Shown in pieces: positions 1 to 64,000 of a stretch of 64,000 nt of DNA. Made by a program: the position numbers and the translations under genes. The notes beneath the pieces were generated by a model. The model was not told where the DNA came from, did not search any database, and worked only from the letters and a program-made list of their open reading frames with translations. The stretch's first letter is position 1. Each line of letters starts with the position of its first letter. Source of the stretch: Kondoa subrosea (taxonomy: Eukaryota); assembly GCA_039545335.1 (NCBI GenBank), contig BCIN01000010.1, positions 391,804 to 455,803 of the forward strand, in the 5' to 3' direction.

Positions 1-415
1 ACAGTGTGTGGTACAAACATGGCGCTGTCAGAATGCTTATCATGGCTAACAGATCGTCACCTTCGATGAGTACGGGATTTCAGGTCACCCGAACCATAAA
101 GCGCTATACAATGCTCTGCCTTTGACGAATACCGACCTCAAAGTCTGCTATCTCAAGTCTACAAGCATCTCTGGCAAATTCTCGCACATCCTCTCTCTAC
201 CCTATCTACTGATTGGAAGTGCATTCGACCAAGATATTTCATTATTTGTTTCTTCCCCTACGCAATATCGACAGGCTATCGAAAGCTTTCAAGCACACAA
301 ATCTCAGCACAATTGGTTCCGCTATGCCTATGTAGCGTTCTCGAGGTATATGTGGATTAATCAAGTGAGTTGTAAAGCAACAAAGGAAAACACAAGAATC
401 AAGGAAGAATTATAA
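1..415 (+). CDS. GPI12: N-acetylglucosaminyl-phosphatidylinositol de-N-acetylase (PIG-L), 3' part only
   Basis: After an intron ending ctaacag (52), the exon reads IVTFDEYGISGHPNH (PIG-L motif) and ends ...AHKSQHNWFRYAYVAFSRYMWIN, the typical PIG-L C-terminus. The 5' end lies outside the window. Confidence 0.9.
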
Positions 416-468
416 ATGTTATCCGGTTTATCGCTATGTTTTTGTATGCCGTTTACTTATGAAACATA

Positions 469-1318
469 TCATCGCGAAGAATGCACAGCCAGTATGCATG
501 CAAATGCTGCAATGATGAGCCTGCGCTGGATCGTTTAATGTGGGTATCTTCTCACAGCAGCCAGACTTACGAGCCGATTAAAAGAGAAGAGCTGATGACC
601 GCACGCCGAGCAGGCACGAATGCACCTCTAGCCAAAGACGATTGTACGATAAAGAACCTTGCAGAGCCTATCGATTTTATCAGCTAATGACAAAAGACAA
701 AAGCTAAACATACCGAAGATCATGACTAGAATCCCGAGCAGAATGAAAGTAGCCCCTATAGGTTTGCCTAAGTGATTGTACTGATTCCGCTCTGTCGACA
801 TGGCCATGTATAAGGCTGCGATACGTTCTTCTTGCGATGCGATTTGTCGCTGCAAGCTTTCGAGACTAACATCCTCGATTGCTTGCCTCTTGCCCAGACT
901 TGGAGAAGTCGATTCAGCAGAGACAGAACCAGAAGACAGGCGGAACAGCTGAGTAACTGCTATGCCTATAGAAGCTGTACTTTCGTTGAGAAACATGAAG
1001 AGATACTGGGCACCACCACAACTTACCAAGCGAAAGAGACGTTCGCAGATATCCGAGAAAGGTGCGTTCGTTTGCTAGATGGCTACAAAGCAAGCACAAC
1101 CATAAACACGAGCTCTTGAGGGGCTCGAAGCACTTTGAACGCACTCTCTATATGCGCAGCTTGAGTTCAAGCCAGAAATGCATAACACCAAAAGAGCTCG
1201 AAGATGCTCACCGAGCAGCAGATCCCTTGTTCTCTATCTCTATCGAAGCCTGAAACCACCATCGCCGGGGAGGAGGTGCTGGCGACGGTGATGCAGGCTC
1301 TTCATTTTCATTTTGCAT
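469..1318 (-). CDS. DUF202/YidH-family small membrane protein
   Basis: The spliced model reads ENKGSAARDHLANERTFLGYLRTSLSL (DUF202 signature) followed by hydrophobic segments. It has GT-AG introns, including two around a 3-nt exon at 1145-1147. Confidence 0.85.
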
Positions 1319-1467
1319 CAATGGCTCAGCAGAAGAAGGTATCGCAGTGCTTCAGGTGGAATGGCATGCAAAGTCGACGTCGACGGACACGAATATTAGT
1401 GGGTCGCAGGCTATCGCGATGTATTATACAAATCCGAGCACAGTCCGTTATATCGTTCTAGCAGCAA

Positions 1468-2993
1468 TCAAGGCGTTTCGGATACAAATGCTGTTTGATA
1501 AAGAATCGGAAATACTCTGCGGGATAGAGTAAGGCACTTACAGACTTCATTGAAAAGCTGTCCTTGCATCGTAATCGACTTTGCTTCTTGTCCGTTCATG
1601 GCAGGGACCGAGATGTTTGCCTCTGCTGCATTCGACCACTATACAAAGATGGTCAGAGAATCACCATCATTTGCAAATAGCTTTGCGAACCTGATAGATA
1701 TATGGCTTTGCGCCAGCAACGACGTTGACGACCTTCTTGATGATATACGGAATCTCTGCCATAACATCCACCTTTTCGATCAAGCCTTTGGTGCCTTGAT
1801 AGCCTGGCGCCTTGGATCCTTCGGCCAATGCCAGGTCAATACTCGCTGTCACATTTCCCGCAGAGCCGATAGCAGGACCAGTCCAGTAGTACTTGATTTT
1901 GCCTGGCGCGTTGTAAGTCGTATCCTTGTCCAACACGAGATCTTGATGTTCTGCTTTTGATCCGCTTGGTAAACCTGATCCACCGAGAGTGACAGCAACT
2001 AGCTTGTCATCTACAACAACACTGCCAATATTGACTTTCTGATTGCCATGGGCTGCAGTGGTAGTGAATTCCATCATGACCAAACTTGTCTTGTCATCGG
2101 CTTTGCTTTGAAAGTTGGCGAAATTCCATCGTGAAGCAATCAAATTAGGCCTCATCCCTTGAATGGCATGGACTAGCATTCCTCTTGAACCTTCGATATT
2201 AACAACCTCTTTACCTACTCTTGCAATGCCTTTCATTTCACACCTTGGCCAGAAGCGATGCACCACATATCCATCAGAGCCTCCATTGACATCAGGATCA
2301 AGGGAGTTTGGGTTGTTTGCAGGTTTCGCGTTTCCAAAATAAGACATTCCACCTCTGTTTCCTGAGCCTAATTTCCAACCCGGTACGCCTGGCAACCTCT
2401 GGACCGTCATAGATAATTGTACGTCGGCATCGTATTTGCATTCGACAGTATAGATGTCAGGTGTAGCAGGATCGAGGATAACGGTGAATTGATCTGATTT
2501 GGAAGAACGTTTGTCTAGCTTGCTCCCACCTGCTTTTGGATTAGCTGGAGCAGTGACGAAGTGAGTGACGGGGACAGATTTCCAGACTCGTTTAGTTTTC
2601 GCGTTGGCAGAAGTATCGAAGAGACCGAAAGTGACCTGAATGCTTGGTGACCAGAGTCTAAGTAGTGGCCATACATGTGAGTACTAGGCCTCCTTAGTAG
2701 GTCCGATAGACGCAAACCTACCCTACCGCACTGTGAATGATCTGGAACATGAGGATTCGTCCATCAGGCAGAGTTGTATAAAAGATTTGAGTTTCAGTGA
2801 CAAAGCCGCCTGTGCATTCTAGCCTGAGCTCTATATGCTGTGGAAGATCCATACAAGACTGACCGGCGCAAGTCCAGAACAGATCATTGTCCACAAGTGG
2901 TCCGAACAAGGGTGCTTCTGGATTGTCCAAAGATCTCTCAATTGGACTGTGAAAGTTCTCGCCTATGGCTGCTTTCTTGGAGAAGAATGACAT
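1468..2993 (-). CDS. SVF1: Survival factor 1 (Svf1-like)
   Basis: Motifs FVTETQIFY...FQIIHSAVG, HRFWPRC, HAIQGMRPNLIASRWNFANF and EKVDVMAEIPY are characteristic of Svf1. Multi-exon. Confidence 0.9.
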
Positions 2994-3084
2994 GCTGCGC
3001 TACTCTCTTTGACTCTGAGAGGGTAGATGGTTCAAGGGCAAGCTTTTATTATTCTACAAGTCGACGACCGCAGTGGGGGACTGC

Positions 3085-4089
3085 ATGGATGATCCTTTCA
3101 ACTCTGTTAAAGAGGAAGTCCTGAAGACGCTCGAGCAAGCCCAAGAACAGCGGCAATCTTACCTTCGCCTTAAGGCTGGGTTAAAGCATGTGCAGGCAGA
3201 TGAGCTCCTGTGGGCTGAAGACGAGTACAAAGCAACATTATTGGTGCTTGAAGGAGATCTTGACGAATTGAGCGAGAGCATCAGTGCCGTGGAACGCACA
3301 GGTGATTTGCAGCGTTTCGGATTGAATGCAGAGGAGATGCAGGCACGGAAAATCTTTGTCCAGCGCAGTCGTAGCGAGCTGCAGGTGAGCCCGGCCCAAG
3401 TAATTAAAGTTTATCTTCTGTAGCTGACTTGTGCGACTCAGGGGATGCGAAGTTCGCTACCTGAAGGCTCAAATTCTGGCGGGTCTTTGGTGCGGTTGAC
3501 GGCTTTGCTTCTCTCCTGCAGATTGACGGGAATTTACTGTTTGTAGTCGAATCACTATGCTAACCAAACCTGCTATCGAGATGATGAAGATGATCTGGAG
3601 AGAGACAACCCTGATCTAGCCTACGAGCTGGAAGAACAGGAAGTAAGCCCAAGTTTCTCGCTACTCACTGGATATTCCACCAAACATCCGCTGATAGACT
3701 TTCAGATGATGATACGACAACAGGATACAACGCTGGATTCAATTTCAGGCGTCATAGGAAGCTTGAGACGGCAAGCTGGAACGATTGGACAGGAAGTAGT
3801 TGAGCAGGTTGCGTAAGTTTGGCCGTCTGAAATGATCACGTGGATCTGATGCCCCAAAGCACTGCAGGATGCTGGGCGATTTTGAGCGAAGCGTTGATCG
3901 CACGCAGGAGCGGCTGGATACCGCTCACAGGAAGCTGGATCGTTTCATACAGCAGAATAAGAGTCAGACATCCTCTCGTTCATGTCTGAAATATGGCTAA
4001 TTATCCCTATAGATTCGAAGTCCAGCTGGTGTATATTATTGCTGATCATTGTTTTGTGTATATTGCTTGTACTCGTTATCATCGTATGA
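3085..4089 (+). CDS. TLG1: Syntaxin-6/Tlg1-like t-SNARE
   Basis: N-terminus MDDPFNSVKEEV (syntaxin-6 N domain), SNARE motif QQDTTLDSISGVIGSLRRQAGTIGQE, and C-terminal TM WCILLLIIVLCILLVLVIIV*. Confidence 0.85.
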
Positions 4090-4140
4090 ATTTCCGGCAT
4101 CGATTCGACATCAGTGCAGCAGTTTTGCTTGACAGTACAT

Positions 4141-5138
4141 TTACACTCTTATCTTTTGATTTTTGACCCAATATGCAGGCAAACCCCATTCTTCAGGCTT
4201 AAATTTTTCCAGGGACACGAGCTCTTGCGACGGAACAATATGCGTTCCACCTTTGTTCAGCATGTGTTGCTTCAGACCGCTATCAGGAACCCAAACCACA
4301 CTCATTGAAGCTGCCAAAGCGGCTTGTACACCACTGAACCCAGAGTGATGTCAATACTGATCGATAATATAGTGTATCACGTACGGAATTCCATCTTCAA
4401 ATACAAGACACTGTTTCCACCCTTCTTCGTCCTTGATACCTAAGGTATCAGCGGCAAGATGAAAGATATCCTGTGGGGGCTAGTTCAGCAGATATCTCTG
4501 GGCACTTGAGGGCAAGAACTGACGGGATACGGCTTCCCTCTTCCTGGTTTCAGTAATGGAGAATCGCCTGTGACTATCCGATCCGACGGGAAGCAGCTTA
4601 TCAGCTCTGGCAAATGGGTAGTCTTCAGAATTAGATTCCGGTGTTTTGATCCCGTTGCAATCTATTGCAGACTTGTCAGCTGTACCAGCATAGGTTACGC
4701 ACAACTTACTGCTATCGGTATCTTATGTTTATGTAGATGCTGCACCAATTTCAGGGCTCCGGGAAGAATTGCAACCTGTGTGAGTGGTCAATTACAAGAA
4801 GTGTATTCAGCATCCATTGCACAACCTTGCGAAACATATCATCTTGTATAGAAGCCATCTGCTCAATGACTTGCCCAGCTGTGAGAGGAATCTTTGTCTC
4901 GTCTAGAAGCAATTTAACAGCAGCGTCCTGCGATGTGTGGCCTATATCAACACTAGCCCTTATGTAAAAGCCTGAAAGCCACCTGCGGCTGGCCCATTAC
5001 GCGCGACTTGAGATCCCAAGTCAAAGTCTGTCCATAGGGAGCCAGTATAGCGTTGGTAGCGTCCGTATAGACTCGTTCACTGTCGATTAGCAATCCGTCC
5101 ATATCGAAGATTACTGCTTTGATCTGCGGTCTGGCCAT
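4141..5138 (-). CDS. HAD-superfamily phosphatase (HDHD1/pseudouridine-5'-phosphatase-like)
   Basis: HAD motif I AVIFDMDGLLIDSE, CLVFEDG motif, and C-terminus FKPEEWGLPAY. Confidence 0.85.
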
Positions 5139-5249
5139 AAGTAGTATCTTGTAATGTAATGTAATGGTGCAGGAGATGACTAATACAAGTTTTGAGCAGA
5201 GATTCGACGCGGGCAAAGAAAAGGTTTGTTGTTTTTCACGAACGGTGAC

Positions 5250-6756
5250 ATGGATCGCTTATTGGTTGAAGCAGCAGCTCAAGGTCACCTCAAGGGCCCA
5301 TTGGATCTTTCCAGACTGCCCAAGGAGAGCTCTTTACAGCTTGAACACTGTTTGCGATCATTGTTATCGCGGAACCGAGACGAAGGACTACAGCGGGAAG
5401 CATTGGACAGCAGAGCTCGTGCGCTGGGTTCGGAAGTAGAGCGACTGGCGGGAAAGCTCGAGCGAGCAGAGGAAAAAGCCAAATCTCAGAGGGTAGAAAA
5501 GGGCTTGTTGGAAGCAAGGTTACAGCAAGCTACAAGAGCACTGTCTACTGAAGAAAGCAAACACACGTTGTGCAGAGAGGATCTACAAAAGGCACGCAAT
5601 TCTTTGGCTACTGTGAAGGCTGTCTCGAATACAGACGCGAAAAGAAGGGAAAGAGAAACGCAAGCTTGTCTACAGAAATGGCAGAAACTTGCAAGTCTGC
5701 CGCAACATCATTCGCTCGATTCAGCCTATTACAGCACTTTGCGATTATCTTCCGCTCCTTTTGCATCTACATCATATATCGACCCAAAGGTGGACCTTTT
5801 GACCACCTGCCTGAACGATTCCGAGATAACACGGCAAGCGCTTTTGGCGGACAACTTAAGCTGGAGAGATGCATTCCTTCAGGCTATGTCTCGCCTTGCA
5901 TCAACATTGCACGAGCATGGCGTGCAAACAACTGCAGTACATATCATCTTCTGTTCCGAGATTACTCGCCGATTGAATGCTTTGATGCCAGATTCTGCCG
6001 AACGACTTGTCAAATCTTGCGCCAGCATCGGTCGCTTGCCATCTTCTACCGCTACTCGACCTGGTACACGAGTCACTTGGCACCTTTGCAACGAATTTTG
6101 AAGACCAGAGGAATGATTTGCAGGAGAAGATCCAGCGCGTTCAGAATATGGCCAAAGAAGAAGCTCTGACTTGGGAACAGACGAAAACGCATCATATAGC
6201 CCAAATTACCGAGCTGACTGCTCAGCTGAGTGAGCATTGACCTGCTAGCCTTGTGAGACAAACTAAGTATTTTCATTCAGAGGCCGGCATTGACCACATT
6301 CAAACACTGGAAGCTCAGATCAAAGCGCACGTCTGTAAAGCTGCCAAGCCTGTTAAGCCATCCAAGTGCGCTCAGCCAAAGTACTCTTGAGTATTCGCTG
6401 ATATCTGTACCACTGCAGACCTGACGTTTCAGTCCCTTCATCAATTGCGCTTGTAGAAACAGTACCTGAGAAAGTAAAGGTATGTCGCTCTCTTCTCACT
6501 TGAGACTCTCAATAGTAACTAAGCTCAGACTAAGCAGCAACGGGATCCTTCTCAGCGAGCGCCATCACTCAGAGCGGAAAACAAGAAATCCTCGCAAGCG
6601 AAGCGCTCAGAGTCTGTTAAATCTCGCCAAGCGGAACCGTTGCAAGAGAAGCCTGCATCTGCCTTATCGAAAAGTTTGGCTGCCGCTGTATATGACTCAC
6701 CTGCTGTACCGCTTGAGAAGGAGAGCAAGCGCAAAGTGCGAGTAGTCACGACTTAG
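5250..6756 (+). CDS. Coiled-coil protein, ADIP (afadin/alpha-actinin-binding; Msd1-like) family probable
   Basis: A long heptad-rich ORF (5250-6101) plus spliced 3' exons. The N-terminal GHLKGPLDL...CLRSLL...REAL pattern resembles fungal ADIP-domain proteins. Confidence 0.55.
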
Positions 6757-6819
6757 TCGATTTGTGATTGTGCATTACATGTAGGGTATTGCTATGGGGC
6801 TCTTTTGTCTTGGATCACG

Positions 6820-9800
6820 CTAATCCACTGAAGCGTGTGCTCGTTCCCTGCCCCAGTGTCCCACAATGAAAGCAGTCATTTCTTCGTACAATTCTCTGTA
6901 AGCTCCTCGGGTACTGATCGAATGATCCGAATCAGTAACTGTGTCAATATGTCAGCTGGATTAGGTGAGGTACACGGCAGACTGACACATCCGGAAGCGC
7001 CAGTTTCTGATCTGATTCTGAGTCAACTTGTCGACCAGGCTAGCAGAATTGAGGAAGTGGACGTCTAGGTAAGATGGTTAGCAAGGTGGAACCTGCCCCG
7101 GGCAAATTACGAACTGTCATCTCCCGTGCCGTGCATAAGCAGAAAATCGGTCTTATTGAATCCTTGCAAATCTGATATCGAAGCATTGTTGTAGCCTGCT
7201 GTGTTCTGTGAAGGTGAACCCATATATCTTTCAGTATAGATGCTGCAAGGATCTACTCAGATGACTCGATACGGTTTGCTGGTGACTTACGAATCATAGA
7301 AGCGCCAGCTGTCAGATCAAAGGCTCAGTCATGTGATAAGGCAACACGAAAGACCTCACTCTGTGACAGGAGCGACAGCGATCGCCAAGCTGTGGACTCC
7401 GGCGTTAGCTTCCACTACCTTAGATGTTAGGAAGCCACCTGTCGGCAGTCTACATCAGCTGCAAATCTGCCAGTGTGCTCGACGTTTACCATAAGACCAC
7501 CCGAAGAGACTACGTGAATAAGAATGTCAGATACAGCTGACATGGCTCGCTATGGGAAAGGCTGCCAACTTACCCGATTCTTTTTTCGTCTACGTACGGG
7601 AGGGAAGCATAGTATCTGGCTGCAGCTATCTGATCTTGGCGTTCCAATTCGCCTAGATTGCCTCGAACGGGACTTCTAAAATTTCTGCCTTTGAATCCCT
7701 GCCAGTCACATCAACAATTGCAAGCCTATCATGATATAACATCCTACCGTGCCTCGTCCGTCTATTGTGACGACTATAATATCATGTTCCGAAGACAGAT
7801 AATCATACCAATTGCGCACGAATCTGGTATGCACTGTCACGATAATGAGTTGAGCCAAAGTATTGCAAGGTCGAGCATACCCTCTTGCGAATTTGGTCCG
7901 CCATAGCATTGAAAGAAAACAGGGTAGCGTGTACGTCCAGATAAATCCATCATCGGTGGTCGAATCTCTCGCGTATTAAATTCCTGATCTCCAATCTGCA
8001 ATGTAGATACAATCCGTTTCGGCAATTCGTACTTCTCTAGAGTTTGAGCTAGTTCCGGATTGAGGTTGATTGCAATCTTCAATTGTTGGTACTCTGTGCT
8101 GTACAAAGTCTGTATAGGCGGGACAGCGTCCATCTCGTTGAAGAGCATGAATCCACCATACGGCGAGAAATTGACATCGGCATAGGTTGACCTCGTGAAG
8201 TTACATCGTACGGGTTTCGAAACTTGGCCATGTACAGACTCAAGTGAAGGTAGCGGAACATAGTACAGATGTCTTTCCGTCGAAGGCTTAGCCAGAATGT
8301 AATAGACTCTTCGATTCTTGATGTCGATCGCGGAGATGGTTTCTGCTACCTCGTATCGCTCAGTAGTCAGAAAAATTGGCTGATTTGATACGGCGGAGGG
8401 GAAATAAGCGATTTGGCGATACCCCTGAGTATCAGCAAGAACTTCTAAATAACCGTCCAGAAGTGTATCAGGGTCCATGTCTGGAGGCGCAGCTGCACGT
8501 ATTGAGCGGATGTTTTGCATCTGTGAAGTCCGATGCGTCAGGGACAGTCAACGGCTCGAAGTTTCAACTGCACAGGTTCAAACCATCCCCCGTCAATCTC
8601 CGCATAATTCAGCTCCCGTGTAGTCTGACCGATTATCGGATTTGCGTCTGTGCTTGTGTCAAAGTGGGATACCCGAAGATGTTGGGATTGGCGATCAGTG
8701 TGTTTAACGAGAAGACTATTGTTATCGATCCAGACCACTTCCGTGAGAAGAGCTTCATCGAACGGCTTATCTACTTCCAGTGCTTTGAGACAGAGATTAA
8801 CACGGGCAGAGGAAGGAAGCGTTGACGCTCTATAACAAGCTAGATTGAACAGGGATAATTTGACGGTAGGACTAAGAAAGGCAAGGGTACAGAATTAGCG
8901 CACAGGAAGGAAGCGCTGCCTGGAAAAGCACTGACTTGGAATAGCCCGGCTTTGGATAGCGATACCGGAATTGTTCTGGATAAGGATTGGCAGCGCATAC
9001 AAAGTGATTCTCTGAATAGATTGGAAAGTTGTATTCGGGAACAAGGGTCTCATTGAAAGTAGCGAAAGCCAGCTTCAGTCCGTCTGGGCTCCACCATACA
9101 GCTGAATCTCCTTGGAAGACCTCCTCCTCGTATATCCAGTCCGGTACGCTTCATTTAAGCGACGGTAAGCAAACCTCTACTCCGCGCAAAGCGAACTTAC
9201 GCATTGAAAATTGTCTCGGAACCGCTTGAGGTTACTTGAATATGCTCTGTCTCTGTTGGCGAGCTGTCTACATCTCAGACGTTGAAGTCAATCGATATTA
9301 CTTCGACGTACCTTGCGCTATCAGCAACAAACAGGTCGTTGCCTGCAACAAACGCAATAGCATGACCCTGCTTGCTCCAGTGAGCGATTGACGTTCGAGG
9401 CGGCTCCTCAACGGGCAGCAGAGGTCTTGTAGATTTGGTCTTGATGTCATGTATGTAATAGTTCGATCGCGAAGAGTGTCGCCAGAGCTTATTTCGATTA
9501 GCTTGGACCAGCATGTAGCCCATGTCCGAGGAAAGACTGAAAGATGACCACATGATTTGTATTCCTCGCTCATCTAGAACATCGCTGCCTGACACAAGTA
9601 GAGACGTTGTGTTATCGCGAAGGTCTGTTAAATGTATGGAATAGTTTGCGTCCTTGGTATAGTATACGCCGTCTCCTGCTGCTTCGACCCATTGGATCGA
9701 TTCCATGATTGGCGAGAATGTGCCATTGAATACGCTGTCCATATCCATCTTGAGTTTGCCAGTACCCACGTATACATTGGAGGAAAGAAGTTGAGTATGA

Positions 9801-10036
9801 GCGGTCGAGAAGAGCAGCAGAAGAGACAAGACGCCTATGATAGGTAGGAACAATCGGCATACGTGAGATCTCTTTGGACTCGCTGTGTATTCGAAGGAGG
9901 CCTTCTCCAGCCTTGAAAGCTCTTCCTGATCCTCTGAGTCGCTGGAATAGTCGCTTGCGCTGTCACTCGCTTGCTTCTCGAGCTTCTCGTAAGACAGAGC
10001 GGGTGGCAGCACCAGTCTGGTTAGCCTTGTGTCCAT
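6820..10036 (-). CDS. Dipeptidyl aminopeptidase (DPP IV, S9B; Ste13/Dap2-like type II membrane protein)
   Basis: N-terminal TM anchor, [21 protein letters not shown] and DGRGT. Catalytic motifs GWSYGG, HGTGDDNVH and DSDHSI are present across exons. Confidence 0.92.
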
Positions 10037-10439
10037 GTCCAGGCGGTGGAAACGCAGGCACCGTGTAGCCAAGGGTATACAAGGCGTATGAGTAGTAGCT
10101 CGAAGGCAAGCACGAGGGAGCACGATTTATTACTAAGCAATTCCGATATTGGACTCCATTCGCTAGTGGGACGAAGGAAGCGAGCACAACGTAAAAAGCA
10201 GAAGAGTAGTCCTGCACTACTTGAACGATAACAATTGCACGAGATCTATACAAAAAGAATCTCTTCCAAACACCAATTTTCTGAAACTAACGAAAATACT
10301 AGAAGCCCTCTATAGATAACGAGGCAGTGATCTAGGTGCAGTAAGGTGCTCCATCGCGAGGAGTGACCTTGGTGAGACGATAGCAGCTAGGCAAATGATT
10401 GTCGTCAGTTCCTCATCACTTTATTCAAGTACACCGAGC

Positions 10440-11489
10440 TCACGAGAGACCGCATTGTCCGTTGCTGCAAAAGGCTGTTCCCTTTCCGTTGTAGCTTGAT
10501 GGGCAGACAGTTCCGGGTGCACCACAGTTGTTGACATCCTGACATAAAAATCAGTATGGCAATCGGCTAAGCAGGATATAGAATGAACGAACATTTGCTA
10601 CATTGATGCATTGGCAGACAGAGTTATCGGCATTGCAGAATTGCTTGAAACCAAGATGGCCTTCGCATCTGGAGGTGCAAGTATCGTTCACGCATTGAGA
10701 GTAGCCACCAATAACAGAGGGGCAGACTCTACCGCCGCATTCACGGTCGGCTGGGGGAAATGAAATATAAGTATCTGAACATATGATGCATACGATGGCG
10801 ACTCACCAGGCTGGCAAGTGGAACCTTGAGCATAGAAGTTTCTTGCGCAAGCGAATGAGCATCGACCAGCTATGCAAACACCTGAAGCGTTTTCAACCGA
10901 GGTGGGGCATTGGCGATCTGCAAATACATTATTAAGATGTGAAACATGAGGATACTTATAGAAAAGCTTACCGAAGCTGCATCGAGGAGCAATGATCTGG
11001 CCAGTGCATGATGTACCGTCGAATGTGGTTCGGCCAAGGCAAGCAAATGTGCAGACTCCGTCAGTACCGCAAACAGCGCGAGCGTTTGTGATTGATGTGG
11101 AGCACTTGAGGAGAAGCATTAGTACAGAACTGAGGAAATGTAGAGGATCGCCTTACCTGGTTATTGAATTGACATGGGCTGCCCGGGTTGGCAGGACGAG
11201 GCTATGGACAGCGCGTCATGAGCCGAAGATTTAAGATATTAAATGAGAGACAACTGACATCCTTGAAACCACCTGGAGTGATAGGCATACGAGGACCTGG
11301 AGGTGGAGGACCACGGTTGTGTGGGTAGCCATACAGACTGCACGACAGATTAGCCAAGGATCTCAAGGGATATCAAGATTGAACCAACTCGGCATGGTTA
11401 GGTCTTCCGCGAGGAGGAGTCTGAGCAAGAGTTGAAGATGCCGAGAGGAGAGCGAGCGCAACGGTAGAGATAATTGCTTTGCTGAACAT
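10440..11489 (-). CDS. Secreted cysteine-rich repeat protein
   Basis: Signal-peptide-like MFSKAIISTVALALLSASSTLAQ, a Pro-rich segment, repeated C-x(10)-C-x(4-5)-C-x-F-A-C units, and terminal DVNNCGAPGTVC...CSNGQCGLS*. Confidence 0.7.
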
Positions 11490-12177
11490 GTTGTACTGAT
11501 TTCCTTGATAGAATTGAAAAGGTTGCTGAAGTTTGAAAGAGTGTGTTGTTCAAAAGAGTGTGGGTGTTGAGCTGGAAGCTTGGAACTTGAGTTTATTGAG
11601 GTATAGAATGAGAGAAGAGAAGGAACGAGAAATTTTGGAACTCTTGTTCATGATCCGTTGCACTTTAATCGCGGAAAAATAACAATTTGCCGAGCCTCGT
11701 CTTTGTCCAGAGTCGTTTCATTTCGCTAAGACCTGAAATTGGCGATCTGTAACGGACGGCACATTGATAAAAGCGCGACTAAGCCGGAAATTTGCTTATA
11801 TGATGGCTAGCGCGTCCTTGTTAATTGCGTTCAGGAATCAGAGTTGTTATCATGGTCGCGAAATGTTCGTGTTGTTTTGATCGAATACAATGTGACATTC
11901 TTGGTAATGTGCTGTCTACTGATCAACAGCTACAGGTTTCGACCAACAAGTCGCACGCACGACCTCGATTTGTTTGCGCTTGGCTGTCTGCACGAGGAGA
12001 AATATGGCCAGAGGCAATGCGGAAGCTTCTCCACACCTGACTTTGCGATAAAGTGTGCGGTATTGGGTTCTGACATATTGTGCCCTTTATTTGGCCTGCC
12101 GACGCGTCGAATTCGACTAACAGCGAACATTCTGCAGGTGGAAGAGACTTCTCGCCGGCTATCTTCTTGTTGTCGCA

Positions 12178-13029
12178 TCACGTTTGGGACTCCTTCAATG
12201 GCTCTTCCGAGTAGTCAGCCGTCGATTTTACTGCTTCTGATATCCCTTCTGGCGCGTCTTGAACTGTTATAGATGAAGATGAAAGTTTCGTAGTTGAGAC
12301 CGACGTCGGTTGAGAGCTGGTCATGATTGCATCCGAGAGCACTTGGTGTAGCTGAAACAAAGTTGTCAGCATGCGAAAACCCAATTGAGCAGAAAACATA
12401 CTTGATCTTCAGACCTAGACAGTGCTGATTGCGGTTCAGACATGATCTGGTCACTGACAGAAGTTGCCGACGGATCAGAGAAAGTAGCCTTTGCAGCTTG
12501 TTTGAGATGCGTTTGCTGAGGTGCTTTCGTCTGTGCGAGATAATCCATTGTAGGCATTGTTTTGCTTTGTGAAGGCGACACTTGCTCAGTCGCGTGTTTG
12601 TTACTGGGCGGAGAGGCTTTGGGCGATTCCAAGTCAGAGGAGAGAACAGCTCTGAGATCCTCCAGAGGCAAACCCTGCTTGACAGCTTGCGCACTGACAG
12701 GCTGGAAAGTTCCGCGTTCCACAAGATCAGCCAGAATTGATCCAGCAAGCTGTGGCATCCGCAAGTCTTGAGTAAGTGTCCTGTCGAGGTAATGACCAGC
12801 TCCAGCGTGGATACTTGCGACCAGATCTTGGCTGGCAGGCTATATCAGACACATTCTAAGACTTTTAGAGCTAAAAGCCTTCAGGTCTTCAGCTTACGCT
12901 CTCCTTGAATTCTGTCATTAATTTCCTGCGAATCTGATCAAACTTGCCCGACCGCTTGTACTGGGTTACCAAGTCTTGTGCCGTGAGTAGTTCCTTCTTT
13001 GTCTGCTTCGGCGATACCAAAGGAGCCAT
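12178..13029 (-). CDS. BOD1/Shg1 (COMPASS-associated) domain protein
   Basis: N-terminal DLVTQYKRSGKFDQIRRKLM is a BOD1/Shg1-like signature, followed by a low-complexity Ser/Thr-rich tail. Confidence 0.7.
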
Positions 13030-13089
13030 TGGTGTCGAGTTCAAAAAGGTGGTAGACCTGGAAGAACCACGCTCCTTTGAGATCAGAAG

Positions 13090-16000
13090 ATGTAAGTTCT
13101 GTGCTGGTTTGTGGTGCATTGATACTAAAGTCTTGACATACAGGGGACACCATATTGTAAGCTTGCTGGTCAATCATAGGATGACTTGATTTCAACTTAT
13201 CCCCGCATCTCAACAGACAGTAGCTACTTGTCAGCTTGGTCAATGGGCTCTAGGTCAGCTTCATGCATACCCCTGGCTCATGCTCTGTAATTCAATGCGA
13301 AAGACAGACTTCGATGGGAATCTCAAGCGCATCTTGGAGTCTATCAAGATAGCCAAAGAGAAGGGTGCTAAGTTGCGAGTTGGACCAGGTGAGCTTGTAT
13401 CGCTATGTCGACGTCCAAGTCTGCTTACGGGTCATGATCAGAGCTGGAAATCACGTATGTCGAGTTGACACTTTATAGATTTGTTACTGAATCTGTATAC
13501 AGCGGCTATGGTTGTTTCGAGTACGTGCGCTCTGGGAGTCTGTATATACATCTGACAAGCATTTAGTCACTTCCTGGAGGGAGATACAACACTTCATTCT
13601 TGGGAAGTGTTGGCGAAAGTATTGGAAGATGAAGCCTCTCGCGATATTATTATCGATATCGGAATGTGAGGCTTCCCTTCGCCTGAGTGCCCTTTGGCTT
13701 ATCGTTTGATAGGCCGGTCGTACACAAGAACGTTTTGTACAACTGTCGCTTAATTCTCTTCAATGGCAAAATTCTCCTTATCAGACCAAAGATGTGGATG
13801 GCCAATGACGGAAATTATCGCGAGCTCAGGTGGTTTGCTCCCTGGACCAGACCAAGAGAAACCGAAGTGCATTATCTACCTAGAATCATTAAAGAAATAA
13901 CAGGACAGGTGAGTATCTTGCATCGTTTCACCAGTACCATGATGCTAATGCGGATTCAGCAATTTGTTCCCTTTGGTGACGCCGTAGTCTCGACTTTGGA
14001 CACTTGCATTGGTGTTGAATTGTGCGAAGAGCTATTCACGCCCAACAGGTCCGCGCTCATAGACGCACACTCATTCCGTTCTGATGTTTCAGTTCTTTTT
14101 CAGTCCCCATATTGCCATGGGACTGGATGGTGTTGAAATCTTCACCAATTCTTCCGGCAGTCACCATGAATTGCGGAAGTTGCAGACTAGGGTGGAAGTA
14201 ATCAGAAGAGCAACTCAAACAGTATGTTCCTATAACAGTCGCTGAATCTCTGGTGCTGAAACTTTGCAGGTTGGGGGTATATACCTTTATGCTAATCAGC
14301 AAGGTTGCGACGGAGATCGTCTATACTATGATGGATGCTGTCTCATCGCAGTCAATGGGCAAGTAGTAGCTCAAGGCTCCCAGTTCTCCCTCAACGATGT
14401 GGAAGTCATCACTGCCACTATCGACATTGAAGATGTTCGATCGCATCGATCAGCAAGTTCGAGACAAATGCAAGCTTCTCAAGCTTTACCCTATCCTCGA
14501 ATCGAGATCGACACTGCTCTTTCATCTGGCAAGGGTCATCACTTGATCGAAACAGACACGACTAAGCCAATTGACGTGTTCTTTCACAAGCCAGAAGAGG
14601 AGATTGCGTATGTATTTGCACTCACAGCTTAGATCTTCGCTAATTGATTTGGTTCTCAAAGTCTAGGACCTGCTTGCTGGATGTGGGACTACCTTCGTCG
14701 ATCGCGCGTACAAGGCTACTTTGTGCCTTTGAGCGGAGGTATAGACAGCTGCGCTACTGCCGTTATCACTTTCTCTATGTGTCGTCAGGTAGCAGAGGCA
14801 GCTCGAGCAGGAAGTAAGTGTCTTGGATCTCTGCTTATGCGGCCGCTGACATATACTTGTACAGACAACCAAGTCATTGCTGACGCTCGTCGTATCGTCG
14901 GAGAACCTGAAGATTCATTGTATGTTCCAGTGGATGCGCACGAATTTTGCGGACGTATCTTCCACACGTGCTACATGGGAACTGAGAACTCGAGCAAAGA
15001 GACTCGTAAAAGGGCCAAGGATCTGTCTGAGGCGATTGGCAGGTTTGTTAGAGGTCTCGTGTCATTCGACTGGTGCTCATTGAGTGTATCAGCTATCATA
15101 CTGATTTCAACATGGATGCCGTCGTTTCCGCTATCCGGGATCTATTCTGTTTCGTGACCAACATCAAGCCCAAGTACAAAGTGCATGGAGGTAGTGAGGC
15201 AGAGAATCTGGCTTTACAGAACATTCAGGTACTTATATTGACTCCCTGTCTGACTCCTGCTGATACTACTTCAGGCTCGATTACGAATGTTGCTCGCCTA
15301 CTTTTTTGCTCAGCTCCTTCCGTTTGTCCGTGGTCGCACAGGAGCTCTGCTCGTACTTGGAAGCGCAAATGTGGATGAGAGGTATTTTTTGTGCTTTTCG
15401 GAAAAGCAAGCGCTGACATGGAAAACAGCTTGCGGGGTTACTATACCAAGTATGACTGCTCGAGTGCAGATCTCAATCCAATAGGAGCTATTTCAAAAGT
15501 CGACTTGAAGCGCTTCATTGCATGGGCGGAACCAAACTTTGATCTGCCTGTACTCAAAGAGTCAGTTTATCGCTCTAGGATCAGCTTCAAGTAGACTCAA
15601 TCTTATGCAGATTCCTTGATGCTGTTCCTACCGCGGAGTTGGAGCCCACTACAGAAGATTACGTTCAGGCGGATGAGGTATGATCACATCGCTCAGCGGC
15701 TATTGTAGCTGATCAAAACTCTGAATCTTAGGAGGACATGGGTATGACCTACGCCGATCTATCATTCTTTGGTCGTCTACGCAAAGTGGACAAGTGCGGT
15801 CCATATGCGATGTTGTGCGTTCGATAGAATCGTTGAGCGCAGCCAAGTCGCTTACTCTCAGTGCAGCACCAAACTCGCCGCAGAGTGGAGCAACGTGCTG
15901 AGTCCATTAGAAGTCAGTCTTAAGAGAGCTTATCGAGAATTTCCAGAAGCTGATCAGATTTGCAGGTCGCCGAGAAAGTCAAGAACTTTTTTTTCGAATA

Positions 16001-16387
16001 CGCTCGAAACAGACACAAGATGACTACTTTGACTCCTTCGTATCACGCGGTACGCTTGTGAGCAATGTCTACCGATTATCATCTTGATGAGTTTCCAAAC
16101 AGGAAGCTTATAGTCCTGATGATAATCGTAAGTCAGGCATGCCGGAATTGACTGCTTATCAACACCTTACTAGGCTTCGACTTACGACCGTTCTTGTATC
16201 CGTCCCGCTTCCCGTGGCAGTTTAGAAAGATGTGAGTATTCCGTTCGCATTTGGAAACCCTGACTGATTACGTTGCACAGTGATGAGAAGGCAGCTACAA
16301 GTAAGTCGACAGTCTACACATGGCTACCCGACTAACAAGATTGTAGTGCCGGATCGTTCGCAGAAGGATAAATCAAAGACAGACTGA
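13090..16387 (+). CDS. QNS1: Glutamine-dependent NAD+ synthetase
   Basis: [22 protein letters not shown], nitrilase-domain motifs ([21 protein letters not shown]), P-loop [21 protein letters not shown] and [11 protein letters not shown]. More than 20 short introns. Confidence 0.97.
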
Positions 16388-16491
16388 GATACAAAGTCAT
16401 CGAGAATGTACATTTAGAATCGATGCTATGAGACTCATTGCTACACAGTATCATACTGCACAGTCCAGGAAGTTTAGCCGGCGACATGTAT

Positions 16492-17473
16492 CTATTCCCT
16501 CTCGCCTTCGTATTCCATGTTGGGGTCGTATCCTGAGTCGGCGTCAGCAGGAGGCGACGAGTGGTTACAATGTGGACTCACGAACTGAGACTGAGTTGAC
16601 ACAATGCCTGGAGGTATTTGGTCCTCTTTCGCCTAAAAATGCAGAACGAGTTTAGTGCATGCACGCAGCGTTTGAAAGTAGTCCTGCTGACCTAGGAACT
16701 CGTGTCCGAGATGACCTGACAGAAATGAAAATATGTGAGGCTGTCTGCATCAATCCAAACGTAGATAAACGTACCTCCACAAGCCTTGCACACAATCTCA
16801 ATTCTCCTCATGCTTATATTGCAAATCAGAACTCGTTGCGCAAGAGAGAGAAGAATACTCATCAAAGGTGCGATCTTCATGACGTTCGACTGCGCCTTTG
16901 AAGTTTGCACTGTATGCAGGCCACTGTAGTGCAAAGAGAGTAGACGTGAGCTGATATGAATTGTAACGGAGAAGATGCTCGACATACTCCGCAGCCACTG
17001 TTCGAAGGCAAGGATCAGAATGCATAAGTAATATCGAAATCCAGCTGACTTACGACTTGAACTTGTCCTGAGCGGAATAAAGAGGAGCGTTGCAAGCCTT
17101 GCAAACGTAGACACCCTTCTTAGGATAGTGCGAGTCGTACTCTCCAGTAAAAGGTCTTTCAGTACCTAATGATGTTGAAATCGATGAGCGCATGTAATGG
17201 CCACATAGTAAGAATGATCATACCTTTGTTGCGGATTACATCGTATTCTTCCGGGGATAGCAAGTCTTTCCACTCCTGGTCGGATTTCTGTACCGATCGA
17301 GGGGTTGTGTCTTTAGCCATAGCAGTTGAGGAGAAGGAACCCAGATTGATGATGCTCTTGGTCGGTCGAGTGGAAAGAGGGATTGTGAGAGCAAGAGCAG
17401 CAGTGACGATTATTCCAGTGGCAAGAGGTCTGGTTCTGACTGCTCTGTAGGATTGCAAAGCAAATCGTTGCAT
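16492..17473 (-). CDS. MXR2: Peptide methionine-R-sulfoxide reductase (MsrB/SelR, Cys type), probable mitochondrial presequence
   Basis: KGTERPFTGEY, CKAC (twice), SGCGWP, HLGH and catalytic RHCVNS. The N-terminal extension is Arg-rich. Confidence 0.92.
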
Positions 17474-17517
17474 AAGATCAAGCTGGGATTGAGTGATTTC
17501 GGTCAACTCAGACAACC

Positions 17518-19139
17518 ATGAAAAGAGGCGCTACAGTGGTTGCCAGAGCATTGCGTCAAGCAGAACGAACAATACCTGTCCAAGCCAGAAGCCAATTGAT
17601 CGCACGCAGCAATACTCGAGCATTCACCTCAAGTCGAAATTATTTGCAAGAGCAGCAACAGCAATCCAAAGACAAAGACAAGCAGAAAGCAGAAGAGGAG
17701 CCACAATTTACTCCAGGAACTTCTCCCTTTGCAATCTTTGTTCAAGTCATTCGAGAGGAAATTGAGAAAAATCGTCAATGGCAGGACAACATGAAACAGC
17801 TAGGAGGACAGGTTTCTTCTGCTCAAGATAGTAAGACATGGGCTACAATGAGAGCTGGCATGGAAAGAGCAAGATTAGCAACTTCCATTCAAGAAAATCC
17901 TAGAATCAAGAAAGCAGCTGAAGATCTCATTCGAACTGGAGGGAAAGTCAATGATGCCATCGCAGAAGCTGTAACTCAGTCGCTGGTCTATCGTGGTCTA
18001 TCAAAGTCTGCTCAAGCCATGTATGATGCATCAGAACCTATTCGTCAAACCGAAGTGTACAAACAAGTAGCAGATTCAGTCAAGGAAGTTCTATCAGACG
18101 TGAAATATGGTGGATATGTAGAGAAGGATGCAAGGCGGCAAAGAAGAGAAGCTAGATTGAGGAATATAGGGAAAGATCAAAAGGCTGGATTATCAGCGAG
18201 GGCGAAGGCCAAAATAGCTAAAGTCGACGCCAATCCAGAGTAAGTATACTATTGTCAACTACGGTAGATCTGATTATTGTGCTCAGAGCCGGCGAAAACA
18301 TCATTCTACATCCAACAGCCGCAATAGATGATACAGCAGAACAAACTTCCTCCTCTTTCCTTTCGCGCATATTACCTTCATCAGTCTCGGCCAAATTATC
18401 GTCCATGTCAGCGCAGTACGAAGAGTCAGATAACCCTTTCGTAGCCACTTTGCGCTCAATGACGAAGACGGTTGGTCGAGTATTTGATGAAACGGAAACT
18501 GCCAAAGTAGTGAAAGCTTTCAAAGACCTAGATCCGTCTTTCCAGCAAGAGGTCTTCTTGAAAGAATTAAGAGACTACATCGTACCGGAAATAGTGGATG
18601 CTCTGGTCAATGCAGATATCACGACACTCAAGCAGTGGCTGTCAGAAGCAGTGCGTTCTCTTCTTCAGCGGATACTTCTCATGTATTGACATTCTATTTA
18701 GCCATTATCGGTCATTTCAGCGCAGTTTCTCAACACCGTTTCATCAGGCTTGATTTCAGATAGTCGAGTACTTGATATTAGAGGTGTTGATGTGAGTCGC
18801 TCGCTTGACCTCCGTGGTAATGATCCTTGGTTGACGCAGACGTGCTTGCAGCTCGTGAAAGCGCAAATTCTAGAGAACGATATTCCAGTTTTCGTCATAT
18901 CCTTCCACACGCAAGAGATGCATGCTTTCAGAGATCCGAGAACAGGCGCTGTTGTGATGGGAGCAGACGACCGGATCAAGCAATGTTCATATGTTGTAGT
19001 ATTAACGAGGATAGAGGAAGAACTCGACAACGAGGAAACCGGTGGCTGGAAAGTTATAGATGTATGTCTCTTCCTCTTCTCATACTATGCAATGATATTG
19101 ATGCAGAATATACAGATGGCTCGACGCGAAAGTGCATAA
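17518..19139 (+). CDS. TIM44: Mitochondrial import inner membrane translocase subunit Tim44
   Basis: Presequence, SPFAIFVQVIREEI, YEESDNPFV, FDETETAKV, DPSFQQEVFLKELRDYIVPE and DSRVLDIRGVD, ending ETGGWKVID. Confidence 0.95.
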
Positions 19140-19159
19140 CCTGAATAATAACAACGAAA

Positions 19160-19816
19160 TCACCACTTCATACCTTGACCTTTCTCGGCCAGCAGCGCTT
19201 TGCGATGATATGACCGCCTTGCTTCACGGTACTGCCGGATGAAATCATCATCATCTATTGAACCCGCGAGAAATTCATTTGCCAGCTGATTCGAAGTTCG
19301 CTCGTCTTCATTTACAGCAGCACGTAGTCGCGACATCTGCGCAGGCTGCGAGAAGCGCTGCGAGCACCGGAGCATTAAAATGTTGAAAGTTACAAGCTGA
19401 TTTGGTGAAATCATTCACCTTGTACGCTTCTGCTTGATCTCTCTCAATGTGCGGCCAGACTTGCTGCAAATGATTAGCCTCAGCGAAAGCTTGCGCTGTC
19501 TCGCTCCTGAGTTGATCTAGAGCTTCACGGTGCGATTGATTCTGAGCTATCAATGATTGATGAACAATTGAATATCAGCGAGGTTATAAGGTTTATACCA
19601 GTTGTATCCTCATTTGCTTGCAACAGTGCCGAACGTTCGTTGACACTTTGAGCTATCGCTGGTAAAGTGCGGAAGAAGGCATCGAAATAGCTTTGATCCA
19701 CGAGAAGTTCATTCACGTCGTTTCGTCTATTCCTGATTGTCATGCTTGCACATAGGTCGAGCGAACAGAGCGTACGTCAGCTGTTGAACCGGGAATTCAT
19801 TCTCTGTCGTAGCCAT
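19160..19816 (-). CDS. VPS37: ESCRT-I subunit Vps37/Mod(r)-domain protein
   Basis: C-terminal RLRAAVNEDERTSNQLANEFLAGSIDDDDFIRQYREARRSYH matches the Mod_r domain pattern. Confidence 0.75.
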
Positions 19817-19989
19817 AAGTTGTTCTGGGTAGAGTGATGGCCGTCAACAGAATAGATGACACACTCAATTACATATCAACAGCGAAAGCCATACTACTGT
19901 ACAAGCGTCTATGTTCTGCACAGTAATGAGACAATGTCCAATTCGAGCTCTTGTGAACGCGTCCGTATCTGCTGTGTTAGTCTTTTGAG

Positions 19990-22323
19990 TCAGGAACTGT
20001 AATTCCAAATTCAATACGCGGAGAACAGGACGGACAGACATGGACTTACGAGCAAGAACATTGGAAGCCCAGCATCTCTTTGCTCCCCAGACCGCACAGT
20101 CTCGCCTGCTCTGAAGTTGCATCGACAGCCCCATCTTCGCCATAGGCTTCAAATGGCTTGAGACTCATCTGCAAGACTAGATTGAGGAAGTCCGTATCTT
20201 GCTGATTCTCTAGCCTTGAAATTGCTTCTTCCAAAACCCATTGTCTCAACACAAAACGAGGATTAACTGCGTTCATCCTTGTTTGACGTGACGATGCATC
20301 TGCTTTGTTGGCTTGCTCTGATTTGACCAATCGTTCTTCATATTTGCGAAGGAAAGAGGTCGTTTCTTCATGCGCAGAATCTTGATGATGTCGAGGCACT
20401 TCTTTCAGGGGAACAAAGCGAGATAGGAAATGTTTGAAATCTGGAGAATCCACTCCAGAGAAGGAGCAAAGCGTCCGCAAAGTGTGTGAAAAGTCAAGTG
20501 TGTAGTTTTCCATAATGTTGAGCAGCTTCTCAAAATATTGAGCGTTATCATCCGGTTGGCTGTCAAGAAATCCAAGGCGCTACTTCAAATGAGCATACAC
20601 TACTTCTGTACAGCAAATCAATAGCTGACCTTGGCCATCTGACTTTCATATTCCGCTTTGAGATCCGCTTTATATTCTTGCGAGACTTCACTAATATAAT
20701 CCAAACCCTTGTTGCGCCAGGCCAGCCTCGCAGATCTTTCGGTTCCTTCTGCCCATGATTCGGTCAAAGGACTATCCGATTCCATCTCAGCGCCAATCAT
20801 TTCGGCCACAGCGTCGCCCAGCTTCCGAACCGCGAATTCTCCCATTGCTGGTTGTAATTTGTAAGCATAGCGACCAGAGTCGTCTGAATGATTGCAAATA
20901 TGCATTCGATCGAATTTGTCCATGAAAGCGTACTGATCAAATAATACCCAAGATGAGTGACGCTATTGCCTGTCTTTGGCTATAACTGACCGGTCCATAG
21001 TCAATGGTCAGACCGAGTACAGAGAAGTTGTCAGTATTCATGACCTGCCAGCAAATGCGTTTTAGTACTTAGCGAAGAGAACAGACAGCAGATTTACCCC
21101 ATGCATAAAGCCATAAGCTTGCCATCTAGCAATCATGATGGCCGTTCTTTTTGCAACACCTCTGACCAACTCTCTGGCCAACTTTTGTTCATCTTGAACA
21201 CCTAAGACCTCCTTGGCCACATAATTCACCAGCTGAGACAAATTTCGCCAATCTTCTCTTGATCGATGAATCTCAAAACTACCCAACCTGATCCAAGAAG
21301 GAGCGACTCGACAGACAACAGCACCTGTTTCCATCTTCTCTCTAGCAACGCTCACATCGGGTAGATGAATCAAAGAAAGTGCTCGAGATGTGGGAATAGA
21401 TAAAGCTGCCATATGTTCGCTGCCGAGGTATTCTCTTACTGATGATCGGAGCACTGCCAATCCATCAGCAAAACGAGAGTAAGGTGTTCGACCAGCTCCT
21501 TTTAGCTGAAGTTCTGCTATTTGAGGCGCGAAGAAGTTTGAAGGTTGCGGTTTAGAGGGTGTAGTGACTAAATCGTATTGAACACTAGCCCGGGACAGAG
21601 AAAATACACAACTTACAGACTGAGACTGCACGACCGTCGCCTAGCTGCGATGCCCAGCTGCCTATTGTAAGAGCTAAGAAGGGAAGAAGACCAGACGATA
21701 GACAGGAACGTACCAAACTGATGGCCTCCGTAACACAAACTCCAAGGCGCAAAGGCTTTGGTCTTGTCATCATCAACTTTAGCCAAGACTGCTCGTCCAG
21801 AGAGAACTTGAAGCAATTCTTCCCGAGCTTCAGAGCCTTTTTCGCCCAGATCCAAATTCGGTAAGAGATCTTCTGCACACTTCGAGGAGAAACCAAGCAA
21901 GACAGCTTTCGACAAAGTCTTTTCGCGCAAAGGTGAAGAATACGCCGCTAGACCACCTTCTTGTGTAGATTTCAGTACAGGATGCTGAAGCGATGGTTCC
22001 ATTCGAGCCAGCATGTCTTCCAGGTCAACTTTGAGTTCTTCTGTACCTTCAGGTAAGTCTTTCTTCAGCTCCTCAACAAGTAAAGGCGGCACGCCATAAG
22101 GGAATTCGGTAGGTAGAGGCGTGACTAAGGAGTAGTGTGCGCGAATTTGTCGACCTGCTCTGCGCAGCATAGAGGGTTTGACATCTGGTGATGACGCTTG
22201 TTCAGCTTTGTAATTGGATAAATTCAGTACCTCCTGGACAGAAGGTGTAGAAGTATCAGGTGTGAGGTTGTATGTCGGTAAAGATCTGGCCAAAGGCAGG
22301 TTCAATAGAGAAACCTTCGCCAT
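19990..22323 (-). CDS. FMP40: Protein adenylyltransferase SelO/YdiU (UPF0061)
   Basis: YGGHQFG, QLGDGRA, ELQLKGAGRTPYSRFADGLAVLRSSVREYL, WQAYGFMHGV.NTDN, NPRFVLRQW, and a spliced C-terminus CSCSS*. Confidence 0.95.
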
Positions 22324-22494
22324 CTTGCGAGCAAATGCCACAATGATAGATTTGAAGCAGGCTGTTCTTGTATAAGCTCGGATTCCGTTGTCAATATGTG
22401 CTTCTTTGTAGGTCTGTTGGCCTGTAAGATCTGAATTTGACTATGGCCGTATGCGGACTCAAATTGATTGCACAACCTTTCAGCTTGGCCACGG

Positions 22495-24930
22495 ATGACC
22501 AGCTTTCAGGTTTACGCCAATCTCAGACCTTGCAACCCTACTGATGCCTCATGCATCAGTATCAATGGCAACAGCGTCGTCCTGTGAGTTCTGCAGCGAT
22601 TTGTAGATCTTGCTTTGACAATTGAATAGAACACCTCCAGCGGACGCCAGACATGCTGGAAGAATATTCAATGATATCTATACACTCAATGGATGCTTCA
22701 ATGGCGAAACACAAGAGGTTTACGAAGCTATAAGGCCATCCGTCGAGAGTTGCTTGAGGGGTTTGGTAAGTAAAGTTCCACATGCTGATAAGCATCCCTG
22801 ATCAAAAGATAGTCGGCTCATGTGATTGCATACGGCGTAGTAACTTCAATTCTCGTCTAAGCGAAATATAAGGCTGATATTTATGCAGACGGGCGCTGGT
22901 AAAACCTATACTCTACAGAGCCTGGGTACGCGAAAGCTCCTCAAATATGCTGTTCTCCTCACTCTTGTGCAGTCAGTCTGGCTATCAATCAATTGCTGGA
23001 TACTTCAGCACACATCTCCATCCGGTATTATCAATTATATGGAGAGAAAATCAGCGATCTGCTTACAAAGTCAGACACCACAACAGCACCTATGATAGCT
23101 AGTAGAAACAACGGCTTCGAAGTGCTCCACGTCTCTTCTCAACGAATCGAAACTTCCCATGACTTCATGCGCATTTATAAACAAGCTGCAAGCAGAAGGA
23201 ATACATCGAAGACCTCTCAAAACAATACCTCAAGTCGCTCACATGCGTTCTTGGAAATCTCTGTCGAAAGTGCAAGTCAGAACAATACTACCTACCAATC
23301 TAAACTAACATTCGTGTAAAGTGCTATCCCATATAGTATGATTCCGAGTCTAATCAACTCCTACAGCGATCTAGCAGGCTCCGAGTCGAACAAGAACAGA
23401 TCTCTGCCAACAATTTCAACCAATCAGAAACTCCTTACAGAAGCCATTGAAATCATTTCAGCTTTAACCCAATTCCTTTCCTGTATCGATGCTTTGCATT
23501 CGAAATCTGCTCATATTCCAATTCGGTCAAGTCCTTTGACAAGAATCTTGTGTCAAGCATTAGGTGGAAACTCGCAGGGCATTCTACTTGCTTGTCTATC
23601 TCCGGACCCTGCTCAATATGCAGAAACTAAGAAGTCGGTCTTCTGATTTTTTGACTAACCGTACCAGCTGTCTAATGACACGTGATCAGCTCGTTACTTT
23701 TTGCGCAAAAGACTATGAAAGTGCAGAACAAGCCAACAGTTACAGGTCAGCTGTCTTAATCGCCTGGCTATCAAGATCATACTGATATTATTCTAACCTC
23801 GTAGAAATCGCTGGAAGTGCCAAACGCGGAGTCGAAGTCATTGAGGAAGATCTTGTTGAAGTCGCCAGAAAGAAGCTCAAAGCGACCGAAGAACTGCTGC
23901 AGACAGAGAGGGAGGAGCGAGAACGATTGGCTCGCGAAGTTGAGACACACCGCCTTAGAGAAGAAGAGCGCGATGTGCAAGAGCGAGAAGCTGAAAGTCA
24001 TAGAAGGATGTTGGAGGAACAAAGGTGAATTGATGATGATGTTATACAATGAAATCAGACTGATGCTGGATGATATCGCATAGGATTCAAGATTTACGAC
24101 GAATAGCTGAATTGGAAGCGCAAATAGCCTCAACTCCAAAGCGAGCAAGAGTCAAAAAATCAGAGTCACCAGACAGCAGCGCAATCATCTATATCGATAT
24201 CAAGTCTTTGAAAGTCAAGAAGGAAATCAAGGCAGAATTGGAAGAAGCGCAGCTTCGTATTGATCTGAACACGCCCACTTCAACAGCACAAGCTGCCGGG
24301 CCCGACTTGAATCGAGCTTTCACGCCTCCATCTCCTGTACAGTTTGCTGCTCCTGCTCTTGCGCCTGAAGCTGCCGTACGCTTCGATGCTGGACCGAGCG
24401 CACAACAATTTCTCGATCAAACGCCTGAGGCTTCTTCCCTACAGCCGCTGTCACTTGATCCAACTTTCTTTCTTCCTTCTCCAAATTCAACTGAGTCGAG
24501 CTTGACCTCGTCAATTTCTGATCGCTCAATCAATTCTTATTCGGCTAGCACCAGCAATGTTTCTGATTCATCTGGCTCTGCGAACACCGTTTTGAATAGA
24601 GATACGTCGCCACAAGGGGCAATGCCCGCGCAGGAAGAGCTCCCAGAAACGGGTTGGCGCTCTGAGGGACTACGAGCTTGGCAGCAGAAGGAGTTCAATC
24701 GTGCTTTGAACTGCTACAAGAACGCCTACCGAATGAATGAGGATGCAGAGCTGAAAGAAAAGATCCAGTTAATGCAAAAATACATTGCCAAGCTCCGCAA
24801 ATCGCGAGAAATGCCAACATTGACAAAGACCAAGGGGAAGACGAAACTGGGCAGGAAGCTAGACAAAGCCAAAACACCGGGGCGAGCATCAACGAAACGC
24901 TCATTGCTCGATAACATGAGATTGAAATAG
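22495..24930 (+). CDS. Kinesin-family motor protein (divergent; kinesin-10/KIF22-like by inference)
   Basis: FQVYANLRP, spliced P-loop AYGVTGAGKT, switch I NNTSSRSHA, switch II DLAGSE and HIPIRSSPLTRIL, then a coiled coil and a C-terminal TPR-like helix pair. Confidence 0.85.
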
Positions 24931-25014
24931 CGAGTGTATAATGCCGAGGACGATTAAGACGTATGTACACAGAGAAAATAACATAATATGTACGAGTAAG
25001 ATTTTCGCTACCAA

Positions 25015-27588
25015 TCAATTGCAAGCTGGACACGCAAACATCGATATCAGCTGGCCGACCCTTAATCGCACAGGGCAATACTGACTGTATAAGCCACTTG
25101 CTCCAGCGTTAGACGGATAGCTGAAAACGAATTCCAAACGGTAAGTATTCTCCAGACGCATAAGCGAGCAACTTACTACCAAGCGCTGACAGCCACCATA
25201 ATCTGGGCATACAGGTCAGCCAATGACTTTGTGAAGGAGTAGCTAAAACGCACATAGACCGTCATCAGAATATAGCTATACGATGCATGAGCACACTGCA
25301 GTAGTATAGCTCGTGATCAGAAGACATACCCTTCGAGAAAATTAGCACGACCATCGGCTGTTGTATAGTTTGCCAATAACACGCTGAGGAACAAAACCTA
25401 GATAACCATGGGCATGAGTAAGGGCATTGATATCAAACAGAGCTTTTGCTACTGACGACTGATTGGAACGGGTCGAACAGGAGCGAAAGTGGCTACAAGT
25501 AAGTACTTAGCCAGAACAGTGAGACAATTGAGCTTCACGCACTTTGTCTAAACCCCAAGCGATGATCACCAGCAGTGGAATGACGAAGAGCGCAATCTGA
25601 ATTGAAGAGCCGACTGCAACTCCAATGGCTTTCGAAGAGTATTAGCAAATCAGTACTTGACCTATAATCGGAGACCTACCGAGATCAAGCTTGTCCTTGT
25701 AAGCGACAGTCACAGCAGTCACATGCTCAGCTGCATCACAATCAGTTGGTTGTTGCTGATGACAACACAGCCCGCATACCAGCGTTGCCGACAATCGGTC
25801 TACACAGATAGAACTCAGCATGTGACGTCGGAAATTGCCTAAACTTACAGCAAAATGAGACCAGTCCAGAATGTCGAGACACCAGACGCCTCGGTGAAAC
25901 CTCCCAGAGCAGATACAAGCCACTCTGCCACGAAACCGACTGCGAACCTCCGCCTCAGCACAATTCCGCCTGAATCTGACAGAACGCACCCAAGACTGTA
26001 ACGGCTATAAGCAGGCAGACCAAAACAGGAATGTTGAGCTGAGGAATTTCTACATCTTCTTCGTCTTCGTTACCAGCCTCTGCATCTTCAGCTGCATGAG
26101 CGGCAATCTGTTTCTCTCTGCAGAGATTCGTCAATGACGTTTGCGCAAAGTGGCTTCAAACAGCTCACAAACGATTGCGAGCCACTTTGGAATGACCAGC
26201 ACTAGCCGAGGGTTTGAACATTCGATGACTCTTGATACCTCGAATACCGTCCTCAGCAGGTAGACCAGAACCTTCTTCGGCGTAGATATGAGGATGAGTA
26301 ACCAGTCTGTCGTCATACTCAGTCAGCCCTTTAAACCTCAGGTAAATTGATGCTCACTGGAAGAGAATGAAGACGATGTAGATGGAGAGTAGAATGACAG
26401 CCAATCCGCGACTCATGGCTAGTACATCATTGCGTTCTGTGATGTCGTCCAATCTATGGCGGTCAAGAAGCATACACATGAGCAAGCGGAGTTACTAATG
26501 AAGAGGGTCTTGACATACGTGTTATCCAATGCAAAGTGAAAGCCGGAGGGGATTAGGATTGCGAAAACACTAGAGAGCTTTTGTTGTGTACAATCAAGTT
26601 GCCCAGAAAATCTGAACATACGCAATCGCCAACAGAGAGGAATTAACCTGGCTCGCGGCATCTGAAAAGCCTTGCTCCGAGTATCTCCTGCATTGTTGTA
26701 AGAAAACGTTAAGAAGCTGAGTACATTTGAGGGAGCCTAACGCACAGACCGCCAACGAAGAAACAGCAGCCTAGTACGAGTAGCAAATTTGATAGCTTAC
26801 CCGTACTGGTCAGCTAGTAATAGACAACTTTCTTGTGATGGCTCACGATAGAGCCTAGCAGGGATGATTGAACGACTTCAATTTCGCATCTGAGGTACTC
26901 ATGAATTCGATACGAGGTCACGGTCACCGTACTCACTTGACCAAAGCCAGAATAGCGACAATCAGTTCGACAGCATTTCCAAGCGTAGCATTCAATAATC
27001 CACCAAGCGATTGACCAACTCGGAGTGCTGCTTCTTCCGTTGCGAATCCCAAAAGCTTTGCCAACGGAATGATGGCGAAGAACGAAACCAAGAAGATCGC
27101 CAGGTCACTGACTTTGGCGAAATGTAGTGCAAAGGAGACTGTGATTGAAAAGCTCAAGGAGGAAGACCAGTCTAATCAACGGAGTAAATCTCACTCGGTA
27201 CGCAGACGAGCAGTACGTTCAACCAGGAAGCGAAGAGCACTGCTTTGAGACTTTGCATTGTTGTAGGCGCACGTCCTACTTTGCGTTCAGGTGAGAAGAG
27301 CTGCTCGTTGACGCAGTCAGACGGGATGTTTCATAGTAAGAAGAAACACAAAGGAAAACGAACTTCAGTGAAAGTTTTACGTAATGGCGGCACAGTAAAG
27401 CCAGTAGGAGTGTTCTGGCGACTTGGGTGCCTATGGAAGATCGTTCGTTTTTCTGCCTGGACATTGGATGGATCGGCGTCTCCCTCAGTCACGGCACCAT
27501 TGCCCACTTCTCGCTTGCGCAGAGTATTATTGCCATGATCATTCACATCGCCATTAATGGTAGCTTCAGCTGTTGCGAGAGATGTCAT
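25015..27588 (-). CDS. VCX1: Vacuolar Ca2+/H+ antiporter (CAX family)
   Basis: Alpha-repeat motifs [15 protein letters not shown] and GNAAEH (spliced), plus [12 protein letters not shown] and multiple TM segments. Confidence 0.92.
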
Positions 27589-27858
27589 ATTTTGAGACTT
27601 TTGTGACGCAAGGGCGCAAGTTCTTTGACGGAGACCTAGCTTGCAGAAGTCGAGGAAGACTGAGAGTGTACAGTGAAGACTGCAAGTGTACACTGTCTCG
27701 AAAGTCGATGAAGGACTAGGCAAAGACGAATGGTTGCTCGCAAAACAAGCTATTTTTAGTATGCTTGGTCGCACGGTCTCTCAAAAACCAAGATTGTCTC
27801 CCACAGCATCACTCAAAAATTGCCATACAACTCTGCGCAGCTTCTATTCTATGACGGT

Positions 27859-30366
27859 CTAGCAAATGGCATTCGATTTGCCGTGTTTCGACTTGAGTGA
27901 GTGACTCTTTCCTGGGTGAGCTTTCAGAGCTTTGTCACTACTCTTCGCTTGATGCTGCTCTTTCTTCTCGTTCGCAGCGTGGCTAGACGAATACATCAGC
28001 TTATAGAATACCAATGCAAGGTAAAGCTCGCTCACTCAAGGACAGCTTGCGGGGTTTTGTCAAGGGTTTTCAATGCATCTTTGATATCTCGGATCCTGCA
28101 CAAGCACTCAGTATTAGTGTATGGGGGTGATTGATGTGCGTACAAACTGTTGCACTTGTCTCGAGAGAAGTCTGTCCAGGCATGAGCAGAATTTGCAACG
28201 CAAGTGACGTCTTGCTTACCTTCTCTGCAGACAACTCGCAGCATCTTGACTTCATGTGCATGAGGAGCCATGTGATAGGCAGGCTTTGGCTCCTGGTCAG
28301 CCGGGCAAACTCGAGAAGACAAATAGACTCACCACAATCCAGCCTCTTTCTCGCAACTGATGTGCAATGGCAAACTCATCGAACTTGGAATTCTTGTCCT
28401 TCGCGCACGTTGTCAGTACATTATCCATCTTGTGCCTCCACGCTCACTTTCAAACGCCATGCAACAAGGGGCAGACCTTTGCCAGGCTCGTCACTCATCA
28501 ACTCGAATCTCTTTCCGTCATCAATCTGTTCGATGGTTTTGGCCAAATAAGCAGCCGTCTCAGTCAAATTCAGCATGACGGCACGGTAGCCGGATTTGCC
28601 AAATCGGAGGAGTTGATAGTACTGGCCGATAACTTGAACAGCTGACTTGGAGAAGTTGAGAGTCAAAGACATTTGCGAGCTTCCCAAATAGTCAACACTG
28701 AAGATAATCGATTCTGGCAAGAAATCGCGTGATCTCCAGAAAGCAAAGCCAACTCCAGCTGTTGCAATTTTAGTGAATGCGAATACGAATACGAATCGAT
28801 TTCGATGGCTTACCATAAGCCTAGGTCAAGCACAAATGAATATCACAGTCCGCAAAAGACTGAAGATGACTCACGAGACCATATTTGTGTCCCGAAGTGT
28901 TGATTGAGCAGACCATAGGAACCCTGAAATCCCAAAGAAGGTCGGGAGTAACGAATGGAGCCTGTATATCGTCTTTAACTGCACAGAATTTAGTAATACC
29001 GCGGAGAACGTACGCAAAATCCTCCAGAAGCAGCATCAACGTGAATCCAGACATCGGTTCCGATCTCTTTGTTCTTCTTCTCTAGCAATTCACTCATGCC
29101 CATAACATCTTCGTATTGACCAGCTAGATCAACTTCTCAGTGCAAGCTTTGGAAAACATCGAAAGGGCGCACTATAGGTTGTGCCGAGAATCGCGCAGAC
29201 CAGAATAGTGTTCTCATCTACCAATTCGATAGCCTCTTTGGGGTCCTAGAGATCATTTCATTAGCACTGAAAGCGTGCGATAAGAAATGACATGCCATGA
29301 CGAAGCGAGTGCTACTGCAGAACACGTATTTCTCTTCAACATCCAGATAGCGAACCGCTTTTTCCCAGCAGACCTGGACAGCGGAGTTCATAACCAGATT
29401 AGGATTTTCAGTAGATTTGCCAGCTGCTTTTCTGGCAGCTTGCCATCTTTTCTTCGCTGCAAGGACGGCTAGGATAATAGCTTCACCTTGGCAAGTGAAA
29501 AAACATGGACATGAGCGAGCAAAGGAGTTTCTTTAGAATAAGCTCTTACTTGATCCAACGGTCGATACTCCCAGCGCATCATTATCATCACCTTGTTCCA
29601 TTGGTGCATTGAAGAGTTTGCCGACTACCTCGAAGAGTGAGAACAGCTACCGATCAACAGAGATCGCTCTGGGCTCACTCATGTTGACGCAACGCTTTTC
29701 TATCTCGCCACATGCAGGATATTCTGGGTGCATGAGTGTCATCGCAGAACCACAATCAGATTGTTTGGATTCGTACCTTCAACATCAATGAAGTTCTTGT
29801 TCAGAGATTCCATCATCAGACTTTCAGCTCTACGATAATGAAGAAACATAGTATTGGCTACCGGAAAGATACAGCTGAGAATGGGCTCTGGCTTACTCTG
29901 GTTCCATGTAAGTGGTCACGAAAGAAGCCAAGTTCAGGCCACTGCAAATATCGTGTCAGTGGAGATTGATGTTCGAAGGCAAGGAAACCGACGGTCGTCC
30001 ATCCAATTCGAGTTCATCTTTGATAAACCGCTATAACAGCATGAGACGCGAGCGTCAACAAACATACAGAGCGACCTACATAGGCATTACGAGCAGGCAC
30101 TAAAGGCCGAGCATTCAGCGAGCACGAAGTGAGGTACACAGAGCAATCAACACTCACTCTCTTCTTCTGCCATCTCATAGCTGTCATACAGTCAGGATGA
30201 ACATCTCTACTACTTCAGCATCAAGAAAGCGAGCTAACCCTGTCACGAGAGCGATTAGTCCAAAAGCAACAAGACATCATCGGACCTTACGTGATAAGCC
30301 AGCAGCAGCGGCCGCGGAACCATACACCGTTGTAGAAAGCTCTCTATTGTCTGAAATCCCGTGCAT
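27859..30366 (-). CDS. GAD1: Glutamate decarboxylase (PLP-dependent)
   Basis: [38 protein letters not shown]-lysine motif [11 protein letters not shown] and TLNFSK. Confidence 0.96.
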
Positions 30367-30509
30367 GTCGTCTCGAGGTTGTTGCAGAAAGAAAGACGTC
30401 AATTCCAGGAATAGACGACTAACGCATTATTGGAAGGTTGATTCTCAGGATTCAACGACATCGCTCGAGTTTATTGTGTGCATGTACATCAATTTGCACT
30501 GTTGCACAT

Positions 30510-31639
30510 CTACTGCAAGCGACTGGGAGGCTTCCTCTTGCGCTCCTTGTTGGTAGCTTTTTTCTCTTTCTTCAAGGCTACCTTCTTCTCCCTCTTCGGA
30601 TCCAGACTCAACTCTTCCTTTCGTTTGTCCTCCATCAACTGCTTGATATCTTTCTTCTTGAGGTAAAACTCCCTCTTGCCTTTGGATTGTTTCGCTCTCT
30701 CTGCTTTCTTCCATTCCTTCATCACTTGCTGTTCTTTGTTCTCCCTAACTTCTCTAGCATGTTTGCTTTCCAGAACGGTCAATTCCCTAACCAAGAATTC
30801 TTTGTCCGCTTTAGACATGTTTGCATTCTTCTTGCTCGCTGCCACTTGTGCTCTGAGATCGGCTAACTCCTGTGATTTAGTTTCGGTCAAGAACGAGTAA
30901 GGTGTAGGAGGAGCAGTATAAGAATTAGATGAGAGAGTTGGATCGAAGCGTGGATCTCTGCGTTCAATCTTAGGTACTTCTACTACTTGCCGATGCCGTG
31001 TAACAGATCTTTTTGATGACATTTCCATTGGTCTAAACATTTCCCATCAGATATGTTACTCAGGTAAGATTAGCGAAAGAAAGACCGCTCACGCATGCTT
31101 TGAAGTTCGTTTAGCTAATTCTTTCCTCTCTTTCTTGATCCGCTCAGGTTGCGCCAATTCAACAGGGAGAGCACCATGTCTCGGTTCTGTTCGTCCCTTT
31201 CTACGACCCTTGAGCGATTCCAGAGCAGCTAGAGCAGCTTGTTTCTCTTCGTCTGTTACTTTGACTGGACGTTTACGTTTCTTTGACGGAGGCGGAAGGG
31301 CTGCTTTAGCTTTCAGAAGAGTAGAGAAGGGTAGAGAGGACAGTTCTGCGACAGATAGGCTGGGTCAGACCATTAGGGGTGTGTAAGTTAGACGGAACAA
31401 ACCTTGATGTAATGCTGCCTGTGATATAAGGTCAGCGTCGGTACTGAGACGGCCAATTGAATACTCACCTCCTCATCCATACTCTCTGCCTCATCCTCAT
31501 CTTCTTGCTCAAAATCAGATTCTCCCATATATTGCGCTGGTTTTGCTGTTTCTCTGATCTCATCCAGTTCGCTGCCACTGCCACTACCGCTAGCTTCACT
31601 CTCGCTCCCTGATAGCCTTATTCGTTTGTTGCTTTCCAT
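30510..31639 (-). CDS. RRP36: rRNA biogenesis protein Rrp36
   Basis: Acidic N-terminus, KHA.PMEMSSKRSV, RRDPRFD, YSFL and GKREFYLKK are Rrp36 hallmarks. Confidence 0.9.
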
Positions 31640-31731
31640 CTGTCTTGCGATGTGCGGTGGTCAAGACTAAGAGGCGATGTCCTGAGTCTTTCTTGTCCTG
31701 CATCATCCATTTGACTTCTGTGTCGGCCAAC

Positions 31732-33750
31732 ATGTTCTCTGCATTCACTGGCGCTGCTTCGAATCCATACGACGTAATAGTAGAGAAAGCTACCTCAGAA
31801 GATCAAACCACAGAACAATGGGACTTGCTCTTGACGTTGTGGGAGAAGGTGAATGCTGACGGTGAGACTGGAGCGAGGAATGTGGTTGCTTCATTGCAGA
31901 AACGATTCCTACATCGGAATGCCAATGTTCAGTTGTTTGCTCTGACGGTGCGCTGATATCTATGCCTTGTCATGTGGAAATGTTAGCTAAGCTATCTTGC
32001 GGCATGCACAGGTAGCAGAGGCCTTGGTCAACAATTGCGGACCAGCACTACACAGAGAAGTTGCAAGCGCTTCCTTCACTGAATCCCTCAAACGATTAGT
32101 GACCGATAGGGTACGTTCATTCGCCTGCAGCTCATCTATACGTCGCACTGAATTTCTATATAGAACGCTCACGATAAGGTCAAGAAACGTACGGCTTCCT
32201 TGATCAAGAAATGGGCTGGTGAATTTGAGCATGATGAGAAATTGGGTATAATGTTCAATGCATACGAGTCACTTAAAGCGAAAGGTAAGCTTCTTCTCAT
32301 TATCTCACCTGAGACCTAGCGCTGAGATGTAGATCCAGGTGTTCGATTTGATGATGTTGATGAATCTGCTTCCGGATCTTCAGCTGCAAGAAGAGATGAT
32401 TTCGATCTGGCAAAGAAAGAAGAACAAGACCTACAACGTGCTATAGAAGAATCTGAACGAGAAGCAGCTGCTCAAGCCGCTCAACGTCAATCTCGACTCC
32501 CTTCTGTTTCTCAATCTCAATCTTCATATGCTGTTCCTACCTCCTCTCACACTCCACAATCCCAAACAAACGGCTACGTACCTGCAGCACCATCGCAACC
32601 CAAACCTTCTGCTATTCCAGCTCCAGATCCGAATATTCAATTACCTGCTACTATTTCCCGCGCTCGCGCACTTTATGATTTCACGCCCGATCCATCCACG
32701 CCAGGTGAATTGCCTTTTATGAAGGGCGATATCATCCGTATTCTCGATCGAGTGTACACTGAATGGTGGCGTGGTGAATGTAGAGGACGAGTCGGTATTT
32801 TCCCGGTCAACTGGGTTCAGGTCATTCCTGATCTTACGAGAGATGAAATGATCAAGGAAGCGAAAGAGGAGAGTGAGGTTTTTGGTCAGGTTGGGAATGT
32901 GGATCGATTGCTGGATTTACTGCGGATGGAAGAAAGAGGTGATCGAGGAGATGCTGAATTGGCAGTGAGTTTCTGTTAGTATCCACCAGAGAAAAGAGCT
33001 GATGCTTTGTGCGACAGGATCTGTACGGCCAATGCGTCTCACTTAGACCAAAGATCCAGAAACTGATCGATAAGTATACGGACAAGAAGAGTGAGTAGTT
33101 GTCCATCTTTCTATCATAACAGACTGATTTGAACAACAGACGAGTATTTGGAGATTCATTCCAGATTTGTTGGAGCGGAAAGACAATACATCGCTATGCA
33201 AGACGCTTCTCGGCAGCTGCACGCATCTCAACAGCAGCAATATTATGCATCACAAGTTCCAGTCCAGCAGCAACAACCTGCTGTCCAATCTGGGTTTCAA
33301 CCGCAGCAGCAATCTTCGCATGCTCCAATTACGCAAAACCCTTCACACGCGCCGCATCAATCCGCGCACTATCAGCCTGGTCCAATCCAACAATCACCTA
33401 CACCTGCTCCTCAACAATACGGCTACCAGCAACCATATCCCGCAGTCTCGCAACCTGAACATCAGAATATTGCGCCAGAACAGTCAAATTACGTCCAACC
33501 TTACGCATCTGGCTCTGCAGCTTCTTCTCAACCATATTATGCACAACCTCAAGGTAGTCCAGCCATTAGTCGACCAGGAGTAGAACATAACAACTCGTAT
33601 GGTTATTCGACTGCTGCACCACAATCTCAAGCATTACAAGAAGTCGGCTCTATGCATCTACAGAATTCTGGTCCCCCACCAGCAACACAGTACTATCAAG
33701 GAGCACCTCCGGTACCTCAGCAACAGCAGTATTTGCCTCAGCAACATTGA
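31732..33750 (+). CDS. HSE1: ESCRT-0 subunit Hse1/STAM (VHS-UIM-SH3-GAT, Gln/Pro-rich tail)
   Basis: VHS (EKATSE...HRNANVQLFAL), UIM (EEQDLQRAIEES), SH3 (RALYDF...ELPFMKGD...WWRG...GIFPVNWV) and LRPKIQKLIDKY. Confidence 0.93.
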
Positions 33751-33997
33751 TGTTGAAGCCTGTTCATGGATTGGAGAGACTTGGATTGACGGATATAAGA
33801 CTGTACATCTAGTGGTTCGGCTGTGCAATTAATCATGGTAGTCTAAGCTACACGATACTAAGCTGCCACTTTTTTTGTCGCTATCGGCTAAATCAATGCT
33901 AGTTCAATCAGTGACTGAATGCATGCGTGGTTGCACCACATTCGTTGTTCACTCGTAAGAAGCTTAAGCCGGTTGGCAACAAGTTCAAACGGGAAGC

Positions 33998-34289
33998 AAA
34001 AAAAGGAGTTGCCATAAGGTAGGCTCTTTAAATCGTCTTAATCCCTTGTAAGGGTCTAACATTGCAACCTCGCGATCTCTAGCAATTCGGTAACCAGCCT
34101 ACAACGTTGCTTTGCTCAGCGGACTGACTGGACAACGCTGCGGTTTAAGAAAGTTCAACACAATGTTTTCACTCAGCATTGAAGGCAATCACTGGCAGCC
34201 AACTAAAGACGATGTTACGCCAGAGCGAATTTAAGAGTAAATCCATTTAATGACCCCATGACTTCACCAAAAAGGTAGCCATTACAGCT
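33998..34289 (-). ncRNA. Signal recognition particle (SRP) RNA, fungal type with non-canonical helix 8
   Basis: Starts with the fungal Alu motif AGCTGTAATGGCT about 25 nt below a TATATATA and ends in a T7 run, ~290 nt in total. 5'/3' long-range pairing (GTCATGGGG/CCTTATGGC; CTCTTAAAT/ATTTAAAGAG), a helix-6-like hairpin with a GAAA loop (34154-34183) and a helix-8-like hairpin with a CAG/AGCA internal loop (34101-34141). No ORF. Confidence 0.85.
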
Positions 34290-34414
34290 GAAAGCACAAG
34301 AAATGCTGTGGCACTATATATACTAGTGCAGTATTTTGTAAGTTTTAGTCTGGTGGAGACCAAAAAATCAGTTCAATTTGAATTTCACGCTGGACGCCAG
34401 CTGTTCTTTGAACG

Positions 34415-34963
34415 ATGACCGATGCTACAGCACTCAAGAATTTAGATCACCTTCAAAGCTTCGCTGCATCTTTGCAGACAACTTCGCCCTTCCTCTATTC
34501 GTCTGCTTCTGCGCAACTTCGTCTTCTCTCCCATCAACTTCGAGTCCCTTTCCAAGCTGATGCAAGATGCAAGCGATGTCAAAGCGCAGAACATACTGTT
34601 CGTGTCGCACGATCCAAGAGAAACAAGAAAGCTGGACTCAAGCTTAGAGCGATTTGCAAACAATGTGGTTGCGAATGGGTCAAGGAAGGGCAAACTTTAG
34701 AGCAAGAGACTACTGTTGCAAGTGTGAGGGTACAGCCAGCATTGCAGTCACCAGCAGCATCAATCACTCCGACTCCTCAAACTTCTGCTTTGTCAACCCG
34801 TGAATCCTCTCCTGCTTCGGTACCGATCGTCAAAGCAAAAGCAGCAAAAAGGAAGAAGGCGAAAGGAAGCGGTCTACAGAACTTGCTCAACGACGCAAAG
34901 AAAGACAAATCGTCAAGCGCATCAACTTCTTCAGCTTTGGGCGACCTGTTTCGTCAAATCTAA
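34415..34963 (+). CDS. Rpr2/Rpp21/Snm1-like zinc-ribbon protein (RNase P/MRP subunit-like)
   Basis: Single-exon 182-aa ORF with LDHL...A, CKRC...CKQC and a basic tail ending in L..L...K...ALGDLFRQI. Confidence 0.55.
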   Translation: MTDATALKNLDHLQSFAASLQTTSPFLYSSASAQLRLLSHQLRVPFQADARCKRCQSAEHTVRVARSKRNKKAGLKLRAICKQCGCEWVKEGQTLEQETTVASVRVQPALQSPAASITPTPQTSALSTRESSPASVPIVKAKAAKRKKAKGSGLQNLLNDAKKDKSSSASTSSALGDLFRQI

Positions 34964-35037
34964 AATGTATTATTGCATTGCTTTCCGAGAAGCATGACTT
35001 CTTATCTACAATTGAAAACTCCTTCTCTTGATCTGGT

Positions 35038-37126
35038 CTACAAGCTTGAAGCTTGTGTAACTGGCCACTTTAAACGGACAGTCAGATGAAAGTAGGAAAC
35101 GAACAACGGAACGACAACATACGTTGTAATTACCGGTCCTCTTGTATCCTGAATGCTTGCTGATAAAAGCATCTAGTTCTGCTGGACCTCTAGATCCGTA
35201 TTCGTATTTCGCCAGCGGGACCTCTTTATTGTCAATAGCATGTAGCAGAGGAGTGAAGACTGTGACAGTAGATCAGTCTGCAACGTTGACGAGCAGAATA
35301 GCAAACATACTTTTCCATGCCAGATCGAGCTCATCGTCTCTCACGAAATTGCTGTGATCTCCTTTGAAAGCGTCCAACAGCAGCGCTTCGTAAGCCTGTG
35401 CGCGGAGTCTCGTGAGAATTCTGTGCGAAAAAATCATTGTCAGAATTGGCTCACCTCTGGAATCTTCAGTTCCGAAAATCTTCGCTTGTAAGTCAAATCC
35501 ATTTCAGTAGGCACAGATTTCATCCCCAATCCAGGTGCTTTGGTGTTCATCTTGAGGTAAACAGCTTCACCGGGTTGTACACGGATAACGAGCTCATTGC
35601 GATCAATATCGGAGAAAATGCCAGCTGTCACATCCTTGTATTGAATTCGGACTACAGTCTTTTGTTCGTCGAGTGCTATGGTGTAGCAAGACATCAGATA
35701 CCAATAAACAATAAGAGAGGCGATCACCACTTTACCTTTGCCTGCCTTGAGAATGAAAGGTACACCTTCCCATCGTGGAGAATCGATGTAAAGAACAATA
35801 GCTGCGAAAGTAGGGCAAACAGAGTCTTTTGGTACGGTCTCATCATCTAGATAACCTGGTTTTTGAGTTTTCGGGTTGGCAACGTATTGACCTAGAAGAG
35901 TATGTTCTTTTGTGATGGGCTTGATGTAGCGAAGAACCTTGGTCTGGAGAAATATAGATCGTTCAGTAATACCTCAAGAGACTGATGATACAAGCACACC
36001 TTCTCATCGCGGATATCTTCGGCTGAGAAGGAGAAAGGTCTTTCCATAGTAAGAATGCTCAGGACTTGGCAGAGATCTGTGTAGAAGTAGAGATTTGCTT
36101 CAGCATGAAGACTAACAGAGAGCTTCTGTCAGGCGCACGATTCTGCATCACATCCCTGATGATACCAAACTCATCGAAATAACCACCTCTTCCTTCTGTG
36201 CCAAATGGTTCCTTGAAAGTAATTTGAACATTATCGACCAGGTTCTTGTTGAAACTTGAGTCGAGAATGGAGTTACCGAATCGCAAGATCAAAATGTTCT
36301 TAACCATTTCTTTTCCAAGGTAATGATCGATTCTGAAGATTTCAGGTTCTTTCCATTGCTCCTTCAACTTGGTTTGCATCTCTCTTGATGATTCCAGATC
36401 TTTACCAAATGGTTTCTCAACAATGATTCGATTGGTTCCATCTTTAGAGTAACAATTCTCTTTCAACCCTTTTGCGACAGAAGTGAAAACAGAAGGAGGT
36501 AAAGCCATGTAAAAGATTCTGTTTCTTGTAGCTTCCTTGTTTGAAGAAGCATAAGTAGCATCTTCGATTTCAGTCAACTTCTTATCCAGAGTTTGGAAAG
36601 CTTCAGCTTTATCGTAAGCTCCAGCAACATAAGAGCAGATGGAAAGGAATTCGGAAACTTTCTTCTTGTGTGCTACGATAGTAGGTTGAATGTGTTCTGA
36701 AATGCGTTTGTGGTATTCCTGTTTGTTTGAGCGAACATCAATTCGGCTAATACAAAGTTGAATTTACCAAACACTACTAACCTCATCTGACATCTTTGTA
36801 CGAGCGTATCCAATGATATGCATGCCATCGGGTAAGAATCCATTGACATAGAGACCGAAGAGAGCAGGGAAGGTCTAAAGCACAAACAAGTTTTGAGCAC
36901 ACCAATGCGTCAGCGAAGGCTTGTTGCGAAAGGGGACAGACCTTCTTTTTTGCTAGATCTCCTGATGCGCCAAGTACAACGATGCAGGTGTTCGAAGAGA
37001 GTTCAGCAGCTTGAGCTAGAGAAAATGAAATGTCGCAATGATGAGATTAGCATTCTGCTTTTACAAAGACTCTCTGCGGTTGAAGAGGGACCTACATTGC
37101 CCGCTAGATGGAATAGGTGCTGCCAT
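35038..37126 (-). CDS. ZWF1: Glucose-6-phosphate 1-dehydrogenase
   Basis: GASGDLAKKK, YMALPP, IIVEKPFG, active-site RIDHYLGKE, GTEGRGGYFDEFGIIRDVMQN and RNELVIRVQP. Confidence 0.98.
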
Positions 37127-37328
37127 GATGTCGTTATTTATCAGTTGAACAAAGAAAACAGGTCACGGTAGAAACCAAGGGCCGGAGATCAGCATCAGAG
37201 ATAATCTCAGGCAAACAGGCAAACATGACAGAAGCTTATGCCTAAGTGATACAGCTATCTCGGTGAAGATCGAATTCCGTCACATGTGATTCTAGTTTAC
37301 ATTTCAAGCCGGACAGCAGTCAATACAC

Positions 37329-38125
37329 TCAATGATGGTGTTCTAACGAATCCAGGTATTGACGTCTGTGGAAGTTCTCATCTGTTTCTCCAGACTTCCG
37401 CGACAAAGGTGCTGTGATCGCTCGTTAGACGGACAGAAAGCTGAAGGGTGAAGGAAACTGACTCCACTTGGGTTCCTCTTGAAAGAGTCTTTCTGCTTTT
37501 ACAAAGTCTCGTTCATCCAGTGTAAAGCGATGATAGATACCAGCAGGTAAGACAAGCAGGTCATCTTTCTCCATAGCGACTCGAATCCAGTTCTTGTCCG
37601 TTGCATCTATTTCCGTCAATACATTACCTCGAACAACAGACAGAACGAGACGATCTCACCTCGTACATCAAAATAACCAGATCCTTCTTTGATATATCGA
37701 ATTTCTTCATCCTAAAAGAGTCGACCAATCAATGGACGTTCTGCCAGTTGTCATCGATAACAAGCTCTCACCTCGTGCAAATGTTCATCAAAGAAACTCT
37801 TCAGTTTGGTCTCGTACATATCGCCAAGCCCTTCTCTCGAGACTGTAATGATGTCCCTTTTGTCGCAATGAGCTATCACAACTCCACAACACCGCTTTGC
37901 ATGACTACTGACCTGCATTTGTAGCCTCGCTCTTTCGCTAAAGCATCCACTTGTTGTTCATCTTGCTGAGGTAACGAGATAAGACCTAATGATTTGAGGA
38001 CGTCCAATGAAACAGGTTCGCCTTCATGCGGAGCTCGTTGATCTCCTTCAATATTGTCGTAGTAGCTGCAGATATTCGTCAACCATGAATGTGGTGAGCG
38101 GTTCACAGACTCACTATGCTTTCAT
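37329..38125 (-). CDS. ADI1: Acireductone dioxygenase (ARD, methionine salvage)
   Basis: GDQRAPH, FFDEHLHE.EEIRYI..GSGYFDVR, WIRV and LPAGIYHRFT. Confidence 0.95.
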
Positions 38126-38904
38126 TGTGTAATGGATTGATTGAAAGAGTTGTTTGCAATTTTATTGAGCGAGGTTGTTTGAAGACCATGACCTGTCTAC
38201 TCCTTTCTAATAACTTTCTGACATCGCACAAAATGTACAGTACAGCTTGAAGCGCCCCGACATGTGTCGAGCTGCGGTCAGCATTGCACCTCGCTTCCTT
38301 GAATGTCACATCAACGCAAGCTGGGCCATGCTTTTTCTCTGCTTTTGTGCCTAATGTATTGCTGTGATGCGGGATCAATCTCTACTCTCAATGTGCTTCT
38401 GCAGAGCCAGCGATGTGTTGCATGCATTAATTCCGGCCAGACCTGAACCAGTATTATGTAGCTTGGATCTAGTCGATGCATCGTCTGGAATTTGATTCTC
38501 TTGCCTGATATATTCACGTAGCCGATGCTTTTCCTTTCAAAATCTGTCTCTTTAGATGTCTGTTGCTCTCGCTGCCATATTGCATGGCGCTGAACATGTG
38601 AACGAGAGAACCGCTTTCAAGCTAAAAGTGCTGGTTCGCTGTCGACTCGGGGCACTCATCCTGCCGCGTGCGTGCCTAGTATGCGGGAAGCTAAAGCTGA
38701 CGGACGATATGCTTGAAATGAGCGGAGGTGACTTGTGCGCTTGTCAGGTTCACAGATAGCGGCAGGCAAGGGAGAATATGCAGAGTGGATCCCAAAATCA
38801 ATGTTAACATATGTAAAGCTTTGCATACTAGCGCGCCGCTCTACCTAACAAACATTTTGCCTGTGGACCTTATGACGTTCTTGCCAAAACGACGAGAACG
38901 CAAC

Positions 38905-41168
<2,264 letters not shown>

Positions 41169-41223
41169 ACGGGCTCTAGGGAAAAGGGGTAAAGAGGATG
41201 ATAAGGGCAATAAATGCGTAATA

Positions 41224-42722
41224 TTAAGAATCAATTGCAAAAGAATACAATTCACAACCGTCAGCTATCCAGAGCTTGGGTATTTCAGTATTCTCCTCGA
41301 AAGCCATAGCTGTGATATTCGCGAGAAAAGTCTGGTTGCCCAACGATTGCGGTGTATCGAAGGTGATTGGTTCGGCAGACCCGCTGCTAATACTCCATAC
41401 TCGTACTTTTTGGTCTTGCCCTGCTGCAACTACGACATCATTCCGCCAGACATCGACGGCGAGATTAGGAGTGTACTGATTAACGTGATTGTTGAGATTG
41501 AGCACTGCTTTTGGCCTATGGAATCGGCGATCATAGATAGAAAGCTTTCTAGTAGTAATAGACGTGTTCTCAGTAAAACAGCGACACAAGAGTAAATTGC
41601 GCGCACCCGTTGAATCCTGCCGCAAGCATTAGATCTGGACCTAATAGCTGAAGGTTTGTGACAGAAGAGCCAAGATTCCATGTACTCTTAAGCACAATTG
41701 AGCCTATGATCAGTGTCAAGATACAGCAATCTACCTGAGGCCGATTCTTCTTGGTGTCGACTGTTCTGATATCAAACAGTGACACTTTCCCGTTACGCAT
41801 TCCAGCATGTATCAAATTTTCTTCCTGAGCCAAAGCAAAAACGGAAGACCCCGTTTGTATGCGAATGAGAGGTGTAGCTGCCAAATCGCGTGTAACAAGC
41901 AGATGCTTGTCACAGCCTATCTCCCGGTCAGCGTAATCGCAGAGGGTTTGAAACACGACTGACCGATCCCAATAGCGGAAGATGAGATAGAAGACGTCCA
42001 AATAGACGTTTGCTTTGGCTTTAGCTTTATTGCGCTACCACGTTTATCAGGCCTAGCAGGAAAACAACCTCAGCTGAACGCACGGTTGAGAAGCTTCGGT
42101 GCGACCGATGAATATTGTTGCAGGAGCCATGCAAGTAGCCCTGAGTATTGAGGTCAAGCATGGACAGAAACTGATGAGCGGACTTACACATAATTCTCTC
42201 TTGTTGAAGCTATCGAGGATATTCCATCTGGTAAGAACTGATCCGTAATCCACGGACTTGTTCTTCCATGCTGCCCATTATGAAGATCGTTTACAGAAGA
42301 GTGCAAGATCGTTCCATTCGAAGTGCCCAGCCGTATAGCCCTATCTTCATTGATCGTTAGACAGCTGATACCATCTCCTAGAACCAGATCAGGCTGATGT
42401 ATCTTTGCTGTTGGTGTGGAAGCTGAAGCTGTTAGAGCAATAGCTTCTTTCTGTCTAACATAGATGGAAAATGAACTCATGTAATCAAGCACCACGAGCA
42501 GAGAAAAGCGCACAAGCGATGTGAGGTATCAAGAGGGTGATATTGAGGCAGAAAGAATGTATGAGATAGCTTCTGCCTCTTTCTCGCTGGACTGATTTGG
42601 TCATCAATAATCTTTGCGTTTGAAATGGGTTTTGCAGTAGGCGGAGCTATGCGAGGTCGACCGGGAATGATTTTGAAGTATCTACGTTTCACTTCATCGT
42701 ATTCATAGCCTGGAATATTCAT
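41224..42722 (-). CDS. WD40-repeat protein, DCAF4/WDR21-like
   Basis: N-terminal IPGYEYDEVKRRYFKI, then WD-like repeats (GMRNGKVSLFDIR; AAGQDQKVRVWSI). Confidence 0.7.
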
Positions 42723-42761
42723 GCAATGGTATATTAAACAAGGCTGTTGCAAAACAACCCT

Positions 42762-43438
42762 TTATGTGTGACCCAAATCTCTTGACAGCTGACTATAAAG
42801 TGATGTCCACTTCTGTTTCTCCCTTGCAAGCCTTTGCTTTCGTTTTCGCAGCGAGATGATAGGTCGATCTTCTATCGTCTTGACTGGTTTCAGTTTGGTC
42901 AAACCGATTCCAAGCCTATCATCTTTGAGTTTCGTAGGGATCGGTCCAAGTCTTCCTTGACTATTGAGACCTAGACCAGCTTCACCGCTCCAGCCAGATG
43001 CTTCCAGCATAGTTCGACCGATACCCTACATTAAAGAGAGATCAGCTTCACAACGCAGATTCCGATAAACTGACTCACAGCTACTTGAAAGTGCGCAGGA
43101 GGTATTATCTTCTCCTTGCCATCCTTTGCAAACTGATGCCCAATACCTCCGACATGACGTTTCCAGTCAATTGCGTTAACTTGAGCTTGACAAGCTTCAC
43201 AATATATCTCGTCCTGTTCAATCACTTGCACCTCATCCTTATCTAGCTTCTCAAGGGTGACAGCAGATGTGGAAGCAAGAGGAACGATAGAACTGTAGAT
43301 GTCTTTCACTTCCTGGCCTGATCTCGGGACAATGGTCGACGTTGTACCTTGTGAAGCTCGAACAAAACGAGGAGCAATGCTGTATCTACCAGTTGGATAA
43401 TGCTGGGACCATTTTGAGTCGATATATTCGTTGGTCAT
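42762..43438 (-). CDS. G-patch domain protein with zinc-finger-like segment (GPANK1-like)
   Basis: YCEAC...H....H segment and G-patch GRTMLEASGWSGEAGLGLNSQGRLGPI...DDRLGIG. Confidence 0.8.
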
Positions 43439-44366
43439 GGTAAATCCAAGGTAGATCGCCTAGAGTTGCTGAATTGACAGAGGATGAGATTCGGCCCCAG
43501 TGCAAACGCCAGCAATAGTCACTACGAGTCCTTTAGCCGGCCCCTTCTTATCCTCAATTCCAGGCAACTGCTGACTTGCAAAGTCTGAACTATTCTCTTC
43601 CGCCTCTGCTTTGTCAACAACGATCTTGCATGCGCAACTCTTTTGCTTCGAAGACCTGCACTCCGTGGTAGACTTGATCCTTTGCTGAAAGAAGAGATAC
43701 TTGATGGCGGTTTGGATGAAGATCTCGATGATTCTGAGGAGGAAATTGTCAAATTACTAAACGTTTGGCTGCGTCTCGCTGCTTCGCATTTCTGCGTGCA
43801 GCCTGCCTGTCTGTGCTATCATTCCTCTTTTACGAGTTTGCGTTTGCTTCTGTGCAGCTCTTTTGGCCAATCAGGAAAATCAGCTTTTCGCTAAATTCCG
43901 GGCTTTCTTCTCTCTCTCTAAGTCTCTGGCGCTCTCTGTGTGGACGACGGATTGATGCGAACTCGTTGATTGCCGTTTGCGAAGCTGTCAGTCACTGCAG
44001 TAATGCACATGAAGATCCCTTACGATCTGCGCAATGCAATCTGTCAATCTCGTCTACTAGCTTGTTTCATGGGACTGCAGTGTTCATATAGGGTTGTTGA
44101 CTGCTTCCTCTACGAACGATAGATAATTGGCGCGATTATCTTCGTCAGGGTCCACGGGACGAGCCATCCAACACTGTCTATGCGATGAATGGGAGCCATG
44201 GACCGGTATCACCATTTCCTTATTGGCTCTTGAGTCGTTCAGTGACCTTTTCGATTGTTTGATGGACGATGAATGAGATGGTATGAGGAAACGATGATGC
44301 GAGATTTTTGATTGGCTTCGCAGTCAACTTCAGCCGGCAGCTACGAGATGAAGCGGTATTCGAGTC

Positions 44367-44975
44367 AAGATAGCCAGAAGTGGAGAAGGGCAAACATTGC
44401 CCAAGTATAGAGCAACCGGGGCAGAGACATGCGCGTAATCTACCGAAGCGATTTACAGAAGGGAATTGATGAGTTCTTCACTGCTCGACATACACCAGAA
44501 TGCCCGCGAAAGCTATAGGCAAAGGTACAATCACGACCTGGAGTTCTTCTGTGAATACTGGATGTGTATAAAACTTCGATTCTCGATTCTTCCGCGAACC
44601 ATCTCTGCTTTCGATCTCATTGTTCCGTTCTCTGAGAAGTATAAGGAGGATATGAAATATATAATACGCTTCTATCTAGCGAAAAATTTGTGTCAGATGG
44701 TGCTAGACTTTCGTGTATCATCACTTGCAACGCAACACGCATCGTCATCCGTGCTTTGAGAGTACTTGCAAAGTTGTCTGCGATTGAGAGACGGCAGATC
44801 ATGGCAAAGTCGAAACGATGAAACGACGAAACGATGTGACTTCATCTCCAAGAAAACTTACAAACAGCGGGCTATTAGATTGTGTTGTACGCAAAGACTG
44901 CCACACCACATCGAGGTCTGGGGTTGTGGCGCAGTGGTAGCGCGTATCATTTGCATTCCGCTTGCCTTGATAAGG
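44367..44975 (+). repeat. Left arm of a ~0.6-kb inverted repeat (partner 48582-49205)
   Basis: The ORF track gives near-identical translations at 44466-44759(+)/48803-49192(-), 44766(+)/48796(-) and 44802(-)/48760(+). Direct reading shows matching sequence through the tRNA 5' half. Confidence 0.95.
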
Positions 44976-45002
44976 CCTTGAGTTCGATCCTCAACTGCTC
45001 CA
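44920..45002 (+). tRNA. tRNA-Ala(UGC) with 11-nt intron (44956-44966)
   Basis: Cloverleaf: acceptor GGGGTTG/CTGCTCC-A with the Ala identity pair G3:U70, D arm GCGC/GCGC, anticodon stem TATCA/TGATA with TGC at 44952-44954, T arm TTGAG-TTCGATC-CTCAA. A T5 run follows downstream. Confidence 0.88.
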
Positions 45003-45382
45003 AGTTCATTCTTTTTGCATCTTGTCTTGACTTTTTTTTGGCATCTGCACCTTGACTTCAAGCATTTTCGACTTATTCCTTCTCCTCATTCTTTGCTAGG
45101 CCTTGAGTTCCAAGATCCTCAACTGCTCCACTTAGTTCATTCTTTTTGCATCTGCATCTTGTCTTGACTTTTTTTTGGCATCTGCACCTTGACTTCAAGC
45201 ATTTTCGACTTATTCCTTCTCCTCATTCTTTGCTAGGCCTTGAGTTCCAAGATCCTCAACTGCTCCACTTAGTTCATTCTTTTTGCATCTGCATCTTGTC
45301 TTGACTTTTTTTTGGCATCTGCATCTTCACTTCAAGCATTTTCGACTTATTCCTTCTCCTCATTCTTTGCTCGGCCTTGAGT
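44973..45382 (+). repeat. Tandem repeat of tRNA 3' end plus trailer: 3 units (125, 137, 137 bp) plus an 11-bp stub
   Basis: Units begin AGGCCTTGAGTTC at 44973, 45098 and 45235, with a stub CGGCCTTGAGT at 45372. Confidence 0.95.
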
Positions 45383-45805
45383 ATCACAGCTCGCCAGGTG
45401 CTTCAACCTGTTGCTGATTTCTTGCCCCTTTTCGCCCTTCTTTTCTGCAGCTTGCAAGCGCGGTTTATACTCGTCTATTGAAAGCTTGTTCCCATGTGCT
45501 AAAGTAGTAGACATCAACGACGACGAGTATGAAGAATGTCACAGCCTCAAGTTGCACTTCAGTTTCATGGATATTGCCCAGTCACATTGTACCAAAAAAG
45601 TTAGTCGTTATCGCTCACTGTGCAACCAAAGGCTAACTTCACTCGAATAATATTTGGATCTCGGTCCAATGACGTTCGCAAACAAAGCGGGAAAAGCGAA
45701 AATGAAATTCAGCCAAAGCTACCCGTTCTCGAACTTACAGATGATCAACGCGACTACTTTCGACCTTCGACATATTCCCTGACCTGAAAGTGGGGTACAA
45801 CCAAA

Positions 45806-48550
45806 GTGGATCTATCAGATGAAGTGAATGAGGAAGCTTATGCTAGCATTGTCAAGGGACGATTGCTCGAAAACGACTTCATAGAGGATGACAATGGGTC
45901 AGGTTATGTTGACAATGGCATGGAAGAAAAATGGGCAGAAGAATGGGCAAAGATGATGGTGGATCTAGTCAGGAAGAGGGAGATCGTATGCTCCTACACT
46001 TTTCTATTGTTTATACTTAAATGTATTCATTCAGGCAAAGGCAAGAGGCGGAATCGCAAGAAAGACGCGAAAGGCAAACCTGAACCCAAGAAAAGGGTCA
46101 CTGCGACAGTCTTCTCAAAATCGAATGGTAAAGCTGCTGCTGCTGCTGCATCTCGACCGGCTGCAACAGACATCAATCTTACAAAAAACAAGTCGAGGTA
46201 GCCCAGGGAGCAGACATCATGTCTTCCTTGCTAGGCCTCCTAGACGATGCGACTGCTACTTCCTTCCTCTCTTTTTCGACAAGTCGTAAACGTAAAACTT
46301 CACCAGAACTTCAATCAGCTACCTCTAATCCGTTACGCACTTCTACCTCTTCTTTCCGCAGACCACGCTGCTTGAATACGCTCACACCTAGCGGAACTTC
46401 TTCATCTGGTCCTTATGTTGATTTGCTTTCGACTGCAAATGGTGCTTCGTCCGTTGGCGATCTACCTTCTTCAGCAAAGAAAGCTCGTCCTAGTCCTTCT
46501 CACAACATGGACAACTTCACTGACCTGTCTTTCGGAAATGTGTTCTTCGATCGAAGGAGATCTAGATATGGTCAAAGAAGAAGTGGACGACGATATGTTC
46601 GTCAAGCCAAATCAAGTCAATGCTCGACTAGCTGCCGCACCTCCTAGGAAGCTAGTCAACACCTCTTCTATCAAACCCGCTCGTCCATTATCATTATCGC
46701 CTACTCCTGCTGCGGATAAAGCGGACGTTTCCAAAGACAACAAGAAACCGAAAGGTTTGGTATTGCGATTAGCTGCTCAAGGTGTTACCGCTTCTGAGTC
46801 TGCCGATCTACCTGTTTTGGAGGATTTGACTGCTGCTGTTAACGGAAAGAAAGGCAAAGCCAAACAATATGATGCACCTTTGACGAGCAAGATCAAAGCT
46901 TGTGAATTGGATGGCGAAACTTTGAGGTTCTATTGGTTGGATCACATGGAAGTCAATGGTGTTGTTCATCTTTTTGTCTCTGGCAAAGTCCTTGATCACG
47001 AAACTGGCAAACATGTTTCTTGCTGTGCGAGCGTAGAAGGGATTGAGAGGAATCTATTGGTTTAACATCGAGGCAAGAAGTCAGAAGAAGAGAAGCTAGC
47101 TGTGAAAACCAATGGAAAACCTGAAATTAAGAATAAGAAGAAAGTAAAGAAACAGATGGCTGCTGATGAAGAGGAAGATGAAGCTACTGGTTTCGAAGAG
47201 TCAGACGAAGAAGAGTCCAAAGAAGAATCAGAAGACGATAAATCTGATTATGGACCTCCTTTAGATGAGGTCTATGACGATTGCGACGAAGTCAGGCAAG
47301 AAGCTGGAATTGTATCTTGTGCTTCTAAAGAAGTTAAGCGCAAGTATGCCTTTGAGCTTCCTGGAGTGCCTGCAGGAACCAAGTACCTCAAAGCGGTTTA
47401 TGGCTTTGATCGTGAGTCAAATTTCTCATTGGTTGGCTGGGTGAGCTGACAGGGTGAGTTGACAAATATTGATAGAACCTCAACTATATATGGATATGAC
47501 AAGAAGAACCTTCAAACGAGTCTTTGGAACAAATACCTCTGCCTTCGGACTCTTTGTCATCAAGCGAAGGATGATGGGTCCTCGTTGATTGAAAGTGAAA
47601 AATGCCGAGCTGAGCGGCAAAGATGTAAGTCCTTCGATCTCCATCTTATTGCCTATTTTCATGTCCATCGCATTAGGTCTCCTGGTGCACATTGAAAGTG
47701 AAAGTCAGATCACCAAAACATATCAACCCTTCCAAAGACAGCGACCCAAATGCGCCTAAAGATGTGCCACCCTTGACGATGATGAGTCTGAGTTTACGAA
47801 CCATAGTCAATCACAACGAAAACAAGCGCGAAATCGTCTGCGCTACCGCTCGAGTTCGGGAAGATTGTACGTCTTTCATTATCGCCCAAGCTGCTTCATC
47901 GTAGTATTGAGTCCTCTGTTCAGCGACTTGGAAGATACAACTCCGATCCAGAAACAAGTATGCTCTGTGCATACTGTTGTTCGACCTTTGGCAGCTTTTC
48001 CCGCTGAAGTTGTTCGTTTGGCTAAAACGAAAACACCTAAAATCAGGCCTGTCAGGACTGAGAGAGTGGTCATTATTCAGGCTCTAGGTAAGCCAATAAA
48101 TCAACAATACTCGGATGAAATATCTTATTGGATCTACAGCATTAATACAACGCTTCGATCCTGAAGTGACCGTCGGTCGCAAGTTCAGTGGAGTGCTTCG
48201 TGACGTCCTCTTAAATCGTATGAGGGAACTCAAGGCCGATCATTGGTCAAGATTGGGTCGGTTTAGACGAGATCAAATGGCCAAGGCTCGAGAATAGTCT
48301 GGGTTCGCATCTGCTTATTCTAAATTGTCCTCGATCTCGCTTCTGAAGGTCTAAAGGCGAGCCTTTACAAGCACCGTCAGCCTGATTGCTGATGACAGAT
48401 AATGTCAAAGCATAGTTGGCTCTGCAACCTGGTCTTCGACCCAAATGTGCTCATGTCAACTTAGAATCGAAAGGCAAGGTATGCCAGGAAGATACAGCTG
48501 AGCCAGCTGGGCACCCCTCCTTCCTGCTCGCCAGTATTGCGAGATAAGAT
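45806..48550 (+). pseudogene. POL1: Truncated, disrupted copy of DNA polymerase alpha catalytic subunit (5' half)
   Basis: Pol-alpha motifs appear in order: [33 protein letters not shown]...EGIERNL, RKYAFEL, FGTNTS, PPLTMMSLSLRT, WSRLGRFRR, DLASEG and TWSST.MC. In-frame stops and frameshifts are present, introns are retained, and no polymerase domain follows. Confidence 0.9.
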
Positions 48551-48581
48551 TGGCCTGCTGATAGTCTTTGCGAATACTCGC

Positions 48582-48643
48582 CCTTATCAAAACATGCAAG
48601 AGCGGGCAGAACGCACTGATACGCGCTCCTGCGCCACAACCCC
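48582..48643 (-). pseudogene. Degenerate tRNA-Ala 5' fragment
   Basis: GGGGTTGTGGCGCAGGAGCGCGTATCA...TTGATAAGG has a shortened D-loop, a scrambled anticodon loop/intron, and no T arm or 3' acceptor strand. Confidence 0.8.
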
Positions 48644-49205
48644 AGACTCGATGTGGTGTGGCAGTCTTTGCGTACAACACAATCTAGTAACCCGCTGTTT
48701 GTAAGTTTTCTTGGAGATGAAGTCACATCGTTTCGTCGTTTCATCGTTTCGACTTTGCCATGATCTGCCGTCTCTCAATCGCAGACAACTTTGCAAGTAC
48801 TCTCAAAGCACGGATGACGATGCGTGTTGCGTTGCAAGTGATGATACACGAAAATCTAGCACCATCTGACACAAATTTTTCGCTAGATAGAAGCGTATTA
48901 TATATTTCATATCCTCCTTATACTTCTCAGAGAACGGAACAATGAGATCGAAAGCAGAGATGGTTCGCGGAAGAATCGAGAATCGAAGTTTTATACACAT
49001 CCAGTATTCACAGAAGAACTCGAGGTCTTGATTGTACCTTTGCCTATAGCTTCCCGGGGCATTCTGGTGTATGTCGAGCAGTGAAAACTCATCGATTTTA
49101 TATAAGTCTTCTTCTGTAAAATCGCTTCGGTAGATTACGCGCATGTCTCTGCCCCGGTCGCTCTGTTCCCGGAAAAGGCGTCTCCTTTTCACTTCTGGCT
49201 ACCTT
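48582..49205 (-). repeat. Right arm of the inverted repeat (partner 44367-44975)
   Basis: The reverse complement matches the left arm, including the orphan ORF and the tRNA 5' half. Confidence 0.95.
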
Positions 49206-49382
49206 CCACACGACCACTCTGTAGCATGCAAAGGCATGCTGATGACAGCTTTGAGTTGTACGGAGTAAATGGACAAGGTCAGTGACAGTCAAAATGATTC
49301 GCGACATGACATTGAAGGCTAAGTGCGCAGGCAATTGCTGGATAAGTATTACGATGCTAGTGGACAGCAGACGTGAGTGCAT
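48803..49382 (-). other. Orphan coding-like sequence (possible F-box-like N-terminus), duplicated in the left arm; gene or pseudogene unresolved
   Basis: Two overlapping ORFs in different frames (LIQQLPAHLAFNVMSRIILTVTDLVHLLRTT; RGRDMRVIYRSDF...SSVL). The left copy carries a stop and an indel. Confidence 0.35.
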
Positions 49383-49950
49383 GCTCTTATGCGTCCAAGT
49401 ATGTGCTGATCTCAGTCATTAGAGCATACACCTACCGTAAGCAATCTTTCGCTCGCATATCAACCAGATAACAAAAGACAATGAACAGATAACGCAAATG
49501 GATCTGTATACCACAAAGTCCTTAGATTGAAGTCAATGTACCGAGCAGCACCAGGGTCGCATCTGCATAGTGTGAGATTCGTTGTAAACAGGCGAAAAGC
49601 AGCTGACGAGATCGCAGTGGGAGCAAGTAGATGGGAAAGATAGAATCAGAGAAGCGACACTGGATTGTGAATGTGTAGACTGTCAGCCAAATGATACGGA
49701 AACAGAAGATTCGCTCTATGTCAAGAAGGAAGAGGATTCGGATTGAGGAATATGTGAATGGTGTATGTATAAATGGCATGGTATACCAAGAAGATTGTAT
49801 AATACAGTAAGTTTATAACACGACAACCCAAACATAAGTATCGTATAACTGAGCACCGAGCAACAAGCCTTGCTGTTGCGCTGGTCAATGCATGCAGGGT
49901 CGCAATAGCACTCCATGCTCGCTTAAGAGCAGCAGGAGTATGGTAACGAG

Positions 49951-52870
49951 ATGGTATTGAAACTCGTGCATTTGCAGATGGCAGTAGGAAGCAGAGATCT
50001 CATTCGTTATTATGACCAAGACGTCGAGTCGAGTGGCATGCTTCGACACCCGCCCAGTACGACCTTGACAGCTGAAGCGCGCAACAGTCCTGATAAGACG
50101 GGCGACCTCTCACCTGGAGCTGCGAATCTCTTCGAAGCCGATTACACAGACGAGCGAGCAATCAAAGCCTTTGCAGCAGCTTTAGCAGCTACCAGCGATG
50201 CTGATCCTTATTCGAATCCTCCTTCATCCAACCCAGTTTCCGTTCGAGCTCTGCATGACTTTGCGCCTATAAAACAACGCATTCGGAAAGTTGGGGTTCC
50301 AGGATTGAAAGCTGGCAGCAGAGATGTCGTACGAGAAGGATGGGCGTATGATCTGAGCAGATGGCCATTGCTTGCTTTGCTCTTCACTCTCATTACCGTC
50401 GAATTCGTCATGTACATCTTGGTTCGTCAAGCGGTCAATGTGGTCGAGTACGGCTGGTATTGGTGGGGAAGAAAGCACAAGCTTAGAAAGGCGCTGCGAG
50501 AAGCACCGGATTACCCTAGTTGGAAGGCTGCAGCACTCAAAATGGATGAATGTCTCGGGTTTCACCTTTGGAAACGCAATGCTGTCTATTCGTACTATGA
50601 TTCTCCGCTAGTCAAACGAGTTCGGGATAATCTGCGGCAGTTAAGACAGAAGGGCGATGCAGAATCTGTTCGCACTGTCTTGGAAAGTGCGTCTACTGTT
50701 TTTGAGTTCGAGTGTCGCTAAGTGCGTGTCAGTCTGCCTGCGATCGAATTTTGCTGGCCTAGAATCTGCGCGCATGTATTCGGAGACCTACTATGGAACC
50801 AAAGGTATACCAAAGGAGATTGTCAAGCGAAATGTTCTGACATCTGCTTCAGATCTCGTCGAAGACTATCAGAACGAAATCGAAGCCTCTCTTCAGTACA
50901 TTCGAACTACTCCTGATCTGACCAAGGAAGAGAAGGCTGCCTTCTTCAGGCAAATTTCGAGACATTTCGGTTCGACTGCCTTGTGCTTAAGGTATTTTGT
51001 CTCTTTCTGGCACGCTTCGAAAGTTATCTTACTCTCTATTTTAGTGGAGGTGCCAGCTTTGGCTACTACCACTCCGGCGTGGTCAGAGCTTTGTTGGATG
51101 CGGATCTTTTGCCTCGTGTGATGAGTGGAACCTCTGCTGGCGCCCTAAGTCAGTCAATTGGTAACCGTTTACGAATATAGTAGAGCTTATTTACCTGCTC
51201 TACAGTTGCTGCTCTAGTCTGCACACGAACAAATGAAGAACTCAAGGTCTTGCTTGCTCCAGAACTTGCCGATAAGATCACAGCTTGCGAAGATGACTTC
51301 AGTGTGTGGGCAAAACGTGCTTGGAAGACAGGCGCTCGATTTGATCCTATAGACTGGGCAAGAAAAGCAACGTTCTTCACTCTGGGCTCTATGACCTTCC
51401 GCGAGGCTTACGAGCGCACAGGCCGAGTCCTGAACGTCTCAGTCGTGGTAAGTAGCGCTTCCTCAGGTCCGTAAAATCTTTGACCCATGAGATTATTCGC
51501 CTACAGCCGTTCGAAAACCACTCGCCTACCAAGCTACTCAATTATCTCACTGCACCAGACTGTTTGATATTTACTGCATGTCTCGCTTCTGCTGCTGTTC
51601 CCGGCATTTTACCTCCAGTCGTACTTCTCACTAAGAAACCCAATGGCGATATTGTTCCATGGGAGTACCAAGGGAAGCACAAAGATGGAAGTCTGCGCGT
51701 TGACAGTACGTTACTTAGCGATATCTCCTTATACGCCTAACTGAAAATGATGTTCGAGCAGTTCCACTACAAAGTCTACATTTGCTCTTTAATTGCAACT
51801 TCTCGATCGTCAGTCAAGTGAATCCACACATCAGCTTATTCTTGTCAGTCTCATCACTACGAAGTCTGCTGATGCTGAATGCGATTGTGTATCAGCTTTC
51901 AACCTCGAGGATCTCCTGGTCGGCCCGTTTCGCATCGGTAGGCAATAGCCCATATCTTGAGCACTTCTCATACTGACACTTGTCTAGTCGAGGCAAGGGC
52001 TGGCGAGGTGGCTTCTTGCTTTCGGCTGCGGAGCAGTATTTGAAGATAGAACTCACCAAAAACTTCAGAGTAGGCTGAGTTAGCGCCAAATATATCGATT
52101 GCTCACATGTCATCTTTCAGGTCATTCGTGATCTCGAACTACTGCCTTTGATGGCTGGAACAAATTGGTCTAGTGTCTTCTTGTCGGTAAAGTCAATCCT
52201 CGCTTTGCTATATAACTCATATGGAATTTCAGGCAACGCTTTGATGGCTCTGTTACAATTTGGCCACGGGCAAGAGCAAAGGATTGGATCCGTATCTTGA
52301 CAGATCCAGATCGCAAAGAACTAGCTCGAATGATGGATGTTGGCTTGCGAGCAACTTGGCCCAAGATTCATATGATTGACAATCGAATGAAGTAAGTTCA
52401 CTATGAGCGTTGCATTGGGTTGCGTGGAACTAAATGTTGGACTGTTCAGAGTGGAAAGACAAATTGACAAAGGAAGAGAAGAAGCTCGCGAGGCGCTAAG
52501 AGTACAAGGAGGCGCTTATCCTAGTCAAGCACCTACAACAGATTTCGAAAGCGCTGCTGAAAGTGATCTTGATTTCGAGAAGACCCCAAGAAGGCAAATT
52601 CGAAAAACAGTACATGAAAGAGCAGCAACCGTAGCTGCAGGAGATCAAGATGCTAATCACAATCAATTGAAGCGCGAAGAGATTATGCGACGTTTGGGTA
52701 TCAAAAAGACGAGTCAAACTGCGCCTGGTTCGGGTAAGAAGAAGGTTGTGCGGAGAAGGTTTTCAATGGGCGATGCTATGGGAGAAGCTGGGTCGACAAG
52801 TCAGCATTATTCTTCCGCTGTCAGCTCTAGCGATTTGTCAAGTGGAGAAGAGGAGGAAGAAGAGCATTAA
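49951..52870 (+). CDS. Patatin-like triacylglycerol lipase/phospholipase (Tgl3/4/5-type, DUF3336 N-terminus)
   Basis: TALCLSGGASFGYYH, catalytic GTSAG, SAAVPG, DGS and VSQVNPH, with an N-terminal TM helix. The start codon is uncertain. Confidence 0.92.
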
Positions 52871-52940
52871 GAAAATGATTAGTTTTCGATGTGTAAATAC
52901 TTTAGCATGTATACTCGCATTTTGATATTCCCTGTATGAT

Positions 52941-54215
52941 CTAATCTAAAGCAGGAGATGCTACCCTTCTTTGTGCACCAGCAGGCGCAGAACTTCCGCC
53001 TCCACCACCAAACAATGAACCCATTAAGTTATTCAACATGTCATTCCCTTGTTGAGGCTTCTTGAGTCCAAAATAAATCTCGTCGAGCCTTGTTTTGCTC
53101 GCTTTGAGCGTTGCAGCTTTCAACCAAGGAATATCTTTCTCGTATTTTTGCCATAAGGCTGTCCATGCTGTTCGACCTGCTCCTTTTGCTCCCGTTGTAG
53201 CCAAAGGAGATCCAACACCGACTTGACAGCATAATATAGCCATTTGCAAGAAATTCAGTGCGGGAAGAGTAGTAACAATAAAGTGTTCTTCTTCAGCACT
53301 GAGTTTGCTTGGAATAGTGATTGAGGATTGATCGTAAGAATATGAAGGATTTGCAGAAAGGAAGAGATGAAGGAAATGTTGAAGGAAACTGCGGGCTCCA
53401 GTTATAGATGAGTTTTGCAAGTAGGAGAAAACACCTCGGGCGGCATATCGACCCGACCCCATTACTTTATGGCCATCTAGAAGTGACCAATCATAGAGCA
53501 TTTGGGCCAGAGCACGAGCTGCGTCGCGTGTTTGAGCAGCGAGGAAGTGAGGTTCAGCAGCTGCGTAGTCTTTTTCTGTATTGAATGAGGTTAGGTCCAT
53601 CACACAGCTTGACATCGTTCACTAACCTTTTGCTAGCATTTCACCGATATATAGATGCAATTGAGCGTCTCCAGCTGGCGATTCTCCGGTCTTTGCGGTC
53701 CAGCTGCAGATTAATAGTCAAACTTGGCAGAGGTCGTAAAGACTGCAGCGCTTACTTGATAGCTGCATGGATCAACGATATTCTCCAGGACTCACTTCGT
53801 CCGCAAAGAGATATCAGCTGAGTGATTTGAGCTGATCGCAATATGAGCCCTTTCGCAACCTCAATCAAGCTAAACACGTACCTCTCTCCTCGTCACCACA
53901 TGGAACATCATGCGTAGCCCAAGTATCGATAAGATATAGACCCAGATCTGTTCCACTGCCCGCTTGACCTTTCTGCAACAACGCCTGAGCGCAAGTAAAG
54001 AGCATCGTTGCCGCTTCTTTAGCCTTGTCATCGTATTCAGTGCCTTTGAGTAAACGAGCAGCCGTACTTCGCTATCAACAGACGTTTGAGTTGTGTACGG
54101 GAACGACAAAGTCGGAAGCCAAACATACAGCTTTCAGGTGAGCGCTGTAATAGTCTTCATCTCCAACCAGTCGCAGGATAAGATCATTCGTTTTGGCTGT
54201 GGATGGAGCTGGCAT
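52941..54215 (-). CDS. GET4: Golgi-to-ER traffic protein 4 (DUF410)
   Basis: DYYSAHLK, LLQKGQAGSGTDL, AEPHFL and PALNFLQM, ending IYFG...NDMLNNLMGSLFGG. Confidence 0.9.
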
Positions 54216-54599
54216 GCTTTCACTTCACTTCACTTGATGGTGTTGGACAACCTACATTCGCCGGTTTGACCTAGTACAACGAATGTCTACCAAGTGTCTA
54301 TCTCGCTTGCGCTGTCGTCTTGCCAAGTCCTCTTGCTGCTCTCATATTGATGAGCTGGTATCTTTGATGCTCTTCGCCCATCATTCTGACTTCACTCTGA
54401 CTTGGCTGGATGTCATGTTCGCTTCAAGCTGCTGACCAGGCGAGCCTTAGTTGCTGAGGGTTCCTTCGTATCTCTCGTGTATCTTTTATATAGGAATGCC
54501 TCTCATAGCCCTTTGTCCAGCGGTGCTCATGAAGTTGACTTCGCAGAAGTCTTCGCTCTTTCCCTCTCTTCTCAATCAACTCTCTGTATCCAGGGTCAA

Positions 54600-56068
54600 A
54601 TGGCAAGCATATCTACTTGCGAGCCTGACAACGAGTTGAGCGGGCCCCTTCTATGGCAATCTCCGTCACTGAGCAATGCAGAACTCCGATCAGAATCATG
54701 CCCTTCTGCTTCTCTGCGGTTTTTCGGTGGTGCTTGCTACATATCAAATCTACCAGTCGAGACTCTGGACGAGATTGCTTTGGCCTGCCTAGCATTTGAT
54801 CGAGATACTGCTCGTAGGACACTTTGCGCTTTGGCTCTGTCAAGTAGACAAATAACTCTGTCGGCGCAACGGGCCCTCCTGCATCGTCTTCATCTGTATC
54901 ATCCTCTCTCAATGGACTTGTTAGGCGAAACCCTTACTGCCAATCCAAAGTTAGGCAGAAGTTGCAGAATATTGGATCTACATATCGCTCCCCCTGGTAG
55001 CAATATCACTCGTAGGAAGATCAGTCTGGAGATCTCTCAACGTAGTCAGCTATTGGGTCTGACATTCTCTCGTGCGTTGTTTCTGAGCCAATTCAAAACT
55101 GTTCTCTGATATTGATTGATAATAGTTAGCCATCTTTCTCAGGTCTCGCATGTCAATCTCGTGTGCGACTATGACGCACCTGAAAGCCTGATCTTGCTAC
55201 TTATGGCACGCCTAACTCAAGTCAAACACTTTACTCTATCCTCTTCCTCTGGCTATAAGAAACAGGTCTATATCACTTCCAGAGTCATGGATATTATCAT
55301 TGGCGGATGGAAGACCCTAGTAAGCTCTAAATCACGTTGAGTTCGAGGCACAAGTGACGAATAGCTAGGAGCACGTTTCATTTGTCATGCCATGGGCTAT
55401 ATTAGCTGGTCTCTCCATTCCTAGCAAAGCAATCTTACCGGCAGCGCAATCGTCCATAGCTCAAGCTCGTCTCCAATCTCTGGAGATATCCGGCTATCGT
55501 GGCTCATTGGCAACCTTAGCTTCGATACTACAAGCGGCTAGACAATGCAAAGAGCTAAGGAAACTGTCTTTCGATTGTCCTTTAGAGTTAGTTCCAATGG
55601 TTTTATTATCTCCGAGCTCTGATGGATTCGGACAGCGAGCAAGGATGGGATGAGCTACATGAAGTAATCAGTGCAAGTTTCGAGCCCTATCAGCTTAAGT
55701 CGTTCGCCCTCTGGTCATGGTCTTACTCTTTTAGGAAGCCTCTGCTACATTTACTATCACGATCGCTAACACTCTCATCATTGCAACATATCACCATTTC
55801 TGCAAGTGACTTGAGCTCTTCCGTCATCGACGCCTTACCCAAATCTCTCGTAAGATTGGTCATCTGCACTCATACAGAATATGCTCCTATGGCCGAAGCG
55901 GAGCTTGCCAGTGCCCTACTACTCTCGAATTTGAAGAGCTTAAAGGAAGTGCTGCTGTATAACCCAAGTGCGAAAATAGACGATACACCAAGCTCAAGTT
56001 GGAAGATTTTGTTCGCACATGGTATCATTGTGGAAGTCGTCAACTCAGCAGATTCGTTGAAGTTGTAA
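54600..56068 (+). CDS. F-box-like / leucine-rich protein of unknown function
   Basis: ISNLPVETLDEIA...LCALALSSR F-box-like motif followed by LRR-like segments, across three exons with GT-AG introns. Confidence 0.6.
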
Positions 56069-56224
56069 GCCGGTGCAAAAGTAATAGACCAAACAATGTA
56101 TCCACATGCAAAAACGTCACAAGTACTTCCGCCAAACATTTCCACACCATAAACCAAAACCAGACAATCAAACGCTACTCTTCTCCATTCATTATCTTGC
56201 GGGCTGACTTAAGCGGGAGATGCT

Positions 56225-57079
56225 TTAGATAGTGCTCCAGCAACACTAGACAGCGCAACTGAGTACTAATGAAGACCTTAAGCAACGAGCTTACCAGAAC
56301 TTGCTGCGACCTAGATTCTTAGGACATTGCGCTTGATTGATAACTAGAGTACCTTGATCAGCTCAAGCATCTCTCCGCCGGGATGGAAGAACTCACCAAT
56401 ACCAGCACCATTCAGACCTTGGTAATCGCACATCAATACAGGTTTGCCATACATCTTCAAGCTGTATTGGCACTGCTGAGTAAAATTGTTGATGTTCTGA
56501 TCGATCCAGCTGTCGATGAGCAGGTAAATACAAAGCGTATAGCACAATAGTAAGACGCACAAAGTAGCAGCTTGCTTCAAATACAGATTACCAGAGCGGA
56601 GAGGACACGCAGTGGCGCAGAATGAACCTTTGGAGCTACTCTTTTCAACTGTCGCAGGACAGCCAGCTTCCTTCTTGAGTAAATGACCTGTAGCGCCGTC
56701 ATAGTTGCACTTGGTTTGCAGACGTTTGTTGTTATAGATGCATTGTAGACTGCTGTGATTCTTCTTTGACGATGTGACGAATACTTCGGCTTTGCCTGAC
56801 ACCAGACTTGCACTTGATAATTTGGGACAATTGAGATCTATGCAAAGTACATGAGCATGGCGGGGACCAAGATAAAGCGTGTACTGCACATTCTGATGTT
56901 GCGAGACTGGCCCTGAGTATTTAATATGCAATGAGCACGCGGCCGAGTAAACGAAAGCAAACAACCAACGAAGAGCCTACGCCACCAGCACTCTGTTTTG
57001 TAGTAGAAGGAGCCTTGGGAGTAGAAGCCGCGTTGGTAACGGCTAGGAAAGTCAGGACAAGAAGCGAAAAGAATTGCAT
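56225..57079 (-). CDS. Secreted cysteine-rich repeat protein
   Basis: Signal peptide MQFFSLLVLTFLAVTNA, then three repeats of the type CP...L...CxY...CxY...G...CP. The 3' end is approximate. Confidence 0.7.
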
Positions 57080-57426
57080 GTTTGGAAAAGAGCGTGATTG
57101 CTGAAGAGCTTGAAGTGAATGACAAAGCAGAAAGGAGTTCAAGAGATTGGAAGTATACGGTATGAGAGAAGAGTAGACAAGAGCAATATTGCCAGATCCT
57201 AGGTGATATAGATAGATTGTTTGTAAAACCGTTGACGCGAATCGGAGCGTTATAAAGTTCCGCGCGGTCACCGCTCGATTACCCACGGGGTAGCTTAGCA
57301 AGCAATCTCTTAGCAATTCTTAGCGTGCAAGTGAAGGGCAACAGCCGAAACCATCCCATTATTGCATTGTTGCTGAAGAAGTAAAGAAATGTCCGAAAAA
57401 TGTTAGCCCGAAATTACTCTTTGAGA

Positions 57427-58635
57427 TCAGCACTTCCAGCTTGCCTATATACTAGTCAGTCATTGACTCGATAGAGGTCGCGGGACTTACATCCGGTTTG
57501 GGAAGCGTCTTGCTGTAGACGGCTTGATAAGGTGAGATTCCCAAGCAGTCTGAAACTGAGACGAGTTTGTAACCGGACTTCTTCAATGCCTGCAGAATAC
57601 TCTATTAAGATTGACTGAAATCTGCAGAACCTAGCATACCTTGATCGCGGCCGGAATCAAGGTGTCAACGGTACTTTCGTAAGGTGAATGATTGAGAGCA
57701 ATACCAGGCTGCGGGAAAGATTTGGCGATCTTCTGATAGTCCTTGATAGCTTGCGTTGTGGGTGTCGGTGGCTCGTCCGCATCGCCAGAAGCATATGACC
57801 AGTTGACCACTGAAGGAGTCGAATTAGTACATTTACAGCGCATCTCGTCGACTAACCTGTATAATTCCTACTGGCTAGTACTTTGAGAGCATTGGCGTTG
57901 TATGATCCATAAGGCGGTCTGAACAGCTCTGGATTCGGTATCAGCTTCAGTCAGAGTCATTAGCTATATCTTACTTGGCTTGATGTTCAAGATCTTCTTG
58001 AGCGCAACTTCAACCTGTAATACTTCATCAGCGAGCTATATTTGTTGAATGACTCAACCTTTTACCTTGTCCAGCTCTGCATTAAGTTGTTTGGACGAGA
58101 GTGTAGCAATATCCTTGTGATCCCAGGTGTGCGAGCTGTAAGTTGGGTAAGAATGTTTGTTTGACCACCGCCTCGACATCTGACTAACCCAATGACATGT
58201 CCAGCTTTGTAAACCGCTTGCAAGGATTCCCATTTATCATAAATGCAGTCCCAGTTGTTGCCATTGACGAACCACTGTAGAAGCGCTTCGGCACAATGAT
58301 AAATGCAAAACCCGCAACACGTACTGTTCCTTTTGCGTTGTTGGTGGTCAGCAGTTTGGAAAGCTTTTGGTCGTAATCGCTTTAGCACAAAATCAGCATA
58401 AGCATTAGGTGGTAGAAGGGGGCGTACTAGGGACCGTCATCGAAGGTAAGGGCGTCTGTTCATATCGTATCGTCAAATTAGTCAAGAGATCAACTCAGCT
58501 AAAACGAAGGAAGGAGTACGAACAAGTGCCAGATTTCTTGCACGTTGTGATGACTTTGGGAGCTCTCGGTTCTAGTTCTGCAAATGCTGGACCAAAGAGA
58601 CAAGATGCCGCTAAGATGACTGAGAAGAATTTCAT
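57427..58635 (-). CDS. Secreted polysaccharide/chitin deacetylase (CE4, NodB domain)
   Basis: Signal peptide and CE4 motifs ALTFDDGP, SHTWDH, FRPPYG and IALNH, then YKLVSVSDCLG and C-terminal WKC*. Confidence 0.92.
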
Positions 58636-59293
58636 TGTGGTATTCAAGGGGTTCTGAAAGAGTGTGGATTCAAATGAATGTGGTTTGGTAAAGGAGCGTG
58701 GTTGTATAGGACAAGCGAGAAAGACGAAAAGTGGGAGAACTGGAAGAGACGTGCTAGTATAGGAAGAAGAAGAAGAAGAGCAAAGAAATGGATCCGTGGG
58801 TAAACAAAACAATCAAGCCGGGGTCCACGTTATGATCAAGCGGGATCCTGAGAACGCTAATGCTGGACAGACACTGGATCTTGCTGAGGTTATCACTAGT
58901 GGTCACAAGCATTTAAAGGCGGCCCAAAAAAGACTGTTGCATTCCAACTTCATCTGACACAGGCAAATCAGACGCTTCTTGTACTATACTTGTTCCAAAT
59001 GATGTAGTAATGCAGTTTGAGTGCTCTTTACTGTAGCGTCTGACAGAACCGCATTGTGGAGTCTTGACTTTGACATTTGGGTTTTATCATGATTCATTAT
59101 GAAGCGACTTCTTCCAGTCTTGCGAATAAAGCTCTAGCTGTGAATTGCGCCTTCAATGATACTCGGGAGAAGAGGTATAGCAGTCGAGCGAAGGCCAAAC
59201 AGATCGTCGAGACAGTCCAAGAGAAGACGGCTCTTTCAAGAACGGCGAAGTCCAGCAAATCGTCATTTTTGATACCATTGGTCAGCTATAGAC

Positions 59294-60497
59294 ATGGACG
59301 CCGCATTACTGCAAGGAATCCAGAAAGGCAAAGGGCTCAAGAAAGTTGACAAGAGCCAAATCAAAGATGCAAGTGCACCGCTCATTGAAGGTCAGTCTTC
59401 GAGACGCTTCTGTGGCATTGCAGCTCATGTTTTGGTCAAACAGGCAAGACTTCAATCGCATCATCAGGCGGAGGAGGGTCAGCTTCAGCTGGTAGAGCCT
59501 CTGCACCTTCAGTCCCAAGTTCTGCACCTCAGTTAGGCGGATTGTTTGCTGGAGGGATGCCTACATTGAAGAAGACTGGTGCTCCAGGGGCTTCGACTAT
59601 GCTGGGTAAATACGGACATCTGATTCCTGAAATAAAGTGCTTACTGATTTCAATCGATCAGCTTCAGCACCAAAGATACCTAGTGCGCCTAAAGCACCTG
59701 CACCAGCAACGCCTAGTCCGGCACCTAGCAGAGCTCCTCCTGCGCCTGTCAGGTAAGATTCTCTCTTTGGCGATATTGACATTCGAAATCTAAGTTTCGT
59801 CAACAAAGGTCAAATGCTCCTAAAGCACCTCCGCCACCACCTTCTAGAGCTCCTCCGCCTCCTTCTCGTCCTTCTGCCCCTGCCGTTGCACCTAGACCGC
59901 CTAGCAGAGTCGTAACCCCAAGTTTCTCACAACCTGAAGAAGAACCAGAAGCGCCAAACCGAGCTGCGCCTAGTGTTCCATCTCGCGCACCTCCTCCACC
60001 TATTGCGCCTCGTAAGTTTTCTTGTGGCTTTGCTTTGATACGCTGATTTCTTTTCATTCAAAGCTCCGCCTTCTCGTGCAATGCCAAATCCAGTTTCACG
60101 TCCATCTTCAATCGCAACGCCACCACCACCTCCGCCTCCTCCTCCTCCGGCGCCAGCGACAAATAACAATGCACCTTCTCGAGCCTTGCCTCAAGCTATT
60201 GCACCGCCAACAAGAACTCTACCACAATCCATTCCTCCTCCTTCTCCTCAATCAAACAATTTCTCTTCTTCAACTAATTCAAACAGACGTATGTTCTTTT
60301 TCTTTCTTCTCAACCTATTTGTATGAACTGATTCAAAATGGTACTTGTTTTGTAAAGCCGCTTCACCACCACCTAATTTCGGTAGTCGGTTCTTCCCTAA
60401 TAATACTCAATTCCCACCACCTAGAGCATTCGTCCCTCAAAGAAGAGAATATCGAAGTGGGAAAACAGGTGGAACGGATTTCAAGATGATGGCTTGA
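59294..60497 (+). CDS. VRP1: Verprolin/WIP-like actin regulator (WH2, Pro-rich)
   Basis: WH2 ALLQGIQKGKGLKKV..KDASAP, second motif LGGLFAGGMPTLKK, a polyproline body and C-terminal FPPPRAF...YRSG. Confidence 0.88.
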
Positions 60498-60706
60498 GCT
60501 CTTTTTGTTTGAGATAAAGAGCGGACAAGATGTTTGTTGCAGCCCTATTCTGACAAGCTGAAGAGTCGTGAAGGCAGCATGAGAAGATGATAACCTCCTT
60601 GTTCGTTGCAAGCTTGATCGTACTTCACTCCAATCTGAACGCGGAGGCTGAAACTGGCGAAGAAAGGACAATTGACAATGTACAGAGTGTGCATAGGGAA
60701 CAGAGA

Positions 60707-61690
60707 TTATTGCAAAGGTTTCTTAGCCGCAAAGAAATAGTTGACCAATTGACTCTTGCTCGTTGACTTATCGCTCAATTTCCAATCGCCTTTCAAAGGA
60801 TTGTACATTACTCCTCTCGTTTCACAATCAGCTGTAGGATATCCTAATTCTTTGGTAAAGAAGGAAGTGAGTTCGTGAGGTTTGAGGTATTTCGCATAAG
60901 AATGAGTTCCAGGTGAAACGAAGCCGAACAAAGGGTTTTCTGCTATTGTGATAGTCAGAAGCTTGGCTAGAGGTGTCCGAGAGATAGTAGAGAGAACCAA
61001 GTGGCCTCCAGGCTGTTTGCGATCAGCGAAAAAGGTTAAACAAGATCTGAAGAGCCAACCTTTGTAAGCGAGGAAAGACAGCGTAAGAATCCTCGAGGAT
61101 CATCTACATGTTCTACTACTTCCATAGAGCAGACCAAGTCATACTGTGCACCTTGAGCGACCAGATCTTCAGCAGCACAGTGCTTATATGTCAAGTTCGA
61201 AAGCTTCGGATCTTGCGATGCATGTAATGTAGCGATCTTGATGTTGCTTTCAGCAGCGTCAATTCCTTGCACCCTGCCTCCAAGTCTAGCCAAGCACTGT
61301 TGCTTCTTAGTCGAAGTCGCATGCAATGCTAATGGCAGCTTACTTCCGAGAACAATCCTCCTCCGCAACCAACATCCAACACAGAGCGACCATCCAACAG
61401 CTTCCCTTGATCTATTCCATGCCCGTCAGTAAGCAGGCGATCCCTCAGAAATTGAGTTCTGCTTGAGTTCATCTTATGTAGCACAGCGAATTCGCCCTGT
61501 GAGCAGCCAACATAGGAATAAGGATCACATATTCCTTATCAGTCTCATAGCCTACGACAGGATTCCACCATTGCGAGCTCAGTCTTGAGAAATGCTCGAT
61601 TTCAGATTGCGAGACTGTCGAGATCAATCGTTTCCCAGAGAGCAGACGTCGAGCAGAGCGCGGTATAGAGGTCATTGGTATTCCAGCCAT
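60707..61690 (-). CDS. COQ3: Ubiquinone biosynthesis O-methyltransferase
   Basis: EIEHFSRLSSQWWNP.GEF.LLHKMN, SAM motif LDVGCGGGL, MEVVEHV, LSTISRT and GTHSYAKY. Confidence 0.93.
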
Positions 61691-61826
61691 ATAGTTCAGG
61701 GTATAAATGCGCTGGATCTCTTCAATGAGTGTCGTCGAGACCGGTCAAATCAATGCAAGACTGAATGCTGAAATGGTGCGTGATGTATGCAATGAGTATG
61801 CAATGCTTCCTCCTGCTCCTCCTCCC

Positions 61827-63924
61827 CTACTTCGCCTTAGGCTTTGCCTTTACAGTAGTCTTGGTCCCAGCCTTGACTGCAGTTTTCGCACCAGGTTTAG
61901 CTGCTACTTTTCTAACCACTTTAGGCGGAGGAGCTTTCAACAATTCTGCTGCCGCATCTTCCTCTTTTTTGATTTTGATTGCTTCTTTCACTTCAGCTCG
62001 TTTGATGTTCAAGTCCTTGAGCATTTGATCCACGTCAGGTCTGACGACGAATTTGCGGAAAGTTTGATCCAAGATATAGAGTCCAGGTTCTACAGGTCGA
62101 TCTCTGTTCTCTTCGTTCTCAGCGAAAGTGTGATCACGTTTCAGAGGTGGGATAGAGTTCTTTGGTTCATCGACTTGAACAGCAAATTGCTGAAGGAAAG
62201 AAATAGGAGCAGCAGGTAAGAGCTGTTTCGATACATATCAGCATATATCTGTCTACTAAATTACAATGACTTACATCATGTACCAACCGTTTCTTGCCAT
62301 GACCAATGTGTAGTCTGACTCTTCCAGACCGATGAACTCTCAAAGTACCCATCAATCCATTAGCTTGATGTTCTGTAAACTTCCTTCCCTTTTTTCCGCC
62401 TGACTTGCCCCATTCTTGCCAGTAACCAGGCCTATAATCGTTCGGGTTGACTTTGGCATTGGTTTTCGATTTGACGTCTTTCTTTACTTCTGCATCCCCT
62501 GCCAAAATATCATCGATTTTAGAAGTTGACGCTGCTGGAGCAGGCTGCGCTGAGTAGAAAGTAGGGAAAGCACGAGGGAATTGGAAGAGGTAGAACTCTT
62601 CATTCGGATGTACACCCTGCAGCTTAATATTAGATCAAAGTTTGTGTTAATTAGGGACCTCGCCTACATGGTCAGGCATGAAACCAGAAGCGACTTCTTC
62701 TTTTCTCACTACATCAGGTCCTTTCTTTGCAGGTTGCGCAGTCTCTTCTGGTGCTGCTGAAGGTTTCGGTTTCTCCTTTTCTTCGACATCCATCGGCACA
62801 ACAGGAGAAGAATCGCCGGACGTGGATGAAGCTCCAGGTGTTGCTGTTCTACTCAGCACTGATTGAACATCTGAATCATCCATTGGTTCATCTTTGACTT
62901 TTTCCGATGGAGCAGGAGGTGGTAAGGCTTTCGAAATCTGATCGTGCAAATCTTTGGAAGGATCAGGCAAATAATCATCTTCCGGCTGTTGAGTATCCGG
63001 TAATTCAGTCAATTCGGCGTCAGCTTCAGTGATGAGCTGTTCTTCTTCTCCAGTAACTTGAGTATCGTCAGGAGGTAATGTAAGGGGAGCCATTTCATCT
63101 TCTAAACCGATGTTGGCCATGTCGATAACAATAGTCTTGCCATTGGATCCTGTTCCAGTCTTCATTTCATCTTCATCTGATTCGCCGTCGTCCCAATCTG
63201 GATCATCAACAGTAGCCAATGCAGGACCAGTAGGTTTGCTTGATGATGAGGAACCAGAATCTCCTCCTGATCGTCCACCGCTACTCCATCCACCTCCTCC
63301 AGCAATTGCTCTCAAAGCATTTGCTTTCTCTGCGATAACAATCAGTGAAGATAATATCGAATGAGAGCGTTAAAGCTGACTTTGAGCTGATGGACCTAAA
63401 GCGAAAGCACCACTGGCTGTTTGTACTATAGGAGCACGTCCTCTTCCTCTGGTCTTGAGTCCGCCTCGCAAAGAAGGTTCAGGTTCTTCCTGAGGAGAGA
63501 GTAAGCATCTGATAAGATCACATGGAAATTAGACAAACTAGCTTGACTGGCACTCTAAGAATAATAGTATTGAGATATAGTGAATGGTAATAAGTACAGA
63601 TGCTCACTCTTCCAACTTAGGTTTCCTCTTTACGTTTGTAGGCACAAATTTCGTTCCAGAAGCTGTGGGAGTCTTTCGAGTATAATCTTTCTTGCCTAAC
63701 AAAGCAGCCATATTGGTAGACGACGAAGTAGGTACAGGTATCGTCCCAAATGTGCGAGTGATTTGAGGTAAAGGGATTGCAGCTGAACCAGACCGACTTC
63801 GTTCTTGCTCTGCTTCGTCTGAGTTGTTGGCTTCTTCATCGTCTGAAAGATCTGCTCGCTGTGAGAGCGAAGATCCTCCTCTGCCTCTTCCACGCCCTCT
63901 TCCACGACTGCCTCGAGCTGACAT
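61827..63924 (-). CDS. RPC53: RNA polymerase III subunit RPC4/C53
   Basis: KFVPTNVKR, AFALGP, YLFQFP, C-terminal GLMGTLRVHRSGRVRLHIG and KFVVRPD. Confidence 0.85.
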
Positions 63925-64000
63925 TTTTGCTTGATTACTCGCTAATTACTCGCTAACAATGGGTATGAGAGCCAGCGAGGGTAGGCAAAGACTTGTGTCA

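Follow-up and report, generated by a model that had tools for sequence, protein, structure and literature searches.

An inverted-repeat island around a POL1 pseudogene in Kondoa subrosea, a probable rearrangement scar at a tRNA-Ala gene

An island in the genome of the yeast-like basidiomycete Kondoa subrosea, made of two inverted arms around a tandem array and a decayed POL1 copy, is probably a scar left by chromosomal rearrangement at a Pol III gene, with arms that have since evolved in concert; we give this reading a probability of about 0.68. The island lies in a stretch of 64,000 nt that was analysed as a whole (the window; contig BCIN01000010.1, positions 391,804 to 455,803). As originally described, it interrupts gene-dense housekeeping sequence: its neighbours are a G-patch gene, a DUF3336 patatin-type gene, PGM, G6PD, and GET4. 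No mating-type gene was found among the 53 ORFs scanned from 30 to 64 kb of the window.

Organization of the island

The features, in window coordinates, are as follows.

44285..44345, + strand: diverged copy of a dispersed short element, directly outside the left arm
44367..44975, + strand: left arm, about 550 nt of DNA from upstream of tRNA-Ala plus the 5' part of the tRNA; two copies genome-wide
44367-44540 and 44541-44870, + strand: eroded outer edge and homogenised core of the left arm, from the comparison of the arms
44469..44759, + strand: 96-codon ORF of the left arm, its 5' end frameshifted relative to the right-arm ORF
44812..44862, + strand: truncated tRNA-upstream element in the left arm, stopping 57 nt before the tRNA
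44920..45002, + strand: complete tRNA-Ala(UGC) gene, with an 11-nt intron (44956-44966), a G3:U70 pair, and T-runs after it
44973..45382, + strand: tandem array of the tRNA 3' end and downstream flank, with units of 125, 137, and 137 nt and a remnant
45383..45716, no strand: spacer of 334 nt, without identified source
45717..48501, + strand: pseudogenised genomic POL1 copy, codons 21-816, with a PF12254 match
48502..48581, no strand: spacer of 80 nt, without identified source
48582..49205, - strand: right arm, the inverted copy, with its core at 48692-49021
48582..48643, - strand: decayed tRNA-Ala copy, its first 14 nt exact, D-loop deleted, and anticodon lost
48803..49144, - strand: 113-codon ORF of the right arm, without detected homologue

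The arms are inverted relative to each other, as predicted, and are 92.6% identical over 595 alignment columns (44367-44949 versus 48617-49205); weak similarity in the tRNA part carries the alignment on to about 44975 and 48582, with a score matched by 0 of 300 shuffles. The near-identity first ascribed to them holds for the core, which has 1 difference in 330 nt, but not for the edges, where we counted 22 differences in 172 nt plus 4 gaps on the outer side and 7 in 100 nt plus 5 gaps on the inner side. The core and outer edge differ significantly in rate (Fisher P=4e-10). In two sequencing runs the core assembled as a single 375-nt contig at 1.65x and 2.0x the flank depth, and because of this depth we take the core identity to be present in the reads. 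By the Fisher test and by the double depth of the core, the arms are more alike than their age predicts. This two-age profile suggests that an inverted duplication arose long ago and that gene conversion has since homogenised its core.

The tRNA-Ala(UGC) gene is the genome's only match to this tRNA; it scores 52 bits with Rfam and is also called by ARAGORN, which overlooked it at default settings because of the intron. In an alignment of four rows (this tRNA, the decayed remnant, and two almost identical sequences of a single other fungus), 6 of 21 stem pairs are altered on both sides, compensatory changes relative to the other fungus's tRNA. Template-free folding of the region was uninformative (z = -0.2), and a search for A-box/B-box patterns was useless as a tRNA lister, with 9 matches compared to 16 in the control. 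The right-arm copy lacks the 3' acceptor strand and has no Rfam match. The original prediction that the arms end inward in the 5' part of tRNA-Ala is thus correct for the right arm only, since the left arm runs into the complete gene. This left gene is the sole working part of the island, which has no evident function apart from it.

Downstream of the gene, a tandem array of tRNA 3' ends was found as predicted: every unit (44973-45097, 125 nt; 45098-45234 and 45235-45371, 137 nt each; then an 11-nt remnant) begins within the tRNA 3' end, and in the later units 3 nt are inserted into the T-loop (B box). Upstream, the element outside the left arm is 80% identical over 61 nt to a copy upstream of tRNA-Leu(CAG) on contig C3, and such short dispersed elements sit upstream of several tRNA genes in the genome. 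The truncated element inside the left arm has a mirror copy in the right arm near 48741. Copia relics are also borne by tRNA loci in this genome.

Save for 334 and 80 nt of spacer, the interior is POL1-derived, which bears out the decayed POL1 5' half reported earlier. The copy is 85% identical to C8:26265-29014, part of the intact POL1 gene on contig C8, from which it differs at 363 of 2,733 sites, and it is damaged by 3 stops and several frameshifts. All 7 introns of codons 21-816 are retained, with splice sites changed in 2 of them, and the copying was therefore DNA-mediated; a processed pseudogene (retrocopy) is ruled out. RIP-like decay is likewise unsupported, with C>T rates of 0.07-0.12 in all four dinucleotide contexts. 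The dN/dS ratio is 0.34 (bootstrap 0.26-0.44), compared to 0.38-0.45 for a simulated copy dead from birth, and neutral-from-birth simulations gave 6.5-8.8 stops; having fewer stops than simulated, the copy may have been under constraint during part of its existence. The dS of the copy, 0.25, is above the 13% divergence of the outer arms, so POL1 capture and arm duplication may have been separate events. Significant homology to POL1 ends 80 bp short of the right arm instead of about 30 bp as first proposed, and the 80-nt spacer significantly matches neither the POL1 continuation (P=0.17) nor the tRNA 3' flank. The 334-nt spacer has no match in the genome itself or in Pfam and is not POL1 upstream DNA (P=0.25).

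Proposed origin and a second tRNA locus

The rearrangement would have begun at the tRNA-Ala(UGC) gene, where a break or a stalled fork was repaired; this is the putative mechanism behind the observed products, an inverted tRNA with about 550 nt of its upstream DNA, placed 3.7 kb downstream. In the same or a separate event, a 2.8-kb unspliced genomic piece of POL1 from contig C8 would have been copied between the arms. The inverted tRNA copy and the POL1 fragment have decayed, and the tRNA 3' flank has been amplified in tandem, presumably by slippage. Non-allelic gene conversion between the close arms is then the likely process that reset a core of 330-375 nt to near identity while the edges eroded, as their profile records. 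An occasional crossover in the core is predicted to invert the interior and to leave the tRNA unbroken, because both arms supply the same upstream sequence. The original prediction offered a template-switch rearrangement seeded at a Pol III gene as one of two possibilities; the rearrangement fits, and the template switching is a step that we infer.

The same design is seen at a tRNA-Thr(UGU) locus on contig C1, 1 of 11 other tRNA loci examined. Its arms, unrelated in sequence to the tRNA-Ala arms, show 4 differences in 407 nt of core compared to 25 in 107 nt of edge, and here too identity climbs stepwise from edge to core, as it does at the tRNA-Ala locus. These arm sequences come from the assembly alone and have an N at the matching site in both arms. 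The tRNA tips point outward at this locus and inward at the tRNA-Ala locus, and the gene-like DNA inside it has no paralogue and no homologue. In 267 kb that were self-compared, a sample enriched for tRNA loci, these were the only two inverted repeats within a locus to reach both 300 nt and 85% identity, and both contain a tRNA 5' end. The intact tRNA, the two-age arms that indicate later homogenisation, and the second tRNA locus of like design all go beyond the original prediction.

A broader proposal, tentative and on balance doubtful, is that the two loci represent a class of miniature flip cassettes, anchored on tRNA genes, that recurs in this fungus. Each would have gained, at a distance of 3-4 kb, an inverted tRNA 5' end with about 0.5 kb of upstream DNA, would collect gene fragments, and would have arms held identical by Pol III-linked breaks and an interior that inverts within the population. 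The island would carry greater weight if inversion of the interior were demonstrated.

Competing explanations

The first alternative, and an improbable one, is a one-off history, in which an old inverted duplication was followed by one recent second copying that overwrote the core, with no continuing exchange. One recent overwrite would yield a two-age profile identical to that of repeated conversion, and for a single genome it accounts for the profile equally well. However, the second locus with the same profile would require two coincidences, and the stepwise rise in identity within each arm pair also speaks against a single event.

Somewhat less probable again is a selected, tRNA-anchored invertible cassette, with arm identity maintained for the sake of the orphan ORF or of the DNA upstream of the tRNA; selection of this kind has been proposed for Saccharomyces repeat genes (PMC9731477). 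Each arm does contain an orphan ORF, as predicted, although its status as a gene is doubtful. In dinucleotide-matched random sequence (2000 trials), ORFs of at least 113 aa arose in 1.5% and of at least 96 aa in 5%, the former low enough to lend the cassette some support. The lone core difference is synonymous in the frame of the 113-codon ORF, two outer-edge indels (-1 and -11) compensate each other, and the tRNAs of both loci have U at the wobble position. Nevertheless, the ORF carries a frameshift in the left arm, and edge substitutions are mostly non-synonymous. No homologue of the arm ORFs was found in the genome beyond the two arms, in Pfam, or among 1.84 billion protein representatives, and no Atlas match rose above lead level. 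The left-arm ORF is probably not a gene, and both ORFs may be chance products. Three metagenome contigs, 97-99% alike and apparently of one species, share the first 25 nt of tRNA-Ala; in the available sequence this relative shows no shared genes, no synteny, and no inverted tRNA copy, so that its tRNA-Ala is without such a repeat.

A small regional centromere, with inverted arms around a 3.6-kb gene-free core and the tRNA as boundary, is very unlikely. Its size and layout resemble those of Candida tropicalis centromeres (2-5 kb core, homogenised repeats; PMC4741521), the two loci lie on different contigs, and the interior is slightly AT-rich (44.7% GC compared to 46.2%). The arms are only 0.6 kb, however, and share no sequence with other contigs, unlike the C. 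tropicalis repeats. Furthermore, AT content is higher in one coding region of the window, the interior of the second locus has 48.2% GC, and a copia nest elsewhere on C10, the contig of the island, is an alternative candidate.

The other possibility originally put forward, a non-autonomous, gene-capturing Pack-type transposon with long terminal inverted repeats (TIRs), has a slimmer chance still. Pack-MULE and Pack-TYPE elements carry an intron-bearing gene fragment between long inverted sequences, and the arms around POL1 codons 21-816 with 7 introns share that architecture. The proposed search of the whole assembly for paired arms with different cargo nevertheless gave two matches in 18.9 Mb, both in this island, a count that may be too low since the search passes over very common words. 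The absence of a clear target-site duplication (TSD) was confirmed: no candidate at the outer ends exceeds 4 nt, and neither of the only two 4-mers lies flush with both ends. Decay within the arms is greatest at their outer termini, a profile search of the genome found no PF10551 match for a MULE transposase, the arms of the second locus are unrelated, and one arm runs into the only matching tRNA-Ala(UGC) gene. The Pack-type reading fails the check first proposed for it and is largely refuted. The island departs from these elements in lacking a TIR family, a TSD, intact termini, and a detected MULE transposase, and annotators may note that Pack-like architecture is possible without a transposon.

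Misassembly, the least likely explanation, draws on the inability of short reads to span the arms or to fix the array copy number, but four junctions (left flank/arm, array/POL1, POL1/right arm, and right arm/flank) are bridged by independently assembled contigs from two runs, both of one sample that is possibly the source of the assembly, the core is covered at double depth, and the POL1 copy is set apart from its source by the many differences given above. The read-derived contig pieces examined were 16 of 62, none over the tRNA and array and none spanning an arm; interior orientation and array copy number are given as assembled.

Comparison with known systems

The design was not found in a basidiomycete among titles and abstract openings of largely non-subscription literature. 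Dada DNA transposons (PMC3706591) are tied to tRNA genes, including tRNA-Ala, as the island is, and the exact match of the right copy stops in the A-box region, a further likeness. Dada elements split a multicopy gene in two, leaving the halves in direct orientation and a 6-7 bp TSD; they have no TIRs and encode a DDE transposase. Here the tRNA is intact, its copy and the arms are inverted, and there is no 6-7 bp TSD. The centromeres of C. tropicalis, like the island, have a few-kb core between homogenised inverted arms. Their arms are 2-5 kb, alike across chromosomes, and proven by CENP-A binding (PMC4741521), whereas the arms here are short; similarity across contigs is absent, with the tRNA-Ala arms unique and those of the second locus unrelated to them.

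tRNA genes mark yeast breakpoints (PMC2817429), and in tRNA-flanked yeast inversions and breakpoints (PMC2817429, PMC5911963) the rearrangement is bounded by a tRNA gene, as here. In the cases described there, pre-existing tRNA genes or Ty elements are joined, whereas here the partner is a nearby copy, decayed and carrying 550 nt of unique flank, and a fragment from another contig lies between the arms. On the rearrangement reading, the island is a clean case of tRNA genes as fragile sites, marked by a dead fragment of POL1.

The closest known system is the flip/flop (FF) region of Saccharomyces chromosome XIV, whose repeats begin at tRNA-Ile genes and are homogenised by gene conversion (PMC9731477). 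Both have tRNA-anchored inverted repeats (one tRNA copy being decayed here), orphan ORFs, remains of mobile elements upstream of the tRNA, and arms that short-read assembly merges at double depth; in both, non-allelic gene conversion, putative here, keeps the arms alike. The FF arms are 4.2 kb with both tRNA-Ile genes complete, compared to 0.6 kb and one dead tRNA here; the FF arm genes are expressed in sporulation, whereas the island is known from its sequence; and the FF interior has 24 kb, 15 genes, and demonstrated inversion, compared to a POL1 pseudogene and predicted inversion. In PMC9731477 the reason why tRNA-tipped repeats remain homogeneous is left open. Arms without a working protein gene that arose twice in one genome would show that proximity to a Pol III gene suffices, with no need of selection on arm genes. 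If the cassette proposal is true, the cassettes would be a basidiomycete counterpart and an earliest-stage picture of the FF region.

Arms, tRNA gene and POL1 copy

The island (window 44367-49205; the window is C10:391804-455803) is a real feature, set in an assembly of 18.9 Mb in 27 contigs and bordered by two genes.

One side of the island, minus strand: G-patch gene
Other side of the island, plus strand: DUF3336 patatin-type gene

Introns are short in the window genes, and the best named match of the intact DNA polymerase alpha, among 3 matches, is that of Mixia osmundae (55%), which suggests a Pucciniomycotina-like basidiomycete. Two good intron signals lie just beyond the right arm, at 49226-49500 (+), where the spliced ORF has only 51 codons; this is possibly a gene remnant at the island junction.

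Over 595 alignment columns, the arms are 92.6% identical. The core has 1 substitution in 330 nt, the outer edge 22 in 172 nt with 4 gaps (Fisher P=4e-10, outer edge versus core) and the inner edge 7 in 100 nt with 5 gaps, so that the near-identity described in the original prediction holds for the core and not for the edges. The left arm continues into a complete tRNA-Ala(UGC) gene (44920-45002, 11-nt intron), and the right arm carries 14 exact bases of it followed by a decayed trace reaching about the T arm; the idea that both arms end in the 5' part of tRNA-Ala is thus wrong for the left, and only the right copy is decayed. The gene matches only itself genome-wide; three metagenome contigs, apparently from one other fungus, have a tRNA-Ala(UGC) of their own. 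The acceptor stem is identical in the two, U:U mismatch included, and the anticodon and T stems show compensatory changes, with both-side changes in 6 of 21 pairs in a four-row alignment that has the remnant as one row; on this stem conservation and compensation, the gene looks functional. In the acceptor stem, the mismatch (U6:U67) is conserved together with a U5:G68 pair (window 44920-45002; 6001-6081 of sub-region L039). Downstream of the intact tRNA, the expected tandem array is present. It consists of one 125-nt unit, two 137-nt units and a remnant, all derived from the tRNA 3' end with its flank, and the B box of the later units contains an insertion.

The interior also contains, as predicted, a decayed fragment of POL1, the DNA polymerase alpha gene: 45717-48501 matches the intact gene (C8:26265-29014) at 85% and spans codons 21-816, beyond which the source gene continues through its polymerase and zinc-finger domains. 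All seven introns of the span are retained (7/7), which means that the template was DNA. Across 2733 sites the copy carries 363 substitutions, along with 3 stops and several frameshifts; its dS is 0.25 and its dN/dS 0.34 (0.26-0.44). Simulated copies dead from birth gave mean dN/dS values of 0.38-0.45 and 6.5-8.8 stops, and those that evolved neutrally for only the last or any three quarters of their history had 0.29-0.37 and 4.8-6.2 stops. Set against these simulations, the decay is mostly neutral; with so few stops, the copy may have spent an early spell under constraint. The spacers beside the copy (334 and 80 nt) had no detectable source.

A second locus and other tRNA neighborhoods

The survey took in 12 tRNA loci, out of at least that many in the genome: the Rfam search that listed them scored 63 of 689 candidates. 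All 12 were read with their flanks, which extended 4.2 kb or more in each direction at 10 of them; the other two each had one shorter flank, of 0.6 and 2.2 kb, so more distant inverted partners could be missed. One of the 11 other loci, tRNA-Thr(UGU), has the same design as the island (C1:327567-332003; L024:1567-6003 in sub-region numbering).

C1:327567-327683: intact tRNA-Thr(UGU)
C1:331490-332003: inverted copy of the first 40 nt of tRNA-Thr(UGU) plus ~480 nt of upstream DNA

The two copies differ at 4 of 407 sites in their homogenized core and at 25 of 107 in the edge. The tRNA tips face outward, whereas those of the island face inward, and they enclose single-copy, gene-like DNA for which no homologues were found. 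This locus is known from the assembly only, with an N at the same site in both arms. A U5 snRNA gene (L024:6357-6464, minus strand) lies ~350 nt past the partial tRNA copy and faces it.

A short dispersed element (about 50-130 nt, 18 genomic matches) recurs upstream of tRNAs at the sites read, always in one orientation.

Window 44285-44345: tRNA-upstream element
Window 44812-44862: tRNA-upstream element
L012:1655-1775: tRNA-upstream element
L019:4105-4236: tRNA-upstream element
L013:5013-5240: tRNA-upstream element

Its exact 14-mers number 17, compared to 0 in the control, and at 7 of 12 loci its end motif precedes the tRNA by 51-73 nt, an interval picked after viewing the data. It has no Rfam match. 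The spacing resembles that of Dictyostelium TRE5 and NLTR-B as tabulated in PMC5911963 (Table 1), and the sequence may be either a non-autonomous mobile element that targets tRNAs or part of an upstream promoter.

Other tRNA loci have copia relics. Relic nests with 130-147-nt repeats in both orientations lie beside tRNA-Gln(CUG) (C10:344500-353500; L030, L031), which is another centromere candidate for C10, and by tRNA-Ser(AGA) (C3:2282800-2290900; L034). Adjoining tRNA-Val(CAC) is an inverted paralogous pair of 3.1 kb at 69% (C6:1162994-1166004 and 1168078-1171111; L027, L028); one member has a pectate-lyase-like domain (PF12708), and an 83-nt inverted repeat flanks the first copy on both sides. 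Two contigs share about 0.9 kb (72-96%), one upstream of tRNA-Arg(UCU) at L017:3394-4377 and the other upstream of tRNA-Leu(AAG) at L021:1667-2503; the latter gene (L021:2571-2722) is 152 nt, its intron unusually long or double. A 380-nt direct repeat (89%; L012:2035-2410 and 4273-4648) sits between convergent tRNA-Leu(CAG) and tRNA-Ser(AGA) genes 6 kb apart, and a 44-nt match (95%) joins the unrelated loci window 5150-5192 and C1:342764-342807.

Origin of the island and known counterparts

The island was misread as a possible transposon; it is best explained as a pair of tRNA-anchored, homogenized inverted repeats. We infer the processes from their products. A repair event at tRNA-Ala would have made the inverted copy, and the POL1 fragment would have been inserted at roughly the same period; because the outer arm divergence (13%) is lower than that of POL1 synonymous sites, duplication and capture may have been two separate events. 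Later gene conversion from one nearby arm to the other would have reset the core. A single late overwrite of the core is an unlikely substitute for this last step. Selection on the arm ORF is somewhat less probable again: the hints are weak, and no homologue of the arm ORFs was found. Such ORFs arise by chance in 1.5-5% of simulation trials. The layout does resemble the inverted-repeat centromeres of C. tropicalis (PMC4741521), but with short, unique arms here, and an interior at the C1 locus that lacks AT-richness, a centromere is very improbable.

The Pack-type element capturing POL1, one of the two readings first proposed, is more improbable still: there is no TIR family (the arm's genome-wide matches are the two island copies), the island termini are the most decayed portion of the arms, a search covering MULE transposase found no MULE domain, and a TSD is absent, as had been noted from the start. 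Dada elements, which according to PMC3706591 have direct TSDs, no TIRs and multicopy gene targets, were likewise rejected. Misassembly is the least credible explanation, since raised depth of the core (one 375-nt read contig; 89.9 versus 54.5 and 286 versus 144.8 in two runs) indicates two near-identical copies in the reads; four island junctions are bridged by contigs built separately from these runs (16 of 62 pieces displayed), which come from one sample and may be the assembly's own source data. No piece spans an arm, and the interior orientation and array copy number are taken from the assembly alone.

For homogenized arms anchored at a tRNA, a crossover in the core would flip the interior while the tRNA stayed intact; that both loci do invert is rather unlikely. 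Yeast breakpoints are marked by tRNA genes (PMC2817429, PMC5911963). Such conversion and crossing over between arms has been proposed, in PMC9731477, for the flip/flop region of Saccharomyces chromosome XIV, whose 4.2-kb repeats start at tRNA-Ile, contain orphan genes and grew out of a 74-bp tRNA-tRNA repeat. The island, known from one genome's sequence, looks like a miniature flip/flop region and is a candidate member of that class.
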